This document shows positions 1-64,000 of a stretch of 64,000 bases of DNA, piece by piece. The notes below the pieces were generated by a model. That model did no database searches. It saw nothing but the letters and a program-made list of their open reading frames with translations, and was not told where the DNA came from. The stretch is from the NCBI GenBank assembly GCA_965208835.1, contig OZ242358.1, positions 2,656,001 through 2,720,000 of the forward strand, written 5' to 3'. This DNA is from Candidatus Latescibacterota bacterium (GTDB lineage: Bacteria; Latescibacterota; UBA2968; GCA-2709665). The stretch's first letter is position 1. Every line of letters begins with the position of its first letter. The position numbers were made by a program, and so were the translations under genes.

Positions 1-1038
1 AATCTGGTACTGCTTCGGGAGCTGACGGCAGACTTGAAACGGCGTATGGACGTGCTGTCGACGGTATATAATGTACGAACCAGCTTCCAGGACGGTCAAC
101 CCGAGGTGGACGTCGTGCTGCGGCCGGAAGTCACAGCGGCGTTCGGCCTTACCTCACAGAACCTCGTGCGTGAACTCGAGCGCAGACTCGGCGGCGAGGA
201 AGCCGGAGAACTCTCCAAGGACCAGCGTGCGCGAACCATCCGGGTGGGGTTCGAAGACGTGGATCTTCGTGAGTTGGAACATGCGAGAATCGACGGCCCC
301 GACGGGGCAAGGCTCACGCTGGGAGACCTCGCCGACCTTCGCGTGGTCCAGGGTCCAAGAGAAATTCTGCGTGACGGTCAGCGCAGGGTGGGGAGGGTAT
401 CCGCTTTTCTGACCGAAGGCGTGGTCTTGAGCCAGGCGGCAACGCAGATCAGACAGGCGGTCAGTCAGATGGCCATTCCACACGGGTACCGGATAACCAT
501 AACCGGCGAGGAACGGGAACGTGCCGAATCGTTCGGAGGCCTGCAATTCGCCCTTCTGCTTTCCGTGGTGCTCGTCTACATGGTCATGGCATCGCTCTTC
601 GAGTCTCTGCTGCATCCGTTTACCGTGATGCTGACCGTGCCGCTGGCCGGCATCGGGGTGGTGTTCGCATTCTGGGGACTGGGAGAGGCTTTCGGCGTGA
701 TGGCTTTCATCGGAGCGATCATGCTGGGAGGCATCGCGGTCAACGACGCCATCATCCTGGTGGACCACATCAACCAGTTGCGGCGGAAAGCGGGCGATGT
801 CAGGATGGCCGTCCTCCAGGGCGCGCAGGATCGTCTGCGTCCCATCCTGATGACCAGCGCCACGACCATTCTGGCACTGCTGCCCATGGCGGTGGGTGTC
901 GGCGAAGGCGCCCGCCTGCGGGCGCCGATGGCAGTGGCGGTTATCGGCGGATTGGTGACGTCCACATTAATGACCCTGGTGGTGATTCCAGTCGTCTACG
1001 AAATGATCGAACGGCTCAGAAACAGGAGGACGGCGTGA
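1..1038 (+). CDS. RND (AcrB/AcrD/AcrF family) efflux permease, C-terminal part (5'-truncated by the window edge)
   Basis: Frame is open from base 1. C-terminal RND motifs: LVYMVMASLFESLLHP, GIAVNDAIILVD, RLRPILMT, IGGLVTSTLMTLVVIPVVY. Confidence 0.93.
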   Translation, partial: NLVLLRELTADLKRRMDVLSTVYNVRTSFQDGQPEVDVVLRPEVTAAFGLTSQNLVRELERRLGGEEAGELSKDQRARTIRVGFEDVDLRELEHARIDGPDGARLTLGDLADLRVVQGPREILRDGQRRVGRVSAFLTEGVVLSQAATQIRQAVSQMAIPHGYRITITGEERERAESFGGLQFALLLSVVLVYMVMASLFESLLHPFTVMLTVPLAGIGVVFAFWGLGEAFGVMAFIGAIMLGGIAVNDAIILVDHINQLRRKAGDVRMAVLQGAQDRLRPILMTSATTILALLPMAVGVGEGARLRAPMAVAVIGGLVTSTLMTLVVIPVVYEMIERLRNRRTA

Positions 1039-4000
1039 TTCTCCCCGATCTTGCGGTCCGGCGGCCGGTCACCACGTCCATGTTCTTTGCCGCGTTCGCC
1101 ATATTGGGGGTGGTGTCGTGGACGAGGCTCCCCATACAGCTTTTTCCGGAGCTGATCTTTCCGGAGGTATATGTCACGCTGACGCTGCAGGGGGCCTCTC
1201 CGGAACAGGTAGAGAGAGATCTGCTGATTCCCGTCGAAGGCGAGATCGGCAAACTCGACGGCGTCCAGGAGATGGAATCGTTCGCGATGGCAAACAGGGG
1301 GGGTGTCCGGGTATCCTACGCCCCCGACGTGGATATGAAATTCGCCCTGCTTCAGCTGCAGAGCAACCTGAACCGATTGCAGGCATCGCTGCCCGAACGC
1401 ACGCAGACCGATGTACGGAGGTTCGATTCGACCGATCTCAGCAGCAGCATTATGGAGCTTCACGTGCTTGCCGACTGGGACCTGAACCAGTTGCGGGAGT
1501 TCGCGGAGGAAAAGATCCGACCCGAACTGGAGTCTGTCGACGGCGTCGTGAACGTATCCGTATTGGGCGGGCGCCGCAGCGCGGTTGAAATCGTCCTGGA
1601 TCCGTTCCTGCTGGAAGCGCACGGCCTTTCGACGGGCCAGGTACGGACACGCCTTAACAGCCACAACCGGAGACGTGAGTACCTGGGTCGGGTATACGAC
1701 GGGAACCGGGCCTATTCGGTTAGCATTCAGGGACAGTTTACGGACCTGCACCAGATTCGCAATCTCGTCTTGAACGAGGACGGCACGCTCAGGTTGGGCG
1801 ACGTCTCGCGGATCAGGCACGGACTTCAGGAGCAGGCCGATCGGCACAGAGTCAACGGCAAACCTTCTGTGGGCGTGCGCGTCCAGAAGGACGACGAAGC
1901 GAATCTGATCGAAGTGGCCGCTGACGTGGAAACCGCCGTTGGCCGGCTGAATCGGAATCTCGAGAGTGAGGGTGTGGAACTGGGCGTGAGTTCCTCCCAG
2001 GCCGATCTGATGACGGGGGCGCTCTCCACCCTGAAACAGGCGGCCATCGTCGGTGCCGTGCTCGGGCTCATCGTACTCTTTCTGTTTCTTCGCAACCTGC
2101 GTTTTGTCTCGGTCCTCCTGCTGGCCATCCCGGTCTCCCTCCTGATGACCTTTAATCTGATGTACCTGGGCGGGCTGTCCGTCAACGTGCTGTCGCTTTG
2201 CGGTCTCGCGCTCGCGATGGGAATGCTCGCGGACAACGGCATCGTGGTGATGGAGAATATCTTCAAACACTACGAACGAGGAAAGTCGCCCGCGCGCGCG
2301 GCACGGGACGGGGCGTCCGAAGTCGGGCGCGCGGTGATCGCGGCGACAGCAACCACGGTAACCGCATTCCTGCCGGTTCTGTTCATCGAAAGCGACGCAC
2401 GAGACCTGCTGCGTGAACTCGCGTTGTCCATGGCGTTTCCGCTTGTGGCTTCGCTGCTGGTGGCGCTTACGCTTGTCCCCGCCCTTGCCGTCCGCGCATT
2501 GAGCAGCGAGGTCCGGCAGCCGCCGGACGTCCGTGGCCTGCTCGAACGGTATACCATGCTGTTGAAGGCCGCATTGCGGCACCGTGCATCTGTGGTCCTG
2601 GCGGTCGGCGCCGCCCTTGCGCTGACACTCGTCCTGGCCTTCTTCTACCTGCTTCAACAACAGGTACGGAGGGAGGAGACGCGCTTTACGGTTTACGTGA
2701 ATCTGCCGGAAGGCGCCACGCTGGATGCCACGGATGAGGTTGTGAAACAGGTGGAGGAATCCGTACGGGACGTGCCCGGTCTGGATCGCTTTACGGCGTC
2801 GGTCCGTGAGGCCGAGGCCGACGTAAACGTCCTGCTGCATAACCGTTCCGGGCGGCCCGGTGGTATCTCGCTGGATGAAATCAAGGAACAGCTGGACGAG
2901 AAACTGCAGAATGTACAGGGAGGTGTCGTTGGATACGAACCCAGGCCCAGGGCGGGGAGGGGGGGCCGTGGGCAGGGGATAGGTCAACGCCGGCGGCGCA
3001 GTTCCGGAGGGTTCGATCTGACCGGAACCACGCCTGCAGAGCAGGTCGTGGTACGCGGATACGACTTTACGATACTGACAATGATCGCGAACGACGTGTC
3101 ATACCGGCTTGAGGAACTCGAGGAGGTGGATGCCAACAGTGTACGTGCCGACGCCGAACGGAGTTCGCCCGAGGTCCAGGTGATTCCCGACGCGTCGGCC
3201 CTGTTCGACAGGCGGCTCGACACGCGGGAGGTCCTCGCTGCAATGGGTGACACCCGATGGGACGGGTTCAGAACGACCGTTCCGTTTCTGCTGCCCGATG
3301 CCACCGAGATACCCATCGAAGTGCGAACGATCGAAGAGGAGGACCGCGACCGGTACGGGCTGTCTGAATTCCGGCGTTCGCGCATTCTGAACCAGGACGG
3401 CCACTACGTACCTCTTAACGAAGTCGCCCGGGTCCGGACGGACGAGGGCAGAAGCAGCCTGTTGCGGACCGACCAGACTCGCCGGCTCGTGGTTTCGTAC
3501 AGGTTTCCATCGGAAGTTCTGGATTCTCAACCACGATTGGATCTTGCGAGGCGGGCGGTGCGCGCGACGCTGCAGGATATGCTGCTTCCCGAGGGTTATT
3601 CGATCGAAGTCATCGAGGCACACGAGGAGATGATTTACTATTGGATGATGGCAATAGCCGCGGTACTCATCTATATGATTCTGGCCTCGCTGTTTGAATC
3701 TCTCTCCTCTCCGATAATCATCCTGTGTACGCTTCCGCCCGCGGCCATCGGCTCCTGCTGGGCGCTGATGATGTCAGGTACGGGCCTGAGCCAGCAGGAG
3801 GGTCCCATGGCGCTACTGGGCTTCATCGTCCTGCTTGGTATTGCGGTGAATAACGGGATTATCCTGATCGACGCCGTCGGTGTGCTCAGATCCCGATTCG
3901 GCTATCGTCGGGAACGCGCCGTACTGGCGGCCGCGAGATCCCGTGTAAGACCCATCCTGATGACAACGGCCACCACGCTGCTGGGCGTTCTTCCGCTGGC

Positions 4001-5747
4001 GCTGGAATTCGGCGGCGATTTTGAGATCTGGCCACCCTTCGCAATCACGGTACTGGGCGGATTGTCGGTCTCCATGGTGTCCACGCTGATCCTGATTCCA
4101 GTCGTATATATGGGACTGGATCAAATCGGAGATTGGCTTGCAGATATGGGGTTAATCGGCGTCGCGCTCTCGCTGCTGGCCACGGCCGCGGCCGGCTACG
4201 GCATATTTGTCCGATATGAAAGCACCTTCTGGGCAAGCCTGTCGATAATACCACTCTGGATTGTCTTTTTGACCGTGGCGTGGATCATCCAGAAGGTACA
4301 TCGCTCGCGAGTCGCCGCCCGCCGCGTGTCGAGCGCCGTACACGCCATTCAGTTGAGAAACCTTACCAAGATTTACGGTGCACCCGGACGATTCGTGCGG
4401 GAGTGGGCGCGTGATGAGCGCCGGCGCGGGCGGCTGATGAAAACAGGTCTGGATCCGCAGGACCGCAAGGCGATCCGCGACGCACTCTTTTGGAAGCTGC
4501 CTTTGCTTGCGCTGTTGTCGTTATTCACCGCCTATTTCGAAGACGAAATCTGGGTCTATCTGCATGGGTTGGCGTTGGCCTTTATGGTGGCCCACGTGGG
4601 TCGATGTTTCGCAGACCTCCGCCAGTGGCATCTGCAGGCGCCGTTCGCTGCCATTGTCAGACTGCTGAACAAAGTCGTTCTTCCACTGACGCTTATCGCC
4701 TATGTGCACTGGCGGCTGGACCTGCTTTCGGTCACGCTTGCCACATTCGGACTGTGGGCCGCCTATCGTCTGGCACGCCGGCTTGCAAACCGGGTACGGA
4801 CGGGCGAGATCGATCCTGATGCCCTGTCGGGACGTCTTCTGCGACCGCGCCGGTGGTTCTATCAGATGGCGTCGGCGCTGCCTATTATTGGCGTTCCCCG
4901 GCGGGAATTTCGGGCGCTGGCTGGCGTCAACCTGGAAATCGGCAGGGGGATGTTCGGTCTTCTGGGTCCGAATGGCGCCGGCAAGACCACGTTGATGCGT
5001 ATTCTCTGCCGTGTACTCGAACCCAGCTACGGGTCCATTCTGATCGACGGCCGAAATATCCCGAATAAGGGTTCGATCCATGGACTGATCGGGTACCTGC
5101 CACAGCACTTCGGCAACTACGGACACCTTTCCGCATACGAGTTTCTGGAGTATAGAGCGCTGCTCGAGGGCTTCAAGGACAGAAAGATTCGCGAGACCCG
5201 GGTGATCGAATCTCTGGAGCAGGTCAATCTGAGCGAACGAAGAGACGATCCGATCGGCTCTTTTTCGGGCGGAATGAAGCAGCGCCTCGGCATCGCGCAG
5301 ACGCTCCTGCACGCCCCGCTGATCGTCGTCGTGGACGAGCCCACGGCGGGACTCGATCCGTTGGAGCGTATCCGGTTTCGCAACCTGCTCGCCAGGCTGA
5401 GTCAGGATCGCATCGTCATTTTTTCCACGCATATCGTGGAAGACATCTCGGGAAGCTGCAATCGGCTGGCGGTACTGGACCAGGGGCGTCTACTGTATAC
5501 GGGAACGCCGGGGGAGATGAGAAATCTGGCGGCGGGCCGGGTGTGGGACGCGGTGGTTCCGGACGGACGCTTTTCCGACATGGAGGAACAACTGAAGCTC
5601 ATATCGCACCAGCGAACCCCCGACGGCGTCCGGATGCGATTCCTGTCGGAACGGGCACCGGCCGGAATCGGCGCACAGATCGTGGACCCAACCCTGGAAG
5701 ACGCATATCTCTACCTGCTTGGCGGAGGGGAGGGACAGCCGTGCTGA
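1035..5747 (+). CDS. RND permease fused to a C-terminal ABC ATP-binding domain (1570 aa)
   Basis: GTGA overlap with the upstream RND. RND motifs: AVRRPV, MLADNGIVVMENI, RVRPILMT. ABC motifs: Walker A GPNGAGKTT, Q-loop YLPQ, signature FSGGMKQR, Walker B VVVDEPTAGLD, switch STH. Confidence 0.92.
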   Translation: MILPDLAVRRPVTTSMFFAAFAILGVVSWTRLPIQLFPELIFPEVYVTLTLQGASPEQVERDLLIPVEGEIGKLDGVQEMESFAMANRGGVRVSYAPDVDMKFALLQLQSNLNRLQASLPERTQTDVRRFDSTDLSSSIMELHVLADWDLNQLREFAEEKIRPELESVDGVVNVSVLGGRRSAVEIVLDPFLLEAHGLSTGQVRTRLNSHNRRREYLGRVYDGNRAYSVSIQGQFTDLHQIRNLVLNEDGTLRLGDVSRIRHGLQEQADRHRVNGKPSVGVRVQKDDEANLIEVAADVETAVGRLNRNLESEGVELGVSSSQADLMTGALSTLKQAAIVGAVLGLIVLFLFLRNLRFVSVLLLAIPVSLLMTFNLMYLGGLSVNVLSLCGLALAMGMLADNGIVVMENIFKHYERGKSPARAARDGASEVGRAVIAATATTVTAFLPVLFIESDARDLLRELALSMAFPLVASLLVALTLVPALAVRALSSEVRQPPDVRGLLERYTMLLKAALRHRASVVLAVGAALALTLVLAFFYLLQQQVRREETRFTVYVNLPEGATLDATDEVVKQVEESVRDVPGLDRFTASVREAEADVNVLLHNRSGRPGGISLDEIKEQLDEKLQNVQGGVVGYEPRPRAGRGGRGQGIGQRRRRSSGGFDLTGTTPAEQVVVRGYDFTILTMIANDVSYRLEELEEVDANSVRADAERSSPEVQVIPDASALFDRRLDTREVLAAMGDTRWDGFRTTVPFLLPDATEIPIEVRTIEEEDRDRYGLSEFRRSRILNQDGHYVPLNEVARVRTDEGRSSLLRTDQTRRLVVSYRFPSEVLDSQPRLDLARRAVRATLQDMLLPEGYSIEVIEAHEEMIYYWMMAIAAVLIYMILASLFESLSSPIIILCTLPPAAIGSCWALMMSGTGLSQQEGPMALLGFIVLLGIAVNNGIILIDAVGVLRSRFGYRRERAVLAAARSRVRPILMTTATTLLGVLPLALEFGGDFEIWPPFAITVLGGLSVSMVSTLILIPVVYMGLDQIGDWLADMGLIGVALSLLATAAAGYGIFVRYESTFWASLSIIPLWIVFLTVAWIIQKVHRSRVAARRVSSAVHAIQLRNLTKIYGAPGRFVREWARDERRRGRLMKTGLDPQDRKAIRDALFWKLPLLALLSLFTAYFEDEIWVYLHGLALAFMVAHVGRCFADLRQWHLQAPFAAIVRLLNKVVLPLTLIAYVHWRLDLLSVTLATFGLWAAYRLARRLANRVRTGEIDPDALSGRLLRPRRWFYQMASALPIIGVPRREFRALAGVNLEIGRGMFGLLGPNGAGKTTLMRILCRVLEPSYGSILIDGRNIPNKGSIHGLIGYLPQHFGNYGHLSAYEFLEYRALLEGFKDRKIRETRVIESLEQVNLSERRDDPIGSFSGGMKQRLGIAQTLLHAPLIVVVDEPTAGLDPLERIRFRNLLARLSQDRIVIFSTHIVEDISGSCNRLAVLDQGRLLYTGTPGEMRNLAAGRVWDAVVPDGRFSDMEEQLKLISHQRTPDGVRMRFLSERAPAGIGAQIVDPTLEDAYLYLLGGGEGQPC

Positions 5748-6463
5748 ACTGGCGGGAACTGCTGTTGACCACGTGGCGGCTTTATCGGCTGAGCTGCAGG
5801 ATCATCTTTCACAGGAAACTGATGTTCATGTCCATTGGCATCCTTGTCTATTACGCCGCCATGTACGCATTCGCGGTGTGGCGTCCCGACGAAGGATTCG
5901 GCGTATCGAGGGCGCTCCATGTTCTGGTTGAAATTCCCGGCATCGCACTGGCCATCTATCTGACGATGGATCTCGTCGCTGGCGAACGTGACAGGAATAC
6001 ACTGGAGACGTTGTTCAGCACAACCTCGTCGCACTACAGGATCTGGACGATTCGAATGTTGGGGGTCTATCTGGTGCTTGCGGGAACACTAACGGGAATG
6101 ACGATTGTCGCCTACTTCTTCTTCGCGGAACTGCCGATCCTATGGGGCGGGTTGAACGCCTTTCTGCCGGCGTGCTTTGCAGCGGGGCTCACTTTTTACT
6201 TTTCCGTTCTCTGTCGAAGCGGAAACGCGGCCGCAATGCTCGCAACGGGCGTGATGGGCCTGACGCTTGTTGCCTCACAATCAATGCCCGACTCGCCCTT
6301 CGTGCTTTTTCTGGATACGTTCGATCCCCCGGTGGGAATGGAAGACACGTTGTGGGGCGACCGCGTACTGCTGAATCGCATGGCGGTCGCGCTGCTGTCG
6401 GGCCTGCTGCTTCTTATTGGTCTTCGCAAGATGGAAGCCAGGGAAAGATTGGTATCTTCGTAG
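5741..6463 (+). CDS. ABC-2 type transporter permease
   Basis: GTG start overlaps the stop of the fusion gene. About 6 hydrophobic segments and an ABC-2-like motif AGERDRNTLETLFST. Confidence 0.8.
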   Translation: MLNWRELLLTTWRLYRLSCRIIFHRKLMFMSIGILVYYAAMYAFAVWRPDEGFGVSRALHVLVEIPGIALAIYLTMDLVAGERDRNTLETLFSTTSSHYRIWTIRMLGVYLVLAGTLTGMTIVAYFFFAELPILWGGLNAFLPACFAAGLTFYFSVLCRSGNAAAMLATGVMGLTLVASQSMPDSPFVLFLDTFDPPVGMEDTLWGDRVLLNRMAVALLSGLLLLIGLRKMEARERLVSS

Positions 6464-6516
6464 GTTTGCGCTGCCCCGCATCTGATGAACCCGGGCCGAA
6501 TCCTCTCCAGCACATT

Positions 6517-7659
6517 CTATTCCCTGCTTACATCCAATCGGACCTTCCGGGGAACGACGTTTACGACCGCCAGGTCCGTCCCGTGCCTTACCGACTCGGT
6601 GCCGAATTCAAAGGTTCTGCGTCCAAACCTCACGTAACCGGCGTCGATAACGAGTTGGAAGTCGTCCACGGGCGCCAATAGGATTGCACGACGCGGACCC
6701 TTCATGGTAACGTCTACGACGGCAGGTGTAACGCCCTTCAGCTTATAGCCACGTGGCAGATTCTCCACGCCGACCTTCACTTCGTATGTCGTTTCCCGGA
6801 CCGCCGCGCCGGGTACCAGAAACATCCACGCGCAGAACGCCAGCACGAGGGAAACCAACCCCTCCGCAAGACGCCGCACCAGCCGGCCCCGTCCGTTTTT
6901 CCGCCCGCCGGCGACCACGTGCTGCGCATGTTCCTGCAACCTGGCCAGAAGTTCAACCGGGTCGCCTACGACTTCCAGCACTCCCTGTTGCGCCACGGAG
7001 ATGGTGCCGCGCTCTTCGGAGACAACGAGGCACAGGGCATCGCTGCGTTCGGCCAGCCCGAGCGCAGCGGCGTGGCGGGTGCCTCCCGCGCCGAGTTCGG
7101 TGCGGTTTTCCGAAAGCGGCAGATGTACGGCGAAACGCTCCAGTTGGTCATCTTTCATCACCAGAGCCCCGTCGTGGCCCGCCGACGACGTACCGAACAG
7201 GCTGTCGATCAGCTCTTCACTGATATTGGCCTGTAGCGCGATCCCGCCCTGCAGAAGCCTGTCCAGCGGCTCTCGCCCGGGCAGGACCACGAGGGCGCCC
7301 CGCCGCTTCACCGCCAGCTGATGAATCGCACGAACCAGCACCGCCAGGCTGCCTCCTCGGGGCCGGGATACCCGTCTGCCGAGGCCCAGCGCGGCAATCT
7401 GTTCGAACAGCCGCCGGAGGTCGTCCTGAAATACAACGACAAGCAGCACAACCAGCACTGCGAAAAAACCCTGGAATATCCACGCCGTCAGCTGCAGTTC
7501 GAATTGCCGGGCCAGCAGATAGAAGACGCCCAGAAACGCCAGCCCCACAAGCGCCATTCGCGCGTGCATTCTCCGTGTCCAGGCAAGCAGACCCCAGATC
7601 AATACACCCACGACCGCTACGTCCACCAGATCGGCAAATGCGATGTCCATTAACGCCAT
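6517..7659 (-). CDS. cdaA: Diadenylate cyclase (CdaA/DacA, DisA_N domain) with N-terminal TM helices and a C-terminal TM + YbbR/CdaR-like domain
   Basis: Three N-terminal TMs, VVVFQDDLRR, GALVV, HDGA, GTRHAAALGLAERSDA, VVSEERG; C-terminal VENLPRGY...VDVTMKGPR is YbbR-like. Confidence 0.88.
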   Translation of the reverse strand: MALMDIAFADLVDVAVVGVLIWGLLAWTRRMHARMALVGLAFLGVFYLLARQFELQLTAWIFQGFFAVLVVLLVVVFQDDLRRLFEQIAALGLGRRVSRPRGGSLAVLVRAIHQLAVKRRGALVVLPGREPLDRLLQGGIALQANISEELIDSLFGTSSAGHDGALVMKDDQLERFAVHLPLSENRTELGAGGTRHAAALGLAERSDALCLVVSEERGTISVAQQGVLEVVGDPVELLARLQEHAQHVVAGGRKNGRGRLVRRLAEGLVSLVLAFCAWMFLVPGAAVRETTYEVKVGVENLPRGYKLKGVTPAVVDVTMKGPRRAILLAPVDDFQLVIDAGYVRFGRRTFEFGTESVRHGTDLAVVNVVPRKVRLDVSRE

Positions 7660-7741
7660 TTCGGGGGTTCTGCGGCTGTGAAATTCAGGCTTCCGAATGC
7701 TAAAGCATACACTTGAGCGGTGGATTTATCCACCGGTACGG

Positions 7742-7770
7742 AATATGGGCAATCTTTCACATTTCGTCAA
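7742..7770 (-). promoter_or_regulatory. Putative sigma70 promoter for cdaA
   Basis: TTGACG-17 nt-CATATT on the minus strand. Confidence 0.55.
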
Positions 7771-7892
7771 GACCCCGTCCGGTATTCATCAATAATCCGG
7801 CGAATGCCCGCCGGGTACCGTGACACCCTGATCGTCGCGGGGTCCGCCGACCGCTTCGTGAAACGGAATTGCCCGTTGTACCCGTCTTTCGC

Positions 7893-7921
7893 TTGGCCGG
7901 TACCCGGAAAATACATATATT
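7893..7921 (+). promoter_or_regulatory. Putative sigma70 promoter for the TPR/lyase operon
   Basis: TTGGCC-17 nt-TATATT. Confidence 0.45.
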
Positions 7922-7992
7922 TATCGACTCCGGAATCAACAGGAAATGGATACCGATTCATCAGGCGCTGTTACGGCATGGAGGTAAGTGAT

Positions 7993-8673
7993 ATGCAGGG
8001 TACACGGGGACGGTTGACCAGACGGGAACTCAGGCAGGACGAGTTTGTCAACAGAATACTGGCGGCGTGGGCCTATGTGGAAGAGAACTATGTCCGGGTG
8101 CTTGCCGCCGGCGGGGGAGTGGTTGTCCTGATCCTGCTCGGCGTATTCGTCATGCACCAGATGGACGCCCAGGCCATGGAGGCGGTGGAGGCGGAGGGCC
8201 GGGTCCGGGTACTGCTGCTCCAGGGGAGGGTCGACGATGCCATTCTGGACGCGGAACGCGTTGCGGAAGCCTATAGCGGAGATGCGGCAGCGGGGCGGGC
8301 GCTTCAACTGGCTGGCGGTCTTTATTTCGAAACCGGACGCTACGCGGAGGCGCGTGCTGCATTCGAGAGATACCTGCAGGCGTTCGACGGGGGAGGACCC
8401 GCGAGGTACAGCGCCTGGTCCGGTATCGCGGCCGCAATGGCAGAAGAGGGTGATCAGGCAGGTGCGGCAGCCAAATACCTGGCGTTCGCCGACGAATTCG
8501 TCGACTCGCCGTTTGCGCCCAATGCGCTAAGGGAGGCTGCGCGCTGTTACAGACTATCGGGCGATACAGTCCAGGCCGGAACGCTGCTCCAGCGCATCCT
8601 GGACCGTTATCCCAGAAGCCCGGTTGCGCAAAGCGCCGGGGAGGAACTCAATCAGATGGGTGGTGTCGGATGA
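7993..8673 (+). CDS. Membrane-anchored tetratricopeptide repeat protein (YfgM/CpoB-like)
   Basis: GGAGG RBS before ATG 7993; N-terminal RLTRRELRQDEF, one TM, TPR helices, C-terminal RYPRSP. Confidence 0.78.
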   Translation: MQGTRGRLTRRELRQDEFVNRILAAWAYVEENYVRVLAAGGGVVVLILLGVFVMHQMDAQAMEAVEAEGRVRVLLLQGRVDDAILDAERVAEAYSGDAAAGRALQLAGGLYFETGRYAEARAAFERYLQAFDGGGPARYSAWSGIAAAMAEEGDQAGAAAKYLAFADEFVDSPFAPNALREAARCYRLSGDTVQAGTLLQRILDRYPRSPVAQSAGEELNQMGGVG

Positions 8674-11600
8674 CGGATCCGGAACTGAAAACGACCCGGT
8701 CACGCGAATTCAACCCGACCGACCTGGCCGACGATATCCTGCTGGTGGTACCTGACGATATGTTGCGCCATTCCGCTGTCGCCAGCGTTCGCGACGCGGT
8801 GGGGAAGGTGGGACGACCGCCGGAAACGATCCCTCAGGGATGTTTCCGACCGGAGCAGTTCCGGGAAAGGCATGTCATTGCATTCGGAAATCTGGCAAAT
8901 AACCGGGCGATCCAGCGATTATACACCGCCCGGTGTTGTTTTGTGGATACCTTGTTCCCTGGCGCGAACGGCTATCTGGTCAAGTCGATTTCAGATCCGT
9001 TCGGATACGGCCGCAATTGCATTGTCGCGGGTGCCAGTTCCGATGATGGACTGGCGGCGGGCCTCGGCGTTTTCACGGACATCGTCGCCGCCGGCAACGG
9101 CTGTCTGGACCGCGTCCACGCCGCGTCTTCGGGACCGGAAATGCCCCTCCCGCCGGATGCTTCGGAGATCAACCGGATGGTACGGGACGATCTGAAGATC
9201 TGGGGAACGGGGTGGTCGGCTTCGCCGTTTCGCGGAGGCAGGCTGCTGACATATCTCTGGCGTCATTACCTCACGGACCACCCGGTCTGGGCGCGAGCGG
9301 CGGTGGAAATCCTGAAGGGATCCATAGAACCGTGGCGCGCGGAATGCCGTGCGCACCCGGAGGCCTACCACTGTTTCTTCAACCTGCACCTCTATATTCA
9401 TCTATGGGACCTCGTGGAAGACAACCCGCTGTTTACGCGGGAAGACCGTCTGGGGGCCGTCACGATGTTCGCCGAGTTGCTGAGGCATCTTATGAAGCTC
9501 TCGTACGTCTCGGAGGAAGTGAATCCTCCAGGTGAAATCCGGCAGAACCACACGACTTTCATCGGGTTGAACCTGGCGGTGGGCGGCGACTACATGACAA
9601 GGCGGCACGGAATTGGGGAGTTTCGACGGGCGAACGAAATCGCAAGCCGCATATTCGAAGGTCAGATGGACTGTTACAAGCCCGATGACGATGGGGGAGT
9701 GGGGTACGTCTGGCACACGCCCCAGGAAACACTCAGCTACTCTCTGTACCGCGACGACGACCGTTACCTGACCGGGGGCCACGTGGCGGACCTCTGCAAA
9801 CTGGCCGTTGTCACCACCGATAATATGCGCAGCGAATGCGGTTACGGCGATACCTCCGGGTATTCTGCATTCGCCACAGACGGATGGGAAGCGCGCCTCT
9901 GGCCGTTGATGGTTTCGACCTGGTATCGTCCGGACCCCGGACACCTCTGGACGTTGAACTGGCTGGGCGAGGGAAAACGGCCTCCAACGGACGGGGCGCT
10001 GCACGGCCTCTATTCGGCGGTCGAGTACGTGGGCGACCGCTTCGCCATTGAAGGATGCGCGCCGGAAGCGCCCCGCGATCTGCTTGGAATCTGCGTGATG
10101 GATATGCCCGATGCGGTGCTGTCCTGGGTGCGTCGATATACCCCGCAGGCGCATCATCCGGACCCCCGCAGACGGTATTTCGACAAGCTGTCGCTGCGCC
10201 GTAATTTCGAGCCGGGGGGCGAGTACCTGTTGCTGGAAGGCATCGGCACGACCTGCCATGGCCACGAAGATACCAACGCGATCATCCGGCTGACATGGAA
10301 CAACAGGGCCTGGCTGGCGGACGGGGATTACATCCGGGCGGCGCCCAGGTTTCACAATTCCGTCACGGTCATGCGCGACGGCGTGGGAGTCCTCGAGTCG
10401 CCCGGTGAGGGCGTTGTCATTCCCCCTCTGGCATCCTTGAGCATCGGTAACGACGGCGCGGAACTCGCGACGCTCCGTTCCGAAGCCGCAGGATACAACG
10501 GCGTGGACTGGCAGCGCGACATTTTCTGGCGCAAGAGCCGCTATATGGTGGTCCTGGACCGGCTGCGCTGCCACGAAGCGGGTGACTATCGTCTGCAGTG
10601 TCTGTGGCGGACGGTGGGGGACCCGGCGCTCGAGGAGGAAGGGGTTCGCATCCGACAGGAGGGAGAGGAATTTCATATCCGTAACGCGGACGGTTCGTCG
10701 CAGGAAATCGTACCGGATCCGCACGTCAAGAGCCGATGGGGGAGCTATCCTTATTCGGACGGGACGATTTCCGTACTGCATCAGCGAACCGGGTGTACTC
10801 TCGATGCGGGAACGTCGTTTACCTTTTTGAATCTGCTTACCCCGGACCCCGACATCCGTATTGAGCGGATCGGTGCTGACGCGGTAAAGGTGACGGATGG
10901 AGACGAAGTCGCTCTGTTGGGCGCCGGGACCCTTGATTTGGATGGTCTTCAGCTTTCGGGAAGCATGTTCGGGTGCCTCGCCCAAGGCAATCGCGCGGTC
11001 CTGAATGGCGTCGAACGGCTGGGCGGACGAGCGGTCGGCAGCGATGAACGGGCACTGGACGATCCCGAGTTTGCGACCCGTATCCGCCGTGCGCCGGAAG
11101 CATCTCCGGCAGCCCGGCCCGCAGACCGCCCTCCGGTTTCCGGCGGGCCGTCGGAACGATGGCGCCGCGAATTCCCGCACAGGATTCGCCACGTCTGCGT
11201 CTCAGACGAAGACGAATTGCTTCTTGCGTATGGCACGGAGGTCGCGTGTCTGTGTGCGGCGAACGGCGATACGGCCTGGTCCCGGCCGATTGACGCGGAA
11301 GGCGGCGCCAGCCGCGTGCATCTGTCGGATATCGACGGTGACGGGAATTCGGAAGCAATGGTGGGTACCGAAGACTCGCAACTGGTTGTTCTGGTAGGGG
11401 ATTCGGGTGTGGAACGGTGGCGGCGCGGAATGGCGAATATGTTCAATCGCGGTACCCGGGTGTCCGCCATTGCGGTGGCCGACCTGGAGGGGAACGGCGA
11501 CCTGAGCGTGCTTGCCGGTACCGAAGGATGGTTTGTCAACGTGTTTGCGAACGACGGCAGCCCCAGATGGGCCGAGTGGTTTCGATATCACGCCATCACG

Positions 11601-12212
11601 GCGTTGACAGTCACAGACACGGACGGCGATGGCAGGGCCGAGGTTCTGGCTGGCACGGAATATTACACGCCGCTGACGGTACACAACTTCGACGGTTCGT
11701 TTCGCTGGTCCACGTTCGAGCAGGTTGGATCGCACGGCAACGCCACAACGCCCAGGCGCGGCATCGGTCTGAAACATATGGTGCTGTGCGACCTGGACCG
11801 CGACGGCGTTCTGGAAATCGTTTACGGCACGGAGGACGGTTGGATCTATGCCGTGAAACCGCAGGACGGCGAGGAAATCTGGCATGTCAATCTCGTTGGG
11901 GAGATCACAGGGCTCGTCGCCCTGGACGATGTCATCGTCGCGGCGTGCGAATTCGGCGTGCTGTACGGGCTTGATTTCAACGGGAATATGGTATGGCATC
12001 GGAACGAAGCGCAATGGATCCACGCGCTGGCCGAATCAGCCGGTGTAATCGCCGCCGCGGTCAACCGGCGGGAGATCCGGACGTACGATCGGGAGGGACG
12101 CTGCCAGGGTTCGCTGGAAATGCCCGCAAACGTCACGTCGCTCACCGCGGCCAAAGACGGATTCGTCTGTGCCGATGAACGGGGCGTCGCAATGATTGAT
12201 CTCCAGGCATGA
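8670..12212 (+). CDS. Large heparinase II/III-like lyase with a C-terminal FG-GAP/PQQ-like beta-propeller
   Basis: QNH, HGHEDTN and HNSV motifs; four DxDxDG-type repeats (DIDGDGNSE, DLEGNGD, DTDGDGRAE, DLDRDGVLE); ATGA overlap with the TPR gene. Confidence 0.65.
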   Translation: MTDPELKTTRSREFNPTDLADDILLVVPDDMLRHSAVASVRDAVGKVGRPPETIPQGCFRPEQFRERHVIAFGNLANNRAIQRLYTARCCFVDTLFPGANGYLVKSISDPFGYGRNCIVAGASSDDGLAAGLGVFTDIVAAGNGCLDRVHAASSGPEMPLPPDASEINRMVRDDLKIWGTGWSASPFRGGRLLTYLWRHYLTDHPVWARAAVEILKGSIEPWRAECRAHPEAYHCFFNLHLYIHLWDLVEDNPLFTREDRLGAVTMFAELLRHLMKLSYVSEEVNPPGEIRQNHTTFIGLNLAVGGDYMTRRHGIGEFRRANEIASRIFEGQMDCYKPDDDGGVGYVWHTPQETLSYSLYRDDDRYLTGGHVADLCKLAVVTTDNMRSECGYGDTSGYSAFATDGWEARLWPLMVSTWYRPDPGHLWTLNWLGEGKRPPTDGALHGLYSAVEYVGDRFAIEGCAPEAPRDLLGICVMDMPDAVLSWVRRYTPQAHHPDPRRRYFDKLSLRRNFEPGGEYLLLEGIGTTCHGHEDTNAIIRLTWNNRAWLADGDYIRAAPRFHNSVTVMRDGVGVLESPGEGVVIPPLASLSIGNDGAELATLRSEAAGYNGVDWQRDIFWRKSRYMVVLDRLRCHEAGDYRLQCLWRTVGDPALEEEGVRIRQEGEEFHIRNADGSSQEIVPDPHVKSRWGSYPYSDGTISVLHQRTGCTLDAGTSFTFLNLLTPDPDIRIERIGADAVKVTDGDEVALLGAGTLDLDGLQLSGSMFGCLAQGNRAVLNGVERLGGRAVGSDERALDDPEFATRIRRAPEASPAARPADRPPVSGGPSERWRREFPHRIRHVCVSDEDELLLAYGTEVACLCAANGDTAWSRPIDAEGGASRVHLSDIDGDGNSEAMVGTEDSQLVVLVGDSGVERWRRGMANMFNRGTRVSAIAVADLEGNGDLSVLAGTEGWFVNVFANDGSPRWAEWFRYHAITALTVTDTDGDGRAEVLAGTEYYTPLTVHNFDGSFRWSTFEQVGSHGNATTPRRGIGLKHMVLCDLDRDGVLEIVYGTEDGWIYAVKPQDGEEIWHVNLVGEITGLVALDDVIVAACEFGVLYGLDFNGNMVWHRNEAQWIHALAESAGVIAAAVNRREIRTYDREGRCQGSLEMPANVTSLTAAKDGFVCADERGVAMIDLQA

Positions 12213-12335
12213 GAATCCATGTGCGATAGTCGCCGTATACCATAACCGGACGAACTCGACGAAAACCGGTATAAGATATATTATGTAAACTTGCGTGCCG
12301 TGAGATGGTGCTGTTTGGTGTCTTTTGCGCATATT

Positions 12336-13004
12336 CTATCCGAAGGGCACATTTTTGCGGTCTTTGTTCCGTAGTGTGGATAATTCGGTTTTCAGCCGCC
12401 CTATTTCCCGGTTTTTGCCAGCCAGGTCCTCTTTAAATGCCTCACAGCTGTTTTCGAGGGCCTTGTTCTTTTCTCTCAGGAAGTTCCGTTCTTCGCCAAG
12501 GCGCTTCAGTTCCTTTCGGAGCCAATGTGCCGAAAGCGCCGCCTCTTCCCTGGTTTTTTCGGCGGCGCGGAGACTTTCGCGCAACCCCTCGATGTCATCC
12601 TTGTATTTTCGCGCTTCGGTCCAACCGGACGCCGCCGACGCTTCGAGTTGGGCCTGCCGTTCGTTCAGTGCGCGAATTTCGGCCGTGCGTTCCGCCAGTG
12701 CCCGCTCGACGGCATCCAGTTTTCCTATTCGTTGTTGCAGCTGGTCGTAATCGCCCCGGTCGAGCTGTACGAGTGACTCGTTATGGAGTCCCTCCAGTCT
12801 TTCCGGATCCAGAAGTTTTCCATATTTTTTCCTGTAAATTTCCAATATATTTCCTTTGGGAATCCGCCACGCGCCATTCCACTTCCGGGCTTTCAGATAT
12901 TCCCGATCTATATAGTTTCGGACCGTTTTCGTGGTTACTTTAAGTAAATTCGCGGCCTGGTCGATGGTGAGATGTTCCGCCTGGTCGATCTGAATGTCGG
13001 ACAT
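12336..13004 (-). CDS. Excisionase/MerR-type helix-turn-helix DNA-binding protein with long coiled coil
   Basis: LTIDQAANLLKVTTKTVRNYI...WRIP is HTH_17-like, followed by a heptad-rich E/K/R/L C-terminus; GGAGG RBS. Confidence 0.72.
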   Translation of the reverse strand: MSDIQIDQAEHLTIDQAANLLKVTTKTVRNYIDREYLKARKWNGAWRIPKGNILEIYRKKYGKLLDPERLEGLHNESLVQLDRGDYDQLQQRIGKLDAVERALAERTAEIRALNERQAQLEASAASGWTEARKYKDDIEGLRESLRAAEKTREEAALSAHWLRKELKRLGEERNFLREKNKALENSCEAFKEDLAGKNREIGRLKTELSTLRNKDRKNVPFG

Positions 13005-13118
13005 GGATCCTCCATCACTTGATTATTCCATTTATTTTCCTAGATTATTATAGGAAATTTCATTCCTGAATTCAAGGAAGATTCGCGATTCGGTATTGTT
13101 TTCCGGAAGGATGCTCAA

Positions 13119-14228
13119 ATGGACGACGCAACCCTGAAACGCACCCCACTCTACCGGCAGCACGTCAAACTGAATGCCAAAATGGTCGAATTCGGCGGAT
13201 GGGAGATGCCGGTTCAGTATGCCGGCATCATTGAGGAACATCGGGCGGTAAGAACGGCGGCGGGGCTGTTTGACGTGAGCCACATGGGGCAGGTCCGGGT
13301 CTCTGGGACCGGCGCGAGGGATTTTCTGCGATATCTGGCAGCCAACGATATCCGGAAACTGGATATCGGCAGATGCCAATATTCCTTTCTCCTGAACGAG
13401 CGCGGCGGTACGATCGACGACATGATGGTCTATCGGACCGGTGAGGACTCATACACACTCGTCGTCAACGCCTCGAACGCCGAAAGAGACTGGGCGCACA
13501 TTGTATCCACGGGGACCGGCCTGAAGGACGTCCGTCTGGAGAACCGGATCGGCAAACGGGCCCTCCTGGCCTTCCAAGGTCCACTTGCGGCTGAAATCCT
13601 GTCGGAGCTGACGCCGGAAGACGTCGGGGCCCTGCGTTTCCACGATGTACGCCCGTACACCGTCGCCGGCTGGCCCGTATTGCTCGCGGCATCGGGTTAT
13701 ACCGGGGAAAACGGATTCGAAATCTTCGTGGGGACGAACGAGGTGGAATCGCTGTGGTGCGCGCTTCTCGAGGCCGGCAAGCGCGCCGGTGCGGTCCCGG
13801 CCGGTCTTGGAGCCCGCGATACCCTCCGGCTGGAGGCTTCGCTGGCTCTTTACGGACACGAACTCGACGAGAATACGTCCCCTCTGGAGGCCAACCTCGG
13901 TTTCGCCGTGGCGAAAACGGGGACTTACATCGGCTCTGAGGCGATCCGGGAACAGTTGGCAGGCGGCGTCAGCAAGAGGCTGGTCATGCTGGAAATGATC
14001 GACAAGGGCATTCCACGCCAGGGTTACGGAATTCATCGTTCGGACGGCAGCGACGCGGGTGTGATCACCAGCGGGTCCGTTTCACCGTGGACCGGCAGGA
14101 ACATCGCCATGGGCTTTGTGGACCCGAAGCTTGCCCGCCGGGAACAGGAAGTGCTTGTTGCCGTCCGGAACCGGCGGCTTCGGGCGAAGGTGGTTCGCAG
14201 GCCGTATTACCGGCGCCCCGGAAGTTAA
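13119..14228 (+). CDS. gcvT: Glycine cleavage system aminomethyltransferase T
   Basis: LKRTPLY, FGGWEMPVQY, LFDVSHMG, SGYTGENGFEI, GLGARDTLRLEA. Confidence 0.96.
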   Translation: MDDATLKRTPLYRQHVKLNAKMVEFGGWEMPVQYAGIIEEHRAVRTAAGLFDVSHMGQVRVSGTGARDFLRYLAANDIRKLDIGRCQYSFLLNERGGTIDDMMVYRTGEDSYTLVVNASNAERDWAHIVSTGTGLKDVRLENRIGKRALLAFQGPLAAEILSELTPEDVGALRFHDVRPYTVAGWPVLLAASGYTGENGFEIFVGTNEVESLWCALLEAGKRAGAVPAGLGARDTLRLEASLALYGHELDENTSPLEANLGFAVAKTGTYIGSEAIREQLAGGVSKRLVMLEMIDKGIPRQGYGIHRSDGSDAGVITSGSVSPWTGRNIAMGFVDPKLARREQEVLVAVRNRRLRAKVVRRPYYRRPGS

Positions 14229-14320
14229 CGTCCTGTCCCGGAACACCAGCGTCATCTCCCCTACCCTGCCCGTATCGTATTTCCCGCCCACGCGGGCCTG
14301 CACACGCAGCCTGTTTGAAA

Positions 14321-14355
14321 AAAGACCCGGAATCGCTCGACGATTCCGGGTCTTT
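14321..14355. terminator. Bidirectional intrinsic terminator between gcvT and leuS
   Basis: Perfect stem AAAGACCCGGAATCG-ctcga-CGATTCCGGGTCTTT between convergent genes. Confidence 0.8.
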
Positions 14356-14357
14356 AT

Positions 14358-16811
14358 CTACACCACGATATTGACGAGGCGATTGGGAACGACAATCACC
14401 TTCTTGGGCGCTTTGCCCGCGAGATGGCTCCTCACATTCGGCTGCTCCAGCGCCAGTCTCGTGACGTCGTTGCCCTCTGCATCCACGTCCACCTGAAACC
14501 TGGCGCGGACCTTGCCGTTGACCTGCACCGGCATCTGAATGGTTGCCGGACGCGCAAGATCCTCGTCCCATTCCGGCCAGGCCTGCTCGTGGACGCTGTA
14601 GCTCCCGCCGATGCGTTCCCACAATTCTTCCGATATATGCGGCGCAAAGGGCGCCAACAGCAGGCACAGCGAGCGAATGGCATCTTTCCAGGCATCCGAT
14701 TCGACGACCGCAGCGGTCTTCAGTTTGCCAAGGCGGTTGACACAGGTCATCAACGCGGCGACGGCGGTGTTGAAGTCGAAGGATTCCAGGTCCTCCGAGA
14801 CTTTTCTGATCGCCTGGTGGGTGATCCTTCTCAATTCCGTTGTCTCCCCGACTCCCGGGGGTTTGCCGGCCGACTCAGCCGGCTCGCTGACTAGAGACCA
14901 GACCCGGTTCAGAAACCGGGGAACGCCTTCCATGCTCGCCGAGTTCCAGGGGCCGCCCTGGTCCCAACGGCTGATGAACATAAGATATGCCCTGACGCTG
15001 TCAACGCCGTGCGCATCGATGAGATCGTCCGGGTTCACCACGTTTCCGCGGGACTTGCTCATTTTCTCGGAATCCTCTCCGAGAATGATGCCCTGATTGA
15101 ACAGCCGGACCATCGGTTCTGCCTCGTCGGTGGCGATGAGCTTCATGTCCCGCATCGCCATGGTGAAGAAACGGGTATAGAGCAGATGCATGGTCGCGTG
15201 CTCGATACCACCCGTATATTGATCCACCGGCAGCCAGTACGCCCCCTCTTCCGGGTCGAACGGTCCGGCTGCGAATTGCGGGCTGAGATACCGGTACTGA
15301 TACCATGACGAACACATGAACGTATCCATCGTATCGGTTTCTCTCCGCGCGTCCCCCTGGCATTCAGGGCAGGTCGTATGCAGGAATCCCTCGTGACGCT
15401 TCAGTGGAGATTCGCCCGTGGGCAGAAACTCCGCATCTTCCGGCAGTTTCACAGGAAGATCCGTCTCAGGGACCGGCACCACGCCGCAAGTGTCGCAGTA
15501 GACGATCGGTATGGGGCAGCCCCAGTACCGCTGGCGGGAAATCAGCCAGTCGTGCAACCGATAATTGACCTTGCGCTTACCGATTTCCCGCGCTTCCAAA
15601 TCTTCAGCCACCGCGACCTTCGCCGCGTCGGACGGCATGCCGCTGAACCGGCCTGAATTGGCCAGCGTGCCCTTTCCCTCGTAGGGACGCCCGAGCGGCC
15701 GGCCATCCCAGTCCGGCGGCGCGATGACCGTCGGAACGGGCAATCCATACTGTCTCGCGAAACCGAAATCCCGCTCGTCGTGTCCTGGTACGGCCATGAT
15801 CGCGCCGGTTCCGTACGTCGTAAGCACATAATCGGCGATGTAGATGGGTACCTCGGCGTTGTTCATCGGGTTGATCGCATACGCTCCCGTAAAGACACCG
15901 TCGCGATCCTTGTCCAGAGACAACCGGTCGATTTCCGACCGCCGGCCGGCTTTCTCCCGGTACGATGCGACCTCCGCCGCGCGGGCCCGGGTTGTAATCG
16001 CGTCGACAAGCTCGTGTTCAGGCGCCAATACCGCGAACGTGACCCCGAATATCGTATCGGCGCGCGTGGTAAAAACCCGAAACGATTCACCCGAACCCTT
16101 CACGGCCATTTCAAACTCCACCCCTTCACTGCGGCCGATCCAGTTGGTCTGCATCGTTTCGACCCGGCCGGGCCATTCCAGGCCCGAAAAATCAAGCAGC
16201 GAATCCGCGTATTTCGTAATCCGGAACAACCACTGATCCAGGTCTTTCTTCACAACGGGAGTATCGCACCGTTCGCAATGGCGGTCATCTCCCCACACCT
16301 GCTCTCTGGCAAGCGTCGTATTGCAACGCGGACACCAGTCCACCGGGGCCTTTTTCCGATAGGCCAATCCGTGGCGAAAGAACTGCAGGAAGAGCCACTG
16401 CGTCCACTTGTAGTACTCGGGTTCACACGTTACGATCTCCCTTTCCCAGTCGAACATGGCACCCATTTTCTTCAGGTGTCCACGCATTTTCTCTACGTTG
16501 TCCATGGTCCATCTGGCAGGATGAATCCCTCGTTCGATGGCGGCGTTTTCCGCCGGCAGTCCGAACGCATCAAACCCTATTGGAAACAAGACGTTATATC
16601 CCTTCATCCGCATCCATCTGGCGCGTGCGTCGGAAGGCACCATCGCGTACCAGTGCCCGATATGCAGGTCTCCCGAGGTATACGGCAACATGGTCAGCGC
16701 ATAGTGCTTGGGCCTGCCTTTCCTGACACCGCTCCTGTAGACACCTGTCTGTTCCCAGCGAGTGCGCCACTTTGACTCGATCGCTTCGAAATCGTATCCA
16801 CTTTCAGCCAT
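14358..16811 (-). CDS. leuS: Leucine--tRNA ligase
   Basis: PYTSGDLHIGH, WLISRQRYWG, KMSKS. Confidence 0.97.
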   Translation of the reverse strand: MAESGYDFEAIESKWRTRWEQTGVYRSGVRKGRPKHYALTMLPYTSGDLHIGHWYAMVPSDARARWMRMKGYNVLFPIGFDAFGLPAENAAIERGIHPARWTMDNVEKMRGHLKKMGAMFDWEREIVTCEPEYYKWTQWLFLQFFRHGLAYRKKAPVDWCPRCNTTLAREQVWGDDRHCERCDTPVVKKDLDQWLFRITKYADSLLDFSGLEWPGRVETMQTNWIGRSEGVEFEMAVKGSGESFRVFTTRADTIFGVTFAVLAPEHELVDAITTRARAAEVASYREKAGRRSEIDRLSLDKDRDGVFTGAYAINPMNNAEVPIYIADYVLTTYGTGAIMAVPGHDERDFGFARQYGLPVPTVIAPPDWDGRPLGRPYEGKGTLANSGRFSGMPSDAAKVAVAEDLEAREIGKRKVNYRLHDWLISRQRYWGCPIPIVYCDTCGVVPVPETDLPVKLPEDAEFLPTGESPLKRHEGFLHTTCPECQGDARRETDTMDTFMCSSWYQYRYLSPQFAAGPFDPEEGAYWLPVDQYTGGIEHATMHLLYTRFFTMAMRDMKLIATDEAEPMVRLFNQGIILGEDSEKMSKSRGNVVNPDDLIDAHGVDSVRAYLMFISRWDQGGPWNSASMEGVPRFLNRVWSLVSEPAESAGKPPGVGETTELRRITHQAIRKVSEDLESFDFNTAVAALMTCVNRLGKLKTAAVVESDAWKDAIRSLCLLLAPFAPHISEELWERIGGSYSVHEQAWPEWDEDLARPATIQMPVQVNGKVRARFQVDVDAEGNDVTRLALEQPNVRSHLAGKAPKKVIVVPNRLVNIVV

Positions 16812-16839
16812 TTGACGGCTCCCTGAACTCACAGTTTAC

Positions 16840-16938
16840 CAGTCCGTTGACAAAGTCGCGCTGCAGGCGAGGCCGAGCAACGCAGTACTTCGACCGCAAG
16901 GGCCGGCCGCAGTCCGGATGGGCTCTTTCAACGGGCTG
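16840..16938. mobile_element. 99-bp MITE, family A, copy 1
   Basis: Terminal inverted repeats CAGTCCGTTGA...TCAACGGGCTG; flanks TTAC/TTAT; closely similar copy at 49489-49587. Confidence 0.8.
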
Positions 16939-18234
16939 TTATGGGTAAAGCCGCTGCAGCATCCGGGGAAACGGAATGGTCTCCCGTACATGCCGCAACC
17001 CGCAGATCCACGCCACGGTCCGTTCAATGCCCAGGCCGAAACCGGCGTGAGGCACCGATCCGTAGCGTCTGAGGTCCAAATACCATTGAAAAGGGGTTTC
17101 GTCGAGTCTGTGTTCGGCAATCTTCCGCCGTAATTCCTCCAGGTCGTCCTCACGCTGTCCGCCCCCGATGATTTCTCCGAATCCCTCGGGCGCGAGCATA
17201 TCCATGCAAAGCGCCAACCGGCCGTCGTCCGGATCCCCCTTCATGTAGAATGCTTTACAGGAGGCCGGATATCTGTGCACCAGGACCGGACGATCGAATT
17301 GTTCCGCCAGAACGGTTTCCTCGTCGCCGCCGAAATCATCGCCCCACCGATGCGATACGCCGCTCCGATTCAGGATGTCCACCGCTTCCGTATAGGAGAT
17401 TCTGGGAAACGGTTTCTTTACTCGCTTGAGCGGCTCGAGGTCCCGCTGAAGCAACTCCAGTTCCTTTCGCCGGCTTTTCAAGACCTGCTGTACCACGGTG
17501 CTGACGAAGTCCTCCGCCAGATCCATGTCCCCGCTCAGGTCCAGGTACGCCACCTCCGGCTCGACCATCCAGAATTCGGTCAGGTGCCTCCGGGTTTTCG
17601 ATTTTTCGGCCCTGAACGTCGGCCCGAAGCAATAGACCTTTCCAAAGGCCATGGCGCTGGCTTCCAGATAGAGCTGCCCGCTCTGGGTCAGATACGCCTG
17701 GTCGTCGAAGTAGTCGGTCTGGAACAGCGTTGTCGTTCCCTCGCACGAGGAAGGCGTAAAGATTGGCGAATCCGTCAGTACGTATTCTCTTTCATCGAAG
17801 TAATTCCTGCACGCCCGAATCACTTCGCTTCGCACGCGCAGAATGGCGTGCTGGCGGGAGGAACGCAGCCAGAGATGGCGATGATCCATCAGAAATGCCG
17901 TTCCGTGCTCCTTTGGTGTAATGGGATACGGTTCCGACGTCTGAACCACCTCGATATCGGTGACCCCTATCTCGAAACCCAGAGGCGAGCGCACGTCCTC
18001 GCGAACAACCCCCCATACGCGCAGAGACGACTCCTGGGTCAGGCCGGCGGCGCGCTCGAACAGGTCCGGCGAAACGTCCCCCTTGAACAGAACACACTGC
18101 ACCACACCGGTTCCGTCTCTCAACTGCAGAAAGCTCAGTCTGCCGCTGGAGCGTTTGTTGTGCAGCCAGCCCTGGAGAAGAACGGCACGCCCGTCGTACT
18201 CTGAGATCCTTGAAATCGAAATGGGTACGGCCAT
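16939..18234 (-). CDS. asnS: Asparagine--tRNA ligase
   Basis: [55 protein letters not shown]. Confidence 0.96.
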
Positions 18235-18275
18235 CGGGGGGCCTCCCGGCAGTCACGCGATCAGTCCTGGCTCAG

Positions 18276-18436
18276 TGTCCTGTCCCAAAAATTCCTCACC
18301 ATTCGACCGCCGATTCATCCCGTCTCGCTACGTTCCCCTCGCTCGCCGACCTTACGCAGGTCGCCTGCGCTCCGGCGCCTTGCAAGCCAGGCGACTCCGC
18401 GGTCGAATTCAGGCAACTTATTTCCGGGACAGGACA
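18276..18436. mobile_element. 161-bp MITE, family B
   Basis: Perfect terminal IR TGTCCTGTCCC...GGGACAGGACA, flanked by TCAG on both sides; internal IR ATTCGACCGC/GCGGTCGAAT. Confidence 0.75.
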
Positions 18437-18447
18437 TCAGCAAAACC

Positions 18448-18481
18448 AAAAAAGACGACCGGATGGTGCCGATCGCCTTTT
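18448..18481 (-). terminator. Intrinsic terminator downstream of pnp
   Basis: Minus strand AAAAGGCGATCGG-cacca-TCCGGTCGTC-TTTTTT. Confidence 0.65.
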
Positions 18482-18506
18482 GCCGACCTCTGGCTTACCA
18501 GGCGGG

Positions 18507-20645
18507 TTAGCGCCGATGGGGCCTTCGCGGTCCGCGTGATTGGCGCGGCGGCGGTTCGACGTATCCGGGAGGCGGTTCGAACGTCGCCTTGCGACTAAGT
18601 CGAACCTTGCCCTGGTCGTCGATCGAAATGACCTTGACGTCCAGCTTATCCCCTTCGGACAGGACGTCTTCGACCTTGTTCACCCGTTGGTAGTCCAGCT
18701 CTGAAATGTGGCAGAGTCCTTCTTTTCCCGGCAGAATCTCGATAAAGGCGCCAAAGTCCAGGGTTCGCTTGACGGTGCCGTTGTACACCCTGCCGACTTC
18801 CGGATCCTCCACCAGCGCCTTGATCATCTCCATGGCTTCTTCGCCGGCCTTGGCGTCTACCGAACTGACCGTGATAAGTCCGTCGTCGTCCACTGCCACG
18901 GTCGCGCCCGTTTCTTCGATGCTGCGAATGGTCTTTCCGCCAGGACCGATTACCGTACCGATCTTTGCCGGGTCGATATATAGAGAAAGAATTCGCGGCG
19001 CGTACGGTGACAACTCCGGCTTCGGGCCGGCGATCGCTTCCGTCATTTTACCCAGAATGTGGTCCAGCGCGCCGCGCGCGCGCCCGAAAGCCTCCTGCAT
19101 GATCTCAAGACTGATACCCTTGATCTTGATGTCGAGCTGAATCGAAGTGAGTCCCTCGGCCGTGCCGGCGATCTTCAGGTCCATGTCGCCAAGATGGTCT
19201 TCCGCGCCCAGTATGTCGGTCAGCAAGGCCCAGTTGGCATTGTCGTCCCCCATGACCAGCCCGACGCCGGCACCCGCAACGGCCGTCTTGACGGGAACCC
19301 CCGCATCCATCAGGGCGAGCGATCCGCCGCACACCGTTGCCATTGAGGACGAACTGTTCGACTCCAGTATTTCGGAAACCACACGGATTGTGTAGGGGAA
19401 GTGTTTCTCATTGGGCACGACCGGAACCAGCGCTTTTTCGGCAAGGACGCCGTGCCCGATCTCCCTCCGACCGGGCGCCCCGATCCGGCGGGTTTCTCCC
19501 ACGCTGTACGAGGGAAAGTTGTAATCCAGCATGAAACTCTTGTAGGACATCCCCTCCAGATCGTCCACCATCCGGGTATCCAGCTTGCTGCCCAGCGTGG
19601 CCACACACAGCGCCTGGGTCTGGCCTCTTGTGAACACGGCCGACCCGTGTGCTCGCGGCAGAACGCCGAGTTCAATCTGAATCGGCCGTACCTCGTCCAG
19701 GGCCCTGCCGTCGATCCGGCGGCCTTCGTCCAGTATCATCCGGCGCATCTCCGCCTTGACGATTGCCTCGATCTCCGCGGTGATTTCAGCGCTTGACTCC
19801 GGAAACTCCTGTTCCAGGGCCGCCTGTGCATCGGCTTCGATGCCGGCAATGACGTTCGCCCTGTCTTCCTTCTCGGACAACCGGTTCGCGTCTGCGATGC
19901 GCTGCGCCGCATGTGCCCTTACGGCTTCTTCGAGTGCTTCATTGGGTTCGGGTTCAACGACTTCCCGCTTTGGCTTCCCGCACCTGGATACGAGTTCTTC
20001 CTGCATCTCCACGAGCCTGACGATGGCTTCCTGGCCTACCCGCAGCGCCCCAAGTACGTCGGCGTCCGGCGCCTCATGGCACTCGCCTTCGACGGAAATG
20101 ATCGACTCCTTGTTTCCGGACACGATGATGTTGATGTCGCTCTCATCCAACTGTTGGTGGGTTGGATTGATCACGTACTCGCCGTCTATCTGACCCACCT
20201 TAACAGCGCCGATCGGTCCTTCGAATGGGATATCGGAAATACAGACAGCCGCCGATGCGCCGTTCATCGCCAGCACCGCGGGGTCGTTCTCTTCATCGTA
20301 CGATAGAATCGTTACCAAAACCTGAGTTTCCACGTCCCGTTTCAGGAACAACGGCCTGATCTGGTGATCGATCAGCCTGGCGCTCAGCTTCTCCGTTGTG
20401 GAGGGTGCGCCTTCCCGTTTGAAGAAGTTCCCCGGTATCCTGCCGCTTGCGTACATTTTCTCGCGATAATCCACCGTTAACGGGAAAAAATCCATATCGG
20501 ATTCTCTGGTATCTGCCACAGTTGCCACCAGGACCACGGTTTCGCCATACTGCATCCAGACGGCGCCGTGGGCCTGCTTGGCCACGCGTCCGTGTTCAAT
20601 GGATAATGTCCGTCCTTCCAGTTCCAACTCTATTTTTTCTGCCAT
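18507..20645 (-). CDS. pnp: Polyribonucleotide nucleotidyltransferase
   Basis: FFPLTVDYRE, FTRGQTQAL, RREIGHG, EDHLGDMD, KH motif IGPGGKTI and an S1 domain. Confidence 0.97.
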   Translation of the reverse strand: MAEKIELELEGRTLSIEHGRVAKQAHGAVWMQYGETVVLVATVADTRESDMDFFPLTVDYREKMYASGRIPGNFFKREGAPSTTEKLSARLIDHQIRPLFLKRDVETQVLVTILSYDEENDPAVLAMNGASAAVCISDIPFEGPIGAVKVGQIDGEYVINPTHQQLDESDINIIVSGNKESIISVEGECHEAPDADVLGALRVGQEAIVRLVEMQEELVSRCGKPKREVVEPEPNEALEEAVRAHAAQRIADANRLSEKEDRANVIAGIEADAQAALEQEFPESSAEITAEIEAIVKAEMRRMILDEGRRIDGRALDEVRPIQIELGVLPRAHGSAVFTRGQTQALCVATLGSKLDTRMVDDLEGMSYKSFMLDYNFPSYSVGETRRIGAPGRREIGHGVLAEKALVPVVPNEKHFPYTIRVVSEILESNSSSSMATVCGGSLALMDAGVPVKTAVAGAGVGLVMGDDNANWALLTDILGAEDHLGDMDLKIAGTAEGLTSIQLDIKIKGISLEIMQEAFGRARGALDHILGKMTEAIAGPKPELSPYAPRILSLYIDPAKIGTVIGPGGKTIRSIEETGATVAVDDDGLITVSSVDAKAGEEAMEMIKALVEDPEVGRVYNGTVKRTLDFGAFIEILPGKEGLCHISELDYQRVNKVEDVLSEGDKLDVKVISIDDQGKVRLSRKATFEPPPGYVEPPPRQSRGPRRPHRR

Positions 20646-20722
20646 CCACCCCTTCTCCTCAGCAAAAATGAACGTACAGCCAGCCTGTAGAACGCAATGG
20701 GAAACATACGCTACAGGTATAA

Positions 20723-20992
20723 TTAACCACGTATTCCGAGTTTAACGATCAAAGCACGGTAGCCGGTCAGGTCGCGACGTTGCATATATCTCAGGAAACG
20801 CCGGCGCTTGCCGACCAGTTTGAGCAACCCTCGGCGGGAATGGTGATCTTTCCCGTGCCGCTGGGCGTGTTCGGTCAACATCCTGATGCGTTCCGTCAAT
20901 AGCGCGACTTGCACTTCGACGGAGCCGGTGTCACTGGCGGCCCGACCGAAGGAATCCACCAGTTCGGCTTTCCTTTCTTTTGCTAAACCCAA
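20723..20992 (-). CDS. rpsO: 30S ribosomal protein S15
   Basis: [31 protein letters not shown]; TTG start with GGAGGTG RBS. Confidence 0.97.
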
Positions 20993-21948
20993 TGCTTCAC
21001 CTCCATTTGATGGTCCAACTCCTGTCCTATAATGTCACGGGCACACTGCCCGTCCTTGTGAATTTGCGCAATCAGCGATTCCGGATCCGGAAACCGGCGT
21101 TCGCCACGCAGCCGATCCAGCAGTTCCAGCGATATCCGGCGTCCGTAAAGATTCCCGCTAAAATCCAGCAGATGGGCTTCTAACAATCTGCTCTTGCCGT
21201 TAAAAGTCGGCCGCACTCCAAGGTTTACAACAGCCGCGTACGGTTCAGGCACAAACGCCTTCGCCGCGTATACACCGTTCGGCGGCAACAGTTTCATGGT
21301 ATCGTCGGGCACGATATTCGCGGTCGGATAACCCAGCTCCCGCCCCCGGCCGTCGCCCGGCGCCACACGGCCTGAAACGGGATATCCGCCTCCAAGCATC
21401 TCGCGCGCTTCGTCGATTCTGCCCTCTCGAATCAGGTCCCGAAGCCGGCTGCTGCTCACCGGGCGCTCTCCCGCCATCGTGGGGGACACAATAGCAACGT
21501 CGAAACCGAACCGATGACCGAGCGCCCGCATGGTATCGGGATCGCCGCTGCGACCCTTGCCGAATCCGTGATCGTAACCCAGCACCACGACCTTCGCGTC
21601 CAGATACGTCACCAGATAGGTCGATACGAATGCCTCGGGACTCAGCATCTGTACCTCCCTGGTGAACGGGACGACCGCCAGAATGTCGATTCCGGCGTCC
21701 TGAAGCCGCCGCCGCTTCTCCTCCATCGACGTAAGGACGACCGGCGGGTCGTCGGGATGGATAACTGCCCGCGGATGTGGATCGAACGTTACTGCAACGG
21801 CGCTGCCCGACCGTGCCCGGGCCATGGCGACGACGGCTTCGATTACAGCGCGATGTCCCCGGTGGACACCGTCGAAGGTGCCGGTCGTTACCACCGTATT
21901 TTTTAGCTCGAGCGTCTGTTCCAAAGTCCGTGTCTGCATCCGGATCAA
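20983..21948 (-). CDS. ribF: Bifunctional riboflavin kinase/FAD synthetase
   Basis: [41 protein letters not shown]. The start may be ATG 21939. Confidence 0.95.
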
Positions 21949-22838
21949 CTTTCAGGCTGACGCAGCACCCGAACCGGCTTCAGCATCCGGTCGGAGGCCC
22001 GCCAGCGTCCGATGCCGAGCAACACCCCCTCGGGATAGAGCGCCCTCACGAGCCGACCCGACTCGAGAGCGGTACTGTCTTCCAGATTCGCGACGGCATT
22101 TCCGTGAGCAAAACACCCTGCCTGAGCGGCATCCAGGTTGAGACGCGGCAGGTCACGCAATAACCGGTTGGGATCCATCAGAAACGGCTGCAACTCCGCT
22201 TTCGATCGAACGGATTCGAGCTGGTCGAACGTGACGCACTGGTCAATGCGAACAGGGCCGGCGGCCGTACGTCTGAGTCCGGCCAGATACGCGCCGCATC
22301 CCAGCTTCCGGCCGATATCGTCGGCCAGGGTGCGGACATAAGTCCCTTTTGAACAGGAGACCGTCAGGTGTAGATCGGGAGGCCTGAAATCTTCTAATTC
22401 AATTTCGTAAACGCGCACGCGGGACGGTCGTCGGGCGACTTCCGTGCCCTCCCGTGCCAGTTGGTACAACCGCCTGCCATCCATCTTTCGGGCCGAGAAC
22501 ATTGGCGGAATCTGTTCGATTTCGCCGACAAACCCAGCCACCGTGGCACGGACGTCCTCCAACCGGCCGGGTACTCGGTTGGATCGCGCAACGACGTCGC
22601 CTTCCGCGTCGAGCGTGCTTGTGCGGACCCCGAGACGGACATGGGCGGAGTACGTCTTGTCGTGGTCCGTGAGATAGGAACTGAGCCGGGTCGCCCTGCC
22701 CAGACACAGCACGAGGACGCCGGTCGCGAGCGGATCCAGGGTGCCCGTATGCCCTACCTTCCGGATGTTCAGCCGGCGTCGAACACGGTCAATCACGTCG
22801 TGGGACGTCATTCCCGGGGGCTTGTCAATCGGCAACAC
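21945..22838 (-). CDS. truB: tRNA pseudouridine(55) synthase
   Basis: DKPPGMTSHD, KVGHTGTLDPLATG, CSKGTYVRTL. The start may be upstream at ATC 22853. Confidence 0.96.
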   Translation of the reverse strand: MLPIDKPPGMTSHDVIDRVRRRLNIRKVGHTGTLDPLATGVLVLCLGRATRLSSYLTDHDKTYSAHVRLGVRTSTLDAEGDVVARSNRVPGRLEDVRATVAGFVGEIEQIPPMFSARKMDGRRLYQLAREGTEVARRPSRVRVYEIELEDFRPPDLHLTVSCSKGTYVRTLADDIGRKLGCGAYLAGLRRTAAGPVRIDQCVTFDQLESVRSKAELQPFLMDPNRLLRDLPRLNLDAAQAGCFAHGNAVANLEDSTALESGRLVRALYPEGVLLGIGRWRASDRMLKPVRVLRQPES

Positions 22839-22866
22839 GCCAGTGACGTTGATTCTGCCCTCCGTT

Positions 22867-23205
22867 CTACGAATTCAAGTCGTCCAGCAGCCTGTCGATC
22901 CTGCTGGCCTGTTCCAGAGACTCGTCCAGCCTGAACTCCAGTTCCGGCACGTTTCTCAGCCGGATGCGTCCGCCCAGTTCCCTGCGGAGGAACGGGAGCG
23001 CCCGCTGGAGTGTCTTGAGGCTCTCGTCGCGAATCTGATCCTCACCCATCACGCTGACGTGTACCCGCGCGAATTTCAGATCTCGCGACACCTGCACGCC
23101 CGTGACGGTGACGTAGCCCAGACGGGGGTCTTTAAGGTGCCGGTGGATCAGGTCACTGAGTTCCAACTGTATCTGCCGACCCACACTCTCCGAACGCCAC
23201 ATCAC
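22867..23205 (-). CDS. rbfA: Ribosome-binding factor A
   Basis: LKDPRL, VSRDLKFARV, LRNVPELEF..DES. Confidence 0.95.
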   Translation of the reverse strand: MMWRSESVGRQIQLELSDLIHRHLKDPRLGYVTVTGVQVSRDLKFARVHVSVMGEDQIRDESLKTLQRALPFLRRELGGRIRLRNVPELEFRLDESLEQASRIDRLLDDLNS

Positions 23206-23483
23206 ATCAGTTCCAGAGAATAGTCAACGAGCTCCAAACGATGGTCCCGCTGCACCTGGTCTACGACTTTGGAAAGCACGCGATTGACGTAACGAGATTC
23301 GTTTGCCACCATCGCAACGCCAACCTCAGCCTTCTGCCAGAGTTCGTTATGACCGACCTCGGAAACGGACACGTTGTATTTCGCCCGGATCCGTTGCCGA
23401 AGACTCTCAAGAACACGGCGTTTACTCTTCAGGGAGCCGCTTTCGGGCAGATATAAAACCAGACGACACAGGCCGATGGTCAT
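23202..23483 (-). CDS. DUF503 (YlxP) family protein
   Basis: SLKSKRRV...NVSVSEVG; conserved position between infB and rbfA. Confidence 0.9.
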   Translation of the reverse strand: MTIGLCRLVLYLPESGSLKSKRRVLESLRQRIRAKYNVSVSEVGHNELWQKAEVGVAMVANESRYVNRVLSKVVDQVQRDHRLELVDYSLELM

Positions 23484-23486
23484 GTC

Positions 23487-25955
23487 TTATAGCGTGCGCG
23501 CGGTCTCAACGTGTTCATAGGCCTCGATCACATCGCCCAGCTTGGTATCGTTGAAATTCTCCAGGCCGATACCGCATTCAAACCCGGACTGGACCTCCCT
23601 CACGTCGTCCTTGAACCTGCGCAGGGACCCGACCCGGCCCTCGTAAACGACAACATTGTCGCGCAGCACCCGCACCATGGCGCTGCGTGTCATTCTCCCG
23701 TTGGAAATGTAACAGCCGGCGATGATTCCGACCCGCGGCACCTGGAACGTCTCCCGGACCTCCGCCGATCCCACCACCTGTTCGTCGATCTCGGGGGTGA
23801 GCAAACCGGCAAGCGCCGCCTTGATGTCTTCCACCGCTTCGTAGATCACCCGGTAGGAACGGACGTCGACCCGCTCCTGGGCAACCACTTCTCGCGCGCG
23901 GACATCCGGACGCACATTGAATCCGATGATGATCGCGTCCGATGCGGAAGCGAGCAGTACGTCGGACTCCGACACCGCACCCACCCCGCGGTGGATCACG
24001 TTGATGCGGACTTCGTCGCTTGGGATCTGCATCAGGGAGTCGTGGAGTGCTTCTACGGAACCGTCGACGTCTCCCTTTAGTATCAGACGCAACTCCTGGA
24101 CCTGACCGGCCTTGATCTGATCGTGAATGTCAACCAGGCTGACCCTGCGTATCCTGTGTGCTTCCCGCTCACGGCGCAATTGCTGCCTTTTCTGGCTGAT
24201 ATCCCTGGCGGTACGTTCGTTTTCCACGGAGTAGAAGGAGTCTCCGGCCTGAGGCAGCCCGGACAGGCCAAGCACCTGGACCGGCACCGAGGGTCCTGCA
24301 TCGGGAACCCGATGCCCGCGCTCGTCCAATAAAGCCCTCGCCCTGCCACTGTAGAGACCTGTGACGAAAGTATCGCCGACGCTGAGCGTTCCTTCCTGAA
24401 CGAGCACGGTCGCCACATTGCCGCGGCCTCGGTCCAGGCGGGCCTCGACAATGGCGCCTTTCGCGCGTTTCGCCGGATTGGCCTTCAGCTCCAGCAGATC
24501 GGTTTCCAATGCCAGCAACTCAAGCAGATCGTTGACGTTCTCACCGGTCTTTGCGGAGATCTCACAGGACTGAACCTTACCTCCGTATTCCTCAAGTACA
24601 ACACTGTGTTCCGTCAGTTGCCGCTTGATTCGATCCACGTCCGCACCAGGAAGGTCTATCTTGTTGATGGCCAGCACCATCGGAACGCCCGCCGCGCGTG
24701 CATGGTCGATCGCTTCCACCGTCTGGGGCATGACATTGTCGTCGGCCGCCACAATGAGGACAACCACGTCCGTCACCTGGGCTCCCCTGGCGCGCATCGC
24801 GGTAAATGCCTCGTGACCTGGCGTATCGAGAAAGGTCACCATGCGTCCGTTGTCCAGTTCCACGTGATATGCGCCGATATGCTGGGTGATGCCGCCCGCC
24901 TCTCCCGCGACCACGTTGGTGTTGCGGACATAATCCAGAAGCGACGTCTTGCCGTGGTCGACATGGCCCATGATGGTGACCACCGGAGGACGCGGCGCGA
25001 GATCGTCTTCCACGTCTTCTTCTTCCTGTTCCAGCACGTCTTCCGCAAACTCCTGGAGTTCTTCAACGCCAATCCCGAACTCGTCGGCAACCAGGGTAAT
25101 GGTGTCCATATCCAGCCGCTGGTTGATGGTGACCATAAGGCCCAACGTGAGACATTGTTTTATGACGTCGGTGAGCGGTATGTCCATCAGTGTCGACAAC
25201 TCGCCTACCGTCGTAAACTCGTTAACCTTGATGATGCGTTCTATACCCTCTTCTTCGCCGGCGTCCTCGTCGTCCCTGCGACGGCGTCGACGTGAACGGG
25301 CCGTGCCAGTCTCCATCTGAGCCATCGTGCGGCGTACGCTGGCTTCGATTTCCGTCTGGTCCGGTGCGGGCCTGCCGCGCCTTCGGCGACGGCGCCTGCC
25401 TTCGCCCTTTTCAGGGGCGGGTTTTTCCTGCGGCTTCGATGACTCGGTCTGGCTGCGCGTTCCCGGTGCGCCAACGACCTCAACCGTCGGTTCTCTGCGC
25501 GCCGCATCGCGCCTTCGCCGGCGCGTTGCCTGGTCGTCGCGGATTTCACGAATCTCTACCGCCTCGCGGACCGGCTCCGCAGGTTTGGGCGTTTCCGTCT
25601 TCTTTGACGCGGCCTTTTTCGCGCTTGCGGTTCTGGTCCTGGCGGGTGTCTTCCTGGCTTCCTTTTCGGCTCCCTGACGTTGCCTTCGCTGCTCGGACTT
25701 GCGTTTGATTTCCTGGCGTGAGGCGTTACGCTCCTCCTCGAATTTTCCCTGAATGCTGTCGAACATCTCCTTGGTACAGACGGCCATGTGATTCTTGACA
25801 TCGAATCCCAGACCCCTGACCACTTCGACCATTGCAACACTCGAGAGATTGAACTCCCGCGCAACTTCGTAGATTCGGCGTTTCTTGCCATCGGTGTCGT
25901 CGGATGCCGCGGTGGCCGTCGTTGCGGGCGCATTTCTGTTCATCTTCCGACTCAC
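23487..25955 (-). CDS. infB: Translation initiation factor IF-2
   Basis: [43 protein letters not shown]. Confidence 0.97.
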
Positions 25956-27478
25956 CTCCCTTCATCTTCCGAGGGTCTGCTGACCTGATTGTCTTCAGAT
26001 GCCGCAGGCTGTACCGCCGCGCCTTCTTCCGAAAGCTCAATCTCCCCGTCCGCCTCCGGCTCGTCCTCGTCCGCCTCCGCGGACGCAGCTGCTTCGGCAG
26101 CCGCTGCAGCCTCCGCCTCCGCGATGCGCGCCGCTTCCTCTTCAGCAATGCGTGCCGCTTCCTCTTCAGCAATGCGTGCCGCTTCCTCGGCCCGCTGCCT
26201 TTCAAGTTCCTCTCGGTAGGCCTGCACCTTTACGGTCACGATTTCATCCGCGGCACTCTGGATCTTTTCGCCGGTGGACTCCCCAATTCCGGGTACTTCG
26301 AGCAATCGTACGAGCGACACATCCACAAGATCGTTGGCGGACAATATTCCCGCGGCCTCGAGACGATCCAGCATCACTTTCCCCACGCCGGCGACTTCCG
26401 TCAGTGGTACGAATGTCGCCTCCTTTTCCAACTGCATTTCCTGGAATCGGGTCTCCGTGATTATATCGACCTTCCAGCCGGTAAGTTGCGCTGCCAGACG
26501 GGCGTTCTGCCCTGACTTACCAATTGCCAGCGACAACTGGTCGTCTTCGACGATCGCCGTCATCGTCGTTTTGTTGCGATCGACCACCACGCGTTTGACC
26601 GTTGCGGGACTCAGCGAACGGGAAAGGAAGATGGCTTCGTCGTCGCTCCAGGGTACGATGTCGATCCGCTCGTTGCTCAACTCCCGAACGACCGCCTGGA
26701 CACGGGACCCTTTCATACCCACGCAGGCGCCAACCGGATCGATCCTGGCGTCGTTTGAGTATACCGCGATCTTCGCCCTTTCGCCCGGTTCACGGGCGAC
26801 CGCCTTGATTTCAATGATGCCCTCATAGATTTCAGGGACTTCGAACTGGAAGAGCTTGACCAGAAACTGCGGATGTGTCCGGGACAGCACCACCTGAGGC
26901 CCCTTGGAGGTGCGGAGGACATTGACGAGATAGGCGCGTATGGGGTCTCCCTGTCGGTAACGCTCCTTGCGAATCTGCTCCTTGAGCGGGATGACCGCCT
27001 CGGTGCGCCCCAGGTTAATCAGAATATCGCCGTGGCTGATCTGCTGGACGGTACCGCTGATGATTTCGCCGATCCGAGTCTGGTAATCCTCGTAGATTTT
27101 CTCGCGCTCGGCTTCCCGAACCCGCTGGATCAGGATCTGCTTGGTGGACTGAATGGCATTCCGGCCGAAGTCGGCGAACCGGAGCATCTGCCTGATTTCC
27201 CCGTTGACCTTCACACCCGGTTCAATCTCACGCGCAGCCGTAAGGCCGATCTGAAGGGACGGGTCCTCGATCTCTTCGTCCTTGACGACGGATTTGATGG
27301 CGAAGACCTCGATATCGCCGGAATTGGCGTCTATATTCACCTCGACGTTGTCCGACGTGCCGTACCGCCTCTTCGTTGCGGAGAGCAGCCCTATTTCAAG
27401 GGTTTCGATGACCAGTGCCTTGTCGACGTTTTTTTCCTGGGCAATCTGGCCCAGCGCCTCCAGGACTTCGTAATTCAA
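25952..27478 (-). CDS. nusA: Transcription termination/antitermination factor NusA with acidic C-terminal extension
   Basis: FGRNAIQ, AREPGERAK, DPVGACVG, AIGKSGQNARLA; HhH-like segments and an acidic tail. Confidence 0.96.
   Translation of the reverse strand: MNYEVLEALGQIAQEKNVDKALVIETLEIGLLSATKRRYGTSDNVEVNIDANSGDIEVFAIKSVVKDEEIEDPSLQIGLTAAREIEPGVKVNGEIRQMLRFADFGRNAIQSTKQILIQRVREAEREKIYEDYQTRIGEIISGTVQQISHGDILINLGRTEAVIPLKEQIRKERYRQGDPIRAYLVNVLRTSKGPQVVLSRTHPQFLVKLFQFEVPEIYEGIIEIKAVAREPGERAKIAVYSNDARIDPVGACVGMKGSRVQAVVRELSNERIDIVPWSDDEAIFLSRSLSPATVKRVVVDRNKTTMTAIVEDDQLSLAIGKSGQNARLAAQLTGWKVDIITETRFQEMQLEKEATFVPLTEVAGVGKVMLDRLEAAGILSANDLVDVSLVRLLEVPGIGESTGEKIQSAADEIVTVKVQAYREELERQRAEEAARIAEEEAARIAEEEAARIAEAEAAAAAEAAASAEADEDEPEADGEIELSEEGAAVQPAASEDNQVSRPSEDEGR
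26121..26188 (-). repeat. 24-bp in-frame tandem repeat (~3 copies, EEEAARIA) within nusA
   Basis: Unit GCAATGCGTGCCGCTTCCTCTTCA is repeated on the + strand. Confidence 0.85.
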
Positions 27479-27490
27479 AAGAAGATCTCC

Positions 27491-27940
27491 TCAAAATTCA
27501 AAATGCAGGTTGGCTTTTCGTATTTCGTCCGCCGGAACGATCCGGGTCCGGCCATCGACAGCAAGCACAACTTCGGGGCCGTCGAATCGCATCAACCGGC
27601 CAATCAGGACGCGCCCGCCATCCAGTATTACCTTTACGGTGCGGCCGACGGCGCGTTTGTAGTCGCGATCCGACTTCAGGGGTCTGTCGAGCCCGGGCGA
27701 GGAGACCTCAAGTAGGTACCGCCCGCTGATCGGATCGTGAGTATCGAGGACATCCGCGATTCCGCGGCTTAGGCGCGCACATTCATCGACGGTGATCCCG
27801 CCCACGCGATCCACGTCGATGCGAAGCGTCAGGTTCCGGGGGTTGCCGGAAAGCTGAAGGTCAACCAGGTCCGCACCCTGGTGCTTCAGATAGGGCGCGA
27901 CCAGCTTTTCGATGCATTCCTGCAGCGCCGGATCGTCCAT
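27491..27940 (-). CDS. rimP: Ribosome maturation factor RimP
   Basis: GGITVDEC, YLLEVSSPGLDRPL. Confidence 0.95.
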   Translation of the reverse strand: MDDPALQECIEKLVAPYLKHQGADLVDLQLSGNPRNLTLRIDVDRVGGITVDECARLSRGIADVLDTHDPISGRYLLEVSSPGLDRPLKSDRDYKRAVGRTVKVILDGGRVLIGRLMRFDGPEVVLAVDGRTRIVPADEIRKANLHFEF

Positions 27941-27973
27941 AAACCGGAAACTCGAACTGTAGCCCACATATTC

Positions 27974-27998
27974 AAAAGAGCGGGCACCCGCCCACTCT
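27974..27998 (-). promoter_or_regulatory. rimP leader hairpin/attenuator
   Basis: AGAGTGGGC-gggt-GCCCGCTCT-TTT upstream of rimP; resembles the GAGTGGG..CCC(A/G)CTC leader found before rimP-nusA in many bacteria. Confidence 0.65.
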
Positions 27999-28015
27999 CG
28001 CTGTTCAGAAAAATA

Positions 28016-28044
28016 AATATATGGTATTTCACACTATAGCGCAA
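28016..28044 (-). promoter_or_regulatory. Putative sigma70 promoter of the rimP-nusA-infB operon
   Basis: TTGCGC-17 nt-TATATT. Confidence 0.55.
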
Positions 28045-28070
28045 GCACAAATTTCCCAAACGAGACCCTC

Positions 28071-28433
28071 TCAGGCGCCTCCGTCGACCAAGCGTCTGAG
28101 TTCGTCAAGCATACCGCGCATCTCCTTCAGGACGTCGTCCAGTTCCGGCGGTTGCCCGGCTCCGGCAGTCTCCGTTTCGACATTGAGGTCTCTCCAAAGC
28201 GAGGGTTTTTCACGCAGCCGTTCGCGCGCTCCCTGAAGCGTATATTTCTCGTCCTGCCTCAGACGTCTGATGGCAAGGGCAATTTTGATATCCCGCTCCT
28301 GATAGAGCCGCTTCCCGGCGCGTGCCCGCCTGGGCCGGAGCATGGTAAATTCCTTCTCCCAATAGCGCAATACCTGAGGTTCGATACCGGTCTTTTCAGC
28401 GACTTCCCGGATGGAATAGTAGATCTTGTTCAT
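28071..28433 (-). CDS. MerR family transcriptional regulator
   Basis: YYSIREVAEKTGIEPQVLRYWEKEF..GKRLY. Confidence 0.9.
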   Translation of the reverse strand: MNKIYYSIREVAEKTGIEPQVLRYWEKEFTMLRPRRARAGKRLYQERDIKIALAIRRLRQDEKYTLQGARERLREKPSLWRDLNVETETAGAGQPPELDDVLKEMRGMLDELRRLVDGGA

Positions 28434-28439
28434 TCGATA

Positions 28440-29759
28440 TCATCTTTTCTTCTTGAACACGATCCGTACCGGAGTCCCCTCCAGTTCGAACCGCTCCCGC
28501 AAACGGCGTTCCAGATACCGGCGATAGTGTTCAGGCACGTCTTTCGGTCTCGTGGTAAAGAAAATCACCGTGGGCGGCTCCACCACGGGTTGAACACAAT
28601 AATACATCTTCGACGCCCGTCCCCTCCTGGTGGGCGGCGGATGGGATGCGTTGACTTCCTCCAGGAGTCGATTCAGGGCCGACGTGGCGATTCGCATGCG
28701 GCGCCTGTCGTAAACCTCAAGCGCCGTTTCCACAAGCTTCCAGGCGCGTTGGCCGGAGAGCGCCGAGACGAAAAAAACCGGAAAGTCCCGCAGCGAAGGA
28801 AACCGTCCGACAATGTCCCGTTTGTGTACGATCGCCGTCTTCTCGTCTTTATCAATCAAATCCCATTTGTTCATCGCCAGCAGCGCGCCTTTGCCCATTT
28901 CGGCGGCGTCACCGAGTATCTTGACGTCCTGCAGTGTGACACCTTCATTCGCATCGGCGAGGACGATGGCGACGTCGCACCTGTCCAGGCTTGTTCTGGT
29001 CCGTACCGAACTGTAATATTCGACCTGCTCCTTCACCCTCGTGCGGCGGCGAAGTCCCGCGGTATCGATCAGCAGGAGATCGCGTCCGTTTCGCTTCATC
29101 GGAAGGTCGATCGCATCACGCGTCGTGCCGGGTACAGGGCTGACCACCATCCTCTCTTCACCGGCCAGCCGATTGACAAAGGTGGACTTCCCGACATTGG
29201 GCCGGCCTACGACCGCAATACGTGGCGGGCCGTCATCCTCTTCGGCGGAAGGATCGGCTTCCGGTATGAGAGAAACCACTTCGTCCAGAAGATCGCCGGA
29301 CTTCCGCCCGCTCAACGCCGACACGGGAACGGGATCGCCAAGCGCCAGGCCGTAGAAGCCGGACACGTCCGGTTCGTCCCTCTCCGAATCCACTTTGTTG
29401 ACGACAGGCAGGCACGGTGTACCGTTAAGGCGCACAAGACGGGCAATGGCCGCGTCGTCGTCGGTCGGACCGGTCCGGGCGTCCATCACCAGCAGGATCA
29501 CATCCGCTTCCGCCACGGCCAGCTCCACCTGGTCCCCGACGGACCGAGCGATGCCCGCCTCGGGATTGAGCGTATAGCCGCCGGTATCCACCAGCGTGAA
29601 GACCCGGCGGTTCCAGTAAACCTCCGCGTAGTTTCGATCCCTGGTCACGCCGGGCAGATCGTCCACGACGGCCCGCCGCTGACCCAGAAACCGATTGAAG
29701 AGCGTGGATTTTCCGACGTTTGGCCGGCCGACTATCGCTACGACACGTTGCTTCGGCAC
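28440..29759 (-). CDS. der: Ribosome biogenesis GTPase Der (EngA)
   Basis: Two GTPase domains (GRPNVGKS twice, DTGG/DTAG, NKVD/NKWD) and a KH-like C-terminus; GTG start inferred. Confidence 0.96.
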   Translation of the reverse strand: MPKQRVVAIVGRPNVGKSTLFNRFLGQRRAVVDDLPGVTRDRNYAEVYWNRRVFTLVDTGGYTLNPEAGIARSVGDQVELAVAEADVILLVMDARTGPTDDDAAIARLVRLNGTPCLPVVNKVDSERDEPDVSGFYGLALGDPVPVSALSGRKSGDLLDEVVSLIPEADPSAEEDDGPPRIAVVGRPNVGKSTFVNRLAGEERMVVSPVPGTTRDAIDLPMKRNGRDLLLIDTAGLRRRTRVKEQVEYYSSVRTRTSLDRCDVAIVLADANEGVTLQDVKILGDAAEMGKGALLAMNKWDLIDKDEKTAIVHKRDIVGRFPSLRDFPVFFVSALSGQRAWKLVETALEVYDRRRMRIATSALNRLLEEVNASHPPPTRRGRASKMYYCVQPVVEPPTVIFFTTRPKDVPEHYRRYLERRLRERFELEGTPVRIVFKKKR

Positions 29760-29784
29760 AAGAAAGGCTCCCAGGCCTGCCGCG

Positions 29785-31200
29785 TCAGGCCACCTGATGC
29801 GGCAATATATATGGATGCTGCGTCGCCATCGGATCGCCGGACGCGCCCGGGCGGGCATCCCCACGTGCGATCCGAGCCGCCGTTTCGGCAAGATCGTATG
29901 TACCAATGCTGAACCGGCACTTCAGGGCCTGTTCCAGATCGTTCGGGGTCAGGTCGTCGAGAAACAGGCCGTGATGGCTTATGCAGTTGGGCGGCAGGAC
30001 CACGACGTCGGTTTCCCGCCACTGCGTCTTGAGGGCATGCAGCATATCCTCGCCCGTCAGCAGTCCCGATACCGTAATACCCTCACCCAGGAAACGGTTC
30101 TTCACCTCCACGACATGCGCGGTCAACCAGGGGATCCGGTTCAGACGCTCCGCCATTGGCCGGATGAATCCCGCGCCAAGCACACTCGTGACCATCGTCA
30201 TTGAAATTCGGTTGCAGTTCAGCGATTTCAACGCGGGGAAGCCCGCCTCGAAGCGATCCGTGAACCGCCGTACCATGCCAACGCCGTTCTCCACAAGAGG
30301 AAACCCGTCGTAGTGCGCTGCCTCGGGAATTCCGCGTCCCGCCATCAGGTAGAACTCGTCTCCGAAATAGACGAAATTGACGCCGAACCTGCGGTGAAGC
30401 CTGCCCTGCCACGCCCTGGCCTGGTCCAGGCACGACAGCGCGACTTCGGGGGTTACCGGGTCCAGACTCGGCAGATTCCGTCGGTACCGGGTCAGGCCCA
30501 GCGGAACGATGCCCACAGACGCTACCGAAGGATACCATTGGGCCAGATCGAATACGGTGCGTTTGAGGTGCTGTCCGTCGTTGAGTCCCGGGCACAGAAC
30601 AACCTGCGCGTGCATCTGAATGTTGTGTTTCGCCAGGAAACCGATACGCTCCATGACGTCCACCGGCTCCGTACGTCCCAGCAACGTACCCCGGAGATCG
30701 GGATCGGTGGCGTGGACCGAAATATACATGGGGCTGAGTCGCTGTTCGACAATTCTCTGAAACTCCGCATCGGACAGATTCGTGAGCGTGACGTACGCAC
30801 CGTGCAGGAATGAGAGTCTGTAATCGTCGTCCTGGTAGTAGAGGGTTTTGCGCATCTTTCTGGGCATCTGGTGGAGAAAACAGAATACGCACTTGTTGTT
30901 GCATTTGATGATGGGCATTTCTGAAAGGGTTACGCCAAGGTCATCGTCCGCGTCCTTTTCGATATCCACCACGATGACGTCTTGCCCGCGCCGGAGCACC
31001 ACCTCCACCGTCTCTTCCGCGATGTGAAAGCGATAATCGATGGGATCGCGTACGGATTCCCCGTTGATGGCCTCGATGACGTCCCCTTGACGGATGCCGA
31101 CAGCCTCTCCGATACCTCCGGAGGCCACCGCATCCACGCCGAGCCCCACAACCGCCTCATCCACCTGAGGCAAACCCTCTATCTGACCTGGCCTATTCAT
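29785..31200 (-). CDS. PDZ + radical-SAM-like DUF512 protein
   Basis: N-terminal PDZ-like segment, CNNKCVFC motif, DDDYRLSFL, ENGVG, VSGLLTG; located upstream of der. Confidence 0.9.
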   Translation of the reverse strand: MNRPGQIEGLPQVDEAVVGLGVDAVASGGIGEAVGIRQGDVIEAINGESVRDPIDYRFHIAEETVEVVLRRGQDVIVVDIEKDADDDLGVTLSEMPIIKCNNKCVFCFLHQMPRKMRKTLYYQDDDYRLSFLHGAYVTLTNLSDAEFQRIVEQRLSPMYISVHATDPDLRGTLLGRTEPVDVMERIGFLAKHNIQMHAQVVLCPGLNDGQHLKRTVFDLAQWYPSVASVGIVPLGLTRYRRNLPSLDPVTPEVALSCLDQARAWQGRLHRRFGVNFVYFGDEFYLMAGRGIPEAAHYDGFPLVENGVGMVRRFTDRFEAGFPALKSLNCNRISMTMVTSVLGAGFIRPMAERLNRIPWLTAHVVEVKNRFLGEGITVSGLLTGEDMLHALKTQWRETDVVVLPPNCISHHGLFLDDLTPNDLEQALKCRFSIGTYDLAETAARIARGDARPGASGDPMATQHPYILPHQVA

Positions 31201-31392
31201 ATGACGATATATCTAACTGTTAGAGAATAAAGTGCACAAAATACTTACACTATTACTTTGAAGTTAAAACAAATGTGGAAAACGTCAAGCAAAATGTCTG
31301 GAACCGCTGGCATTTTCGAACCCGGCCAACAGCGACGGGCAGGCGCCACCACGCCCACCAAACGTATCGGATGTGTGAATCCGCCTCCCCTT

Positions 31393-31935
31393 TCAATCTT
31401 TCGCCGGGGCCAGCAGCCGGGGTCTATGGATAGCGACCTGTTTCTTGACGAGCGGGTCCAGATCGATGACGCCACGCAGGGTTCGTGCCTCCAGGACCTG
31501 CCGTGCGGTCAGCCCCTCCGCCCCGGTGAACGTGGTACTGCGGAGGTCCGTGTTGTGGAACACGGCGTTATCAAGGTCCGTTTCCTTGAGGGAGCCTTCG
31601 CTCAGATCGCAGTCGGTAAAGTCGGCGCCTGCAAGTACCGCCCCGTAGAGGTTCACACAGTTCAGGTTGGCCCGGCGGAAGGTGGCATTCAGAAGATAGG
31701 CATCGCTCAGGTCTGTGTGGTCCAGCACGGTGCCGTCCAGGTTCGCGCCGACGAGCGTGGCGGAGCTCAGATTCTCGTAGCTCAGGTCCATTCCGCTGAA
31801 ATCCACACCGCTGAGGTCTTCGTAGCTGAAATCGGCGCCAGACACATCGGGCGTGAGTTCCCGGTTCTCCGCCCGCCAGCCGTTCCAGGCCTGAACGCTC
31901 TTCCTGATGATGTCCAGATGATCAGGATCCGCCAT
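31393..31935 (-). CDS. Pentapeptide repeat protein
   Basis: Runs of A(D/N)LxG-type pentapeptides; N-terminal WNGWR. Confidence 0.9.
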   Translation of the reverse strand: MADPDHLDIIRKSVQAWNGWRAENRELTPDVSGADFSYEDLSGVDFSGMDLSYENLSSATLVGANLDGTVLDHTDLSDAYLLNATFRRANLNCVNLYGAVLAGADFTDCDLSEGSLKETDLDNAVFHNTDLRSTTFTGAEGLTARQVLEARTLRGVIDLDPLVKKQVAIHRPRLLAPAKD

Positions 31936-31965
31936 GGTTCAATTGCCCTGCATGTTTTAACGGGC

Positions 31966-32865
31966 TTACGTCGTGAGCGTATTGACGAAATGACTGACGA
32001 AGCGCTCGGAATCCACATCTACGCAAACCTCCGCGTTCGCCTCGAATTCATCGGACCGGACCCGTACCGTCGCGCCGTTGAGCCAGGCTGAACGCGTTTC
32101 GACGTGAATGGCGCTCGACCGGGTCACGCAGAACGTGGGGTCGAACACCATCGCTATGGCGAGAGGATCGTGCAGAATGGGATGCTCCCGCCCGGAATCC
32201 TTCCTCCACAACTGAATCAGATCGAAGCACAGCCGGTTGATTGGCCGGTCCACCGATCCGATCGCCTGTACCTGCGCGTTATCCAGACGGCACGCTTCGG
32301 TCACGTCGAGGCCCACCATGGTGATCGTAACTCCGGCGCCGAACACCACGTGCGCCGCTTCTGGGTCGCAGAGGATATTCCACTCGGCGATCATCCGCCC
32401 CACACATCCGCCCATCAGGCAGATTGTCGTCTTCTGTGCAAGCCGCGGCTCCACCGTCAACGCGGCGGCGATATTCGTCAGTGGGCCTATCGGTACAAGC
32501 GTGATGTCGCCATCGCCGCCCATCAGCGTATCGACGATGTAGTCGACCGCACGCCCCTCGGCCGGTCGCGAGGGTCCCGGGTATTGCCGGATGGCCTCCA
32601 TCTGCCGCGGTCGATGCGTCTCTATGGCGGCCCGGCCCTTCGAAGCGTCGTCGAACAGCGGCTTGCCGAGACCCGAGTAGACGGGAACGTCGCCCCTCCC
32701 AAGCGCGTCGAGGACGCAACACGCCAGCTCAGCGCGCCGCGCCGTGTCGCGGAACACGGTGGTCACACCAACAAGCTCGATCTCCCCGCAAAGCAGGGCG
32801 AACGTCAGCGCCAGCGCGTCATCGATGTCGTCGCCAATATCCGTATCGAGGATGATCTTCTTCAT
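31966..32865 (-). CDS. Nucleoside hydrolase (IU-NH family)
   Basis: IILDTDIGDDIDDA, GPLTNIA, EWNILCDPEAA, LHDPLA. Confidence 0.92.
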   Translation of the reverse strand: MKKIILDTDIGDDIDDALALTFALLCGEIELVGVTTVFRDTARRAELACCVLDALGRGDVPVYSGLGKPLFDDASKGRAAIETHRPRQMEAIRQYPGPSRPAEGRAVDYIVDTLMGGDGDITLVPIGPLTNIAAALTVEPRLAQKTTICLMGGCVGRMIAEWNILCDPEAAHVVFGAGVTITMVGLDVTEACRLDNAQVQAIGSVDRPINRLCFDLIQLWRKDSGREHPILHDPLAIAMVFDPTFCVTRSSAIHVETRSAWLNGATVRVRSDEFEANAEVCVDVDSERFVSHFVNTLTT

Positions 32866-32955
32866 TTGCCTCGTCTCTCACATCCAATCTCCTGATGGTC
32901 GCGTTTGACGCCCGTGTAATCGCTCGTTGGCATGTACCGATGGACAGACATTCGC

Positions 32956-34134
32956 TCACACCCCCACCGGCATCTCCCCTGCTTTGCGATCCGGACCCGG
33001 CCGGAAGTCCGGAACCTTCATGAGCTTGCCCCCTTCGACGATCGAATCGTGCGCCCGGATGGCGGGTGCGGTCGTATCCATTGCCCTGTAGACGTCCAGC
33101 GGCAGCGGCTTTCCGTCGCGTACGGCGTCCCTGAAGTGATGTTGGACGTAATAGTCGGCATCGCCGTGGCCACTGCCTTGAGCGCCTGAAGGGGCATCCG
33201 TACGCTGGTACTGCCAGTCCACCTCCGCCCAGTCGTTCATCTGCGTATCGGCGAGCCACATCTTCGGCTTCTCGTTGAGCGACCGCCGCCACTCGACGCT
33301 GCCCTTCGTGCCGATGAACTGCCACCAGTGGTGGTCGCCGTGCGGCCTCGGCTGGGTGAATCCGCACAGCATCCGGATCACCGTGTCCTTCTCCGTCTTC
33401 ATCAATGCGACCTGCATATCCGCGCGTGAGATTCGGGGCCAGGCGTAGCTGGGCTCCTTCGTGCTCATCCCCACAACCTCAACGACCCGGTCGTCCAGAA
33501 CCGTCAGCACCACGTCCATATCGTGTGAACCGATACCTCCGATGATCACGGGAAGTGAATGCAGCACCGTGGGTTCGGCTTCCGGATGGTCAGGCAACGC
33601 CTCGATGGGATACTGTTTTCCGGTCCTGAAATCCTGGAAGTACTGATGGGTACCGTACCACCCCACATACTGGCCCTCGGCATAGGTAATCCTGCCCAGC
33701 CGTCCCTCCGAGACCAGCTGCCGCCAGCCTTCGACCACACCCCAGAACCGCGTCTGCTCGGCCAGGCTATATACGAGGCCGGTCCGCTCCACGCCGGCCA
33801 CGATCCGCCAGCAGTCCGCCATCGTATACGCCGCGGGCACCTCGGAGTTTACGTGCTTCCCCGCCTCCAGCGAACGCGCCGCCATCTCCCCCACTTCCTT
33901 CCGCCTCACGCACAGGCCGACCGCGTCCATCCCATCGCACGTCAGGAAGTCCTCGTAATCTGAGAACACCCTTACATCGCCGCGGCGGCCGATGTGCTCC
34001 AGCGCGCGCTCCTGAAGGGGCTCGATCCAGTCGTAGATCGCCGTAATCCGGTAGCCCGGGATCGCCTGCAAAAGACGGATCCAGTGCAGCCCGCGATGGC
34101 CCAGACCGGCGATCCCGATTCGCACGTCGTCCAT
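32956..34134 (-). CDS. Gfo/Idh/MocA family oxidoreductase
   Basis: RIGIAGLGHRG Rossmann fold, GKHVNSEVPA, GHGDADY. Confidence 0.88.
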   Translation of the reverse strand: MDDVRIGIAGLGHRGLHWIRLLQAIPGYRITAIYDWIEPLQERALEHIGRRGDVRVFSDYEDFLTCDGMDAVGLCVRRKEVGEMAARSLEAGKHVNSEVPAAYTMADCWRIVAGVERTGLVYSLAEQTRFWGVVEGWRQLVSEGRLGRITYAEGQYVGWYGTHQYFQDFRTGKQYPIEALPDHPEAEPTVLHSLPVIIGGIGSHDMDVVLTVLDDRVVEVVGMSTKEPSYAWPRISRADMQVALMKTEKDTVIRMLCGFTQPRPHGDHHWWQFIGTKGSVEWRRSLNEKPKMWLADTQMNDWAEVDWQYQRTDAPSGAQGSGHGDADYYVQHHFRDAVRDGKPLPLDVYRAMDTTAPAIRAHDSIVEGGKLMKVPDFRPGPDRKAGEMPVGV

Positions 34135-34145
34135 TGTGTTCCACC

Positions 34146-35249
34146 TTACCGCTGACCTGAAACCCGAACCGGGCCGATAAACAACTCGTCCGGCAACAGG
34201 CTCGTGGTCACGATCGAATGGGGGTGGTCGAAGCCATCGGTGGTGACCTGCGCCATTGCCGTGTAATGCGTGCTTTCTCCACTGACGCCGCAGCGGTTTC
34301 CACCGCTGTGTCCCCTCAGCCAGTCCGGATCGACCAGTTGCTCGCCCTCCCACTGCCCCCGCGTCGCCAGCAGATGGCCGAAGCGGGCGATATCAGACGG
34401 GCTCATCACCACCCAGCCCGGACCGCTTCGTACCACGTGACCGTTGATTTCATACGGCGGATCCAGATACGTGTACGAATCCGGAATGGCCGGATAGAAG
34501 AACTTGCTTTCACTCATCGTCCTCCCGGTATACCAGTCCCACCGCTTTGCCGGAATCCCTATCTTTCGGAACAGCCGCTCGTCCAGCACCGCTTTCAGGT
34601 CCCGGTTCCACACGCAGGTCAGAGCCTGGCCAAGCCGCCAGAACCCCGCGCTGCTGTAATGCTCAACCGTCCCGGGTTCAACGTGAGAATAGAGATCATA
34701 AAACGGATCCCCGGTCCAGGTCGCCCATGCCGGCCACAATGGGTCCGCCCCCGCGCTGCCGCGCCCCTCACGCCCCTTCGACCACACGCTTCCCAGTTCC
34801 ATGGGGAAGCCCCCCTGGTGGGCGCTCTTCTCCTTCGTGCCGATGAGGTGGCGCCAGGTAAGCGTCCGGTGGTGTCCCTGGTCCAGGTATTTGTGAGGAT
34901 GCGACAGTTCGCCTTCGCCCGTCCAGGTTCTGTGGATTGGCTCATCCGGATCCAGCATCCCCTCCTCCACCGCAAACCCGATCAGCACCCACATGAACGC
35001 CTTGCCCATCGAGGCCGTCTGGAACCGGTAATGGCGATCGCCCCAGGCGTGCACCAGGTACCCGCCGCGTGTGAGCACCGTGCCCCATTTATTGCCTGTG
35101 TGGTCCTCGCCGCCAAACGACGCGCCCTTTATTTCCAGGCCCGATAGAAAGCGTTCGAACTTCTCCACGTCCAGACCGGCTTCAGCGGGCGTGATCTCAA
35201 CCCACTCGTCCCGTGGATATGTCACCCACTCCGGGATCTCACGTTCCAC
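34146..35249 (-). CDS. Serine hydrolase, beta-lactamase-like fold
   Basis: SxxK (ASMGK), YSS, DIARFGHL..GQWEG, HSG. Confidence 0.75.
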   Translation of the reverse strand: MEREIPEWVTYPRDEWVEITPAEAGLDVEKFERFLSGLEIKGASFGGEDHTGNKWGTVLTRGGYLVHAWGDRHYRFQTASMGKAFMWVLIGFAVEEGMLDPDEPIHRTWTGEGELSHPHKYLDQGHHRTLTWRHLIGTKEKSAHQGGFPMELGSVWSKGREGRGSAGADPLWPAWATWTGDPFYDLYSHVEPGTVEHYSSAGFWRLGQALTCVWNRDLKAVLDERLFRKIGIPAKRWDWYTGRTMSESKFFYPAIPDSYTYLDPPYEINGHVVRSGPGWVVMSPSDIARFGHLLATRGQWEGEQLVDPDWLRGHSGGNRCGVSGESTHYTAMAQVTTDGFDHPHSIVTTSLLPDELFIGPVRVSGQR

Positions 35250-35365
35250 GTTTTCGTCTCCACTAATGAATGTCTACGTCACCTTTGCATGGGTAACAAC
35301 AAAAGCGGCCATTCAAACATAAATGTCAAATGGCCATTGGTTGCACGATAAAAGCGATATTTTAG

Positions 35366-35441
35366 TGGAGCGGGAAACGGGACTCGAACCCGCGACATCA
35401 AGCTTGGGAAGCTTGCGCTCTACCAACTGAGCTATTCCCGC
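35366..35441 (-). tRNA. tRNA-Gly(CCC)
   Basis: GCGGGAATAGCTCAGTTGGTAGAGCG-CAAGC-TT-CCC-AA-GCTTG-ATGTCGCGGGTTCGAGTCCCGTTTCCCGCT-CCA, 76 nt cloverleaf with encoded CCA. Confidence 0.97.
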
Positions 35442-35471
35442 CCCCGTCGACGTCGAAAACTACCATCTCCA

Positions 35472-36413
35472 TTAATGCGTGTCAAGGAATTTGAGGATGG
35501 TGGCCGGCGCATCGACCCGGCCGGCATCGATCCACGTCAGACGCGTTTCCTTGCGGAACCAAGTAAGCTGGCGTTTGGCATAACGCCTGGTTCCCATCTT
35601 GATCTGCGCCGCGGTTTCAGCCAGATCCATTTCGCCGTCCAGATGATCGAAAACCTCCCGGTATCCGAAGGTATTGAGCGCGTTGAGCTCACGGCTGTAA
35701 CCGCGGCGTTCCAGTTCCCGGACTTCGTCCACGAGTCCGGCCGCGATCATCCGGTCCACTCTTTCTTCGATCCTCCGGTAAAGCATCTCCCGGTCCATTT
35801 CCAACCCGAACCACTCGACGCGCCAGTCTTCTGCCCGTTTCGTGGGCTGCTGGTGAAGCACCGAGAGCGGCGTCCCTGTCAGTTCGAAGACCTCCAGCGC
35901 GCGTACGATTCGCTTGGTATCGTTGGCGTGCAAACGTCCGGCCGTCACGGGGTCGACCTCGCGCAGCCTCTGATAGATTCCCGCCGGATCTTCCTGCGCC
36001 GCATCCAACAAACGTCCTCGGACCGCCGGCGGAGTACGCGGGAGCGGTGAGAACCCGTCGAGCGTCGCCTTCAGATACAAACCCGACCCGCCGACCAGGA
36101 TCGGAACGCGATTCCGGTCCAGAATCGACGCGATCGCCGCGGTCGCATCGATCGCGTAGTGCCCGGCGCTATAGGTCTCATCGGGGTCCACGACATCGAG
36201 CATATGGTGCCTCGCGAGAGCGCGCTCTTCCGTCGTGGGTTTGGCGGTACCGATGTCCAAATACCGGTAGACCTGACGCGCATCGCCGGAAACCACTTCA
36301 CCGCCAAGCGCCCTCGCCAGGGCGATGCCAACCCGGGTCTTTCCGGACGCGGTGGGGCCCGCCAGCGCCAATACCCGGCGCCGGCTATCTGTTGAATTGC
36401 CGATCGAGTTCAT
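35472..36413 (-). CDS. miaA: tRNA dimethylallyltransferase
   Basis: GPTASGKT, DIGTAKP, VGGSGLY, YAKRQLTWF. Confidence 0.96.
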   Translation of the reverse strand: MNSIGNSTDSRRRVLALAGPTASGKTRVGIALARALGGEVVSGDARQVYRYLDIGTAKPTTEERALARHHMLDVVDPDETYSAGHYAIDATAAIASILDRNRVPILVGGSGLYLKATLDGFSPLPRTPPAVRGRLLDAAQEDPAGIYQRLREVDPVTAGRLHANDTKRIVRALEVFELTGTPLSVLHQQPTKRAEDWRVEWFGLEMDREMLYRRIEERVDRMIAAGLVDEVRELERRGYSRELNALNTFGYREVFDHLDGEMDLAETAAQIKMGTRRYAKRQLTWFRKETRLTWIDAGRVDAPATILKFLDTH

Positions 36414-38217
36414 CCAGAGACATCTTTACCACGGTTGGCCTGCCCTGCGGGCAAACGAACGGTTCGCGCGTGGCGAACAGCCGATCGATCAGCGCCCGCA
36501 TCTCCCTCGCGGACAGCCGCTCTCCCGTACGGATGGCGGTGTGCCGGGCGTAGGCGGCGGCCAGTCTGTGCTCAAGCGGAGAAAACGCCTTTTGACCGCC
36601 TGCCGGGACGGAAGATTGGCGCTCCCGTTCGCCAAGCTCGTCCACGATTTCCTGCAGAAGCCGGCCGTCTTCCCATACTTTGAGTTCCACGGGAATGGCA
36701 TCCACGACCACGGTGTTGGCGCCAAAATCCCTTATGCCGAAGCCCATGGCTTCCAGCAGCGGCATCGCCTCTCTGACCCTGTGGATCTGCCGCAAGCCGA
36801 AGTCAAGCGTGACGGGAAACAGAAGTCGCTGACCCAATCCGGCGTTGGATTCGAAAAGACTCAGCGTCTGTTCGTAGATCATCCGCTGATGAGCCAGGTG
36901 TTGATCCACAAAAATCAGGCCGTTCTTGATATGCGCGAGGACATATCTGTCGTGTACCTGCCAGACGGGGACCTGATCGACCGTTTCTTCGTCCGCCAGG
37001 TCTGTATCCGCAGCGCTGTCGGTTTGTTCCCTGCGCCCTCCGGCCGTCTTCCTCACGGTCAGTGAAAGCGCCATCTGCACGTCTTCCAGGCCCAGGGGCT
37101 CCGAAAGGTAGGCCTCCTGCTCCACCGGCGCGTCCGCAATGCCACCGGCCAGGTCCGGCGTTGCCTGCGCGGCCGCCCCCGCCGGAATCGCGGGTGAGGC
37201 GATGCCGTCGGCCACTTCCGGAACCAGGTCCTCCTCCCTCAACCCCGCTCGCACAACTTCAGCAACCGCGCTGTAAACCTTGGTTTCGTCCGCAAAACGC
37301 ACCTCGCGCTTGGCCGGATGCACATTGACGTCGAGACGTGAGGGATCCAGATCCAGAAGAAGCGCAAAAGCGGGATGGAAACCCTTCACGAGCAGTCCGC
37401 CAAAGCCATCGTGTACGGCGAACGTCACCCCCCTGTCTCGCACCCAGCGACCGTTGACGACCGTTGCCTGCTGCGCGCCCGACTTTCGCGCCAGTTCCGG
37501 CCTGCCGGCGAACCCCCAGACCCGAACACCGTGCCGTTCACCATCCAGAAAAACGGCGTCGCGGCCGAACCGAACGCCGAATACCGCCTCAAGGCGGTGT
37601 TGGCGCTCGGACCTGGCCAGGTTCAGGATTTCGCGCCCATTGTGAGAGAGCACGAATGCAACGGAGGGATAGGCCAGCGCCAGGCCCGTCAGTGCGTCCG
37701 ACACGTGTTTGAATTCGGTCTCGACGCCCTTCAGAAACTTTCGCCTGGCGGGTACATTGAAAAACAGGCCGTGAACGGCGACCGTTGTCCCCCGGTCCCG
37801 GCCTGTTGACGAAACGTCGCGCACCCGGCCGCTTTCGACCCGAACGCGTGTACCCTGCAACTCCTCCGAATCGCGGGTTTCGATAACCATTCGTGACACC
37901 GCAGCAATACTCGGCAGCGCCTCCCCGCGAAACCCGAGCGTACGCAGCGTGCGAAGGTCGGATAGATCGGCAATTTTGCTCGTGGCGTGACGTTCCAGGG
38001 CCAGCAACGCGTCTTCACGAGACATTCCGCAGCCGTTGTCACTGACCCGGATGGTTTCTTTGCCGCCGCCGGATACTTCAGCGACGATGCGGTCCGCCCC
38101 CGCATCGATCGCGTTTTCCACCAGTTCCTTAATCACAGAGCCCGGGCGCTCGACGGCTTCACCCGCGGCGATTCGATTGGCAATTTCGTCGGATAGAATC
38201 CGGATCCGGTCTGGCAT
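36385..38217 (-). CDS. mutL: DNA mismatch repair protein MutL
   Basis: IAAGEAVERP, KELVENAIDA, GFRGEAL, DVNVHPAK; endonuclease-like DQHLAHQR and CPQGRP. Confidence 0.96.
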   Translation of the reverse strand: MPDRIRILSDEIANRIAAGEAVERPGSVIKELVENAIDAGADRIVAEVSGGGKETIRVSDNGCGMSREDALLALERHATSKIADLSDLRTLRTLGFRGEALPSIAAVSRMVIETRDSEELQGTRVRVESGRVRDVSSTGRDRGTTVAVHGLFFNVPARRKFLKGVETEFKHVSDALTGLALAYPSVAFVLSHNGREILNLARSERQHRLEAVFGVRFGRDAVFLDGERHGVRVWGFAGRPELARKSGAQQATVVNGRWVRDRGVTFAVHDGFGGLLVKGFHPAFALLLDLDPSRLDVNVHPAKREVRFADETKVYSAVAEVVRAGLREEDLVPEVADGIASPAIPAGAAAQATPDLAGGIADAPVEQEAYLSEPLGLEDVQMALSLTVRKTAGGRREQTDSAADTDLADEETVDQVPVWQVHDRYVLAHIKNGLIFVDQHLAHQRMIYEQTLSLFESNAGLGQRLLFPVTLDFGLRQIHRVREAMPLLEAMGFGIRDFGANTVVVDAIPVELKVWEDGRLLQEIVDELGERERQSSVPAGGQKAFSPLEHRLAAAYARHTAIRTGERLSAREMRALIDRLFATREPFVCPQGRPTVVKMSLDELDRQFNR

Positions 38218-38368
38218 GACGAAACGCCCGCCATTTCCGCATTGACAGAAAAAACTCGGACTAACGCGGTTCAGAATTGACTTCGCCGCATCCCTCGGAA
38301 TCCCGGAAGCAAGACGCCAGAGTACCACAGGCCGCCCGCCTCACGAACGCGCATTCGCACCCCCTCCG

Positions 38369-39742
38369 TCACCGGCCCAGCAGGCCCTGCCCTTTCAATC
38401 TGTGCAGGGTGCGGTCGAATGCGTGTACAACGTGGTCGAGGTCTTCTTCGGTGTGCACGGATGCCGTTATGCCGACCAAGCCATTGAGGTCGACGCCCTC
38501 CAGTTGCATCGCGGCACGGAACGCATCTCTCAACGCGGGATCTGGGGACTTCAGCCTGCGGTAATCATACGTTCCACCTGCTATCCCCTCCAGGCTCTGC
38601 GCCATCGGCCCACTCTCGGGCAGAAATTTGACCCCCGAAAAGTCGCCATAGACGACCCAGTCCACGCCGTGGTCCAAAATAACGGCATTGAGACGGGCGC
38701 GAAGGACGTCGGCGTTCCGGTTTGCGCGCGCGATGTGGGTTCCGTCTTCGATCGCCCTGAGCGTGGCAATCCCTGCGGCCGCGGAAATCGGATTCGCGTT
38801 AAAGGTACCCTGATGGGGCATTTTCCGGCATGTATCCCACTCCCGTTCCCCCCTGAATTCCAGCAGGTCCATGATATCCTGCCGGCCCGTCAGGCAGCCC
38901 CCGGGAAGCCCTCCAGCAAGAATCTTCGCCAGCGAAGTGAGGTCGGGTTTGACGTTGTAGTGGGCCTGGGCACCCCCGGGCGAGCATCGAAAGCCGGTGA
39001 TGACTTCGTCAAAAACCAACAGAACGTCGTGCCGTGACGTTACGCGACGCAGCTCTTCAAGAAAACCCGGACGGAGGGGTACCACGCCGAAAGAGGCGCC
39101 GGTCGGTTCCACAATGACACAGGCAATGTCGTCGTCCCGTTTCAGAATATCCTCGACCTGATCGATCCGGTTCGGCGCACACAGGCAAACGGTATCCGCC
39201 ACTTCGCGAAGAACGCCGGCGGGCACGGGTTCGTCGAAGGGCGGCAACACGCCCACGATGAGGTTGTCGTGCCATCCATGGAAGTGGCCGAAGAATTTGA
39301 GGACCTTACGCTTTCCGGTAAACGTCCGCGCCAGCCGGAGCGCCATCAGCGTCGCTTCCGTGCCGGAGCTTGTAAATCGCACGCGTTCGGCGGAGGGGAT
39401 GAGTCTGGTGACCCACTCACCCCAGTCCACTTCCAGCTCGTGACACGCACCATAGTGAGTACCACGCGCCACCTGTTCCGATACTGCGGCTACCATATCC
39501 GGGAAGCAATGACCCAGCAACAGCGCCCCGTGCCCCATCCACAGGTCCACGTACTCCCGGCCGTCCACGTCCCATTTGCGGCCCGCCTCGGCGCGATTCG
39601 CATAGATGGGAAACGGCGCATAGTACCTTAAATCGTGGGTCACGCCGCCCGGAAAGATCCTCGATGCTTTTTCGTAAAGCGCCCGGGACCGGTGAAGCGT
39701 ATCTCCGAACTCTCCGTCTATTCCTTTAACCAATTCTTCCAC
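38369..39742 (-). CDS. Class III aminotransferase (GSA-aminomutase-like)
   Basis: SSGTEAT, FHGWHD, FDEVITGFR, LAKILAGG (PLP lysine), GTFNANP. Confidence 0.88.
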   Translation of the reverse strand: MEELVKGIDGEFGDTLHRSRALYEKASRIFPGGVTHDLRYYAPFPIYANRAEAGRKWDVDGREYVDLWMGHGALLLGHCFPDMVAAVSEQVARGTHYGACHELEVDWGEWVTRLIPSAERVRFTSSGTEATLMALRLARTFTGKRKVLKFFGHFHGWHDNLIVGVLPPFDEPVPAGVLREVADTVCLCAPNRIDQVEDILKRDDDIACVIVEPTGASFGVVPLRPGFLEELRRVTSRHDVLLVFDEVITGFRCSPGGAQAHYNVKPDLTSLAKILAGGLPGGCLTGRQDIMDLLEFRGEREWDTCRKMPHQGTFNANPISAAAGIATLRAIEDGTHIARANRNADVLRARLNAVILDHGVDWVVYGDFSGVKFLPESGPMAQSLEGIAGGTYDYRRLKSPDPALRDAFRAAMQLEGVDLNGLVGITASVHTEEDLDHVVHAFDRTLHRLKGQGLLGR

Positions 39743-39867
39743 AACAGGTTATCTCTCTTGTTTAATGTTGTTGTCTACGAATGTCCGAGAACGACCGCCG
39801 CCCTGCGAACGATTCAAACGGAAAAAATAACGAACACGGAAGAAAAAGCAAACGGCAAAATCCCACG

Positions 39868-41961
39868 TCATGCCGGAGACTGCAGCGGGTAAGCGAATGT
39901 CCGGTCGGCATCCACGCCCGAGAGGTCCGGGACAACCTCCGACATGGCCCAGAAATGCGTCTCAGTCCCCGTGTGTACCAGGAATCCGGGGGTCCCTCCC
40001 GGGCCTTCCCTTCCAATCGCCTCGACGCGGCGGACCGAGGGCTCCGTGTCCCAGTGATGGATAAGCCCGACAAAGGTTGTCTCGCAGGCGGTTCGACGGC
40101 GGATGAGCAGATCGCCCGTTTCGGACGCGGACTGGAACGGCGCTTCTCCCAGGATGATTCGCGTGGCCCCGTCTTCAGGCAGGAATGCCCCCACCCCGCC
40201 CTTCGGCAGGCCCCATTCCAACGATACCATTTGCTCGGGTGCGAATTCAACCGGCTGCCGGACGTGGGCATATCCGTCGCCCGAAAGTGAAATCGACCCG
40301 CGACGCGACAGACCCGAGTGCCTGCGACGATGGGTCTGAAACCTGCAGACCCAGTCCAACTGGCATTCCTGCGGCGCCGCCACGTGGAACACATCCCAGA
40401 AATATGAATCCGTCCACAGAATTACCCGACGCATCGTAACCCCGGCGTAGAAGTCATTCTCCCACGTAACGCCGGCATCGACCACTTCGAAGCCGCTCGT
40501 TCGTTTTGCATCGAATCTCACCAATCGCCCTTCCGCCGGAGGCTGGGAGCGGCCGTTTATCGTTACGGTGTTGTGGCTGAGCGTCTGTCGATACCAGCTT
40601 TCGTTCAGGCCAACGCCGTATCCGGGCGTGCCCAGGTCCGTCGCGACCGGGCTTCCGCGTGCGTAGAAGGAAACGGAGAGTTTGTCGGGATGTCCGTGCC
40701 CGCCGCCGTGCGGGCCGTATTTCAGCAACACGCAGCTCTGCCGGTGGTGGGCCTCGCTCGACCTCAGGATGGCCAGTCCGGACGGCTTCAGAACGGTACT
40801 CCCGGTGTCGAGTCCGCCGCCGGAACCCGGCAAGTCGGCTCCATACAGCAGCGCTTCCACGGTCGTTCGTGCGCGCGCTTCATAGTTGCGTTCGAGAATC
40901 CGGGCGAAATCCGGTTCTCCATACCACCCGTATGCCACCTCGTAAAAGGATTCCGCCGGCGGCACGCCGTGGCAGACGTCCGACAGCAAGGAAGAGAAGT
41001 ACCAGCAGTCATTGGTGGCTGGAAGCCTGAAATCGGGAAACACCAGCGAGACGGGCGCGCGGAACATCGCCCGGAGCCTGTCGTCATCGTGCAGACCCGC
41101 GCCGACGTTCTCCGAAACCTGGATGTGGGCAATCAGGGCGGCGAGGGTATAGAAGTGGTAACTGGATGAACCCTCCCACCACATGCCGTCGTCCAGTACA
41201 CCCTCGCGCAACTGGTGGTGGAAGCCGAACCTGTCCTCGAGGGCCATCTTCTGAAACCCTGCGTCGTCCAGGCAGATTCCGACCGCCGCGATAGCCGCAT
41301 TGTGCCAGCATTCAATGTTGTGAATGCGGTGGAACTTCTGGCCCCGAATATGCTCAGCCGCAAGGGCGAGCAGGTTCGTTTCGATCTGCGTCCGCTCGTG
41401 GGCATTCAGGTTCTCCCGAACCAGATCGTAGGCCATGGTTATGGGAATCAGCCACACAGCTTCGTCAAGTGAGTGATTCGCCACCTTGCCCCAGCCGTAA
41501 GGCAGTTCCCGCTCAATCGGATACCCCGGATATCGCTCCGCGTAAGCCAGAAGAATCTCTCTGCAACGTGTCAGATATGCGCCGTTCCCATCCAACTGCC
41601 ACATCAGCGCGAGCCGGTACGCCATGTTGGAGAGTCTGTTGTTGACAAACCAGCGCCAGGCGGAATCGTACGGTTCGCCGGAAAAGACCCGCCCGTCCCT
41701 GGGACATCGATGCGCATGCGGCGATTCGGCGTCGAACGCGAGTTCAACGGCGTGATCCGGGCAAAAGTAATTGTGGTAGTATCCCGCCGGTCGATCCTGA
41801 GGTTGCATTTTATCGCAGAGGAAAGCCCTGGCTTCGGATTCCAGTTGTCGGTAGGCAAGGTGGTATGCCGGGTTCGACCTGCGTTGCCTCGCCCTTTCCA
41901 GGCGACTGCAAGAGATCAGATTCATCGCACGATCAATCCATTCGGAAAGGCCGTTTGCCAC
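39868..41961 (-). CDS. Heparinase II/III family, oligo-alginate-lyase-like protein
   Basis: HNIECWHN, WWEGSSSYHFY, HGHPDKL, YRQTLSHNTV; start uncertain (41961 GTG or 41925 ATG). Confidence 0.82.
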   Translation of the reverse strand: MANGLSEWIDRAMNLISCSRLERARQRRSNPAYHLAYRQLESEARAFLCDKMQPQDRPAGYYHNYFCPDHAVELAFDAESPHAHRCPRDGRVFSGEPYDSAWRWFVNNRLSNMAYRLALMWQLDGNGAYLTRCREILLAYAERYPGYPIERELPYGWGKVANHSLDEAVWLIPITMAYDLVRENLNAHERTQIETNLLALAAEHIRGQKFHRIHNIECWHNAAIAAVGICLDDAGFQKMALEDRFGFHHQLREGVLDDGMWWEGSSSYHFYTLAALIAHIQVSENVGAGLHDDDRLRAMFRAPVSLVFPDFRLPATNDCWYFSSLLSDVCHGVPPAESFYEVAYGWYGEPDFARILERNYEARARTTVEALLYGADLPGSGGGLDTGSTVLKPSGLAILRSSEAHHRQSCVLLKYGPHGGGHGHPDKLSVSFYARGSPVATDLGTPGYGVGLNESWYRQTLSHNTVTINGRSQPPAEGRLVRFDAKRTSGFEVVDAGVTWENDFYAGVTMRRVILWTDSYFWDVFHVAAPQECQLDWVCRFQTHRRRHSGLSRRGSISLSGDGYAHVRQPVEFAPEQMVSLEWGLPKGGVGAFLPEDGATRIILGEAPFQSASETGDLLIRRRTACETTFVGLIHHWDTEPSVRRVEAIGREGPGGTPGFLVHTGTETHFWAMSEVVPDLSGVDADRTFAYPLQSPA

Positions 41962-42079
41962 ATCGCCGGCCGGCCATTATCTTGTGGAGCATCCGATCGG
42001 CTCGAGCGCCGCAAGAGGGCGGTTCCGGGCATCGAATGCGAGCGGTCCACGGGTAACCACACGTCTTCCTGGTTCTTCT

Positions 42080-42712
42080 ATGTCCGACACCATACCGGAG
42101 GTCCTGATTACCGCCGAAAGAATCGAGGAGAGGGTCCGTCACCTGGGCGCCACGATATCGTCGGATTTCCGCTCGGACGGCGCCGCCTCCCCGGATCGCA
42201 CTGAAGATCAGTCGATGGGCGGTACAGAGCGGCCACTCATCCTTCTGGGCATTCTGAAAGGCGCCCTCTTCTTCCTCGCGGACCTGTCCCGGGAAATCTC
42301 CGTCGCGGCCGAGATCGAATATATGTCCGTTGCGAGCTATGGAAAAACGACGAAGAGTTCCGGCGTTGTACGGATCCTGAAGGATCTGGATCGGGATATC
42401 GCCGGCGCCGACGTGCTCCTTGTAGAGGACATTGTCGACACGGGCCTCACACTGGAGTATCTTCTGCGTATTCTGGCGACCAGAAGCCCGCGAACCTTAA
42501 AGGTATGCAGCCTTCTCAACAAGCCCGCCCGTCGAGTCGTGGAAGTGCAGGTCGACTACGTCGGCTTCACCATCCCGGATGAATTCGTCGTCGGATACGG
42601 CCTGGACTACGATCAGCGCTACCGGAATCTCCCGTACATCGCGTCATTGAGGAATCTTGAGACGTCGGGACAACAAGATCGCACGACACCGCCGAAAAGA
42701 ACCGGACCTTAG
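42080..42712 (+). CDS. hpt: Hypoxanthine phosphoribosyltransferase
   Basis: GILKGA, VLLVEDIVDTGLT, FVVGYGLDY..YRNLP. Confidence 0.94.
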   Translation: MSDTIPEVLITAERIEERVRHLGATISSDFRSDGAASPDRTEDQSMGGTERPLILLGILKGALFFLADLSREISVAAEIEYMSVASYGKTTKSSGVVRILKDLDRDIAGADVLLVEDIVDTGLTLEYLLRILATRSPRTLKVCSLLNKPARRVVEVQVDYVGFTIPDEFVVGYGLDYDQRYRNLPYIASLRNLETSGQQDRTTPPKRTGP

Positions 42713-42752
42713 GAAGCTCTCGGAGTAGCCTCGCTCGCTGAAACGCGGTCAT

Positions 42753-42833
42753 TGAGCTTGTCGAAATGCCCGCGTTTCACGATCCGCAAGGGGCCAATCT
42801 ACATCCCTTCGCCGACCCTTCGACAAGCTCAGG
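42753..42833. repeat. REP-like inverted pair
   Basis: TGAGCTTGTCGAA (42753-42765) and TTCGACAAGCTCA (42819-42831) between convergent hpt and UDG genes. Confidence 0.65.
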
Positions 42834-42916
42834 GAGCGGCTTAGGGATTACACCCTGGTTCCTCAGCCCGTGGAAGGGTTGCCGGACAAGCGACTCGTCG
42901 GTTGGAATCAGGCTAT

Positions 42917-43678
42917 CTACGTCCGGGACAAAACACTGATCCCGCGATTCCGGTCTGGATCCGCAAGCAGGCGATTCACCGTCTCGAACAATCCTTCAAC
43001 CATCGGTTCCGTGAGCCTTCCCGTATTTATATTGTAACGGCTGAAGTGGTAACTGGCAACCAGAATCCTGGAATCGCGGTCGAACCGATACGTCCTTCCG
43101 TGCACGAACCGGTAGCGCCCCGGCCTCTCGACAATTCCGTCTTCCTTCAGAACACGCAGATAGGCCTCAAACGCGTCTTTCCCCATAGAGAGCACGACGC
43201 GAATCCGCCTCAATCGCTGCGTTTCCATTCGCAGCCAGCTCCGGCAGGCGCGTTTCTCGCTTCCGTTCGGCCTGTTCTCGGGCGGGACACACTTTACGGC
43301 ATTCGTAATGTAGACGCCTTTGAGTCTAAGACCGTCGTTCGCGTGGCTGGATTCCGATCGATCGCTGAATCCGTGCCGGAATAGCGCGCCGTAGAGTACC
43401 CGACCGGCATAGTCGCCCGTAAATGGCCTGCCGGTGCGGTTCGCCCCGTGGGCGCCCGGCGCGAGACCGATTACAAGCAGCCTGCCCGATGCATCGCCGA
43501 AACCAGGCACCGGTTTTGCCCAGTAGTCGTCAAATTCCTCATGCCGTTTTTCTCGCGATTCGAACGTCTTCCGGAAGTCGACCAGCCGTTCGCAGTTGCC
43601 GCACGCTGCGATCTGTTCAAACAGCAGCCGTTCCCCGCCCGCCTGGAGACGGGCGCCGCGCCTCGATCTGGAGCCCAT
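42917..43678 (-). CDS. Uracil-DNA glycosylase family 5 (UdgB-like, Fe-S)
   Basis: CGNC, GLAPGAHGANRTGRPFTGD, KCVPP, YHFSRYN. Confidence 0.9.
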   Translation of the reverse strand: MGSRSRRGARLQAGGERLLFEQIAACGNCERLVDFRKTFESREKRHEEFDDYWAKPVPGFGDASGRLLVIGLAPGAHGANRTGRPFTGDYAGRVLYGALFRHGFSDRSESSHANDGLRLKGVYITNAVKCVPPENRPNGSEKRACRSWLRMETQRLRRIRVVLSMGKDAFEAYLRVLKEDGIVERPGRYRFVHGRTYRFDRDSRILVASYHFSRYNINTGRLTEPMVEGLFETVNRLLADPDRNRGISVLSRT

Positions 43679-43865
43679 GGCTTCGCCTTCGGTTCGTTGA
43701 GTACGCAGGCCTGTCGACTCGCCCCGTCACGGCCGCAACCGAGTCCGGTTTCATTCGTCGCGAAGGGGTTGCGAACCCCGGTACACCGTGCGCCGGTTAT
43801 CGATGCCCGGGCAGGGATTGTCCTGCGGATGCCACACGCAGTAGAACTGTTGGCGAGGGCCATGC

Positions 43866-43898
43866 AAAAGAGGCGGTCCCGATGGGGCCGCCTCTTTT
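43866..43898. terminator. Intrinsic terminator downstream of the glutaredoxin gene
   Basis: AAAAGAGGCGGTCCC-gat-GGGGCCGCCTCTTTT. Confidence 0.75.
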
Positions 43899-43922
43899 AT
43901 GGATCAATCTGGACCCTGTACG

Positions 43923-44285
43923 TCAATTTCCCGTCCTGTTATTGAAGAAAACCACCTCTTGAGACCTCGCCATGGCCTCGTGTTCCTCGTCCGTACAGGC
44001 ACTGTCCGTGGGAACACCGGGTTCGGGGCCCGCCGGCCGATATCCGTTATTGACCAGATAGGCTTCCAGTTCCTCCCCGCTGATATCGGCAAGAATCTGC
44101 CCGTCGAAGTCCAGCGTGGGCTGCAGAGGCTGGCCACTCTTGCGAACCATTTCCTCGTAGTTTTCAGGTACGTTGATAATGTCCTTGTCTTGGTATTCGA
44201 GCCCGTATTTGGCCAGCACCGCCCGTATGCCCCGGCTCCATCCGCATTGGGGCTTAAGGTAAGCGGTAATCGCGGGGTTACCCAT
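43923..44285 (-). CDS. Monothiol glutaredoxin-like protein (CGWS)
   Basis: YLKPQCGWS, SGQPLQP; AAGGAG RBS. Confidence 0.8.
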   Translation of the reverse strand: MGNPAITAYLKPQCGWSRGIRAVLAKYGLEYQDKDIINVPENYEEMVRKSGQPLQPTLDFDGQILADISGEELEAYLVNNGYRPAGPEPGVPTDSACTDEEHEAMARSQEVVFFNNRTGN

Positions 44286-44529
44286 TTGAATTTCTCCTTT
44301 TCCGTGATTTATCGACCGGAGAACAACATTTCGAGTGCCCAATTAACATAACGAACTTTCCCTGAATTCGCAAGTCCAATCGCCATCCGGTGCGGCGGTC
44401 CGGAATGGTGAGGGTTCCCGGTTTCGCGGGATTGCGTTCGGGCCTGCCCGCTGGGCAATCGTGTCCAGGTCCTGCAATCCGGACCCGAACAGCCAGCACA
44501 GGGCATTGGACCGGAAGCCGAGCTGCAGG

Positions 44530-44832
44530 TTATTCAGCGGCATTCACCGCGCCGGCAAAATCGAGGTCTGCCCGGGTGACGGCGTTTTCGCTGTGAGTGG
44601 TCACCGTGACCGTGAGGGTCTTGCTCCTGCTGTCCAGATTGAGGTCCGAGTGATGGTTGTTATGGTCCATGACCTGGGTAATCGTGCGCACGAATGCCAT
44701 CGTCGGGACAAACTTCTGGAACTTCCATACCCTCTGTAGCGCCCTGTTTTCCCGATCGTATTCCCAGCCTTCCAGATCCTTCAGCGCTTCCCGGATTTCA
44801 TCCTCGGTCACCAGAGTCTTGTCCTCGTGCAT
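44530..44832 (-). CDS. Pterin-4-alpha-carbinolamine dehydratase
   Basis: GW..., DHNNHHSDL, TTHSENAVT..D. Confidence 0.85.
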   Translation of the reverse strand: MHEDKTLVTEDEIREALKDLEGWEYDRENRALQRVWKFQKFVPTMAFVRTITQVMDHNNHHSDLNLDSRSKTLTVTVTTHSENAVTRADLDFAGAVNAAE

Positions 44833-44977
44833 AGCGCCCTCCCTGAAATGATGACGATACTGTAATTTGCTGTGCCAGCCCGCGCTCGCGTCGCCGTCCG
44901 GCCCGGCCGAGCGTCGACCGGCCAGCCGGCTGATGCGCGGGCAACCGGATTCAATATACCAAGATTCCCCGGGCCGA

Positions 44978-45589
44978 TCAATCCCCGCAGAGGATGCCGG
45001 CGGTTGAGAGCGCGTCGCTGTATTCCTCGGGCGTGTTGATATTTCGCAGCGACTCAAGTTCAGGATCGACGTTCCGTAAAGCGGAACCGGCCACCCTGCG
45101 GCAGCAGCAACGCTCCGTCAACGTCGTGAGTCTTAATGTGCCGGCATCCAGCATATCATGAATCAGAGGCAATACCGACACGCGATAGACGGCCGCAAGC
45201 GGATGCAGACGGCCGTTGGCGTGCGGCACGGTGATATCCGCGTCACTTGCCATTTGCACCAGGCGACGTATGAATCCCGGACGCAAAAAGGGTGCGTCGC
45301 AACCGCAGACGAATGCCGCGTCAGCATGCGGGGAGATCGCTTCGAGTCCCGACGCCAGTCCTTCCAGCGGTCCCCTGTCGGACACCCGATCGTGAACAAC
45401 GCCAACGTCCTCCGGAAGGCGCGGCAGTCGTTGCCCCGGCGCAGAAACCGCAAACACGGGCCTTAGCGTGGCCGGGAGCATCCGGACCACACGCTCCAGC
45501 AGGTACTCGTCGCCGAAACGCAACCAGGCCTTGGGACTGCCCATTCTTCGGCTTCGTCCGCCGCACATCACGAGGGCGCCGACTCTCAT
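44978..45589 (-). CDS. mobA: Molybdenum cofactor guanylyltransferase
   Basis: MCGGRSRRMGSPKA, GPLEGL, CDAP, HPLAAVY, NINTPEEY. Confidence 0.9.
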   Translation of the reverse strand: MRVGALVMCGGRSRRMGSPKAWLRFGDEYLLERVVRMLPATLRPVFAVSAPGQRLPRLPEDVGVVHDRVSDRGPLEGLASGLEAISPHADAAFVCGCDAPFLRPGFIRRLVQMASDADITVPHANGRLHPLAAVYRVSVLPLIHDMLDAGTLRLTTLTERCCCRRVAGSALRNVDPELESLRNINTPEEYSDALSTAGILCGD

Positions 45590-45590
45590 T

Positions 45591-46022
45591 TCAGATATCC
45601 AGAACGACAAACGCGCGCCAACGTCCGTCGACGCGTTCCACGACAAACCTGTGGAGTGTGACCGCCTTCACGTCGACGACCAGATCGTGGCGTTCCATAT
45701 CCAGCTCCTCTCCAACAAGGTCTGCCGACACCGTGCAGATGCCCTCACGCGCTTTCGCGACGACGTTCGCGGGCCGCAGAAGAAGCCGATTCGCATCCTT
45801 GAAGAAGATTACTTCCTGCAGAAAGTCGAACAGCAGCAGGTCGGGTTCTTCGGCCTCGAGATTCACAGTCCGTCGTTCCCTGATCGCCACGGAATCCAGG
45901 TCTGATACCATGACGTTCAGCGTCGCTTCCGCGGCCGCGGTCAGAACCCCGGCGAGATCTTCGCCCCAGGCCTCGAACGCGACGTCCGCGATTGCTATAT
46001 CTTCGATAAATCGATATGACAC
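45591..46022 (-). CDS. Archease
   Basis: YRFIEDIAIADVAFEAWG...DVKAVTLH...VVLDI C-terminus. Confidence 0.92.
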   Translation of the reverse strand: MSYRFIEDIAIADVAFEAWGEDLAGVLTAAAEATLNVMVSDLDSVAIRERRTVNLEAEEPDLLLFDFLQEVIFFKDANRLLLRPANVVAKAREGICTVSADLVGEELDMERHDLVVDVKAVTLHRFVVERVDGRWRAFVVLDI

Positions 46023-46051
46023 CGCAACATTCCTTCCCGGGAAAGACGGTT

Positions 46052-46939
46052 CTACACCAGACATGCTTCGAGTTCGGACAGGACGCGCACCCGTGCTTCC
46101 GCCGCCCCCCTGCCAATGAAGACGAGTTCCGTACGGTCCGCCTCAAAGGGTTCCAGCGCCCATCTGCCCCCCGCGAAATTGAAGAGAAACGCGGCTTCGA
46201 CACACCGCAGGAATCCCTTCGAGCGATAAACCGCTTTCGGCATATTCTCCGCCAGGCGTTCGAATTTTTCGCGGTCCACGGGCCTGTCGGAAACGAAATC
46301 GAAGCTGTCTACTTCCGCAAGGTCGCTGTGGCTCGACGGCGCGCGCAATGGTCTCTGCCCCGTGTTAACGGCGCCGAAGACAAGCCCGGTGTCGAGCGCG
46401 CATCTCAGGGTGCGCACGACCGACGCGTCGGGATTCACCCGCCTCAGTTGCGCTTCGACCGCGTCGAGCTGGCAGGGCGAGACGAGGTCCACTTTGTTCA
46501 GCAGCAGCAAATCCGCGGCTTCAAACTGCGTGGTCGTCACGTATCCCAGATCGGGAAACCGCACCATCAGGTCGGCGTCCGCGACCACCACCACGCTGTC
46601 CAGACGGATGCCCTGAAGATTGTCCTCCACGTCGAAAATGACCGCGTCCGGTTCCGCAACGCCGGTGGTTTCAACGACAATGAGTTCGGGGCGCACCGTC
46701 GCGACGATCTCCTTGACCGCTTCCTCGAATTCCCCGGCCAGCGAACAACAGACGCACCCTCCGGCCAGTTCGGTCATTCGGATATGTTCGCCCTCCACGA
46801 CCTTGCTGTCGATGGCGATCTCTCCGAATTCATTCATCAGAATCGCGATCCGCCGGTCGGCACGCGTTACGAGGTGGCGCAGCAGCGTTGTCTTGCCGCT
46901 GCCAAGCGAACCCGCGATCAGTATCATGGAGATCTTCAT
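46052..46939 (-). CDS. COG0523/CobW-family G3E metal-binding GTPase
   Basis: GSLGSGKTT, NEFGE, GCVCC, ETTG, NKVD; CobW_C motifs YRSKG and LVFIG. Confidence 0.92.
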   Translation of the reverse strand: MKISMILIAGSLGSGKTTLLRHLVTRADRRIAILMNEFGEIAIDSKVVEGEHIRMTELAGGCVCCSLAGEFEEAVKEIVATVRPELIVVETTGVAEPDAVIFDVEDNLQGIRLDSVVVVADADLMVRFPDLGYVTTTQFEAADLLLLNKVDLVSPCQLDAVEAQLRRVNPDASVVRTLRCALDTGLVFGAVNTGQRPLRAPSSHSDLAEVDSFDFVSDRPVDREKFERLAENMPKAVYRSKGFLRCVEAAFLFNFAGGRWALEPFEADRTELVFIGRGAAEARVRVLSELEACLV

Positions 46940-47001
46940 TCAAACGTATTCCTTCGAACGGCCGTCCTTTGTCTGCTCAGGTTCAGGCGCACGATCGCGG
47001 C

Positions 47002-47036
47002 CGGCCTCGCCTGCGAGCGACTCTATCAACGGACTG
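47002..47036 (-). mobile_element. Truncated MITE family A end (copy 3)
   Basis: Reverse complement CAGTCCGTTGATAGAGTCGCTCGCAGGCGAGGCCG matches the left end of the 16840 and 49489 elements. Confidence 0.6.
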
Positions 47037-47042
47037 CGAGGG

Positions 47043-48500
47043 TTACCCCTTCACGTTTCCGATGGGTGAGAATCGGACGACTCGCCGGCTGAGCCCCGCC
47101 CGCTGGGTCGCCTCGATGACTTCGTCGATATCCTTGTACGCGCCGCCCGCCTCTTCGGCAAGGCCCGCAAAGGACACGGACCGGACGTAGATGCCGCGGG
47201 CCTCCAGTTCCTTCTGAAGCCGCTTGCCGTGAAAACGCTTGCGAGCCTTCGTGCGACTCATCGTCCGTCCGCTGCCGTGAGCCGTGGAGAAGAATGCCTG
47301 GCTGCCGTCGGACGACCCCGCGAGCAGATAGGAACCGGTTTCCATACTGCCCCCGATGATCACCGGCTGTCCGTGAGCTTTGAAACGGTCGGGGACGCCG
47401 TCCATATCCGGCCCGAACGCGCGGGTTGCCCCCTTGCGGTGAACGAGCACCGTGCGACGCCGGCCATCGACCACGTGGCGCTCGAGCTTGGCTGTATTGT
47501 GCGCCACGTCGTACACCTGACGCATCTCCATATCTTCCGGGCTGCGTTTCAATACGTCGGAGAACACCTCGCGAATGCGATGAAGAATGACCTGCCGGTT
47601 AGCGAAGGACATGTTGATCGCGCACTTCATCGCGGCGAAATAGTCCTGGCCTTCCGGAGATTGGAACGGCGCGCACGCGAGTTCGCGATCGCGAATGGAA
47701 ATTCCGTATTTTTTTTGCATCACCTTGAGAAAAATCTGCAGATAGTCGGTTGCCACCTGGTGCCCGAAACCCCGGCTGCCGCAGTGAAACATCACGACGA
47801 CCTGATCGGGAAGCGTAACGCCGAACGCACGGGCCGCCTCCTCGTCGAACACCTGGTCGTGTCTGGCCACCTGGATTTCGAGATAGTGGTTTCCCGATCC
47901 GAGCGTGCCGATCTGGTTGAAGCCCCGCTCCACCGCCTTGCGGCTGATCTTCGTCGCGTCCGCTCCGGGAATACAACCACTTTCTTCGGTCCGCTCGAGA
48001 TCCTCTCGCCATCCGAAGTTATTTTCAACGCACCACCGCGCTCCCTCCTGCACGACCGTCCGAAACTCGTCGTGCGAGATCTTCAGAAATCCCGTACTTC
48101 CAACGCCCGCCGGCACGCGGTCGAACAGGCGATCCACGAGCTTCCTGAGGTGGGGCCTGACCTCGTCGTACGTCAGATTCGTGGTTACCAGACGCATCCC
48201 GCAGTTGACGTCGAAACCGATGCCTCCCGGAGAGATCACGCCCCGCTCGGCATCCATCGCAGCCACCCCGCCAATGGGAAAACCGTATCCCCAGTGACCG
48301 TCAGGCATACAGAAGGCGTAGTTCAGGATGCCCGGCAACGTGGCCACGTTCGTCACCTGGTCGATAACGCCCCGGTCCATATCCGACATCAGTTTTCGCG
48401 TCGCGTAAATTCGCGCCGGGACCAGCATCCCCTTCTTATATGAAGTCGGGATCTCCCACAGGGTCGGCGAAACCCGGGTAGCCTCGGGCGGGATGGGCAC
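47043..48500 (-). CDS. rtcB: RNA 3'-phosphate/5'-OH ligase RtcB (archaeal/eukaryote-like)
   Basis: MPDGHWGYGFPIGGV, GFDVNCG, GTLGSGNHYLE, HCGSRG, HN, HRKGAT, GSM, HGSGR. Confidence 0.96.
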   Translation of the reverse strand: MPIPPEATRVSPTLWEIPTSYKKGMLVPARIYATRKLMSDMDRGVIDQVTNVATLPGILNYAFCMPDGHWGYGFPIGGVAAMDAERGVISPGGIGFDVNCGMRLVTTNLTYDEVRPHLRKLVDRLFDRVPAGVGSTGFLKISHDEFRTVVQEGARWCVENNFGWREDLERTEESGCIPGADATKISRKAVERGFNQIGTLGSGNHYLEIQVARHDQVFDEEAARAFGVTLPDQVVVMFHCGSRGFGHQVATDYLQIFLKVMQKKYGISIRDRELACAPFQSPEGQDYFAAMKCAINMSFANRQVILHRIREVFSDVLKRSPEDMEMRQVYDVAHNTAKLERHVVDGRRRTVLVHRKGATRAFGPDMDGVPDRFKAHGQPVIIGGSMETGSYLLAGSSDGSQAFFSTAHGSGRTMSRTKARKRFHGKRLQKELEARGIYVRSVSFAGLAEEAGGAYKDIDEVIEATQRAGLSRRVVRFSPIGNVKG

Positions 48501-48509
48501 TTCAAACTC

Positions 48510-49460
48510 CTACGAATCGTGTTCGCAATCTGCGTAGTGGTTCTGTAACGGATCCAGACCGAAGTCGTTCTCCAGATCGCGCAGTACGGAGTGAATGTGG
48601 TTCGCGTCGTTCTGTGTATTGTCGTATTCCACGAGATGCGTGGGGCCGTGAATCCGGTAATAATGCTTCTCCCCGGGACGGACCCCGCCGGCCCACGCAA
48701 AGTGCAATCGGTCCACACCGGCAGTGCGGATTCGCGTCAGGTGCGCTTCGCCGAGGTCCGTACGCAGGTTCGCCGCGTACAGTTTCAGAATCCGCATCAC
48801 CGTCTCCTTCTGCGCCGGCGGCATGTCAGATACGGGAAGGCCCGCCGGATCGCCAATCCGGGCCACCTTGCTGTTCCTTGTGAGGATATCGCTTGGCGCC
48901 TCATCCGCGATGCGGACCGCGGCCTGCAGGTCCTCCGGCAGCGCTCTCAGAAGGCCACGCGCCGTGTCCTCTTCATCGCGCAGGACGCGCCAGCCCTTCC
49001 TTTCTCCTGACGGCACCCGCGCCGGGTTCGCACCCCAGAAGGCCGGCGTGGCCGACACCTTCTTTTCCGCGCCGACCGAGACCGTCACAGACAGATGGTG
49101 GCCGTCGATCCGCCAGCCCCAGGGCTCTGTCCCCGATGCGAGATCGCCGAACAGCGTCAGGAAATATCCGTCCGGGTCCCTTTCAAAACGCGATACCGAC
49201 CGGGACTCGATCTGGCCGAGAATGCCCTCCAGGACCATGATATCCACCGCCTTCTGATATCCGGAATCGCTGAGCGCGCTTCTCAGGAGACGATGCGCCG
49301 CTTCCCGCTGCTCCGGCGACATCCCCCTGAAAGGCACGCCGTTTCGCTTTACGGGTACGTAGTTCCAGTTGAAACGCTCCTCGTGGTCGAACGCGTACAG
49401 AACCCGGTTTCGCTGGTCCGTACTCAGTTCGTTCACGAAATCCTGTGCTGCTCGAAGCAT
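48510..49460 (-). CDS. DUF3500 family protein
   Basis: WGWRIDGHHLS, TPAFWGANP, YYRIHGP..VEYDN..NHIHSV.RD..NDFG. Confidence 0.85.
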   Translation of the reverse strand: MLRAAQDFVNELSTDQRNRVLYAFDHEERFNWNYVPVKRNGVPFRGMSPEQREAAHRLLRSALSDSGYQKAVDIMVLEGILGQIESRSVSRFERDPDGYFLTLFGDLASGTEPWGWRIDGHHLSVTVSVGAEKKVSATPAFWGANPARVPSGERKGWRVLRDEEDTARGLLRALPEDLQAAVRIADEAPSDILTRNSKVARIGDPAGLPVSDMPPAQKETVMRILKLYAANLRTDLGEAHLTRIRTAGVDRLHFAWAGGVRPGEKHYYRIHGPTHLVEYDNTQNDANHIHSVLRDLENDFGLDPLQNHYADCEHDS

Positions 49461-49488
49461 GGCATGCCTCCCCGTCAGGGTGGTGTAG

Positions 49489-49587
49489 CAGTCCGTTGAT
49501 AAAGTCGCTCTGCAGGCGAGGGCGCGCAACGCAGTATTTCGACCGCAAGGGCCGGCCGTAGCCCGGATGGACTTTTCCAACGGGCTG
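49489..49587. mobile_element. 99-bp MITE, family A, copy 2
   Basis: Terminal IR CAGTCCGTTG...CAACGGGCTG flanked by a perfect GTAG/GTAG duplication. Confidence 0.82.
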
Positions 49588-49620
49588 GTAGGGTATGTGT
49601 GCTCTCCGCGGCTGGACAGG

Positions 49621-51687
49621 CTAATTGATCGAATCGGCCGCAGCCGCGCGGAATTCCGCGACCGTCCGCTGACTGTTTGTGGATTCACCCGATTTGAGCG
49701 CCACCAGGATCGGGGCCGGATGCGCCAGTGAAGCGGAGGAAGTATCCGCGGGGACGCCGGTGATTGCATCGACGGGTACCTCGTAGACGTCGTCGGGCTT
49801 CCAGAAGTCCCGTGAAGCGCGCCCTGCCGTCGCCCGTGCCATAAACGCTGTCCAGATCGGCACGGCGTCGCGACCGCCAGTAATCCGGGTCTTCCTGCGG
49901 GTCTTCCGGTCGAATCCAAGCCAGACACACGTGGCGAGTTCGGGAGTGAAGCCGGTAAACCAGGCATCCGTATGGTCGTTTGTCGTGCCCGTCTTGCCCG
50001 CAGCGGGCCGGGCGAATCCCCCGGATCGAACCCCGCGTCCGGTACCTCGCTCGATAACGTTCTGAAGCAATCGGATCATGACGTAAGCATCCGCTGCCTT
50101 TATTGCGGGAACCGGTTGCACCCGGTGTTCGTATACCAAGCGCCCCCCGGAATCTTCGATCCGCCTCACAAAAGTCGGGTCGACGCGGACTCCGTAGTTG
50201 GCGATGGTCGCATAGACCGAGGCCATCTCCAGCGGCGAAACCTCGTTCGCGCCCAGCGCGATGCTCGGATACGCGTCCAATGCACTCCGTACTCCCAGTC
50301 GCCGGCCCATCTCCACAACCCGTTCGGGGCCGATGAGATCCATGACCTGCACGCTCGCCGAATTCGCGGAATTCACCAGAGCCCAGGCGGCAGTGGTCAC
50401 ACCCAGATACCTGTCTCTGAAATTCCTTGGCATCCATGGATTTCCGTTTACCGTGTAGGTCCTCGGCTCATCCACAAACAATGACACGGACGAAATCTCG
50501 CCCGACGCCAGCGCCGCCAGATACACGACCGGCTTGAAACCCGATCCCGGCTGTCGTCGGGCAGCCGTTGCCCTATTGAAGTAGCTGATGAAAATGTCAC
50601 GGCCGCCCACCAATGCCCGCACGTAGCCGGTCGCCGGCTCAAGGCTGACCAGGGCCGCCTGCATGTAATCACGCCTGCTCTCTTTGCCCGCACCCTCGTA
50701 CGCGCCAAATCCAAGCCGGACGTCCACATCTGCAAGTCCTTCCGCAACAGATTTTTCTGCGGCCTTCTGCATGTAAAAATCCAATGTAGTACGGATATTC
50801 AACGCACCGAAACTGAGCGCGGACCGTCCCCATCGCCGCACCACTTCATCCTTGATGATTTCAACGAAGTACGGCGTCCGATTCCTTTCGGGATGTTGCG
50901 ACGCCAGAACCGGTGACACAGCGAGAGCATCCTTCAACGCGCCCGTTTCCAGGAAGCCCGCCGCATGCATGCGCCTCAGAACGTGCGCAGTACGCGCCGC
51001 GGCCTGCCGGCCGCCGTCGCGAAACGGATTCAACGCGCCGGGTGAATTGGGCAGCCCGGCAAGCATGGCCGCCTCCGTGAGGGTCAGGTCTGCGGCGGCC
51101 TTACCGAAAAACGTCTGCGACGCATCCTCAACGCCGTAGGCGTTGGTGCCGAAAAAACTCCCGTTGATGTAAATCTCCAGCAATCTGTCCTTGGCCGACT
51201 CACCATACAACCTGGAGAACATCGCCTCCAGCTGCACGGCCAGCAGCGCCTCGCGCGCCTTCCGCAGATAGGTCTTCTCCCGTGACAAAAACACGTTCTT
51301 GACGATCTGCTGGGTAATCGTACTTCCGCCTCTGACTTTCCGGAGATGCCTCAGGTTTGCCAGGAACGCCCCTGCGATGCCTTTCAGGCTTACGCCCCGG
51401 TGGCGATAAAACGATTCGTCTTCGGTCGCAATAACGGCCTTGATAAACCAGGGGCTCACCTGGTCCAGCCTTACCTGGCTGACCCGACGGTTAAAGGTAA
51501 ACAGCAACTCCCCGGTATCCGCGAAGATGTTCACGCCCGCCTGGCTGCTCAATGCGTCGGGGTCGGGCGGAATTCGGGGCAGTGTTGTCATCAGCCAGAC
51601 GACGCCGAGGCCCGCAACCAGCAGCGCGTCGACAGCCAGGAATATCCCTGTCCGGGTCCAGTAGTTTCGAAGCCGGTTCCGGCACAT
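49621..51687 (-). CDS. Class A penicillin-binding protein (PBP1A family)
   Basis: Transglycosylase motifs EDESFY.H.G and GGSTITQQ; transpeptidase motifs SGFK, SAN, KTG. Confidence 0.93.
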   Translation of the reverse strand: MCRNRLRNYWTRTGIFLAVDALLVAGLGVVWLMTTLPRIPPDPDALSSQAGVNIFADTGELLFTFNRRVSQVRLDQVSPWFIKAVIATEDESFYRHRGVSLKGIAGAFLANLRHLRKVRGGSTITQQIVKNVFLSREKTYLRKAREALLAVQLEAMFSRLYGESAKDRLLEIYINGSFFGTNAYGVEDASQTFFGKAAADLTLTEAAMLAGLPNSPGALNPFRDGGRQAAARTAHVLRRMHAAGFLETGALKDALAVSPVLASQHPERNRTPYFVEIIKDEVVRRWGRSALSFGALNIRTTLDFYMQKAAEKSVAEGLADVDVRLGFGAYEGAGKESRRDYMQAALVSLEPATGYVRALVGGRDIFISYFNRATAARRQPGSGFKPVVYLAALASGEISSVSLFVDEPRTYTVNGNPWMPRNFRDRYLGVTTAAWALVNSANSASVQVMDLIGPERVVEMGRRLGVRSALDAYPSIALGANEVSPLEMASVYATIANYGVRVDPTFVRRIEDSGGRLVYEHRVQPVPAIKAADAYVMIRLLQNVIERGTGRGVRSGGFARPAAGKTGTTNDHTDAWFTGFTPELATCVWLGFDRKTRRKTRITGGRDAVPIWTAFMARATAGRASRDFWKPDDVYEVPVDAITGVPADTSSASLAHPAPILVALKSGESTNSQRTVAEFRAAAADSIN

Positions 51688-52529
51688 CAGGGCCGCCCTC
51701 CGGCGCCGCCGAAGCGTTCATCCATTCCCGCGGATTCCACCTCGAATCTGACGGGGGCACGTTCCGGATCGACGTAAACCAATTCGCCGTGGTAGGTGCC
51801 GAGCCCACTCTGAATCAGTATCTGGCTCACACGACCCGATCGGAATTCTTCCATCAAACGGTTCCGCTCATCGGAACGGAATTGTTCGACAAAAGCCCTT
51901 TCCAGCCGCTCGCGAACGTCCGCCCGAATCGAATCCGCCACGAACATGGAGTCCGCTTCGTCGCGCTGAGCCGTCTCGCCCGCGTGCCGGTACAGTTCAT
52001 CGACCCGGCTCCGTATCCGGGCACGGTAACGCACGTCAGGCAAGATTGCCAACCGCAGAAGGGTCAAACCCAGATTGAACGCGTTGACGCTCTGTAGCAA
52101 CTCACGGGTTTCCGGCCCCCCGTTCCCCGTGCGTTCCGTGCGCCACACCGCGATGAAGGTAGGCAATCCCGACTCCGGCACGCGGTCCACGTCGAAGCGG
52201 GCGTCCGTCACGGCATCCGGCAAACCGGCGGCCGCGGGCGTTACAACGGTTTGCAACGAATCCCGGACCTGGGCCCGCGCGTCCAGCCGCTTCCACAGTG
52301 CGCCCGACGTGGCGCGCCTCGCGTTGTTCCGGTCCAGCGCTTCTCCCATCCATATTGCAATGGCGTTGGTCCGAAATTCCAGGAACGCGAAGATCGCACC
52401 GGCCACGGACAGCAACACCGCGCCGGCGGCGGGAAACAGCAGTTTCCTGAATCTCAGCCGTGAGAATTCACGATCGGCTGCCCGCCTGAACCGACAGATA
52501 CCCCGATGGACTCGATGCGGGAGATTCAT
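51687..52529 (-). CDS. Hypothetical membrane-anchored protein
   Basis: 280-aa ORF with one N-terminal TM, coupled to the PBP gene by a one-base stop/start overlap. Confidence 0.6.
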   Translation of the reverse strand: MNLPHRVHRGICRFRRAADREFSRLRFRKLLFPAAGAVLLSVAGAIFAFLEFRTNAIAIWMGEALDRNNARRATSGALWKRLDARAQVRDSLQTVVTPAAAGLPDAVTDARFDVDRVPESGLPTFIAVWRTERTGNGGPETRELLQSVNAFNLGLTLLRLAILPDVRYRARIRSRVDELYRHAGETAQRDEADSMFVADSIRADVRERLERAFVEQFRSDERNRLMEEFRSGRVSQILIQSGLGTYHGELVYVDPERAPVRFEVESAGMDERFGGAGGRP

Positions 52530-52546
52530 GGCGATCCGATGCCGTC

Positions 52547-52585
52547 AAAAAAAACCCGAAACAGCGCGCCTGCTGCTGTAACGGG
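52547..52585 (-). terminator. Intrinsic terminator downstream of the aldolase gene
   Basis: Minus strand CCCGTTACAGC...GCTGTTTCGGG-TTTTTTT. Confidence 0.6.
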
Positions 52586-52611
52586 ATCGGTGGGCGGATA
52601 CCAGAAGAAAA

Positions 52612-53634
52612 TCAGGCGGCAATGCCCTCCATCTCAGGAACATATCTGCCGTCGCGTGCGGCGCTGTTAAGGCTTGCCCTGTGATGGAAAACTTTCTGTG
52701 CCGCCCCCACGTTGGCGGCCTTGCCGTTCCAGGCGGCGCGCGCAGGGTCCTGTAACGCCCTGCCGTACGAATAGCTGAGTTCCCAGGGAAATCCGCCAAT
52801 CCGATTCATGGCGTTCAGGTGCAACGTGGAAAGTTCGGGGCTCTGTCCCCCGGAAAGAAACACCACACCTGGAATAGAGGCGGGCACCGTTCGCCGAAGG
52901 CACCGCACGGTTGCTTGAGCCACTTCCTTAATACCTGCCTGTGTCGGGCAATCGACGCCGGACAGGACCATACTGGCTTTCAGCAACGTGCCTTCCAGAT
53001 TCACCCGGTGTTCTCCCAATTCTGAAAAAACGCTGCGTAATACCCACTCTGTTACTTCCTCGCACCGTTCGATGGTGTGCCCGCCATCCATCAACACCTC
53101 CGGTTCCACGATTGGCACCACTCCCACTTCCTGACACTCTGCGGCATAACGCGCAAGAGCGTGGGCATTGGCATGGATGCACCCCCGGGTCGGGATTCCG
53201 TTGCCGATTGCAATGGCGGCACGCCATTTCGCAAACCTGGCGCCGCCCTCGCGATACGCTTCCAGACGGGCGCGGAGTCCGTCCAGACCCTCGGTTATCT
53301 GTTCGCCAGGAAAGCCGGCCAGGGGAACCAGCCCCGCATCCGCCTTGATTCCTGGAATCATACCGCGATCCGCCAACAACCGCGGAAAGGGTACGCCGCC
53401 GTTCGTCGCCGTGTTCAGCGTCTCTTCGTACAAAATGACGCCGCTGATGAAGTCCGACAGATCCGGGGTCGTGAACAGCATTTCGCGATAATCCCTTCGG
53501 GATTCGGCGGTGGGTTCCAGGCCGATGTCCGCGAAACGCTTCGTGATCGTTCCCATACTCTCGTCCGCCGCCAGGATACCTCCGCCCGACGGAACGAGTG
53601 CGCGAGCCGTGGCTTCCAGTTCCCCTTTTGACAT
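52612..53634 (-). CDS. Fructose-bisphosphate aldolase class I (animal/plant type)
   Basis: GILAADES, FAKWR, VPIVEPEV, LLKAS, FLSGGQS, SYGRALQ. Confidence 0.94.
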   Translation of the reverse strand: MSKGELEATARALVPSGGGILAADESMGTITKRFADIGLEPTAESRRDYREMLFTTPDLSDFISGVILYEETLNTATNGGVPFPRLLADRGMIPGIKADAGLVPLAGFPGEQITEGLDGLRARLEAYREGGARFAKWRAAIAIGNGIPTRGCIHANAHALARYAAECQEVGVVPIVEPEVLMDGGHTIERCEEVTEWVLRSVFSELGEHRVNLEGTLLKASMVLSGVDCPTQAGIKEVAQATVRCLRRTVPASIPGVVFLSGGQSPELSTLHLNAMNRIGGFPWELSYSYGRALQDPARAAWNGKAANVGAAQKVFHHRASLNSAARDGRYVPEMEGIAA

Positions 53635-53728
53635 CGATTACGACCTCGTTTCCGGGTGTTAGACCGCAGGCTGTTCTTCTCACCGTAGAATATACGCTAT
53701 AATCCACCGTTGTCCAGCAGATTCCGGT

Positions 53729-55090
53729 CTATCTGCGAGGCTTGCCGTGAAGATCCGCGGCGCGAACCCAGACCCGAACTTCCGCCAGCGAAGGCTTTCG
53801 CACCTCGGATTTCAGTTCTTTGATTCGCTCGTACAGTGCTTCGGCGTTCGCGCTCGCCAGGCCCGCAACCCCGTCAATACCTGTGTTTCGAAGCAGTGTC
53901 GCCGCCTGGCAGCCCATCCCTTTGTGGATGGCGAGTTCCACGTGGAGGATCGCGTTTTTCAGGCGAAGTGAATCGACGCCCGAAGCGCCCGCGAGATACC
54001 GGATTTCTTGCGATTCGGCTGCGCGATAGAGCCGTTCGGGCGTGAAAATGCCGGCGGCGCGAAGCCGCTCACGGTCCTGAGCATCCAAACCGGCCACTTC
54101 GGACATCAGCGGGCGCCTGGACTTCAGAGTCTTCTCCTGTACCATACGAAACGTCGAAACGCTGAACAAGACCGCCAACACGGCCGCCACCCAGCAGCGA
54201 AATCGGACAGGCCGGCCGAAACCACCGCCGCTTTCCCAATTCCGTCCGCCACGCAACGCGTGGCACAACAAGGCATAGCAGGCGAACCCGTTGACCGCGA
54301 GAACGGGAAACCCCAGAAACCCGGGCAGGGGCATTTCGAACAGCTTCCATCCCTCCAGTCCGGGCACGGTGTAGATCCACTTGCACCTCGACCAGTAATT
54401 GAACCCCTCCCAGACCACCCCGGCCCAGGCGCCCCCGCACAGAAGGCGCAGTAGCCTCGCTGGACGCCCGTTCTCCAGATCACGCAACAGCGATGGAGCG
54501 CCCAGCCTGTAATTGACCGCCTCCGGAATACCCAGCGTTGCCCCCCAGACCAACCAGAAGGCATACCGCGGCCAGATCAGTGGCAGAATCGCACAGGCGG
54601 CGCCGACAACCCACATTGTCGCCTCCGTCTTCCACGTTACGCGGAGACCCCGGCATTGGATTGTGCGGAATCGGCGCATCGATTTCAGCCATTCCACATG
54701 CAAGAAACAGGCGGGCAATACGGTTGCAAAGGCCGCCGCAGAGAATGCGAATCCCCAGGTGTCCGACCGCAATCCGAAGACGTAGTACCAGTTTTCAATG
54801 ACCAGGTTATAGGCCTCGTACAAGAACCAGAAAGGCACTGACCAGAAAAGAAAAGCGACCGTCTCTCTGCGACGGTCGCTTAAAAACGATCGGCCCTGGC
54901 TGCGAAGGATCAACCCGTCAAGAACCAGGAGGTATCCATACCACGCCGGCAGGTACCAGACCGCGTTCCAGACGGGGACGTCGGCTGCCAGCAACCAGAC
55001 GCCCACACCGAAGACGCAGATGCCGGAGTATCCCCACCAGGGAAACGCCCTCTCGGATGCGGTCTTCGATTCGGATCGGGTGCAAGCCAC
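53729..55090 (-). CDS. Polytopic membrane protein with C-terminal DUF4332-like helix-hairpin-helix domain
   Basis: W/Y-rich TMs (YEAYNLVIENWYY, WEGFNYW...LFEMPLPGFLGF) and a C-terminal HKGMG..LLRNTGI..PS...WV; start uncertain. Confidence 0.7.
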   Translation of the reverse strand: MACTRSESKTASERAFPWWGYSGICVFGVGVWLLAADVPVWNAVWYLPAWYGYLLVLDGLILRSQGRSFLSDRRRETVAFLFWSVPFWFLYEAYNLVIENWYYVFGLRSDTWGFAFSAAAFATVLPACFLHVEWLKSMRRFRTIQCRGLRVTWKTEATMWVVGAACAILPLIWPRYAFWLVWGATLGIPEAVNYRLGAPSLLRDLENGRPARLLRLLCGGAWAGVVWEGFNYWSRCKWIYTVPGLEGWKLFEMPLPGFLGFPVLAVNGFACYALLCHALRGGRNWESGGGFGRPVRFRCWVAAVLAVLFSVSTFRMVQEKTLKSRRPLMSEVAGLDAQDRERLRAAGIFTPERLYRAAESQEIRYLAGASGVDSLRLKNAILHVELAIHKGMGCQAATLLRNTGIDGVAGLASANAEALYERIKELKSEVRKPSLAEVRVWVRAADLHGKPRR

Positions 55091-55112
55091 GCGAGAACGC
55101 TCCAGGGGTCCG

Positions 55113-56057
55113 TCAGGCCGTCTCGGCCCCATCGGCCGAATCGGGTGATTCAAGGGTCCAGACGTCGTTATAGACGACACTACCCGCAATGGACCCGCTG
55201 TACCCCCCGAGCAGCCAGATTTTGCGTTGAAAATCCAGGCAGGGAAACGCGTGGCGCACCCCCCAGGGCGCGCAGCGGACGGATTGCCGCCATGTCCGAC
55301 CGTCTTCGGAACACCAGACGTCGTTCACATTGATGGACGGCTCGATGGCGCCACCGGCAATCCACATCCTGCCGGCGTGGACAAAGGAACTGTGGAACCG
55401 GCGGGGGCCCCATCCGGCATCGACGGCCTCCCGATCCCACGTCAGGCCGTCCGGCGAGCACCAGACGTCGTTGTAATTGACCCCACGATCGTGGTAGTTT
55501 CCCCCGCCCAGAATCCAGATCCTGTTTCTGTATTCGATGGCGGGAAACATGGCCCTCGGCGCCCAAGGCGAGCGCTGCTCAACCAGATCCCACCGGTTTC
55601 CGTCGTCTGAGCACCAGACGTCGCCGAAATGCGCCCTTTGCTCCCAGTTGAGCCCGCCGAGAACCCAGATTCGCTTATTGTAAACCAGACTGCCGAAGGC
55701 GCCTCGACAACCCCATGGGGCGCATTTCGTCACGCAATCCCAATGCCGGCCGTCGCGTGAACACCAGACGTCGCCGAACGTATGGACACCGTCGAATCCG
55801 CCCATCAACCAGATCCGATCGTCCAGGACAACGCAGCCACCAAGGTTCCGTGCCGGCCACGGCGCTGCCCGCAACACGCATTCCCACGTCGTGCCGTCGG
55901 CAGAATGCCATACGTCGTTGAGACGCGGGAAGTTGCCCGGGCCCAGCATCTGCCAGCCCCCCAGCAACCAGATCCGATCCCGGAAAACCGCGGCGCCGGG
56001 CGAATCTCTGGGTGGCCAGGGCGCGGATTTGGTGATGCGGCTCCAATTCGCGGTCAT
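55113..56057 (-). CDS. Kelch-like six-bladed beta-propeller protein
   Basis: Six repeats of APW..R...RIWLLGG...DVWCS.DG..W. Confidence 0.8.
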   Translation of the reverse strand: MTANWSRITKSAPWPPRDSPGAAVFRDRIWLLGGWQMLGPGNFPRLNDVWHSADGTTWECVLRAAPWPARNLGGCVVLDDRIWLMGGFDGVHTFGDVWCSRDGRHWDCVTKCAPWGCRGAFGSLVYNKRIWVLGGLNWEQRAHFGDVWCSDDGNRWDLVEQRSPWAPRAMFPAIEYRNRIWILGGGNYHDRGVNYNDVWCSPDGLTWDREAVDAGWGPRRFHSSFVHAGRMWIAGGAIEPSINVNDVWCSEDGRTWRQSVRCAPWGVRHAFPCLDFQRKIWLLGGYSGSIAGSVVYNDVWTLESPDSADGAETA

Positions 56058-56189
56058 CCTGCAAGTACACGGCAGGTGAAACCCGCCGGCCTCCCCATCC
56101 TGGCTTTTTCGTTTTCCAACACGTCGCTTTTCCGATATATTGACAACGGTTGCCGCTGAAGTCCTGAACCGGAAAAACCCACCGATCTT

Positions 56190-57008
56190 ATGTACGGCAC
56201 GCTCGTTTACTTCGTCTTCAGCCAACTCGCCGTCGGCGGGTTGTTGTCAATGCTGGTCGTTCCGCTCGAAGCAGGCAAACGCTTCTTCCGGTTCTGCACA
56301 CTCGCGTGTCTGGTGTTTCTCGCGCTGGCATTGTGGGCGGGGCCGTTCCCTCTTCTATCACCTGCGGTGGGCGGCTCGTCGGTTACCCTGTTGCCGCGCA
56401 GGCTTCTTGCGGCCAGTGCCGTGCTCGCGTTCGGCTACCTTCTCGCGGTGGTCGCCGAACGTACGGGACCCCAGAAAGCGCTGCTTGCCGTCGCAGGTCT
56501 GACCGGCGCCGCCGGCATTGTCTCCGACGGGCTTCTCGCTTGCGCCGCGTGTTCCCCGAACGCTGCAGGCGTATTGACCGCCGCCAGTTTCCTGCTCTCC
56601 GCCCTGTTCCTGGGCAGCGTCATTTTCGCAATGATCCTTGGCCACTGGTACCTGGTGGTTCCCGCGCTCCACATCCGGCCTCTGCGGACACTTACGCGGA
56701 CGATGCTCGTCGCCATCCTGGCCAAGACGATATTGACCGCACTCACGACTTACGTATTCTGGTTGGACGGGGATATTCAGGTGCGGGAAACGCTCCGTTC
56801 TTTCTGGGGGCCGGGCGGTCTTTTTCTCTGGGTACGCGTGCTCTTCGGGCTGATCGGGCCGCTAATCGTGGGATTCATGGTCTGGCAGACCGTCAAGCTG
56901 CATTCAACCCAGTCGGCGACGGGATTGCTTTACGTGGCCACGATATTCGTTCTGATCGGCGAATGTGTTTCCGCCTACATCTTCTTTACAACCACCATAC
57001 CGGTTTAA
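56190..57008 (+). CDS. Multi-pass membrane protein (DmsC anchor-like)
   Basis: About 8 TMs; FSQLAVGG, AMILGHWYL, TQSATGLLY...GE. Confidence 0.6.
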   Translation: MYGTLVYFVFSQLAVGGLLSMLVVPLEAGKRFFRFCTLACLVFLALALWAGPFPLLSPAVGGSSVTLLPRRLLAASAVLAFGYLLAVVAERTGPQKALLAVAGLTGAAGIVSDGLLACAACSPNAAGVLTAASFLLSALFLGSVIFAMILGHWYLVVPALHIRPLRTLTRTMLVAILAKTILTALTTYVFWLDGDIQVRETLRSFWGPGGLFLWVRVLFGLIGPLIVGFMVWQTVKLHSTQSATGLLYVATIFVLIGECVSAYIFFTTTIPV

Positions 57009-57012
57009 GCAC

Positions 57013-57459
57013 ATGGAAATCAGTTTTCGCTGTCCGGAATGCCAGGCCGTCAATTACATCAAGCCTTCACAGGCCGAGCCGACCTGTCAGGCCTGCGGTC
57101 GGGATTCTCCGATGGACTTCTCGAAAGGAATCTTACAGAATAACCAGGTCGACGTGTGCCCACGATGCGAAAAGACCGATTTTTACGTTCAGAGAGACTT
57201 CAACGGAAAAATCGGTCTGGGGATTGCCGTTCTGTTTGCCCTGGTCGGTCTGATTTTCGTGGCGCTGGACCGCCCTGTTTACTTCTATGCCTGCCTTGGC
57301 GCCGCCGCGATTATCGACCTCGCACTGTACCTGAGTCTGCCGGAAATTACGATCTGCTACAGTTGCAAGACCGCGTTCCGCGGCGCCCGAAAGAACCCGG
57401 CGCATGAACCATTCGATCTGCATACGGCGGACATGTACGACAATCGCGCCAAGGGATGA
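57013..57459 (+). CDS. Zinc-ribbon membrane protein
   Basis: CPEC, CQAC, CPRC, then two TMs, then CYSC. Confidence 0.7.
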   Translation: MEISFRCPECQAVNYIKPSQAEPTCQACGRDSPMDFSKGILQNNQVDVCPRCEKTDFYVQRDFNGKIGLGIAVLFALVGLIFVALDRPVYFYACLGAAAIIDLALYLSLPEITICYSCKTAFRGARKNPAHEPFDLHTADMYDNRAKG

Positions 57460-57510
57460 CCCGCATCCCGTCGCCGCGGCCGCCGGCCGGCAAGCTGGCT
57501 GCCTTCCTCC

Positions 57511-58086
57511 TCAACCCTCCCGATTCCGCTGAAGCAATTCGAGGAATTCCTCACGGGTTGTGCGATCCTTGAATGCGCCCCGGACGGCTGATGTCGTCGC
57601 CCAGGCGCCCGGTTTTTCCACGCCTCGCATTTCCATACACAGATGGCGGGCCTCAATCACCACGATTGACCCTTTGGGTGCAAGTTCACGCTCCAGAAAC
57701 TCCACGATCTGGTGGGTCATCCGCTCCTGGATCTGCGGCCGTCGCGCGTAATACTCCACGATCCGCACCAGTTTGCTCAAACCCACGATCTGCTCCGTGG
57801 GAATATAGCCCACGTGAACCCTGCCCCAGAAGGGCAACAGATGGTGCGCACACATCGAATAGAACGAAATGTCGTTCATGGCCACCATGTTGTCGAACCC
57901 GTCTTCATTGGGAAACATCCTGACGTCGGGTTCGTTGTCTTCGTCGAGCCCCTTGAAGATCTCGAGGTACATCCGCGCGAAACGCCGGGGCGTGTCCCTC
58001 AGGTTCGGATCCTTCATATCCAGGTTGAGCACTTTCATGATTTCCGAGATATGGTACCCGATCCGTTCGATCCTGTCTTCCGCCAT
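57511..58086 (-). CDS. folE: GTP cyclohydrolase I
   Basis: DTPRRFA, SMCAHHLLPF, GLSKL, RRPQIQE, HLCMEMRG. Confidence 0.96.
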   Translation of the reverse strand: MAEDRIERIGYHISEIMKVLNLDMKDPNLRDTPRRFARMYLEIFKGLDEDNEPDVRMFPNEDGFDNMVAMNDISFYSMCAHHLLPFWGRVHVGYIPTEQIVGLSKLVRIVEYYARRPQIQERMTHQIVEFLERELAPKGSIVVIEARHLCMEMRGVEKPGAWATTSAVRGAFKDRTTREEFLELLQRNREG

Positions 58087-58207
58087 GGCATCTCCTCTAT
58101 TGCCCATTCACGCGGACGCCCATGAGATCCGCTGTCTCTCTTACATCTCACCGCAACCCGTAGAAATCGCCTCGCAATAGCCGGTGTCGGTCCCGCAAAC
58201 CCTGTCG

Positions 58208-58777
58208 TCAGTCAGACGGGCCAAAAGCCAGGCCCAGGCTGACCCGGAACGACGAATCCTTCTCCTCATCGGCGATAATCATCTTGAGTTCACCGAACCA
58301 CAACACACCGGGCCCGACCCGTTTTCGGAATCCGAGTGGAATATTCAGGGTCACCTTCGTGTCGTCCGGAACCGTCACGTTGATCGAGTTTCCCTGACCA
58401 CCGGTTTCTATAATGTCGAACCGTGTCAGGTGAACGCCGATTCCGCCGCCCACATAACCATACGTATTGCCCTGTCCGAAAATGAACTGTGCTTCGCCGT
58501 TCAGGGAGTAGATCTTCAAATTGTCCTGTATCACCAGATCCACGCCCGGAACGAGATGGAGACGGGGAATGAAGATGGATCCGAAATCGACGTGTCCGCC
58601 AAGCGTCAATCTCGCGGAATCGAATTCGTACCCGATGTATTCCTCGGACTCCTGTCGCGTAAGGTCCACGCCGACCTTGATACCAAGGCCTCGCAATCCG
58701 AGAGCGTCTGCCCGGCAGTGGCCGAGCACAAGGCATGCGGCAATCACTCCGACTGTCAGGCGTGTACAATTGCCCAT
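58208..58777 (-). CDS. Outer-membrane beta-barrel (OmpA/porin-like) protein
   Basis: Signal peptide ending ADA, alternating beta strands, YVGGGIG, C-terminal LGLAF. Confidence 0.7.
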   Translation of the reverse strand: MGNCTRLTVGVIAACLVLGHCRADALGLRGLGIKVGVDLTRQESEEYIGYEFDSARLTLGGHVDFGSIFIPRLHLVPGVDLVIQDNLKIYSLNGEAQFIFGQGNTYGYVGGGIGVHLTRFDIIETGGQGNSINVTVPDDTKVTLNIPLGFRKRVGPGVLWFGELKMIIADEEKDSSFRVSLGLAFGPSD

Positions 58778-58857
58778 AGGGTTACCCCCTTCTCTCAGTG
58801 AATTCCCGGCGGTCGGCATCGTCCAGGCGATGGGTTTCGCGACCGGCTTTCGTGCGA

Positions 58858-59949
58858 TCATTCGTTGAAGAGAAATCGAATCACGTCGCCGTCCCGAACG
58901 GCGTAATGCCCGCCCTCCGCGCGAACTCTGCCCGTTTCGCGCAATGAGGCGATGCTTCCCGCAGCAAGGACATCCTGGTAGGCGGCAACTTCCGCCCGGA
59001 TGAAACCGCGCTCCATGTCGGAGTGAATCCTGCCGGCGGCCGCCGCGGCTCCCGTGCCGTCACGAACTTCCCAGGCCTGCAGCTTTTCGTTTGCCGTGGT
59101 ATAGAAGGTTATCAGCCCCAGCAGGGCATATCCCGCGCGAATCAGCCGGCTGACCCCCGGCTGATTCAACCCCATGTCCGCGACAAAGAGCTCCCGGTCG
59201 GCCGGAGGCAATTCGCCAAGTTCCGCCTCGATCTGCGCGGCCAGCGGAAGTACGTTGTCGATGCCGACCCGCGCCCGCAACCGCGCCGTGGCCGCGCCCC
59301 CGTCCGGCAGATCGGTCTCCGAAATGTTCGACACGTAAAGCACGGGTTTGGCGGTAAGAAAACTGTAGGGTACGAGAGCTTCCGACTGCGCTTCCGTCAG
59401 ATCCTGTTCCCGTACGGGCACGGACCGCCCCAGACCGTCGATGGCCAACCCAAGCGCGTCGTATGCATCGCGTTCCGGGGCCCGCGGATCAGAACGCAGG
59501 ACTTTCTCGAGTCGGCGGGCGATTCCTTCCGCCGACTCGAGATCGGCCATTTTCAGCTCGGTTTCGACGGTCTCAACGTCCCGCACTGGATCCACGCCGC
59601 CGTCCACGTGCGGCACATTTCCGCTTTCGTAACAGCGAACCAGATGAACCAGCGCGTCGACCTCCCGAATCCGGGCCAGAAACCGGTTGCCCAGGCCTTC
59701 GCCGAGGCTGGCTCCCCTGACCAGGCCCGCAATATCCACAAAGTGCACGAACGAGGGTATGCAGGCTTCGGGGTGAAGCAACTCATTCAACCGTTGAAGA
59801 CGCTGGTCCGGCACTTCCACGACACCGACATTCGGCTCAACGGTACAAAAGGGATAGTTCGATGCTTCAACGCCCGCCCTGGTTAACGCGTTAAACAGGG
59901 TTGATTTGCCCACATTTGGCAGGCCGATAATGCCGATATTGAGGGCCAT
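58858..59949 (-). CDS. ychF: Redox-regulated ATPase YchF
   Basis: [39 protein letters not shown]. Confidence 0.96.
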
Positions 59950-60049
59950 ACTCGCTGCCCGGATGCAGCAGACGCACCTCCGCATGAAAAAAGAAACAGC
60001 CAGCGGCTAGACGCAAACCACTGGCCGACAGAAGCTTGACCATCTATCG

Positions 60050-60316
60050 TTAAAGTCCGCCACTGATGGCGGTAACAAAGTGAACCTCGCTCTCCTCCGC
60101 TACCCTCTGACGCATGCCGTCGTTGCCGACCACGCCGTCGATGGCAACCGCCAGACCGGGCCTGATACGGCCATCTTCGCAGATTCGCTCGGTGATTCCG
60201 GGAAACCGTGCTTCAAGGTTCTCAATAACCTCCCGTACCGTCTCGCCGGGAACCTGAACCTGCTCCTGGCCGTGGGTGAGACTGCGCATAAGGGACGGTA
60301 TCCAGACCTCTGGCAT
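60050..60316 (-). CDS. MoaD/ThiS-family sulfur carrier ending in GG-L
   Basis: Beta-grasp motifs TVREVIENLEARFPG and EVHFVTAISGGL*. Confidence 0.85.
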   Translation of the reverse strand: MPEVWIPSLMRSLTHGQEQVQVPGETVREVIENLEARFPGITERICEDGRIRPGLAVAIDGVVGNDGMRQRVAEESEVHFVTAISGGL

Positions 60317-60319
60317 GGC

Positions 60320-62623
60320 TCACCCTCTCCCGTTGCCTCCGCCGTTTTTCTCAATGAGTGTTTTCAAGACACGGCCCGGTGACATGGGCAGGTCGCGCAA
60401 ACGCACGCCCACGGCATCGTAGATCGCATTCGCCACGGCGGCGGGCGGCGGGACAATTGGTACTTCCCCCACGCCACGCACGCCGTACGGGTGGCCCGGA
60501 TTGGGAACTTCCACGATTATCGTCTCGATCATCGGCAGGTCCAGGCAGGTGGGCATCCGGTAGTCCAGAAGGCTGGCGTTTACAAGGTCGCCTTCTTCGT
60601 TGTAGAAATATTCTTCGTTCAATGCCCATCCGATACCCTGCGCCACGCCGCCCTGCATCTGTCCTTCGACGTACGAGGGATGTATGGCTTTACCCGCATC
60701 CTGTACGATGGTTACCCTGAGTATGTCCACCTTCCCGGTATCGGGATCGACTTCCACGTCCACGACCATGACGGCGTACGCCGGACCCGCCGCCTTTCCC
60801 GCCACTGCCGCCCGACCGACCACGGGGCCGCCCGTCGCGCCCAGCTTACCCGCCAGTTCGGTAAACGTGATGGATTTCTCGGGCGCCGACCTGGATTTGA
60901 AAACACCGCCGTCAAACACCACGTCGTCCTCAGATATCTCCCACAATCTCGCCGCCCTCGCCTCCATCTGACGTTTCGCGTCGACTGCGGCTTCGTATCC
61001 CGCCCAGCCCGTGGCAAACGTCACCCTGCTGCCGCCGGTGCCGTCTGTCTGTCCGATGGCGTCGGTGTCCACCACCATTGGTTTTACCTGGGCTGCAGGG
61101 ATGCCCAGTACCTCCGCAACCTGCATTGCAATGGACGTACGCGTACCCCCGATATCGGGTGAGCCTTCGACCAGGCTGACCGTGCCGTCGGCGTTTACGC
61201 TGACCACAACCGTCGAAGTTCCGCCTCCATTGAACCAGAAGCCGGAAGCCACACCCCGACCCCGGTTGGGTCCGTCGAGTCTGGATTGGTAGTGGTCTGA
61301 CCCCTTCGCCGCTTTCACGCATTCGTCGTGGCCGATCCGGGGAAAGACGGGACCGTCCGCCCGCCGGCTGCCTTCCCTGGCGGAATTATTCAGGCGAAAT
61401 TCCAGGGGATCGGCGTCGAGAATCTCGCAAATCTCGTCGATGACCGTCTCCGCCGCGAATGCGCCATTGGTCGCCCCGGGCGCACGATATGCCGAGGTCT
61501 GTGGCTTGTTCACGACCACGTCGTACCCATCAATAACCACATTGGGAATGTCGTAAGGAGAAAAAATACAGCCGGCGCCTGCGCCCACCGGCGATCCGGG
61601 ATAGGCACCGGCCTCGTAGGCGAGATACGCCTTTGCCGCGACCAGACTGCCGTCGTTCGTCGCGCCCATCTTCACTTTCATGTAGGAACCCGGCGTCGGC
61701 CCCGTAGCCTTGAGGACCTCCGTCCGGCTCATTACCATCTTGACGGGCTTGCCCGTCATCCTGGACATCACGGCGGCCGTCGGTTCCTCGTAGACGCGGA
61801 ACTTGCCGCCGAACCCGCCGCCGATCTCCGCGGGCACCACCCGGACCCTGGAGGCGGGCACTCCCAATACGACCGCGACCTGGTCTCGTACCTCGAACGG
61901 CCCCTGCGTGCTCGTCCAGATGGTGATCTGATCGTCCAGATTCCAATAAGCCGTCGCGTTATGGGGTTCTATGTACCCCTGATGTACCGTCTGGGTGCTG
62001 AACTCCCGTTCAACCACGACATCGGCTTCGGCGAATCCACGCTCGATGTCGCCAAGGGAATGCTGGAAATGACTGGCGACGTTTCCGGACTTATCCGTCG
62101 TCTGACCCAGTGATTTCATTCTCATGTTTTCGTGCAGGATGGGCGCGCCGTCTTCCATGGCGGGACGGACGTCCAGCACGGGCTCCAGAACGTCGTATTC
62201 CACACGAATCAGTTCCAGGGCTTCCTCGGCAATATGGGACGTGGTTGCCGCGACAGCAGCGACCGCATGCCCCTCGTAAAGGACTTTGTCCGAAGCCAGC
62301 ACGTTTTTTATGAGGTCGGGAAGGTTTACGGACTCCTCCCCGATGGCGGCCACCTTGTCCTCGTAGTGCTGCGCGAGGTCGGCCCCCGTTATGACGGCCT
62401 TCACGCCCGGAAGGGCTTCGGCGGCGCTCGTATCGACGGATAGAATGCGGGCGTGCGCATGCGGGCTGCGAAGGGTTTTACCGATCAACACACCCGACGT
62501 ATGGGTATCCGCTCCGTACTTCGCACGGCCCGTTACCTTATCCGTGCCGTCGTGGCGAATCGGACGAGTACCCACCACGCTGTAGCTATCGATGCCAAGA
62601 TAATCTTCGGCTTTCGTGGCCAT
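60320..62623 (-). CDS. Xanthine dehydrogenase family molybdopterin-binding subunit
   Basis: KVTGRAKY, LRSPHAHARI, GGGFGGK, AYRAPG, VEGQMQGG, RGVGE. Confidence 0.93.
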   Translation of the reverse strand: MATKAEDYLGIDSYSVVGTRPIRHDGTDKVTGRAKYGADTHTSGVLIGKTLRSPHAHARILSVDTSAAEALPGVKAVITGADLAQHYEDKVAAIGEESVNLPDLIKNVLASDKVLYEGHAVAAVAATTSHIAEEALELIRVEYDVLEPVLDVRPAMEDGAPILHENMRMKSLGQTTDKSGNVASHFQHSLGDIERGFAEADVVVEREFSTQTVHQGYIEPHNATAYWNLDDQITIWTSTQGPFEVRDQVAVVLGVPASRVRVVPAEIGGGFGGKFRVYEEPTAAVMSRMTGKPVKMVMSRTEVLKATGPTPGSYMKVKMGATNDGSLVAAKAYLAYEAGAYPGSPVGAGAGCIFSPYDIPNVVIDGYDVVVNKPQTSAYRAPGATNGAFAAETVIDEICEILDADPLEFRLNNSAREGSRRADGPVFPRIGHDECVKAAKGSDHYQSRLDGPNRGRGVASGFWFNGGGTSTVVVSVNADGTVSLVEGSPDIGGTRTSIAMQVAEVLGIPAAQVKPMVVDTDAIGQTDGTGGSRVTFATGWAGYEAAVDAKRQMEARAARLWEISEDDVVFDGGVFKSRSAPEKSITFTELAGKLGATGGPVVGRAAVAGKAAGPAYAVMVVDVEVDPDTGKVDILRVTIVQDAGKAIHPSYVEGQMQGGVAQGIGWALNEEYFYNEEGDLVNASLLDYRMPTCLDLPMIETIIVEVPNPGHPYGVRGVGEVPIVPPPAAVANAIYDAVGVRLRDLPMSPGRVLKTLIEKNGGGNGRG

Positions 62624-62687
62624 TGTGATCAACTCTCCCGAAGTTGGCGCACCGCGCTCCTGTGCGGGGCACGCACACGGAACCTAC

Positions 62688-64000
62688 CTATGATCCGTTT
62701 TCATTCCACAGCGCTTTCAGGACGTTTCCAGGAGACATCGGTAACACGTTCATCCGGATCCCCGCGGAACGGTAGATGGCATTGGCGAGAGCGGCCGGCG
62801 GCGGGACAATTGGCGCTTCTCCCACACCGCGCACACCGTAGGGATGACCGGGATTGGGAACTTCCACAATAATGGTTTCAATCATCGGAAGGTCCAGGCA
62901 GGTGGGCATCCGGTAATCAAGCAGGCTGGCGTTTGTCAATTCACCCTTGTTGTTGTACCAATACTCTTCGTTCAGGCCCCAGCCGATCCCCTGCGCCGCG
63001 CCCCCCTGCATCTGGCCCTCCACGTATGCGGGATGGATGGCCTTGCCCGCGTCCTGCACCATCGTGACCCTGAGAATGTCCACCTTGCCCGTATCCGGAT
63101 CGGTTTCGACGTCGGCGATCATCAGCGAGAATGCGCCGCCCACTCCCTGCGGATCGACGGTCGCACGCCCGACGACAGGACCGCCGGTCTCATTGAGTTT
63201 TCCAGCCAATTCTTTGAATGTCAAGGATTTCGACGGATCGGACCTGGATTTGAACGTGCCGTCTTCAAAGGCCACGTCGTCCGACGGAATCTCCCAGTAT
63301 TTCGCGGCACGCTCGACCATTTGGGCGATGATGTCCTGTGCTGCATTGTAGGCAGCCCAGCCCGTTGCGAAGGTGACCCGGCTGCCGCCGGTCACGTCGG
63401 TCTCCCCCACGCCGTCGGTATCGGCCACCACCGGATTCACGTCTTCCGCGGGAATGCCCAGCGGCTCGGCGAGCTGCATGGCCACGGACGTCCGGGTACC
63501 GCCGATATCGGTGGACCCTTCGACCAGGCTTACGGTGCCATCCGTATTTACAGACGCACACGCGCTGGACTTGAGACCCACGTTGAACCAGAAGCCGGAA
63601 GCCACGCCGCGACCCCGGTTTTTCCCCTCCAGGGACGCGTTGTAGTGTTCGCTCGTCATTGCTGCCTTCAACACTTCCTCGTGTCCGATACGGGGAAAGG
63701 TTGGACCGTCGGCCCTGCGCGTACCTTCTTTCGCCGTGTTCTTCAGGCGGAATTCAAGCGGGTCCTCGCCAAGCTTCTCGCAGATTTCGTCGACGATGGT
63801 CTCGGATGCAAAAGCCGCGTTCGTGGCACCCGGCGCCCTGTAAGCCATCGTCTGCGGCTTATTTACAACAACGTTGTACCCGTCGATGACCACGTTCTCG
63901 ATATCGTAGGGAGCGAAGATGCACATGGCGCCGGGTTCGGCCCACGCTCCGGCGAATCCACCCGACTCGTAGGCCAGGTAGGCCTCTGCAGCCACCAGTT
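62688..64000 (-). CDS. Second xanthine dehydrogenase family Mo-binding subunit (5' end outside the window)
   Basis: AYRAPG, TGGSRVT, VEGQMQGG, RGVGE; colinear paralog of 60320-62623. Confidence 0.92.
   Translation of the reverse strand, partial: LVAAEAYLAYESGGFAGAWAEPGAMCIFAPYDIENVVIDGYNVVVNKPQTMAYRAPGATNAAFASETIVDEICEKLGEDPLEFRLKNTAKEGTRRADGPTFPRIGHEEVLKAAMTSEHYNASLEGKNRGRGVASGFWFNVGLKSSACASVNTDGTVSLVEGSTDIGGTRTSVAMQLAEPLGIPAEDVNPVVADTDGVGETDVTGGSRVTFATGWAAYNAAQDIIAQMVERAAKYWEIPSDDVAFEDGTFKSRSDPSKSLTFKELAGKLNETGGPVVGRATVDPQGVGGAFSLMIADVETDPDTGKVDILRVTMVQDAGKAIHPAYVEGQMQGGAAQGIGWGLNEEYWYNNKGELTNASLLDYRMPTCLDLPMIETIIVEVPNPGHPYGVRGVGEAPIVPPPAALANAIYRSAGIRMNVLPMSPGNVLKALWNENGS

Follow-up and report, generated by a model that had tools for sequence, protein, structure and literature searches.

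A conserved gene fusion of an RND permease with an ABC ATPase in a Latescibacterota genome and its relatives, and a proposed two-stage envelope exporter

In a window of 64,000 nucleotides from a Candidatus Latescibacterota genome, we identified a gene, here termed E (1035-5747; all coordinates are given for the forward strand of the window), which encodes a complete 12-TM RND permease (RND2), two additional TM helices and an ABC ATPase whose catalytic motifs are all intact, in a single frame open over 1570 codons. E belongs to an operon of six to seven genes ordered A (ABC ATPase), B (ABC-2 permease), MFP, RND1, E and F (a small membrane protein); the Bacteroidales form adds an outer-membrane factor (OMF) and reads A-B-OMF-MFP-RND1-E-F. 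The catalytic residues of the ATPase are invariant in all 69 aligned sequences, which argues that the fusion is genuine and under selection. We propose, at about even confidence, that these genes encode a conserved envelope-export system combining a heteromeric RND pump with a tethered ABC module in a two-stage relay. RND pumps, which are proton-driven trimers, and ABC transporters, which are ATP-driven dimers, are seen as alternative engines of tripartite efflux. A natural and conserved covalent union of the two raises the questions of whether two energy sources can couple, how a trimer matches a dimer, and whether two-step efflux across the inner and then the outer membrane is sometimes hard-wired. 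A previous sequence-only reading had proposed one hybrid RND-ABC machine of an undescribed kind. The first proposal is partly supported by our analysis; as to the second, no characterised family with this architecture turned up, no paper describing it was found, and we came across no experiment, expression data or structure for any member.

The RND2::ATPase fusion gene and its RND core

The assignment of E is based on its ORF translation, on two Pfam domains and on full-length relatives. The ACR_tran domain covers aa 5-1027 (E 2.3e-184, profile positions 3-1019 of 1021, 615.4 bits against a cut-off of 28), and the ABC_tran domain covers aa 1297-1438 (E 1.9e-26, 93.7 bits against a cut-off of 25). 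This bears out the earlier statement of one 1570-aa RND2 with an intact ABC NBD, the ATPase motifs being read directly from the translation. The upstream neighbor, RND1, occupies positions 1-1038 with its last 345 codons; it was formerly called partial, which is correct within the window, whereas the gene itself is complete, starting 2045 nt upstream (L001:13955-17038) and encoding 1027 aa that match ACR_tran over the whole protein (E 3.4e-223). The apparent coupling of three overlapping genes was likewise borne out: RND1 and RND2 overlap by 4 nt, GTGA being common to the RND1 stop and the RND2 GTG start with AGGAGG upstream, and E and F overlap by 7 nt, GTGCTGA being common to the RND2 stop and the F GTG start with the stretch GGAGGGGAGGGA upstream.

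The architecture search suggested by the sequence-only reading revealed PF00873 together with PF00005 in 120 of 120 E homologs among the matches listed, most of them 1540-1646 aa long. Relatives speak against a stop or frameshift splitting the RND part from the ATPase, which that reading had named as a possible refutation: 37 of 41 genomes carry the linker without an internal stop. At least 1575 aa are encoded by 35 of these 37 open E frames, and the remaining two are located on fragmented contigs. An assembly or frameshift artefact joining separate RND and ABC genes found no support and is rejected as next to impossible, since Bacteroidales as well as 84 genomes of the phylum show the same uninterrupted frame with a conserved linker.

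The RND core of E (aa 1-1029; 1035-4121) was delineated by Pfam, hydropathy, alignment with MdtB and comparison with paralogs. It comprises 12 TM helices, with two large periplasmic loops that follow TM1 and TM7, and shows hydropathy peaks at aa 12-34, 337-486 (five), 519-537 and 869-1024 (five). Among solved structures, RND2 is matched best in sequence by MdtB (9lyq_B, E 1.8e-86). RND1 and RND2 are 33% identical, and the best-matching NCBIfam model for both is RND_permease_2 (NF033617), although their scores of 628.5 and 527.6 bits, respectively, are below its cut-off of 1250. The tandem order MFP-RND1-RND2 is conserved in 15 of 15 loci examined. The AcrB-type proton relay consists of a TM4 Asp-Asp pair, a TM10 Lys and a TM11 Arg; RND2 departs from it with Asp400-Asn401 in TM4 and Asn939-Asn940 in TM10, where Asn replaces the Lys, and retains Arg972 in TM11. 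Among unfused paralogs in the source genome, TM4 'DN' is found in 7 of 12 and TM10 'NN' or 'ND' in 11 of 12, and this comparison shows that the TM4 Asp, TM10 Asn and TM11 Arg of RND2 are all shared with them. Thus, the non-AcrB relay is a subfamily trait and gives no sign of lost proton coupling.

The split ATPase and its small permease partner

Two helices, TM13 and TM14 (aa 1038-1087; 4146-4295), join RND TM12 to the ATPase according to hydropathy and AF2 helices, and their hydropathy is 1.2-2.4 in 10 of 10 aligned family members. The first ATPase strand, beta1 (IQLRNLTKIYG, aa 1105-1115; 4347-4379), aligns with the N-terminus of paralog A ('GLTKIYPKG'), and upon model superposition it occupies the first-strand place of solved NBDs, the VIA ranges starting from model residues 102-105 against chain residues 1-2. 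The NBD fold is not contiguous in E, as the chain departs for ~175 residues between beta1 and beta2 (aa 1116-1290; 4380-4904; AF2 and hydropathy), where paralog A has a 6-residue loop. This insert is modeled by AF2 (mean pLDDT 85.8) as one charged helix, four long hydrophobic helices (aa 1144-1164, 1171-1196, 1202-1228 and 1231-1255) and a short helix, and its best 19-residue hydropathy ranges from 0.6 to 2.5 over 10 family members. An ATPase with a membrane insert in its beta1-beta2 loop is a structural type of which we found no description.

Despite the insert, the ATPase fold is complete in the model. The core from beta2 to the H-switch (aa 1291-1500; 4905-5534), supported by ABC_tran, the invariant motifs and Foldseek/VIA matches, contains the Walker A motif GPNGAGKT (aa 1311-1318), the Q-loop YLPQ (aa 1354-1357), the signature FSGGMKQR (aa 1410-1417), the Walker B motif IVVVDE (aa 1430-1435), the D-loop AGLD and the H-switch STH (aa 1464-1466). 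The model matches TM_1403 (4yer, chain 4yer_B; Z 28.7, rmsd 3.2, 264 aligned; Foldseek, VIA) and NosF (7qba_B, Z 24.1, rmsd 4.8, 274 aligned; 7osf_B, Foldseek E 7.2e-19). A beta-rich C-terminal domain (aa 1501-1570; 5535-5744), recognized by its AF2 strands, is shared with paralog A, and the A/E alignment runs on through 'P.LEDAY.Y' in this domain.

The downstream gene F (5741-6463) encodes a 240-aa ABC-2/NosY-like membrane protein, as suggested by the overlap with E, hydropathy, family, complex model and co-occurrence. Its most likely start is at 5741 and not at 5543 as formerly assumed, giving 240 rather than 306 aa, because the alignment of 40 family sequences opens at that Met/Val and its members are 238-244 aa long. 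F has about six hydrophobic helices with hardly any periplasmic loops. Its match to ABC2_membrane_3 (E 2.4e-3, 17.4 bits) is below the Pfam cut-off of 31.6; however, PF12679 or PF12698 is precomputed for some F homologs, an 'ERDRNTLE' motif is conserved in the family, and several sources name F and B homologs 'multi-copper enzyme maturation permease' (NosY-like). The earlier identification of F as an ABC-2 permease is therefore tentatively retained, being weakly indicated by Pfam and better backed by the motif, the source names and the complex model.

The complex modeling proposed by the sequence-only reading for RND1, RND2 and the permease was carried out for E(1030-1570) with F. It yielded ipSAE values of 0.65, 0.66 and 0.66 against 0.00 for the best of three controls, a score that may owe to resemblance to solved ABC-2 pairs such as NosFY; the ipSAE mark used is attained by 58 of 80 solved complexes and 2 of 110 mismatched pairs. 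The runs share at least 86% of contacts, with a partner pLDDT of at least 73. The predicted interface is formed by the helical subdomain of the ATPase (aa 1322-1383) and, on F, by an N-terminal amphipathic helix (aa 6-24) and the coupling motif (aa 85-101). Relative to the fused ATPase, F is predicted to occupy the canonical ABC-2 interface; confident contacts of F with the extra TM helices of E were absent from this model.

Operon partners and distribution

Gene A encodes an ATPase 47% identical to the fused ATPase of E, and in three genomes checked it is the closest paralog of the latter (44% versus 35-36% for the next). B, separated from A by 3 nt, combines an ABC-2 permease with a periplasmic M1-aminopeptidase-like domain and a carbohydrate-module-like C-terminal domain. 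The periplasmic domain matches IRAP, ERAP and APN (Foldseek E 2.2e-19 to about 1e-16 over about 650 columns, query-normalized TM-score 0.3-0.4) and was assigned to the M1 fold; its Pfam match to Peptidase_M1 is weak (E 1.6e-3). Neither the HExxH zinc motif nor the GxMEN exopeptidase motif is present in any of 48 aligned B family members; the domain is catalytically dead. An ABC-2 permease fused to a dead M1 peptidase is another structural type for which we found no description. B and F share the ABC-2 coupling motif 'E..D/E...T/G.LE', whereas the membrane domain of B has no detectable likeness to F (hhalign probability 0.8%). ATPase A, permease B, the MFP and the membrane insert splitting the ATPase had all been overlooked by the sequence-only reading.

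The neighborhood mapping recommended earlier recovered the expected MFP upstream; an OMF is encoded in the Bacteroidales operon but not in that of the source genome, where all of at least eight OMF genes adjoin other RND genes. A trans-envelope pump is plausible given the MFP in the operon and the OMF in Bacteroidales. In the source genus, MFP and RND1 lie ~500 nt apart, and the gap contains a dispersed repeat as well as a conserved hairpin that precedes a T-run; A-B-MFP and RND1-E-F may thus be separate transcripts.

All 9 relatives that were fetched preserve the order B-MFP-RND1-E-F, and in 7 of these A lies next to it; A is located more than 0.4 Mb from the locus in three genomes. Among 168 genomes of the phylum, the E linker is present as a single copy in 84, and on complete contigs it always lies within a full-length frame. 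F occurs directly downstream of E in 81 of these 84 genomes and never without E, and 81 of the 168 genomes have both B and E, three E only, three B only and 81 neither. Full-length proteins matching the linker always have it at aa ~1020-1300, i.e., fused to an RND core; the shorter matches resemble fragments, P0153 (526 aa) being the only possible split form. Half of the Gemmatimonadota-like genomes sampled have the system, which is thus common there, and it is further found in Acidobacteriota, Latescibacterota, KSB1, Krumholzibacteria, Calditrichota and a few Bacteroidota (E in 4 of 401 sampled). These groups are abundant in soil and sediment, and little is known about their envelope biology. 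The fusion, linker and gene order are maintained at 34-40% identity all the way from Gemmatimonadota-like genomes to Bacteroidales.

Proposed mechanism, alternatives and related systems

In the proposed relay, RND1 and RND2 would form a heteromeric RND pump with its own periplasmic adaptor, complemented by the OMF in Bacteroidales, and a NosF/DrrA-type ATPase would be tethered covalently to the RND2 C-terminus through the two extra TM helices, with F as its membrane partner; A, the sister paralog of the fused ATPase, and B with its dead M1-like domain would be parts of the same system. The ATP-powered ABC module would deliver cargo to the periplasmic face, moving or extracting it from the cytoplasm or inner leaflet, and the RND trimer, still proton-driven, would capture it there and expel it via the adaptor and an outer-membrane channel. 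ABC ATPases function as dimers; consequently, a heterotrimer of one RND1 and two RND2, similar to MdtB2C, would have just the two ATPase domains required and could accommodate an F dimer. The match between trimer and dimer symmetry is an assumption of the relay, and we infer the RND1/RND2 assembly, stoichiometry, transport direction, energy coupling and cargo. For the cargo, B offers only a hint: its pseudo-peptidase scaffold and its carbohydrate-module-like C-terminal domain suggest a peptide or a glycoconjugate. A stronger version, which we consider doubtful, is a coupled-cycle machine that would be the first transporter run on both ATP and the proton gradient. If this is true, the split ATPase, membrane-anchored on both sides of beta1, passes ATP-driven movement into the RND TM domain, the 1:2 RND1:RND2 heterotrimer bears an F2/ATPase2 unit, and cargo, maybe a peptide or glycoconjugate handled periplasmically by the dead-peptidase scaffold of B, is extracted from the inner membrane and expelled across the outer membrane, both steps belonging to a single coupled cycle.

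The trimer/dimer mismatch disappears if the fused ATPase heterodimerizes with A and the membrane halves are provided by F and B, or by F and the six extra helices of E, so that each RND2 protomer bears a whole ABC unit with the pseudo-peptidase of B beside the RND porter domain. The sister relationship of A and the fused ATPase at 47% identity, the co-occurrence of A and B with E and F across phyla and the coupling motif shared by F and B are consistent with such an asymmetric transporter; however, both ATPase sites are canonical, with no degenerate site typical of obligate heterodimers, A-B (3 nt apart) and E-F (7 nt overlap) are adjacent pairs at opposite operon ends, and the B membrane domain and F are not detectably alike, and we regard this variant as unlikely. 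The same rather low probability is given to a regulatory role, in which the ATPase and F constitute a mechanotransducer (as in MacB, FtsEX or NosDFY) rather than a transporter, and TM13-14 with the membrane insert gate, assemble or power the cycling of the RND2 TM domain. The ATPase is wired into the membrane twice, with TM13-14 preceding beta1 and four hydrophobic helices following this strand, which exceeds the needs of a flexible tether; F is almost devoid of periplasmic loops, and the nearest structural relatives of the ATPase are NosFY-type transporters, which drive periplasmic partners rather than moving bulk substrate. On the other hand, RND2 retains the relay residues of its unfused paralogs and has no evident need of a second energy source, and no confident contact between the insert and F was predicted in the model of E(1030-1570) with F. 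Finally, both halves look self-sufficient, one having full RND features and the other a complete ABC ATPase that comes with a dedicated permease, as would be expected of two independent pumps sharing a locus and a polypeptide, the fusion being neutral or a convenience of co-expression. This reading is already disfavored and quite improbable, given the persistence of the fusion, linker and gene order at such low identity, the absence of F from genomes without E, and the attachment of the linker to an RND core in all full-length proteins that match it.

The proposed two-stage relay shares features with several known systems. The locus resembles MdtABC in having a single MFP gene with two adjacent RND permease genes behind it, but MdtB and MdtC lack the ATPase, the extra TM helices and an ABC permease partner; MdtB2C is a 2:1 heterotrimer, and the same ratio here would give two copies of the fused ATPase. 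As for NosDFY, the fused ATPase and A resemble NosF and the ATPase has a C-terminal regulatory-type domain, whereas here the ATPase forms one protein with an RND permease and is interrupted by a membrane insert, and NosD, NosL and NosZ were absent from the Pfam matches of 12 neighboring genes. With MacAB-TolC and YbhGFSR the locus has in common an ABC ATPase in an operon with a membrane-fusion protein (plus the OMF in Bacteroidales). MacB combines four TM helices with a periplasmic domain of its own, whereas the periplasmic conduit here is a full RND permease; YbhFSR lacks an RND component. SecDF, as described in a review, is a proton-driven RND-superfamily protein assisting an ATP-driven translocation machine, SecYEG/SecA; it is not ATPase-fused, does not belong to the HAE-type trimeric pumps and lacks both an MFP and an OMF. 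The proposed logic of an inner-membrane transporter followed by an RND pump across the outer membrane is that of co-operative two-step efflux. In the latter, single-component inner-membrane pumps feed AcrAB-TolC as separate proteins with no physical link, whereas in E both pumps are one polypeptide.

Gene content and conservation of the pump locus

Positions 1-6463 of the window, which corresponds to G000:C1:2656001-2720000, contain three genes in one orientation, namely the 3' part of the gene for the RND permease RND1, the gene for a fused RND2::ATPase protein (hereafter E), and the gene for a small ABC-2-like permease (F). The C-terminal 345 codons of RND1 lie at 1-1038 (+); the complete protein has 1027 aa (ACR_tran, E-value 3.4e-223), and its gene starts 2045 nt upstream of the window. 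E is encoded at 1035-5747 (+) by an uninterrupted frame of 1570 codons, in agreement with the single 1570-aa gene that the sequence-only reading had assigned to RND2. The GTG start of E at 1035 is preceded by AGGAGG and shares the GTGA sequence with the RND1 stop, and the GTG start of F at 5741, with a GGAGGGGAGGGA stretch ahead of it, shares GTGCTGA with the E stop. The three genes thus overlap as had been proposed; however, the start assigned to the third gene at 5543 (306 aa) is probably too early, since the start at 5741 (240 aa) fits the family alignment and the homologue lengths of 238-244 aa. The operon is ended by a convergent gene for a CdaA-like diadenylate cyclase (DAC plus CdaA_N) at 6517-7659 (-).

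Upstream of the window, the locus continues with A, a 296-aa DrrA/GldA/NosF-like ABC ATPase (L001:8031-8921), B, a 1132-aa ABC-2-like protein (L001:8925-12323), and the 361-aa periplasmic adaptor MFP (L001:12368-13453; RND_mfp, 191 bits against a cut-off of 94.9), which is separated from RND1 by a gap of ~500 nt. Of the neighbors for which a search in this direction had been suggested, the adaptor is present, whereas no outer-membrane factor (OMF) gene occurs at the pump locus; the genome encodes at least eight OMF genes, each beside other RND genes. The MFP-RND1 gap contains a ~187-bp dispersed repeat (L001:13542-13728, equivalent to 2653542-2653728 of the source genome), about 2.3-2.5 kb upstream of the window, and a second copy is found at window positions 18275-18440. 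Roughly 60 near-full-length copies (70-92% identity) and many fragments are present on both strands of the 5.18-Mb genome, and the repeat resembles a MITE- or REP-like element. Just 3' of it, a 54-nt stretch (L001:13730-13785) is 91-94% conserved in the MFP-RND1 gap of two genomes from the same genus and overlaps a GC-rich hairpin followed by TTTTTTT, which may serve as a terminator or attenuator between the A-B-MFP and RND1-E-F genes. The gap measures ~237 nt in same-genus relatives (L098), and the MFP and RND1 genes overlap in other genera.

The order B-MFP-RND1-E-F is kept in all nine fetched relatives (54-92% identity). A adjoins the locus in seven of them; in the other two, and in one further same-genus genome, its orthologue (66-68% identical) is located more than 0.4 Mb away. 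Two Bacteroidales loci with 34-40% identity have the order A-B-OMF-MFP-RND1-E-F, with a TolC-like OMF added. Among 168 genomes of the phylum, which are related to one another rather than independent, so that co-occurrence is given as counts, 81 contain F; each of these also has E, with F always directly downstream of it, and the three genomes that have E but lack F are assemblies of 84-86% completeness. B and E occur together in 81 genomes, E only in three (58-86% complete), B without E in three (76-90% complete, one being a weak partial match), and neither in 81. As judged from gene content, this is the co-occurrence pattern of one system.

Distribution and domain architecture of the fusion

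A search with aa 1000-1570 of E supported the proposed ACR_tran plus ABC_tran architecture: each of the 120 proteins listed, with identities from 89% to 39%, has PF00873 together with PF00005, and the length is 1540-1646 aa in most cases. The organisms named for these homologues belong to Gemmatimonadota, Acidobacteriota, Latescibacterota, KSB1, Krumholzibacteria, and Calditrichota, and some are labeled by JGI as 'multidrug efflux pump subunit AcrB/ABC-type multidrug transport system ATPase subunit'. In a protein atlas, several clusters of 64-143 members contain both domains in every member.

We used the 271-aa linker between the two domains (E aa 1030-1300) as the family signature. It was matched without internal stops in 37 of 41 related genomes, where the stop or frameshift between RND and ATPase that the sequence-only reading had considered is absent; 35 of these 37 frames extend to at least 1575 aa, and the remaining two are on fragmented contigs. 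With a profile from ten sequences, the linker was found in single copy in 84 of the 168 genomes of the phylum, with a patchy distribution by family (18/21, 29/31, 22/76, and 13/13; zero in several small families), and in 4 of 401 sampled genomes of the phylum to which a Bacteroidales carrier belongs. Only 48 clusters were matched among 1.84 billion representative proteins; all full-length matches are fused, with the linker at about aa 1020-1300, and the short ones look like fragments, although one of these matching proteins (P0153, 526 aa), which begins at the additional helix TM13, might by its sequence be a split form. The conserved fusion and the stop-free linker across genomes exclude, at the level of sequence, an assembly artefact as its source. 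A generic ATPase motif search of genome contigs matched at least 80 loci; among the 80 listed, two (L002 and L003) are true fusions. In one genus, frames open for 2000-2600 aa suggested an RND1-RND2-ATPase triple fusion, which was rejected: BLAST of four loci identified them as out-of-frame upstream extensions, the RND1 and RND2::ATPase genes being separate at all four.

According to Pfam, ACR_tran covers aa 5-1027 of E nearly end to end of the profile (615 bits) and ABC_tran covers aa 1297-1438 (93.7 bits), while hydropathy analysis shows the 12 usual RND helices followed by additional hydrophobic segments. A Gly/Arg-rich low-complexity loop, RPRAGRGGRGQGIGQRRRRSSGG, is present in the periplasmic part of RND2 (aa 637-659, window 2943-3011), a position at which the family consensus is likewise Gly-rich. 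An AlphaFold2 model of aa 1000-1570, built from a 69-sequence alignment (mean pLDDT 85.8, pTM 0.68), begins with TM12 of the RND core, after which come two additional long helices (TM13 and TM14, aa 1038-1087), the beta strand IQLRNLTKIYG (aa 1104-1114), a charged helix, four long helices (aa 1144-1164, 1171-1196, 1202-1228, and 1231-1255) and then a short one, and finally strand beta2, the Walker A loop, the remainder of a normal ATPase, and a beta-rich C-terminal domain. The intact nucleotide-binding domain expected in RND2 was confirmed: every catalytic motif is present and shows no variation among the 69 sequences of the alignment. In ten family members, all four helices of the insert are hydrophobic (best 19-residue Kyte-Doolittle means 0.6-2.5).

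The insertion point is exact from the alignment of A with E: where A reads GLTKIYPKGTVPALDSVDLEIGKG, E reads NLTKIYGAPG, about 170 further residues, and FRALAGVNLEIGRG. In VIA comparisons, the early strand of the model occupies the place of the first strand in solved ATPases, since residues 1-2 of the solved chains align with model residues 102-105. 4yer_B matches best in VIA (Z 28.7, rmsd 3.2, 264 of 277 residues aligned), and NosF (7qba_B) scores Z 24.1, in agreement with Foldseek. Thus, the ATPase of E is predicted to be a complete fold whose chain leaves for the membrane at the beta1-beta2 loop. A wide VIA fold search with the model of the E C-terminal region returned ATPase matches only (residues 102-568), by which the extra transmembrane helices are scarcely covered.

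Probable membrane and ATPase partners

The fused ATPase shares 47% identity with A (E-value 2e-84, C-terminal domain covered), which is its closest paralogue in the three genomes checked (44% versus 35-36% for the next). The fused ATPase therefore looks like a duplicate of A that, by sequence comparison, gained the membrane insert and the link to RND2. The F family is tightly conserved, with about 240 aa, an N-terminal amphipathic helix, and the ABC-2 motif ERDRNTLE following the second helix; its Pfam score is below the cut-off for the ABC-2 permease profile, and some sources name its homologues NosY-type permeases. One F homologue with 92% identity is labeled Gemmatimonadota, and such named homologues suggest the taxon of the source genome. 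The complex of E aa 1030-1570 with F, both supplied as alignments, was predicted with ipSAE values of 0.65, 0.66, and 0.66, whereas three controls gave 0.00 at best; the runs share at least 86% of their contacts, and the partner pLDDT is at least 73. Of 80 solved complexes, 58 reach the ipSAE mark applied, as do 2 of 110 mismatched pairs. The helical subdomain of the ATPase (aa 1322-1383 and 1422-1426) is in contact with residues 6-24 and 85-101 of F, an arrangement that corresponds to the canonical ABC-2 interface. The prediction speaks for F being the fused ATPase's partner in the membrane, although the score may reflect likeness to solved pairs.

B comprises an ABC-2-like membrane domain of about seven helices followed by a large domain (AF2 model, mean pLDDT 80.5, pTM 0.77). 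The latter matches the M1 aminopeptidases IRAP, ERAP, and APN over about 650 columns (Foldseek E-value 2.2e-19, 10-14% identity); as neither HExxH nor GxMEN occurs in any of 48 family members, its sequence marks it as a pseudo-peptidase. The C-terminus is a Golvesin_C domain (E-value 1.6e-15); among solved structures, its sequence is related only to the C-terminal domain of a xanthan lyase (6f2p, E-value 2.2e-6). The peptide-binding-type scaffold and the carbohydrate-module-like end are the only hints to the cargo. Additional B-like paralogues away from the RND locus occur in G053-G065 (family f10), G022, G024, G027, and G091, with up to four matches per genome; one G022 copy contains in-frame stops.

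All of the component kinds are already known (HAE-type RND permease, MFP, OMF, NosF/DrrA-type ATPase, ABC-2 permease, and M1 fold). Three ways in which they are combined here have apparently not been described before, namely the covalent linkage of an RND permease and an ABC ATPase, the interruption of an ATPase by a membrane insert, and the fusion of an ABC-2 permease with a dead M1 peptidase. No description of them was found in the openly accessible full-text literature searched, and an RND-ABC fusion is not mentioned in those passages of PMC8277102 and PMC5595328 that speak of fused, hybrid, chimeric, or novel architectures. The sequences themselves are not new, since automatic annotations already display the two-domain architecture.

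Energy coupling and possible modes of operation

RND2 aligns with MdtB and carries Asp-Asn in TM4, as opposed to Asp-Asp in AcrB-type pumps, and Asn in place of the TM10 Lys. A loss of proton coupling specific to the fusion was considered and rejected, because most unfused paralogues in the same genome have an equal TM4/TM10 pattern: among the 12 RND paralogues compared (11 of them unfused), 'DN' is found in seven, 'NN' or 'ND' in 11, and the TM11 Arg in all 12. The TM4 'DN'/TM10 'NN' pattern is therefore a subfamily trait, and judging by these residues, proton drive is just as probable for RND2 as for its neighbors.

In E, a single polypeptide combines an RND permease with an ATPase, both of them intact; its partners are co-inherited with it, and F is predicted to dock onto the ATPase. 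Mere co-location of two independent pumps is very improbable. The reading we favor, which has about the same chance of being right as of being wrong, is a two-stage relay from an ABC module to the RND pump, in which the former would move cargo from the cytoplasm or inner leaflet and the latter would then remove it via the adaptor and an outer-membrane channel. MdtB2C is a heteromeric RND trimer with a published 1:2 stoichiometry, and a heterotrimer of this type would settle the dimer-trimer mismatch by offering two ATPase domains to an F dimer.

Other arrangements would use the same proteins differently. A and the ATPase of E could pair as a heterodimer whose membrane halves would be F and B, which we consider unlikely; the membrane domain of B has no detectable similarity to F. 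An unlinked A in G022 (L107:4977-6589, -) is preceded by a 201-aa ORF that matches nothing in Pfam, and no ABC-2 permease gene adjoins it at that locus, an observation that favors none of the models over the others. Gating of the RND domain by ATP via the membrane-anchored ATPase is also improbable, and no confident contact of F with the extra helices of E was reported in the predicted complex. A dual-energised pump, which if true would be categorically new, has a real chance, though it is less likely than not; the energy sites, namely the TM4 Asp and TM11 Arg together with the full ATPase, are kept family-wide.

Beyond the pump locus, the source genome encodes an unusually long RND paralogue of 1338 aa outside the window (G000:C1:1687409-1691425, -), which adjoins an OMF gene and is 36% identical to RND1 across its first ~550 residues. 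Within the window, genes for a TPR protein (7720-8673, +) and an 1180-aa FG-GAP/PQQ beta-propeller protein (8670-12212, +) are also found. Since TPR or propeller homologues are located close to the pump locus in some relatives (L093, L095, and L100), a looser association of these genes with the pump is possible from their genomic context.

Follow-up and report, generated by a model that had tools for sequence, protein, structure and literature searches.

The window, that is, the whole stretch of 64,000 nucleotides that was analysed, opens on its forward strand with the 3' part of the first RND permease gene, RND1 (1..1038), which starts upstream of the window and encodes 1027 aa in full. Its stop overlaps by 4 nt the start of a fusion gene (1035..5747, forward strand), which encodes in a single open frame a protein of 1570 aa composed of an RND permease, two transmembrane (TM) helices and a split ABC ATPase. 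The end of this gene is overlapped in turn by 7 nt by the GTG start of a gene (5741..6463, forward strand) for a protein of 240 aa with six TM helices, probably a divergent ABC-2 permease. Along the 1570 residues, the RND part (1-1029) is followed by the two extra TM helices, the first strand and A-loop of the ATPase (1104-1115), an insert, and the remainder of the ATPase (1293-1570). Pfam recognises in this protein ACR_tran at residues 5-1027 (E 2.3e-184) and ABC_tran at 1297-1438 (E 1.9e-26), and public annotation describes the family only as "efflux RND transporter permease subunit" or "ABC transporter domain-containing protein".

Such a frame could in principle arise when two or three genes are merged by an error in sequencing or assembly. 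This explanation is virtually impossible here, as it is already refuted by conservation and nothing was found in its favour. The frame stays open across 4713 nt with an even GC content (0.58-0.61), and a single frame of about 1550-1650 aa occurs in 65/65 loci with enough flank, complete genomes of cultured strains included, as well as in RefSeq (WP_025863973.1). Several shorter proteins were considered as unfused forms and discarded. P0152 (526 aa, with a Met before TM13) has as its closest relatives in genomes, at 73% and 55% identity, fused ORFs of 1569 and 1565 aa, and is most likely a cut gene call; P0126, P0127 and P0164 start inside helices or inside the RND part and are fragments too. 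Among 46 cluster representatives, the insert is confined to the fused architecture, and a split fusion was never seen.

The fusion belongs to a gene cluster with the order sister ATPase, large ABC-2 membrane protein, (outer-membrane factor), adaptor, second RND gene, fusion and 240-aa permease, which is spread over Bacteroidota, Latescibacterota and allied phyla and absent from 86 of the 168 genomes of the phylum. The RND core is fused in 65/65 loci, and it is accompanied by RND1 in 59/61, by the adaptor in 57/58, by the large ABC-2 protein in 50/53 and, downstream, by the gene for the 240-aa permease in 64/68. The sister ATPase lies 13-14.5 kb upstream in the five genomes tested (5/5). Cultured carriers include Prolixibacter bellariivorans ATCC BAA-1284, Marinifilum fragile JCM 15579 and Labilibaculum filiforme. 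In Prolixibacter, a gene for the outer-membrane factor (OEP) is found within the cluster; in the window's own genome, OEP genes are found only elsewhere, with none in the cluster. This conserved cluster, with its sister ATPase, its second RND gene and a dedicated 240-aa ABC-2 permease predicted to dock on the fused ATPase, goes beyond an earlier, sequence-only reading of the same DNA, which had dealt with the ATPase and its insert.

The RND permease domain of the fusion (1035..4121, forward strand) is full-length, since residues 5-1027 align with positions 3-1019 of the 1021 of the ACR_tran profile (PF00873), and its best solved relative is MdtB (9lyq_B, E 1.4e-85). The part of RND1 within the window matches Pfam ACR_tran 685-1020/1021 (E 7e-79), and the full gene (L005:12955-16038) matches the same family with an E of 3.4e-223. 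The two tandem permeases are 35% identical.

The ATPase core (4911..5534, forward strand) holds the complete motif set: Walker A (4965-4991, residues 1311-1319), Q-loop (5094-5105, 1354-1357), signature FSGGMKQ (5262-5282, 1410-1416), Walker B with the catalytic Glu (5322-5339, 1430-1435), D-loop (5346-5357, 1438-1441) and H-loop (5421-5432, 1463-1466), all of them on the forward strand and invariant in 69 rows. ABC_tran (PF00005) is matched with 93.7 bits against a gathering threshold of 25, and in all 69 family members. Judged by its sequence, the fused ATPase is catalytically complete and of the ABC-2 type. The best NCBIfam models are drrA and GldA, both below their cut-offs (DrrA, TIGR01188, 165.6 against 312.45; GldA, TIGR03522, 158 against 402.6), and the GldA profile matches the fused ATPase only from profile position 17, whereas it matches the free paralogue from position 1. 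The best solved sequence relatives are ABCA4, ABCA7, ABCA3 and ABCA1, and the MacB ATPase domain (5lj9_A) fits the structural model with a Z of 25.1, no better than any other. After the core, a C-terminal domain (5535..5744, forward strand), common to the free sister ATPase, appears in the AlphaFold2 (AF2) model as strands and a helix (segment 474-533), and the BLASTP alignment with P0124 extends to residue 474 of the 481-aa query.

The unusual feature of this ATPase is the place of its first strand. In the ABC ATPases of this genome, strands 1 and 2 are normally contiguous, and this contiguity is broken in the fused one. As the sequence-only reading had stated, IQLRNLTKIYG (window 4347-4379, residues 1105-1115) is separated, within one frame, from RALAGVNLEI, which begins at 4911 and leads on to the Walker A motif GPNGAGKTT. 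The profile scan, conservation and the AF2 strand together delimit the first strand and A-loop as 4344..4379 (forward strand, residues 1104-1115). Between the A-loop tyrosine, Y1114, and the first glycine of Walker A, G1311, there are 196 residues (187-280 in the family, median 199), against 22-33 (median 23.5) in 36 ordinary ABC ATPases of this genome, a set caught by pattern, so that the insert comprises ~172 residues. The membrane-like insert proposed earlier is therefore real, with two corrections: it is somewhat shorter than the ~177 residues given then, and it sits directly behind the A-loop tyrosine, within the strand 1-2 hairpin, and not in the A-loop itself.

The strand was searched for with a profile of 12 columns built from the 36 ordinary ATPases, or from 35 of them when the closest paralogue was left out. 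Among the 1559 positions of the fusion protein, the top score (22.2 / 21.2 bits) falls at 1104-1115 and was reached by 0/300 shuffles of the protein; the runner-up, at residue 403 in the TM4 motif of the RND part, scores 17.9 bits, so that the specificity of the profile is imperfect. In relatives from other genomes, the best match lies 170-300 residues upstream of Walker A in 62/65 full-length proteins, and one of the 3 misses carries the same strand block ahead of a longer insert. K1112 and Y1114 are invariant in 68/68 aligned relatives, and the block forms an island of conservation (0.67) flanked by stretches at 0.28-0.48. In the free sister ATPase, 47% identical, LTKIY runs directly into strand 2, and its orthologues are likewise contiguous, with no insert, in 5/5 cases.

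The AF2 model of residues 1030-1570 (mean pLDDT 80.9, pTM 0.62) agrees with this assignment. Residues 1104-1114 fold as a strand with Y1114 at its end, the canonical place of the A-loop aromatic, and 50/50 solved ATPase domains among the matches listed align from their N-terminal strand onto the model from residues 71-75 on (Z 24-27). Thus, 1vpl (chain 2..239) aligns with a Z of 26.4 and an rmsd of 1.8 A over 232/238 residues, and LptB (4p31_B) with a Z of 25.9 and an rmsd of 2.2 A over 222/230 residues. In a model of the membrane part from which the ATPase core was left out, residues 1100-1118 are coil with a pLDDT of 58-59. On the evidence of sequence and model, strand 1 is still in its normal place within the ATPase fold, and the insert is in the hairpin of strands 1 and 2; what the strand pairs with, and where the helix bundle stands with respect to the ATPase and the RND part, we infer from DSSP states and alignment ranges only.

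It is very improbable that the strand-like block is a relic, that the ATPase folds without it or is inactive, and that the hydrophobic stretch is a mere long linker. Such a reading could appeal to the score that the profile gives to the unrelated RND motif and to the Pfam and NCBIfam alignments, which begin only at residues 1291-1297. However, the Lys and the Tyr are invariant across phyla sharing only 37-42% identity, the catalytic motifs show no variation, and AF2 places the block as strand 1, onto which the solved domains align.

Six helices beyond those of a conventional RND permease and ABC ATPase surround this strand. The first two follow RND TM12 (4149..4292, forward strand; residues 1039-1059 and 1066-1086, joined by a 6-residue periplasmic turn) and had been recognised in the earlier reading; hydropathy and AF2 both find them, the latter as helices 1031-1061 and 1064-1098 with a pLDDT of 81-92 over most of their length. 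On the other side of the strand, the RFxREW motif (residues 1119-1124) opens an amphipathic helix (4389..4445, forward strand; AF2 helix 1119-1137, helical moment 0.72), with R1122, E1123 and W1124 kept in at least 90% of 69 rows. This is followed by a first hairpin (4491..4601, forward strand; residues 1153-1168 and 1172-1189, with a 3-residue turn; AF2 helices 1141-1167 and 1171-1196), a cytoplasmic loop (4602..4667, forward strand) that varies from 15 to 131 residues across the family and is its least conserved stretch (0.28), and a second hairpin (4668..4772, forward strand; residues 1212-1226 and 1230-1246, again with a 3-residue turn; AF2 helices 1202-1228 and 1231-1255). A basic linker (4773..4910, forward strand; residues 1247-1292, median K+R 11, AF2 helix 1269-1281), with conserved columns at G1266, P1283, G1286 and F1292, returns the chain into strand 2.

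Kyte-Doolittle hydropathy picks out all six hydrophobic segments, in this protein as well as in the family mean, and the four within the insert, which the earlier reading had also counted, fold in AF2 as helices of 25-27 residues with a pLDDT mostly of 84-91. The cytoplasmic segments have family median K+R counts of 5, 10, 5 and 11, and the periplasmic turns, of 6, 3 and 3 residues across the family, have 0, 0 and 1. The assignment of the insert as two membrane hairpins is supported by hydrophobicity, helix length and positive-inside charge; insertion into the membrane is deduced from hydropathy and charge bias, as AF2 knows nothing of membranes. The helices of the insert are poorly conserved except for tryptophans at their ends, which fits an anchor, and would fit a segment of little function too. 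An anchoring role for the insert, as suggested earlier, fits the evidence.

The product of the downstream gene is a candidate partner for this ATPase. It has six hydrophobic segments; the window's copy scores only 17.4 bits, against 31.6, with Pfam ABC2_membrane_2/3, and 14/59 members of its family match weakly at E values up to 0.1 (best 5e-8). With hhalign, the family gives a probability of 0.3%, an uninformative value, against the N-terminal 260 residues of a 1132-aa protein taken as a single sequence. A scan of positions 5600-7800 for promoters and terminators gave nothing above shuffles. When residues 1030-1570 were predicted in complex with the 240-aa protein, the score was 0.62, against 0.00 for the best of 3 controls. 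The mark applied is reached by 58/80 solved complexes and 2/110 mismatched pairs, rough counts for which own alignments were used, and the pass may reflect likeness to complexes of this class that are already solved. The runs agree in at least 89% of contacts, with a partner pLDDT of at least 72. On the permease side, the interface consists of the N-terminal helix (6-24), the loop 85-96/101 and the C-terminus (234-238); on the ATPase side, of residues 1322-1383 together with Y1114-G1115, in the canonical arrangement. According to these models, the 240-aa permease is predicted to be the membrane partner of the fused ATPase.

This prediction bears on a different view of the six extra helices, namely that they are themselves the membrane domain of an ABC transporter, which would form a heterodimeric pathway with the 240-aa permease and make the protein a permuted half-transporter. 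An ABC-2 membrane domain has six helices as well, conservation among the six extra ones is highest in TM15 (0.68), and the module folds confidently alone (mean pLDDT 84.7). Nevertheless, this view is quite unlikely. No profile similarity to the 240-aa permease family was detected (hhalign probability of 0.1% for that family against the C-terminal family), no Pfam model matches the extra-helix region in any of the 69 family members, no insert residue takes part in the confidently placed contacts with the permease, and the periplasmic turns have only 3-6 residues. A sequence search of residues 1030-1292 alone against solved structures gave one chance match (E 0.64). A fold search of the isolated module against 48,161 chains returned generic helical hairpins, with a best Z of 9.1 over segment residues 109-208, too low to indicate anything beyond a widespread arrangement of helices. 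The 50 matches listed include no ABC membrane domain; one may stand further down. An ESM Atlas look-up of the insert led to unnamed short clusters (best feature score 0.87) and provided no lead.

As to the function of the fusion, which is inferred, we lean towards a reading in which an active ABC exporter is pinned to a tandem-RND pump by the six extra helices, so that the two form a tethered machine for export in two stages. The helices would act as a double membrane staple, keeping the ATPase next to the RND transmembrane domain on the inner face of the membrane, and would orient it in such a way that its membrane-facing groove binds the 240-aa permease encoded next. In this way, a covalent tether would link an ATP-driven ABC-2 exporter to a tripartite pump of the tandem-RND kind. 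In the first stage, the ABC module may lift the substrate from the cytoplasm or the inner leaflet to the periplasmic side; in the second, the proton-driven RND pair, together with the adaptor and an outer-membrane factor, would expel it.

The same fusion could alternatively be regarded as an ATP-gated or ATP-assisted RND pump, in which the ATPase would act via the six helices, packed on the RND part, to open, close or power the RND cycle; this is the mechanical coupling suggested in the sequence-only reading. On both sides of strand 1, the ATPase is joined to helices coming directly after RND TM12, the junction residue W1034 is conserved, and the fusion is never found split, its sole candidate split form having fused relatives. 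The proton-relay positions also deviate from those of MdtB. The canonical relay residues of TM4 and TM10 are D407/D408/K940 in AcrB numbering; the fused RND shows DN and N where MdtB (9lyq_B) has DD and K, with the TM11 Arg kept, and these changes appear by pattern in 47/57 RND2 orthologues. However, RND1 shares them (DN, with ND in TM10), as does an unfused paralogue from this genome, for which reason the loss of relay residues was rejected as a mark of an ATP-driven fused RND. In addition, the dedicated ABC-2 permease is co-conserved with the fusion and predicted to sit canonically in the groove of the ATPase, and the helices show no conserved polar residues that would suggest coupling of force or protons. 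Gating of this kind is hence considered unlikely.

The stapled two-stage exporter could also be part of a larger assembly. RND pumps are trimers, and ABC ATPases work as dimers. It has been considered, as a doubtful extension, that the whole cluster builds one two-engine supercomplex. A mixed RND trimer (two RND1 and one RND2) would carry a single tethered ATPase, which would pair with the free sister ATPase, and the 240-aa permease would form a heterodimeric exporter with the N-terminal ABC-2 domain of the 1132-aa protein. Within this fixed assembly, ATP hydrolysis and the proton gradient would act one after the other to carry a substrate from the cytoplasm to the cell exterior, and the insert would be the structural means of fitting a two-fold ATPase to a three-fold pump.

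Current thinking regards RND and ABC pumps as distinct engines whose only cooperation is by way of a common pool of substrate in the periplasm. A conserved covalent fusion of the two would be a natural test bed for direct hand-over from an inner-membrane exporter to an envelope-spanning pump, and it is present in cultured Bacteroidota and in many uncultured relatives. The fusion also shows that the fold of an ABC ATPase tolerates a whole membrane module in its first hairpin, a point of interest for the way in which these domains fold at the membrane while they are being made. Our full-text search of the non-subscription literature revealed neither an account of RND and ABC parts fused together nor one of an ABC ATPase with internal membrane helices, and a term search of the first 300,000 characters of the review PMC8277102 found no such fusion or insert. 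The conserved tie between RND and ABC through a split ATPase is thus apparently undescribed.

Several known systems share part of these features. The tandem pumps MdtABC and MuxABC likewise have one adaptor gene followed by two different RND permease genes, and MdtBC is a B2C heterotrimer. The system described here is not orthologous to them, as the MdtB and MdtC equivalog scores (343.4 and 376.6 bits) are below the cut-offs (1584 and 1774), and its second permease carries an ATPase. In tripartite ABC pumps such as MacAB-TolC and YbhGFSR, an ABC ATPase also works alongside an adaptor and an outer-membrane factor, but there the ABC transporter itself is the inner-membrane engine, whereas here an RND pair is present too, covalently joined to the ATPase. 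The ABC-2 (type V) exporters DrrAB, GldAFG, NosFY, ABCA and ABCG have an ATPase of the same class as the fused one, and the likeness extends to the predicted partner, an ABC-2-like permease that has six TM helices, an interface helix at its N-terminus and a coupling loop. The fused ATPase is not a member of any of the named families, as it scores under every curated cut-off, and we know of no ABC-2 exporter in which membrane helices split the ATPase or an RND pump is fused to it. The closest parallel to the insert is the regulatory insertion of NBD1 in CFTR (residues 404-435), which occupies the same site, the hairpin of strands 1 and 2. That insertion has ~32 residues and is soluble, mobile and phosphorylated. 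In place of such a short, soluble and disordered segment, the present insert has ~172 residues, four confidently predicted helices with hydrophobic cores, and basic linkers in a conserved membrane module. The comparison bears on how far this hairpin, the site of regulation in CFTR, can be exploited.

The fusion gene is a single open frame of 1570 codons (window 1035..5747, + strand), across which the GC content is even (0.58-0.61). It encodes a full-length RND permease (Pfam ACR_tran, residues 5-1027, E 2.3e-184) and an ABC ATPase (ABC_tran, residues 1297-1438, E 1.9e-26), and the 270 residues between these two domains show no Pfam match. Re-reading of the frame bore out the sequences and positions quoted in the sequence-only reading for the first strand and A-loop IQLRNLTKIYG (window 4347-4379, +; residues 1105-1115), for RALAGVNLEI (beginning at window 4911, +) and for the Walker A motif GPNGAGKTT (window 4965-4991, +). 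The catalytic motifs of the fused ATPase are all invariant in the family alignment.

The displaced first strand was assessed with a 12-column log-odds profile. A search of the own genome for frames in which an ABC signature comes after a Walker A, itself preceded by at least 40 residues, yielded 37 segments, one of which is the fusion; the other 36 were aligned and the whole 1570-aa protein was scanned. Residues 1104-1115 score highest of 1559 positions (22.2 bits; 21.2 bits with the closest paralogue excluded), above the leave-one-out median of real strands (15.4 and 12.7), and none of 300 shuffled fusion proteins attained this score. The second-best position, an unrelated motif in RND TM4, reaches 17.9 bits, so the profile by itself is no proof. 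In 62 of 65 full-length relatives from other genomes, the top match lies 170-300 residues upstream of Walker A; among the three exceptions, in L023 the strand block is the same and the insert longer, and the remaining two match at other sites. The distance from the A-loop Tyr to Walker A is 196 residues in the fusion and 187-280 (median 199) across its family; the 36 ordinary ATPases keep the two 22-33 residues apart (median 23.5). P0124, the closest free ATPase of the genome (296 aa, 47% identity to the fusion over 279 residues), starts with MRIVATGLTKIY, directly followed by strand 2, and both strands are contiguous in all five free orthologues. Its BLASTP alignment with the fusion starts only at PRREFRALAGV, and the NCBIfam GldA model covers P0124 from profile position 1, whereas its match to the fusion begins only at position 17.

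Residues 1030-1570 were modelled by AlphaFold2 with a 69-row alignment (mean pLDDT 80.9, pTM 0.62), and all model-based statements rest on this same self-built alignment. DSSP on the model assigns helices at 1031-1061 and 1064-1098, a strand at 1104-1114 (pLDDT 77-79) and a helix at 1119-1137; a strand state in DSSP requires bonding to another strand. The insert follows as helices 1141-1167, 1171-1196, 1202-1228 and 1231-1255 (25-27 residues, pLDDT mostly 84-91), and a helix at 1269-1281 precedes strands 1292-1303 and 1305-1310, which lead to Walker A. In structural alignments, all 50 solved ATPase domains listed start at model residues 71-75 (1100-1104), matched there by their first residues. 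Chain 1vpl (2..239) aligns over 232 of 238 residues (Z 26.4, rmsd 1.8 A), and with 97% of the template aligned its first strand is necessarily included; 4yer_B (Z 27.3, rmsd 3.3 A, 255 aligned) and LptB 4p31_B (Z 25.9, rmsd 2.2 A, 222 of 230 residues) align as well. In contrast, when 1030-1292 was modelled without the ATPase core, the six helices were kept (mean pLDDT 84.7) whereas 1100-1118 became coil (pLDDT 58-59). The earlier proposal, by which the first strand would pair into the ATPase sheet and the insert would be membrane-spanning, is thus not refuted at model level: the strand is predicted within the sheet, with solved domains aligned onto it, and the insert is predicted to be helical by AlphaFold2 and is hydrophobic by hydropathy. 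Sequence and model together show an intact ATPase, with a membrane module opening its first hairpin, and its covalent joining to the RND permease.

Hydropathy, in both the fusion and the family mean, places a pair of helices (1039-1059, 1066-1086) behind RND TM12 and a quartet (1153-1168, 1172-1189, 1212-1226, 1230-1246) in the insert. Since both the pair and the quartet are even-numbered, the strand and the ATPase core would remain on the cytoplasmic side. Over 69 rows, the necessarily cytoplasmic segments have a median K+R of 5, 10, 5 and 11, and the three periplasmic turns (6, 3 and 3 residues) one of 0, 0 and 1. Each linker starts with a strongly amphipathic helix (helical moments 0.72 and 0.77). 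The inter-hairpin loop ranges from 15 to 131 residues in the family; at this loop (window 4602-4667, residues 1190-1211), rows from candidate division KSB1 carry an extra lysine-rich stretch of ~30-50 residues. The module matches a Pfam family in none of 69 members, and among solved structures it has no sequence relative and, in the best 50 fold matches listed, no specific one.

The arrangement is conserved. With residues 1030-1570 as query, at least 120 cluster representatives were found, and all those listed carry ACR_tran and ABC_tran (mostly 1540-1650 aa, 38-89% identity, coverage mostly 94-100%). The best 80 loci, from one genome per species, comprise 46 from Bacteroidota, 18 from Latescibacterota (which include the closest relatives, at 77-88% identity), three from Calditrichota, seven without phylum label and, by label, one each from Krumholzibacteriota, Zixiibacteriota, Ignavibacteriota, Chlorobiota, Deferribacterota and Actinomycetota. 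Among the cultured carriers are Prolixibacter bellariivorans, Marinifilum fragile, Labilibaculum filiforme, Mariniphaga sediminis, Mangrovibacterium lignilyticum and two Gaoshiqia species. In MAGs with the labels Muribaculaceae, Bacteroidaceae and Bacteroidales (L096, L097, L099, L101) the fusion is likewise one ORF of 1565-1569 aa, with a 232-236-aa protein encoded after it. Within the phylum of the window, one copy is present in 82 of 168 genomes and in 34 of 52 high-quality ones (E up to 1e-100), unevenly: almost always in some families and never in others. The insert alone (residues 1100-1300), searched against 1.84 billion cluster representatives, retrieved 46, whose full-length members all measure 1559-1590 aa and match at about 1090-1316, while the short ones begin within the helices or the RND part. 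The sole split-form candidate has fused relatives and is most likely a truncated gene call. With this recurrence in single open frames, the probability that the fusion is an artefact is practically nil.

Conservation was read from an alignment of 68 of 76 complete C-terminal translations, which leaves out near-duplicates (L007, L010, L018, L021, L040) and rows that are truncated or of aberrant length (L030, L072, L073); before that, length or stops had removed four of the 80 loci. K1112 and Y1114 are kept in 68 of 68 rows, with one row gapped there, and at least 90% retain an RFxREW motif directly behind the strand as well as five tryptophans at the ends of helices. The most frequent residue has a mean frequency of 0.67 in the strand, 0.64 in the motif after it, 0.68 in TM15, 0.28-0.48 in other helices and loops, and 0.82 in the ATPase core. 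That the displaced segment is a mere relic of a first strand is very improbable.

The 5' edge of the window falls inside RND1, a second RND gene (1027 aa, 35% identity to the RND part of the fusion). Joined to its upstream DNA (L005), the cluster runs P0124, a 1132-aa protein, an RND adaptor, RND1, the fusion and a six-TM 240-aa protein whose start overlaps the stop of the fusion. Where the flanks are long enough to tell, the RND core is part of the fusion at 65 of 65 loci; its neighbours are RND1 at 59 of 61, the adaptor at 57 of 58, the large protein at 50 of 53 and the 240-aa protein at 64 of 68. An outer-membrane factor gene lies between large protein and adaptor in Prolixibacter; in the genome of the window such genes occur only outside the cluster. 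Between adaptor gene and RND1, ~500 nt (L005:12453-12955) hold no called ORF of at least 120 aa; this spacing is 3-60 nt in most other loci. A CdaA-type diadenylate cyclase gene (window 6517-7659, -; DAC E 1.9e-32, CdaA N-terminal TM domain) converges on the cluster's end, a position kept in the closest Latescibacterota (L006-L011) and not in distant relatives. Further on (window 7720-12212, +), a 317-aa TPR protein and a 1180-aa protein with FG-GAP and PQQ-like beta-propeller repeats overlap stop to start.

The 1132-aa protein (L005:7925-11323) has six TM segments at its N-terminus, which weakly match ABC2_membrane_3 and GldF, followed by ~880 external residues. These contain a Golvesin_C domain; among solved structures, its sole relative is the C-terminal domain of a Paenibacillus xanthan lyase (6f2p_A, E 1.7e-6). 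The Prolixibacter orthologue weakly matches Peptidase_M1, and the protein of the window's genome has no HExxH motif. These likenesses are the only hint of a possible substrate.

In five genomes of different phyla, the gene that matches P0124 best is encoded on the same strand, 13-14.5 kb upstream, and the fused ATPase is the second-best (42-47%; next 32-40%). A maximum-likelihood tree of ATPase cores, with 26 of the 69 fused rows (hand-chosen for spread), six free ATPases and five others of the own genome, groups the fused rows (98/98) and the free ones (99/94) separately under a midpoint root, and sets both apart from the outgroups (89/79), whose branches are long. This pattern would fit an insert that arose once and one ancient duplication within the cluster.

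The 240-aa family resembles ABC-2 permeases weakly: 14 of 59 members match such models (best E 5e-8), and the window's copy reaches 17.4 bits against a cut-off of 31.6. Complex prediction with residues 1030-1570 scored 0.62, versus 0.00 for the best of three controls (contact agreement at least 89%, partner pLDDT at least 72), passing a mark attained by 58 of 80 solved complexes and two of 110 mismatched pairs, which is approximate here because of the self-built alignments. In the confident interface, the N-terminal helix (6-24), loop 85-96/101 and C-terminus (234-238) of the permease contact Y1114-G1115 of the fused ATPase together with its Q-loop and helical subdomain (1322-1383, 1422, 1426). 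This arrangement is the textbook one for the transporter class, so the prediction may pass by resemblance to complexes already solved. Of the eight residues invariant in the permease family, four (E89, F92, R234, E235) are named at the interface. The model supports binding of the 240-aa protein to the fused ATPase, for which the co-conserved permease is shown, by sequence and model, to be a fitting putative partner. The confident contacts include none of the insert helices, which is uninformative in either direction. That the six helices form half of the translocation pathway is unlikely.

The reading towards which we lean, by a little, is that the six helices act as a two-point staple that would fix the ATPase, which in turn would hold the ABC-2 exporter next to the tandem-RND tripartite pump, so that inner-membrane export would be physically coupled to expulsion through the envelope. 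That the covalently joined ATPase instead gates or drives the RND cycle via the helices seems doubtful. RND pumps are trimeric and ABC ATPases dimeric; with two RND genes, two sister ATPases and two ABC-2 membrane domains, the cluster would allow, speculatively, a 2:1 RND trimer bearing one ATPase paired with the free one.

No description of such an RND-ABC fusion was found in the open full-text literature searched, and public records name these proteins only generically. The RND part is similar to the MdtB/MdtC tandem pumps, at scores below their cut-offs. MdtB has DD and K at TM4 and TM10, whereas the fusion has DN and N; RND1 and an unfused paralogue (G000:C1:3955321-3958398) also show DN in TM4 and N in TM10 (ND in RND1), so nothing is concluded from these residues in the fusion. 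By sequence, the proton-relay triad is not conserved in the RND subgroup formed by the RND part of the fusion (window 1035-4121), RND1 (L005:12955-16038) and the paralogue. The fused ATPase belongs with the ABC-2/type V class, below the cut-offs of its named families.
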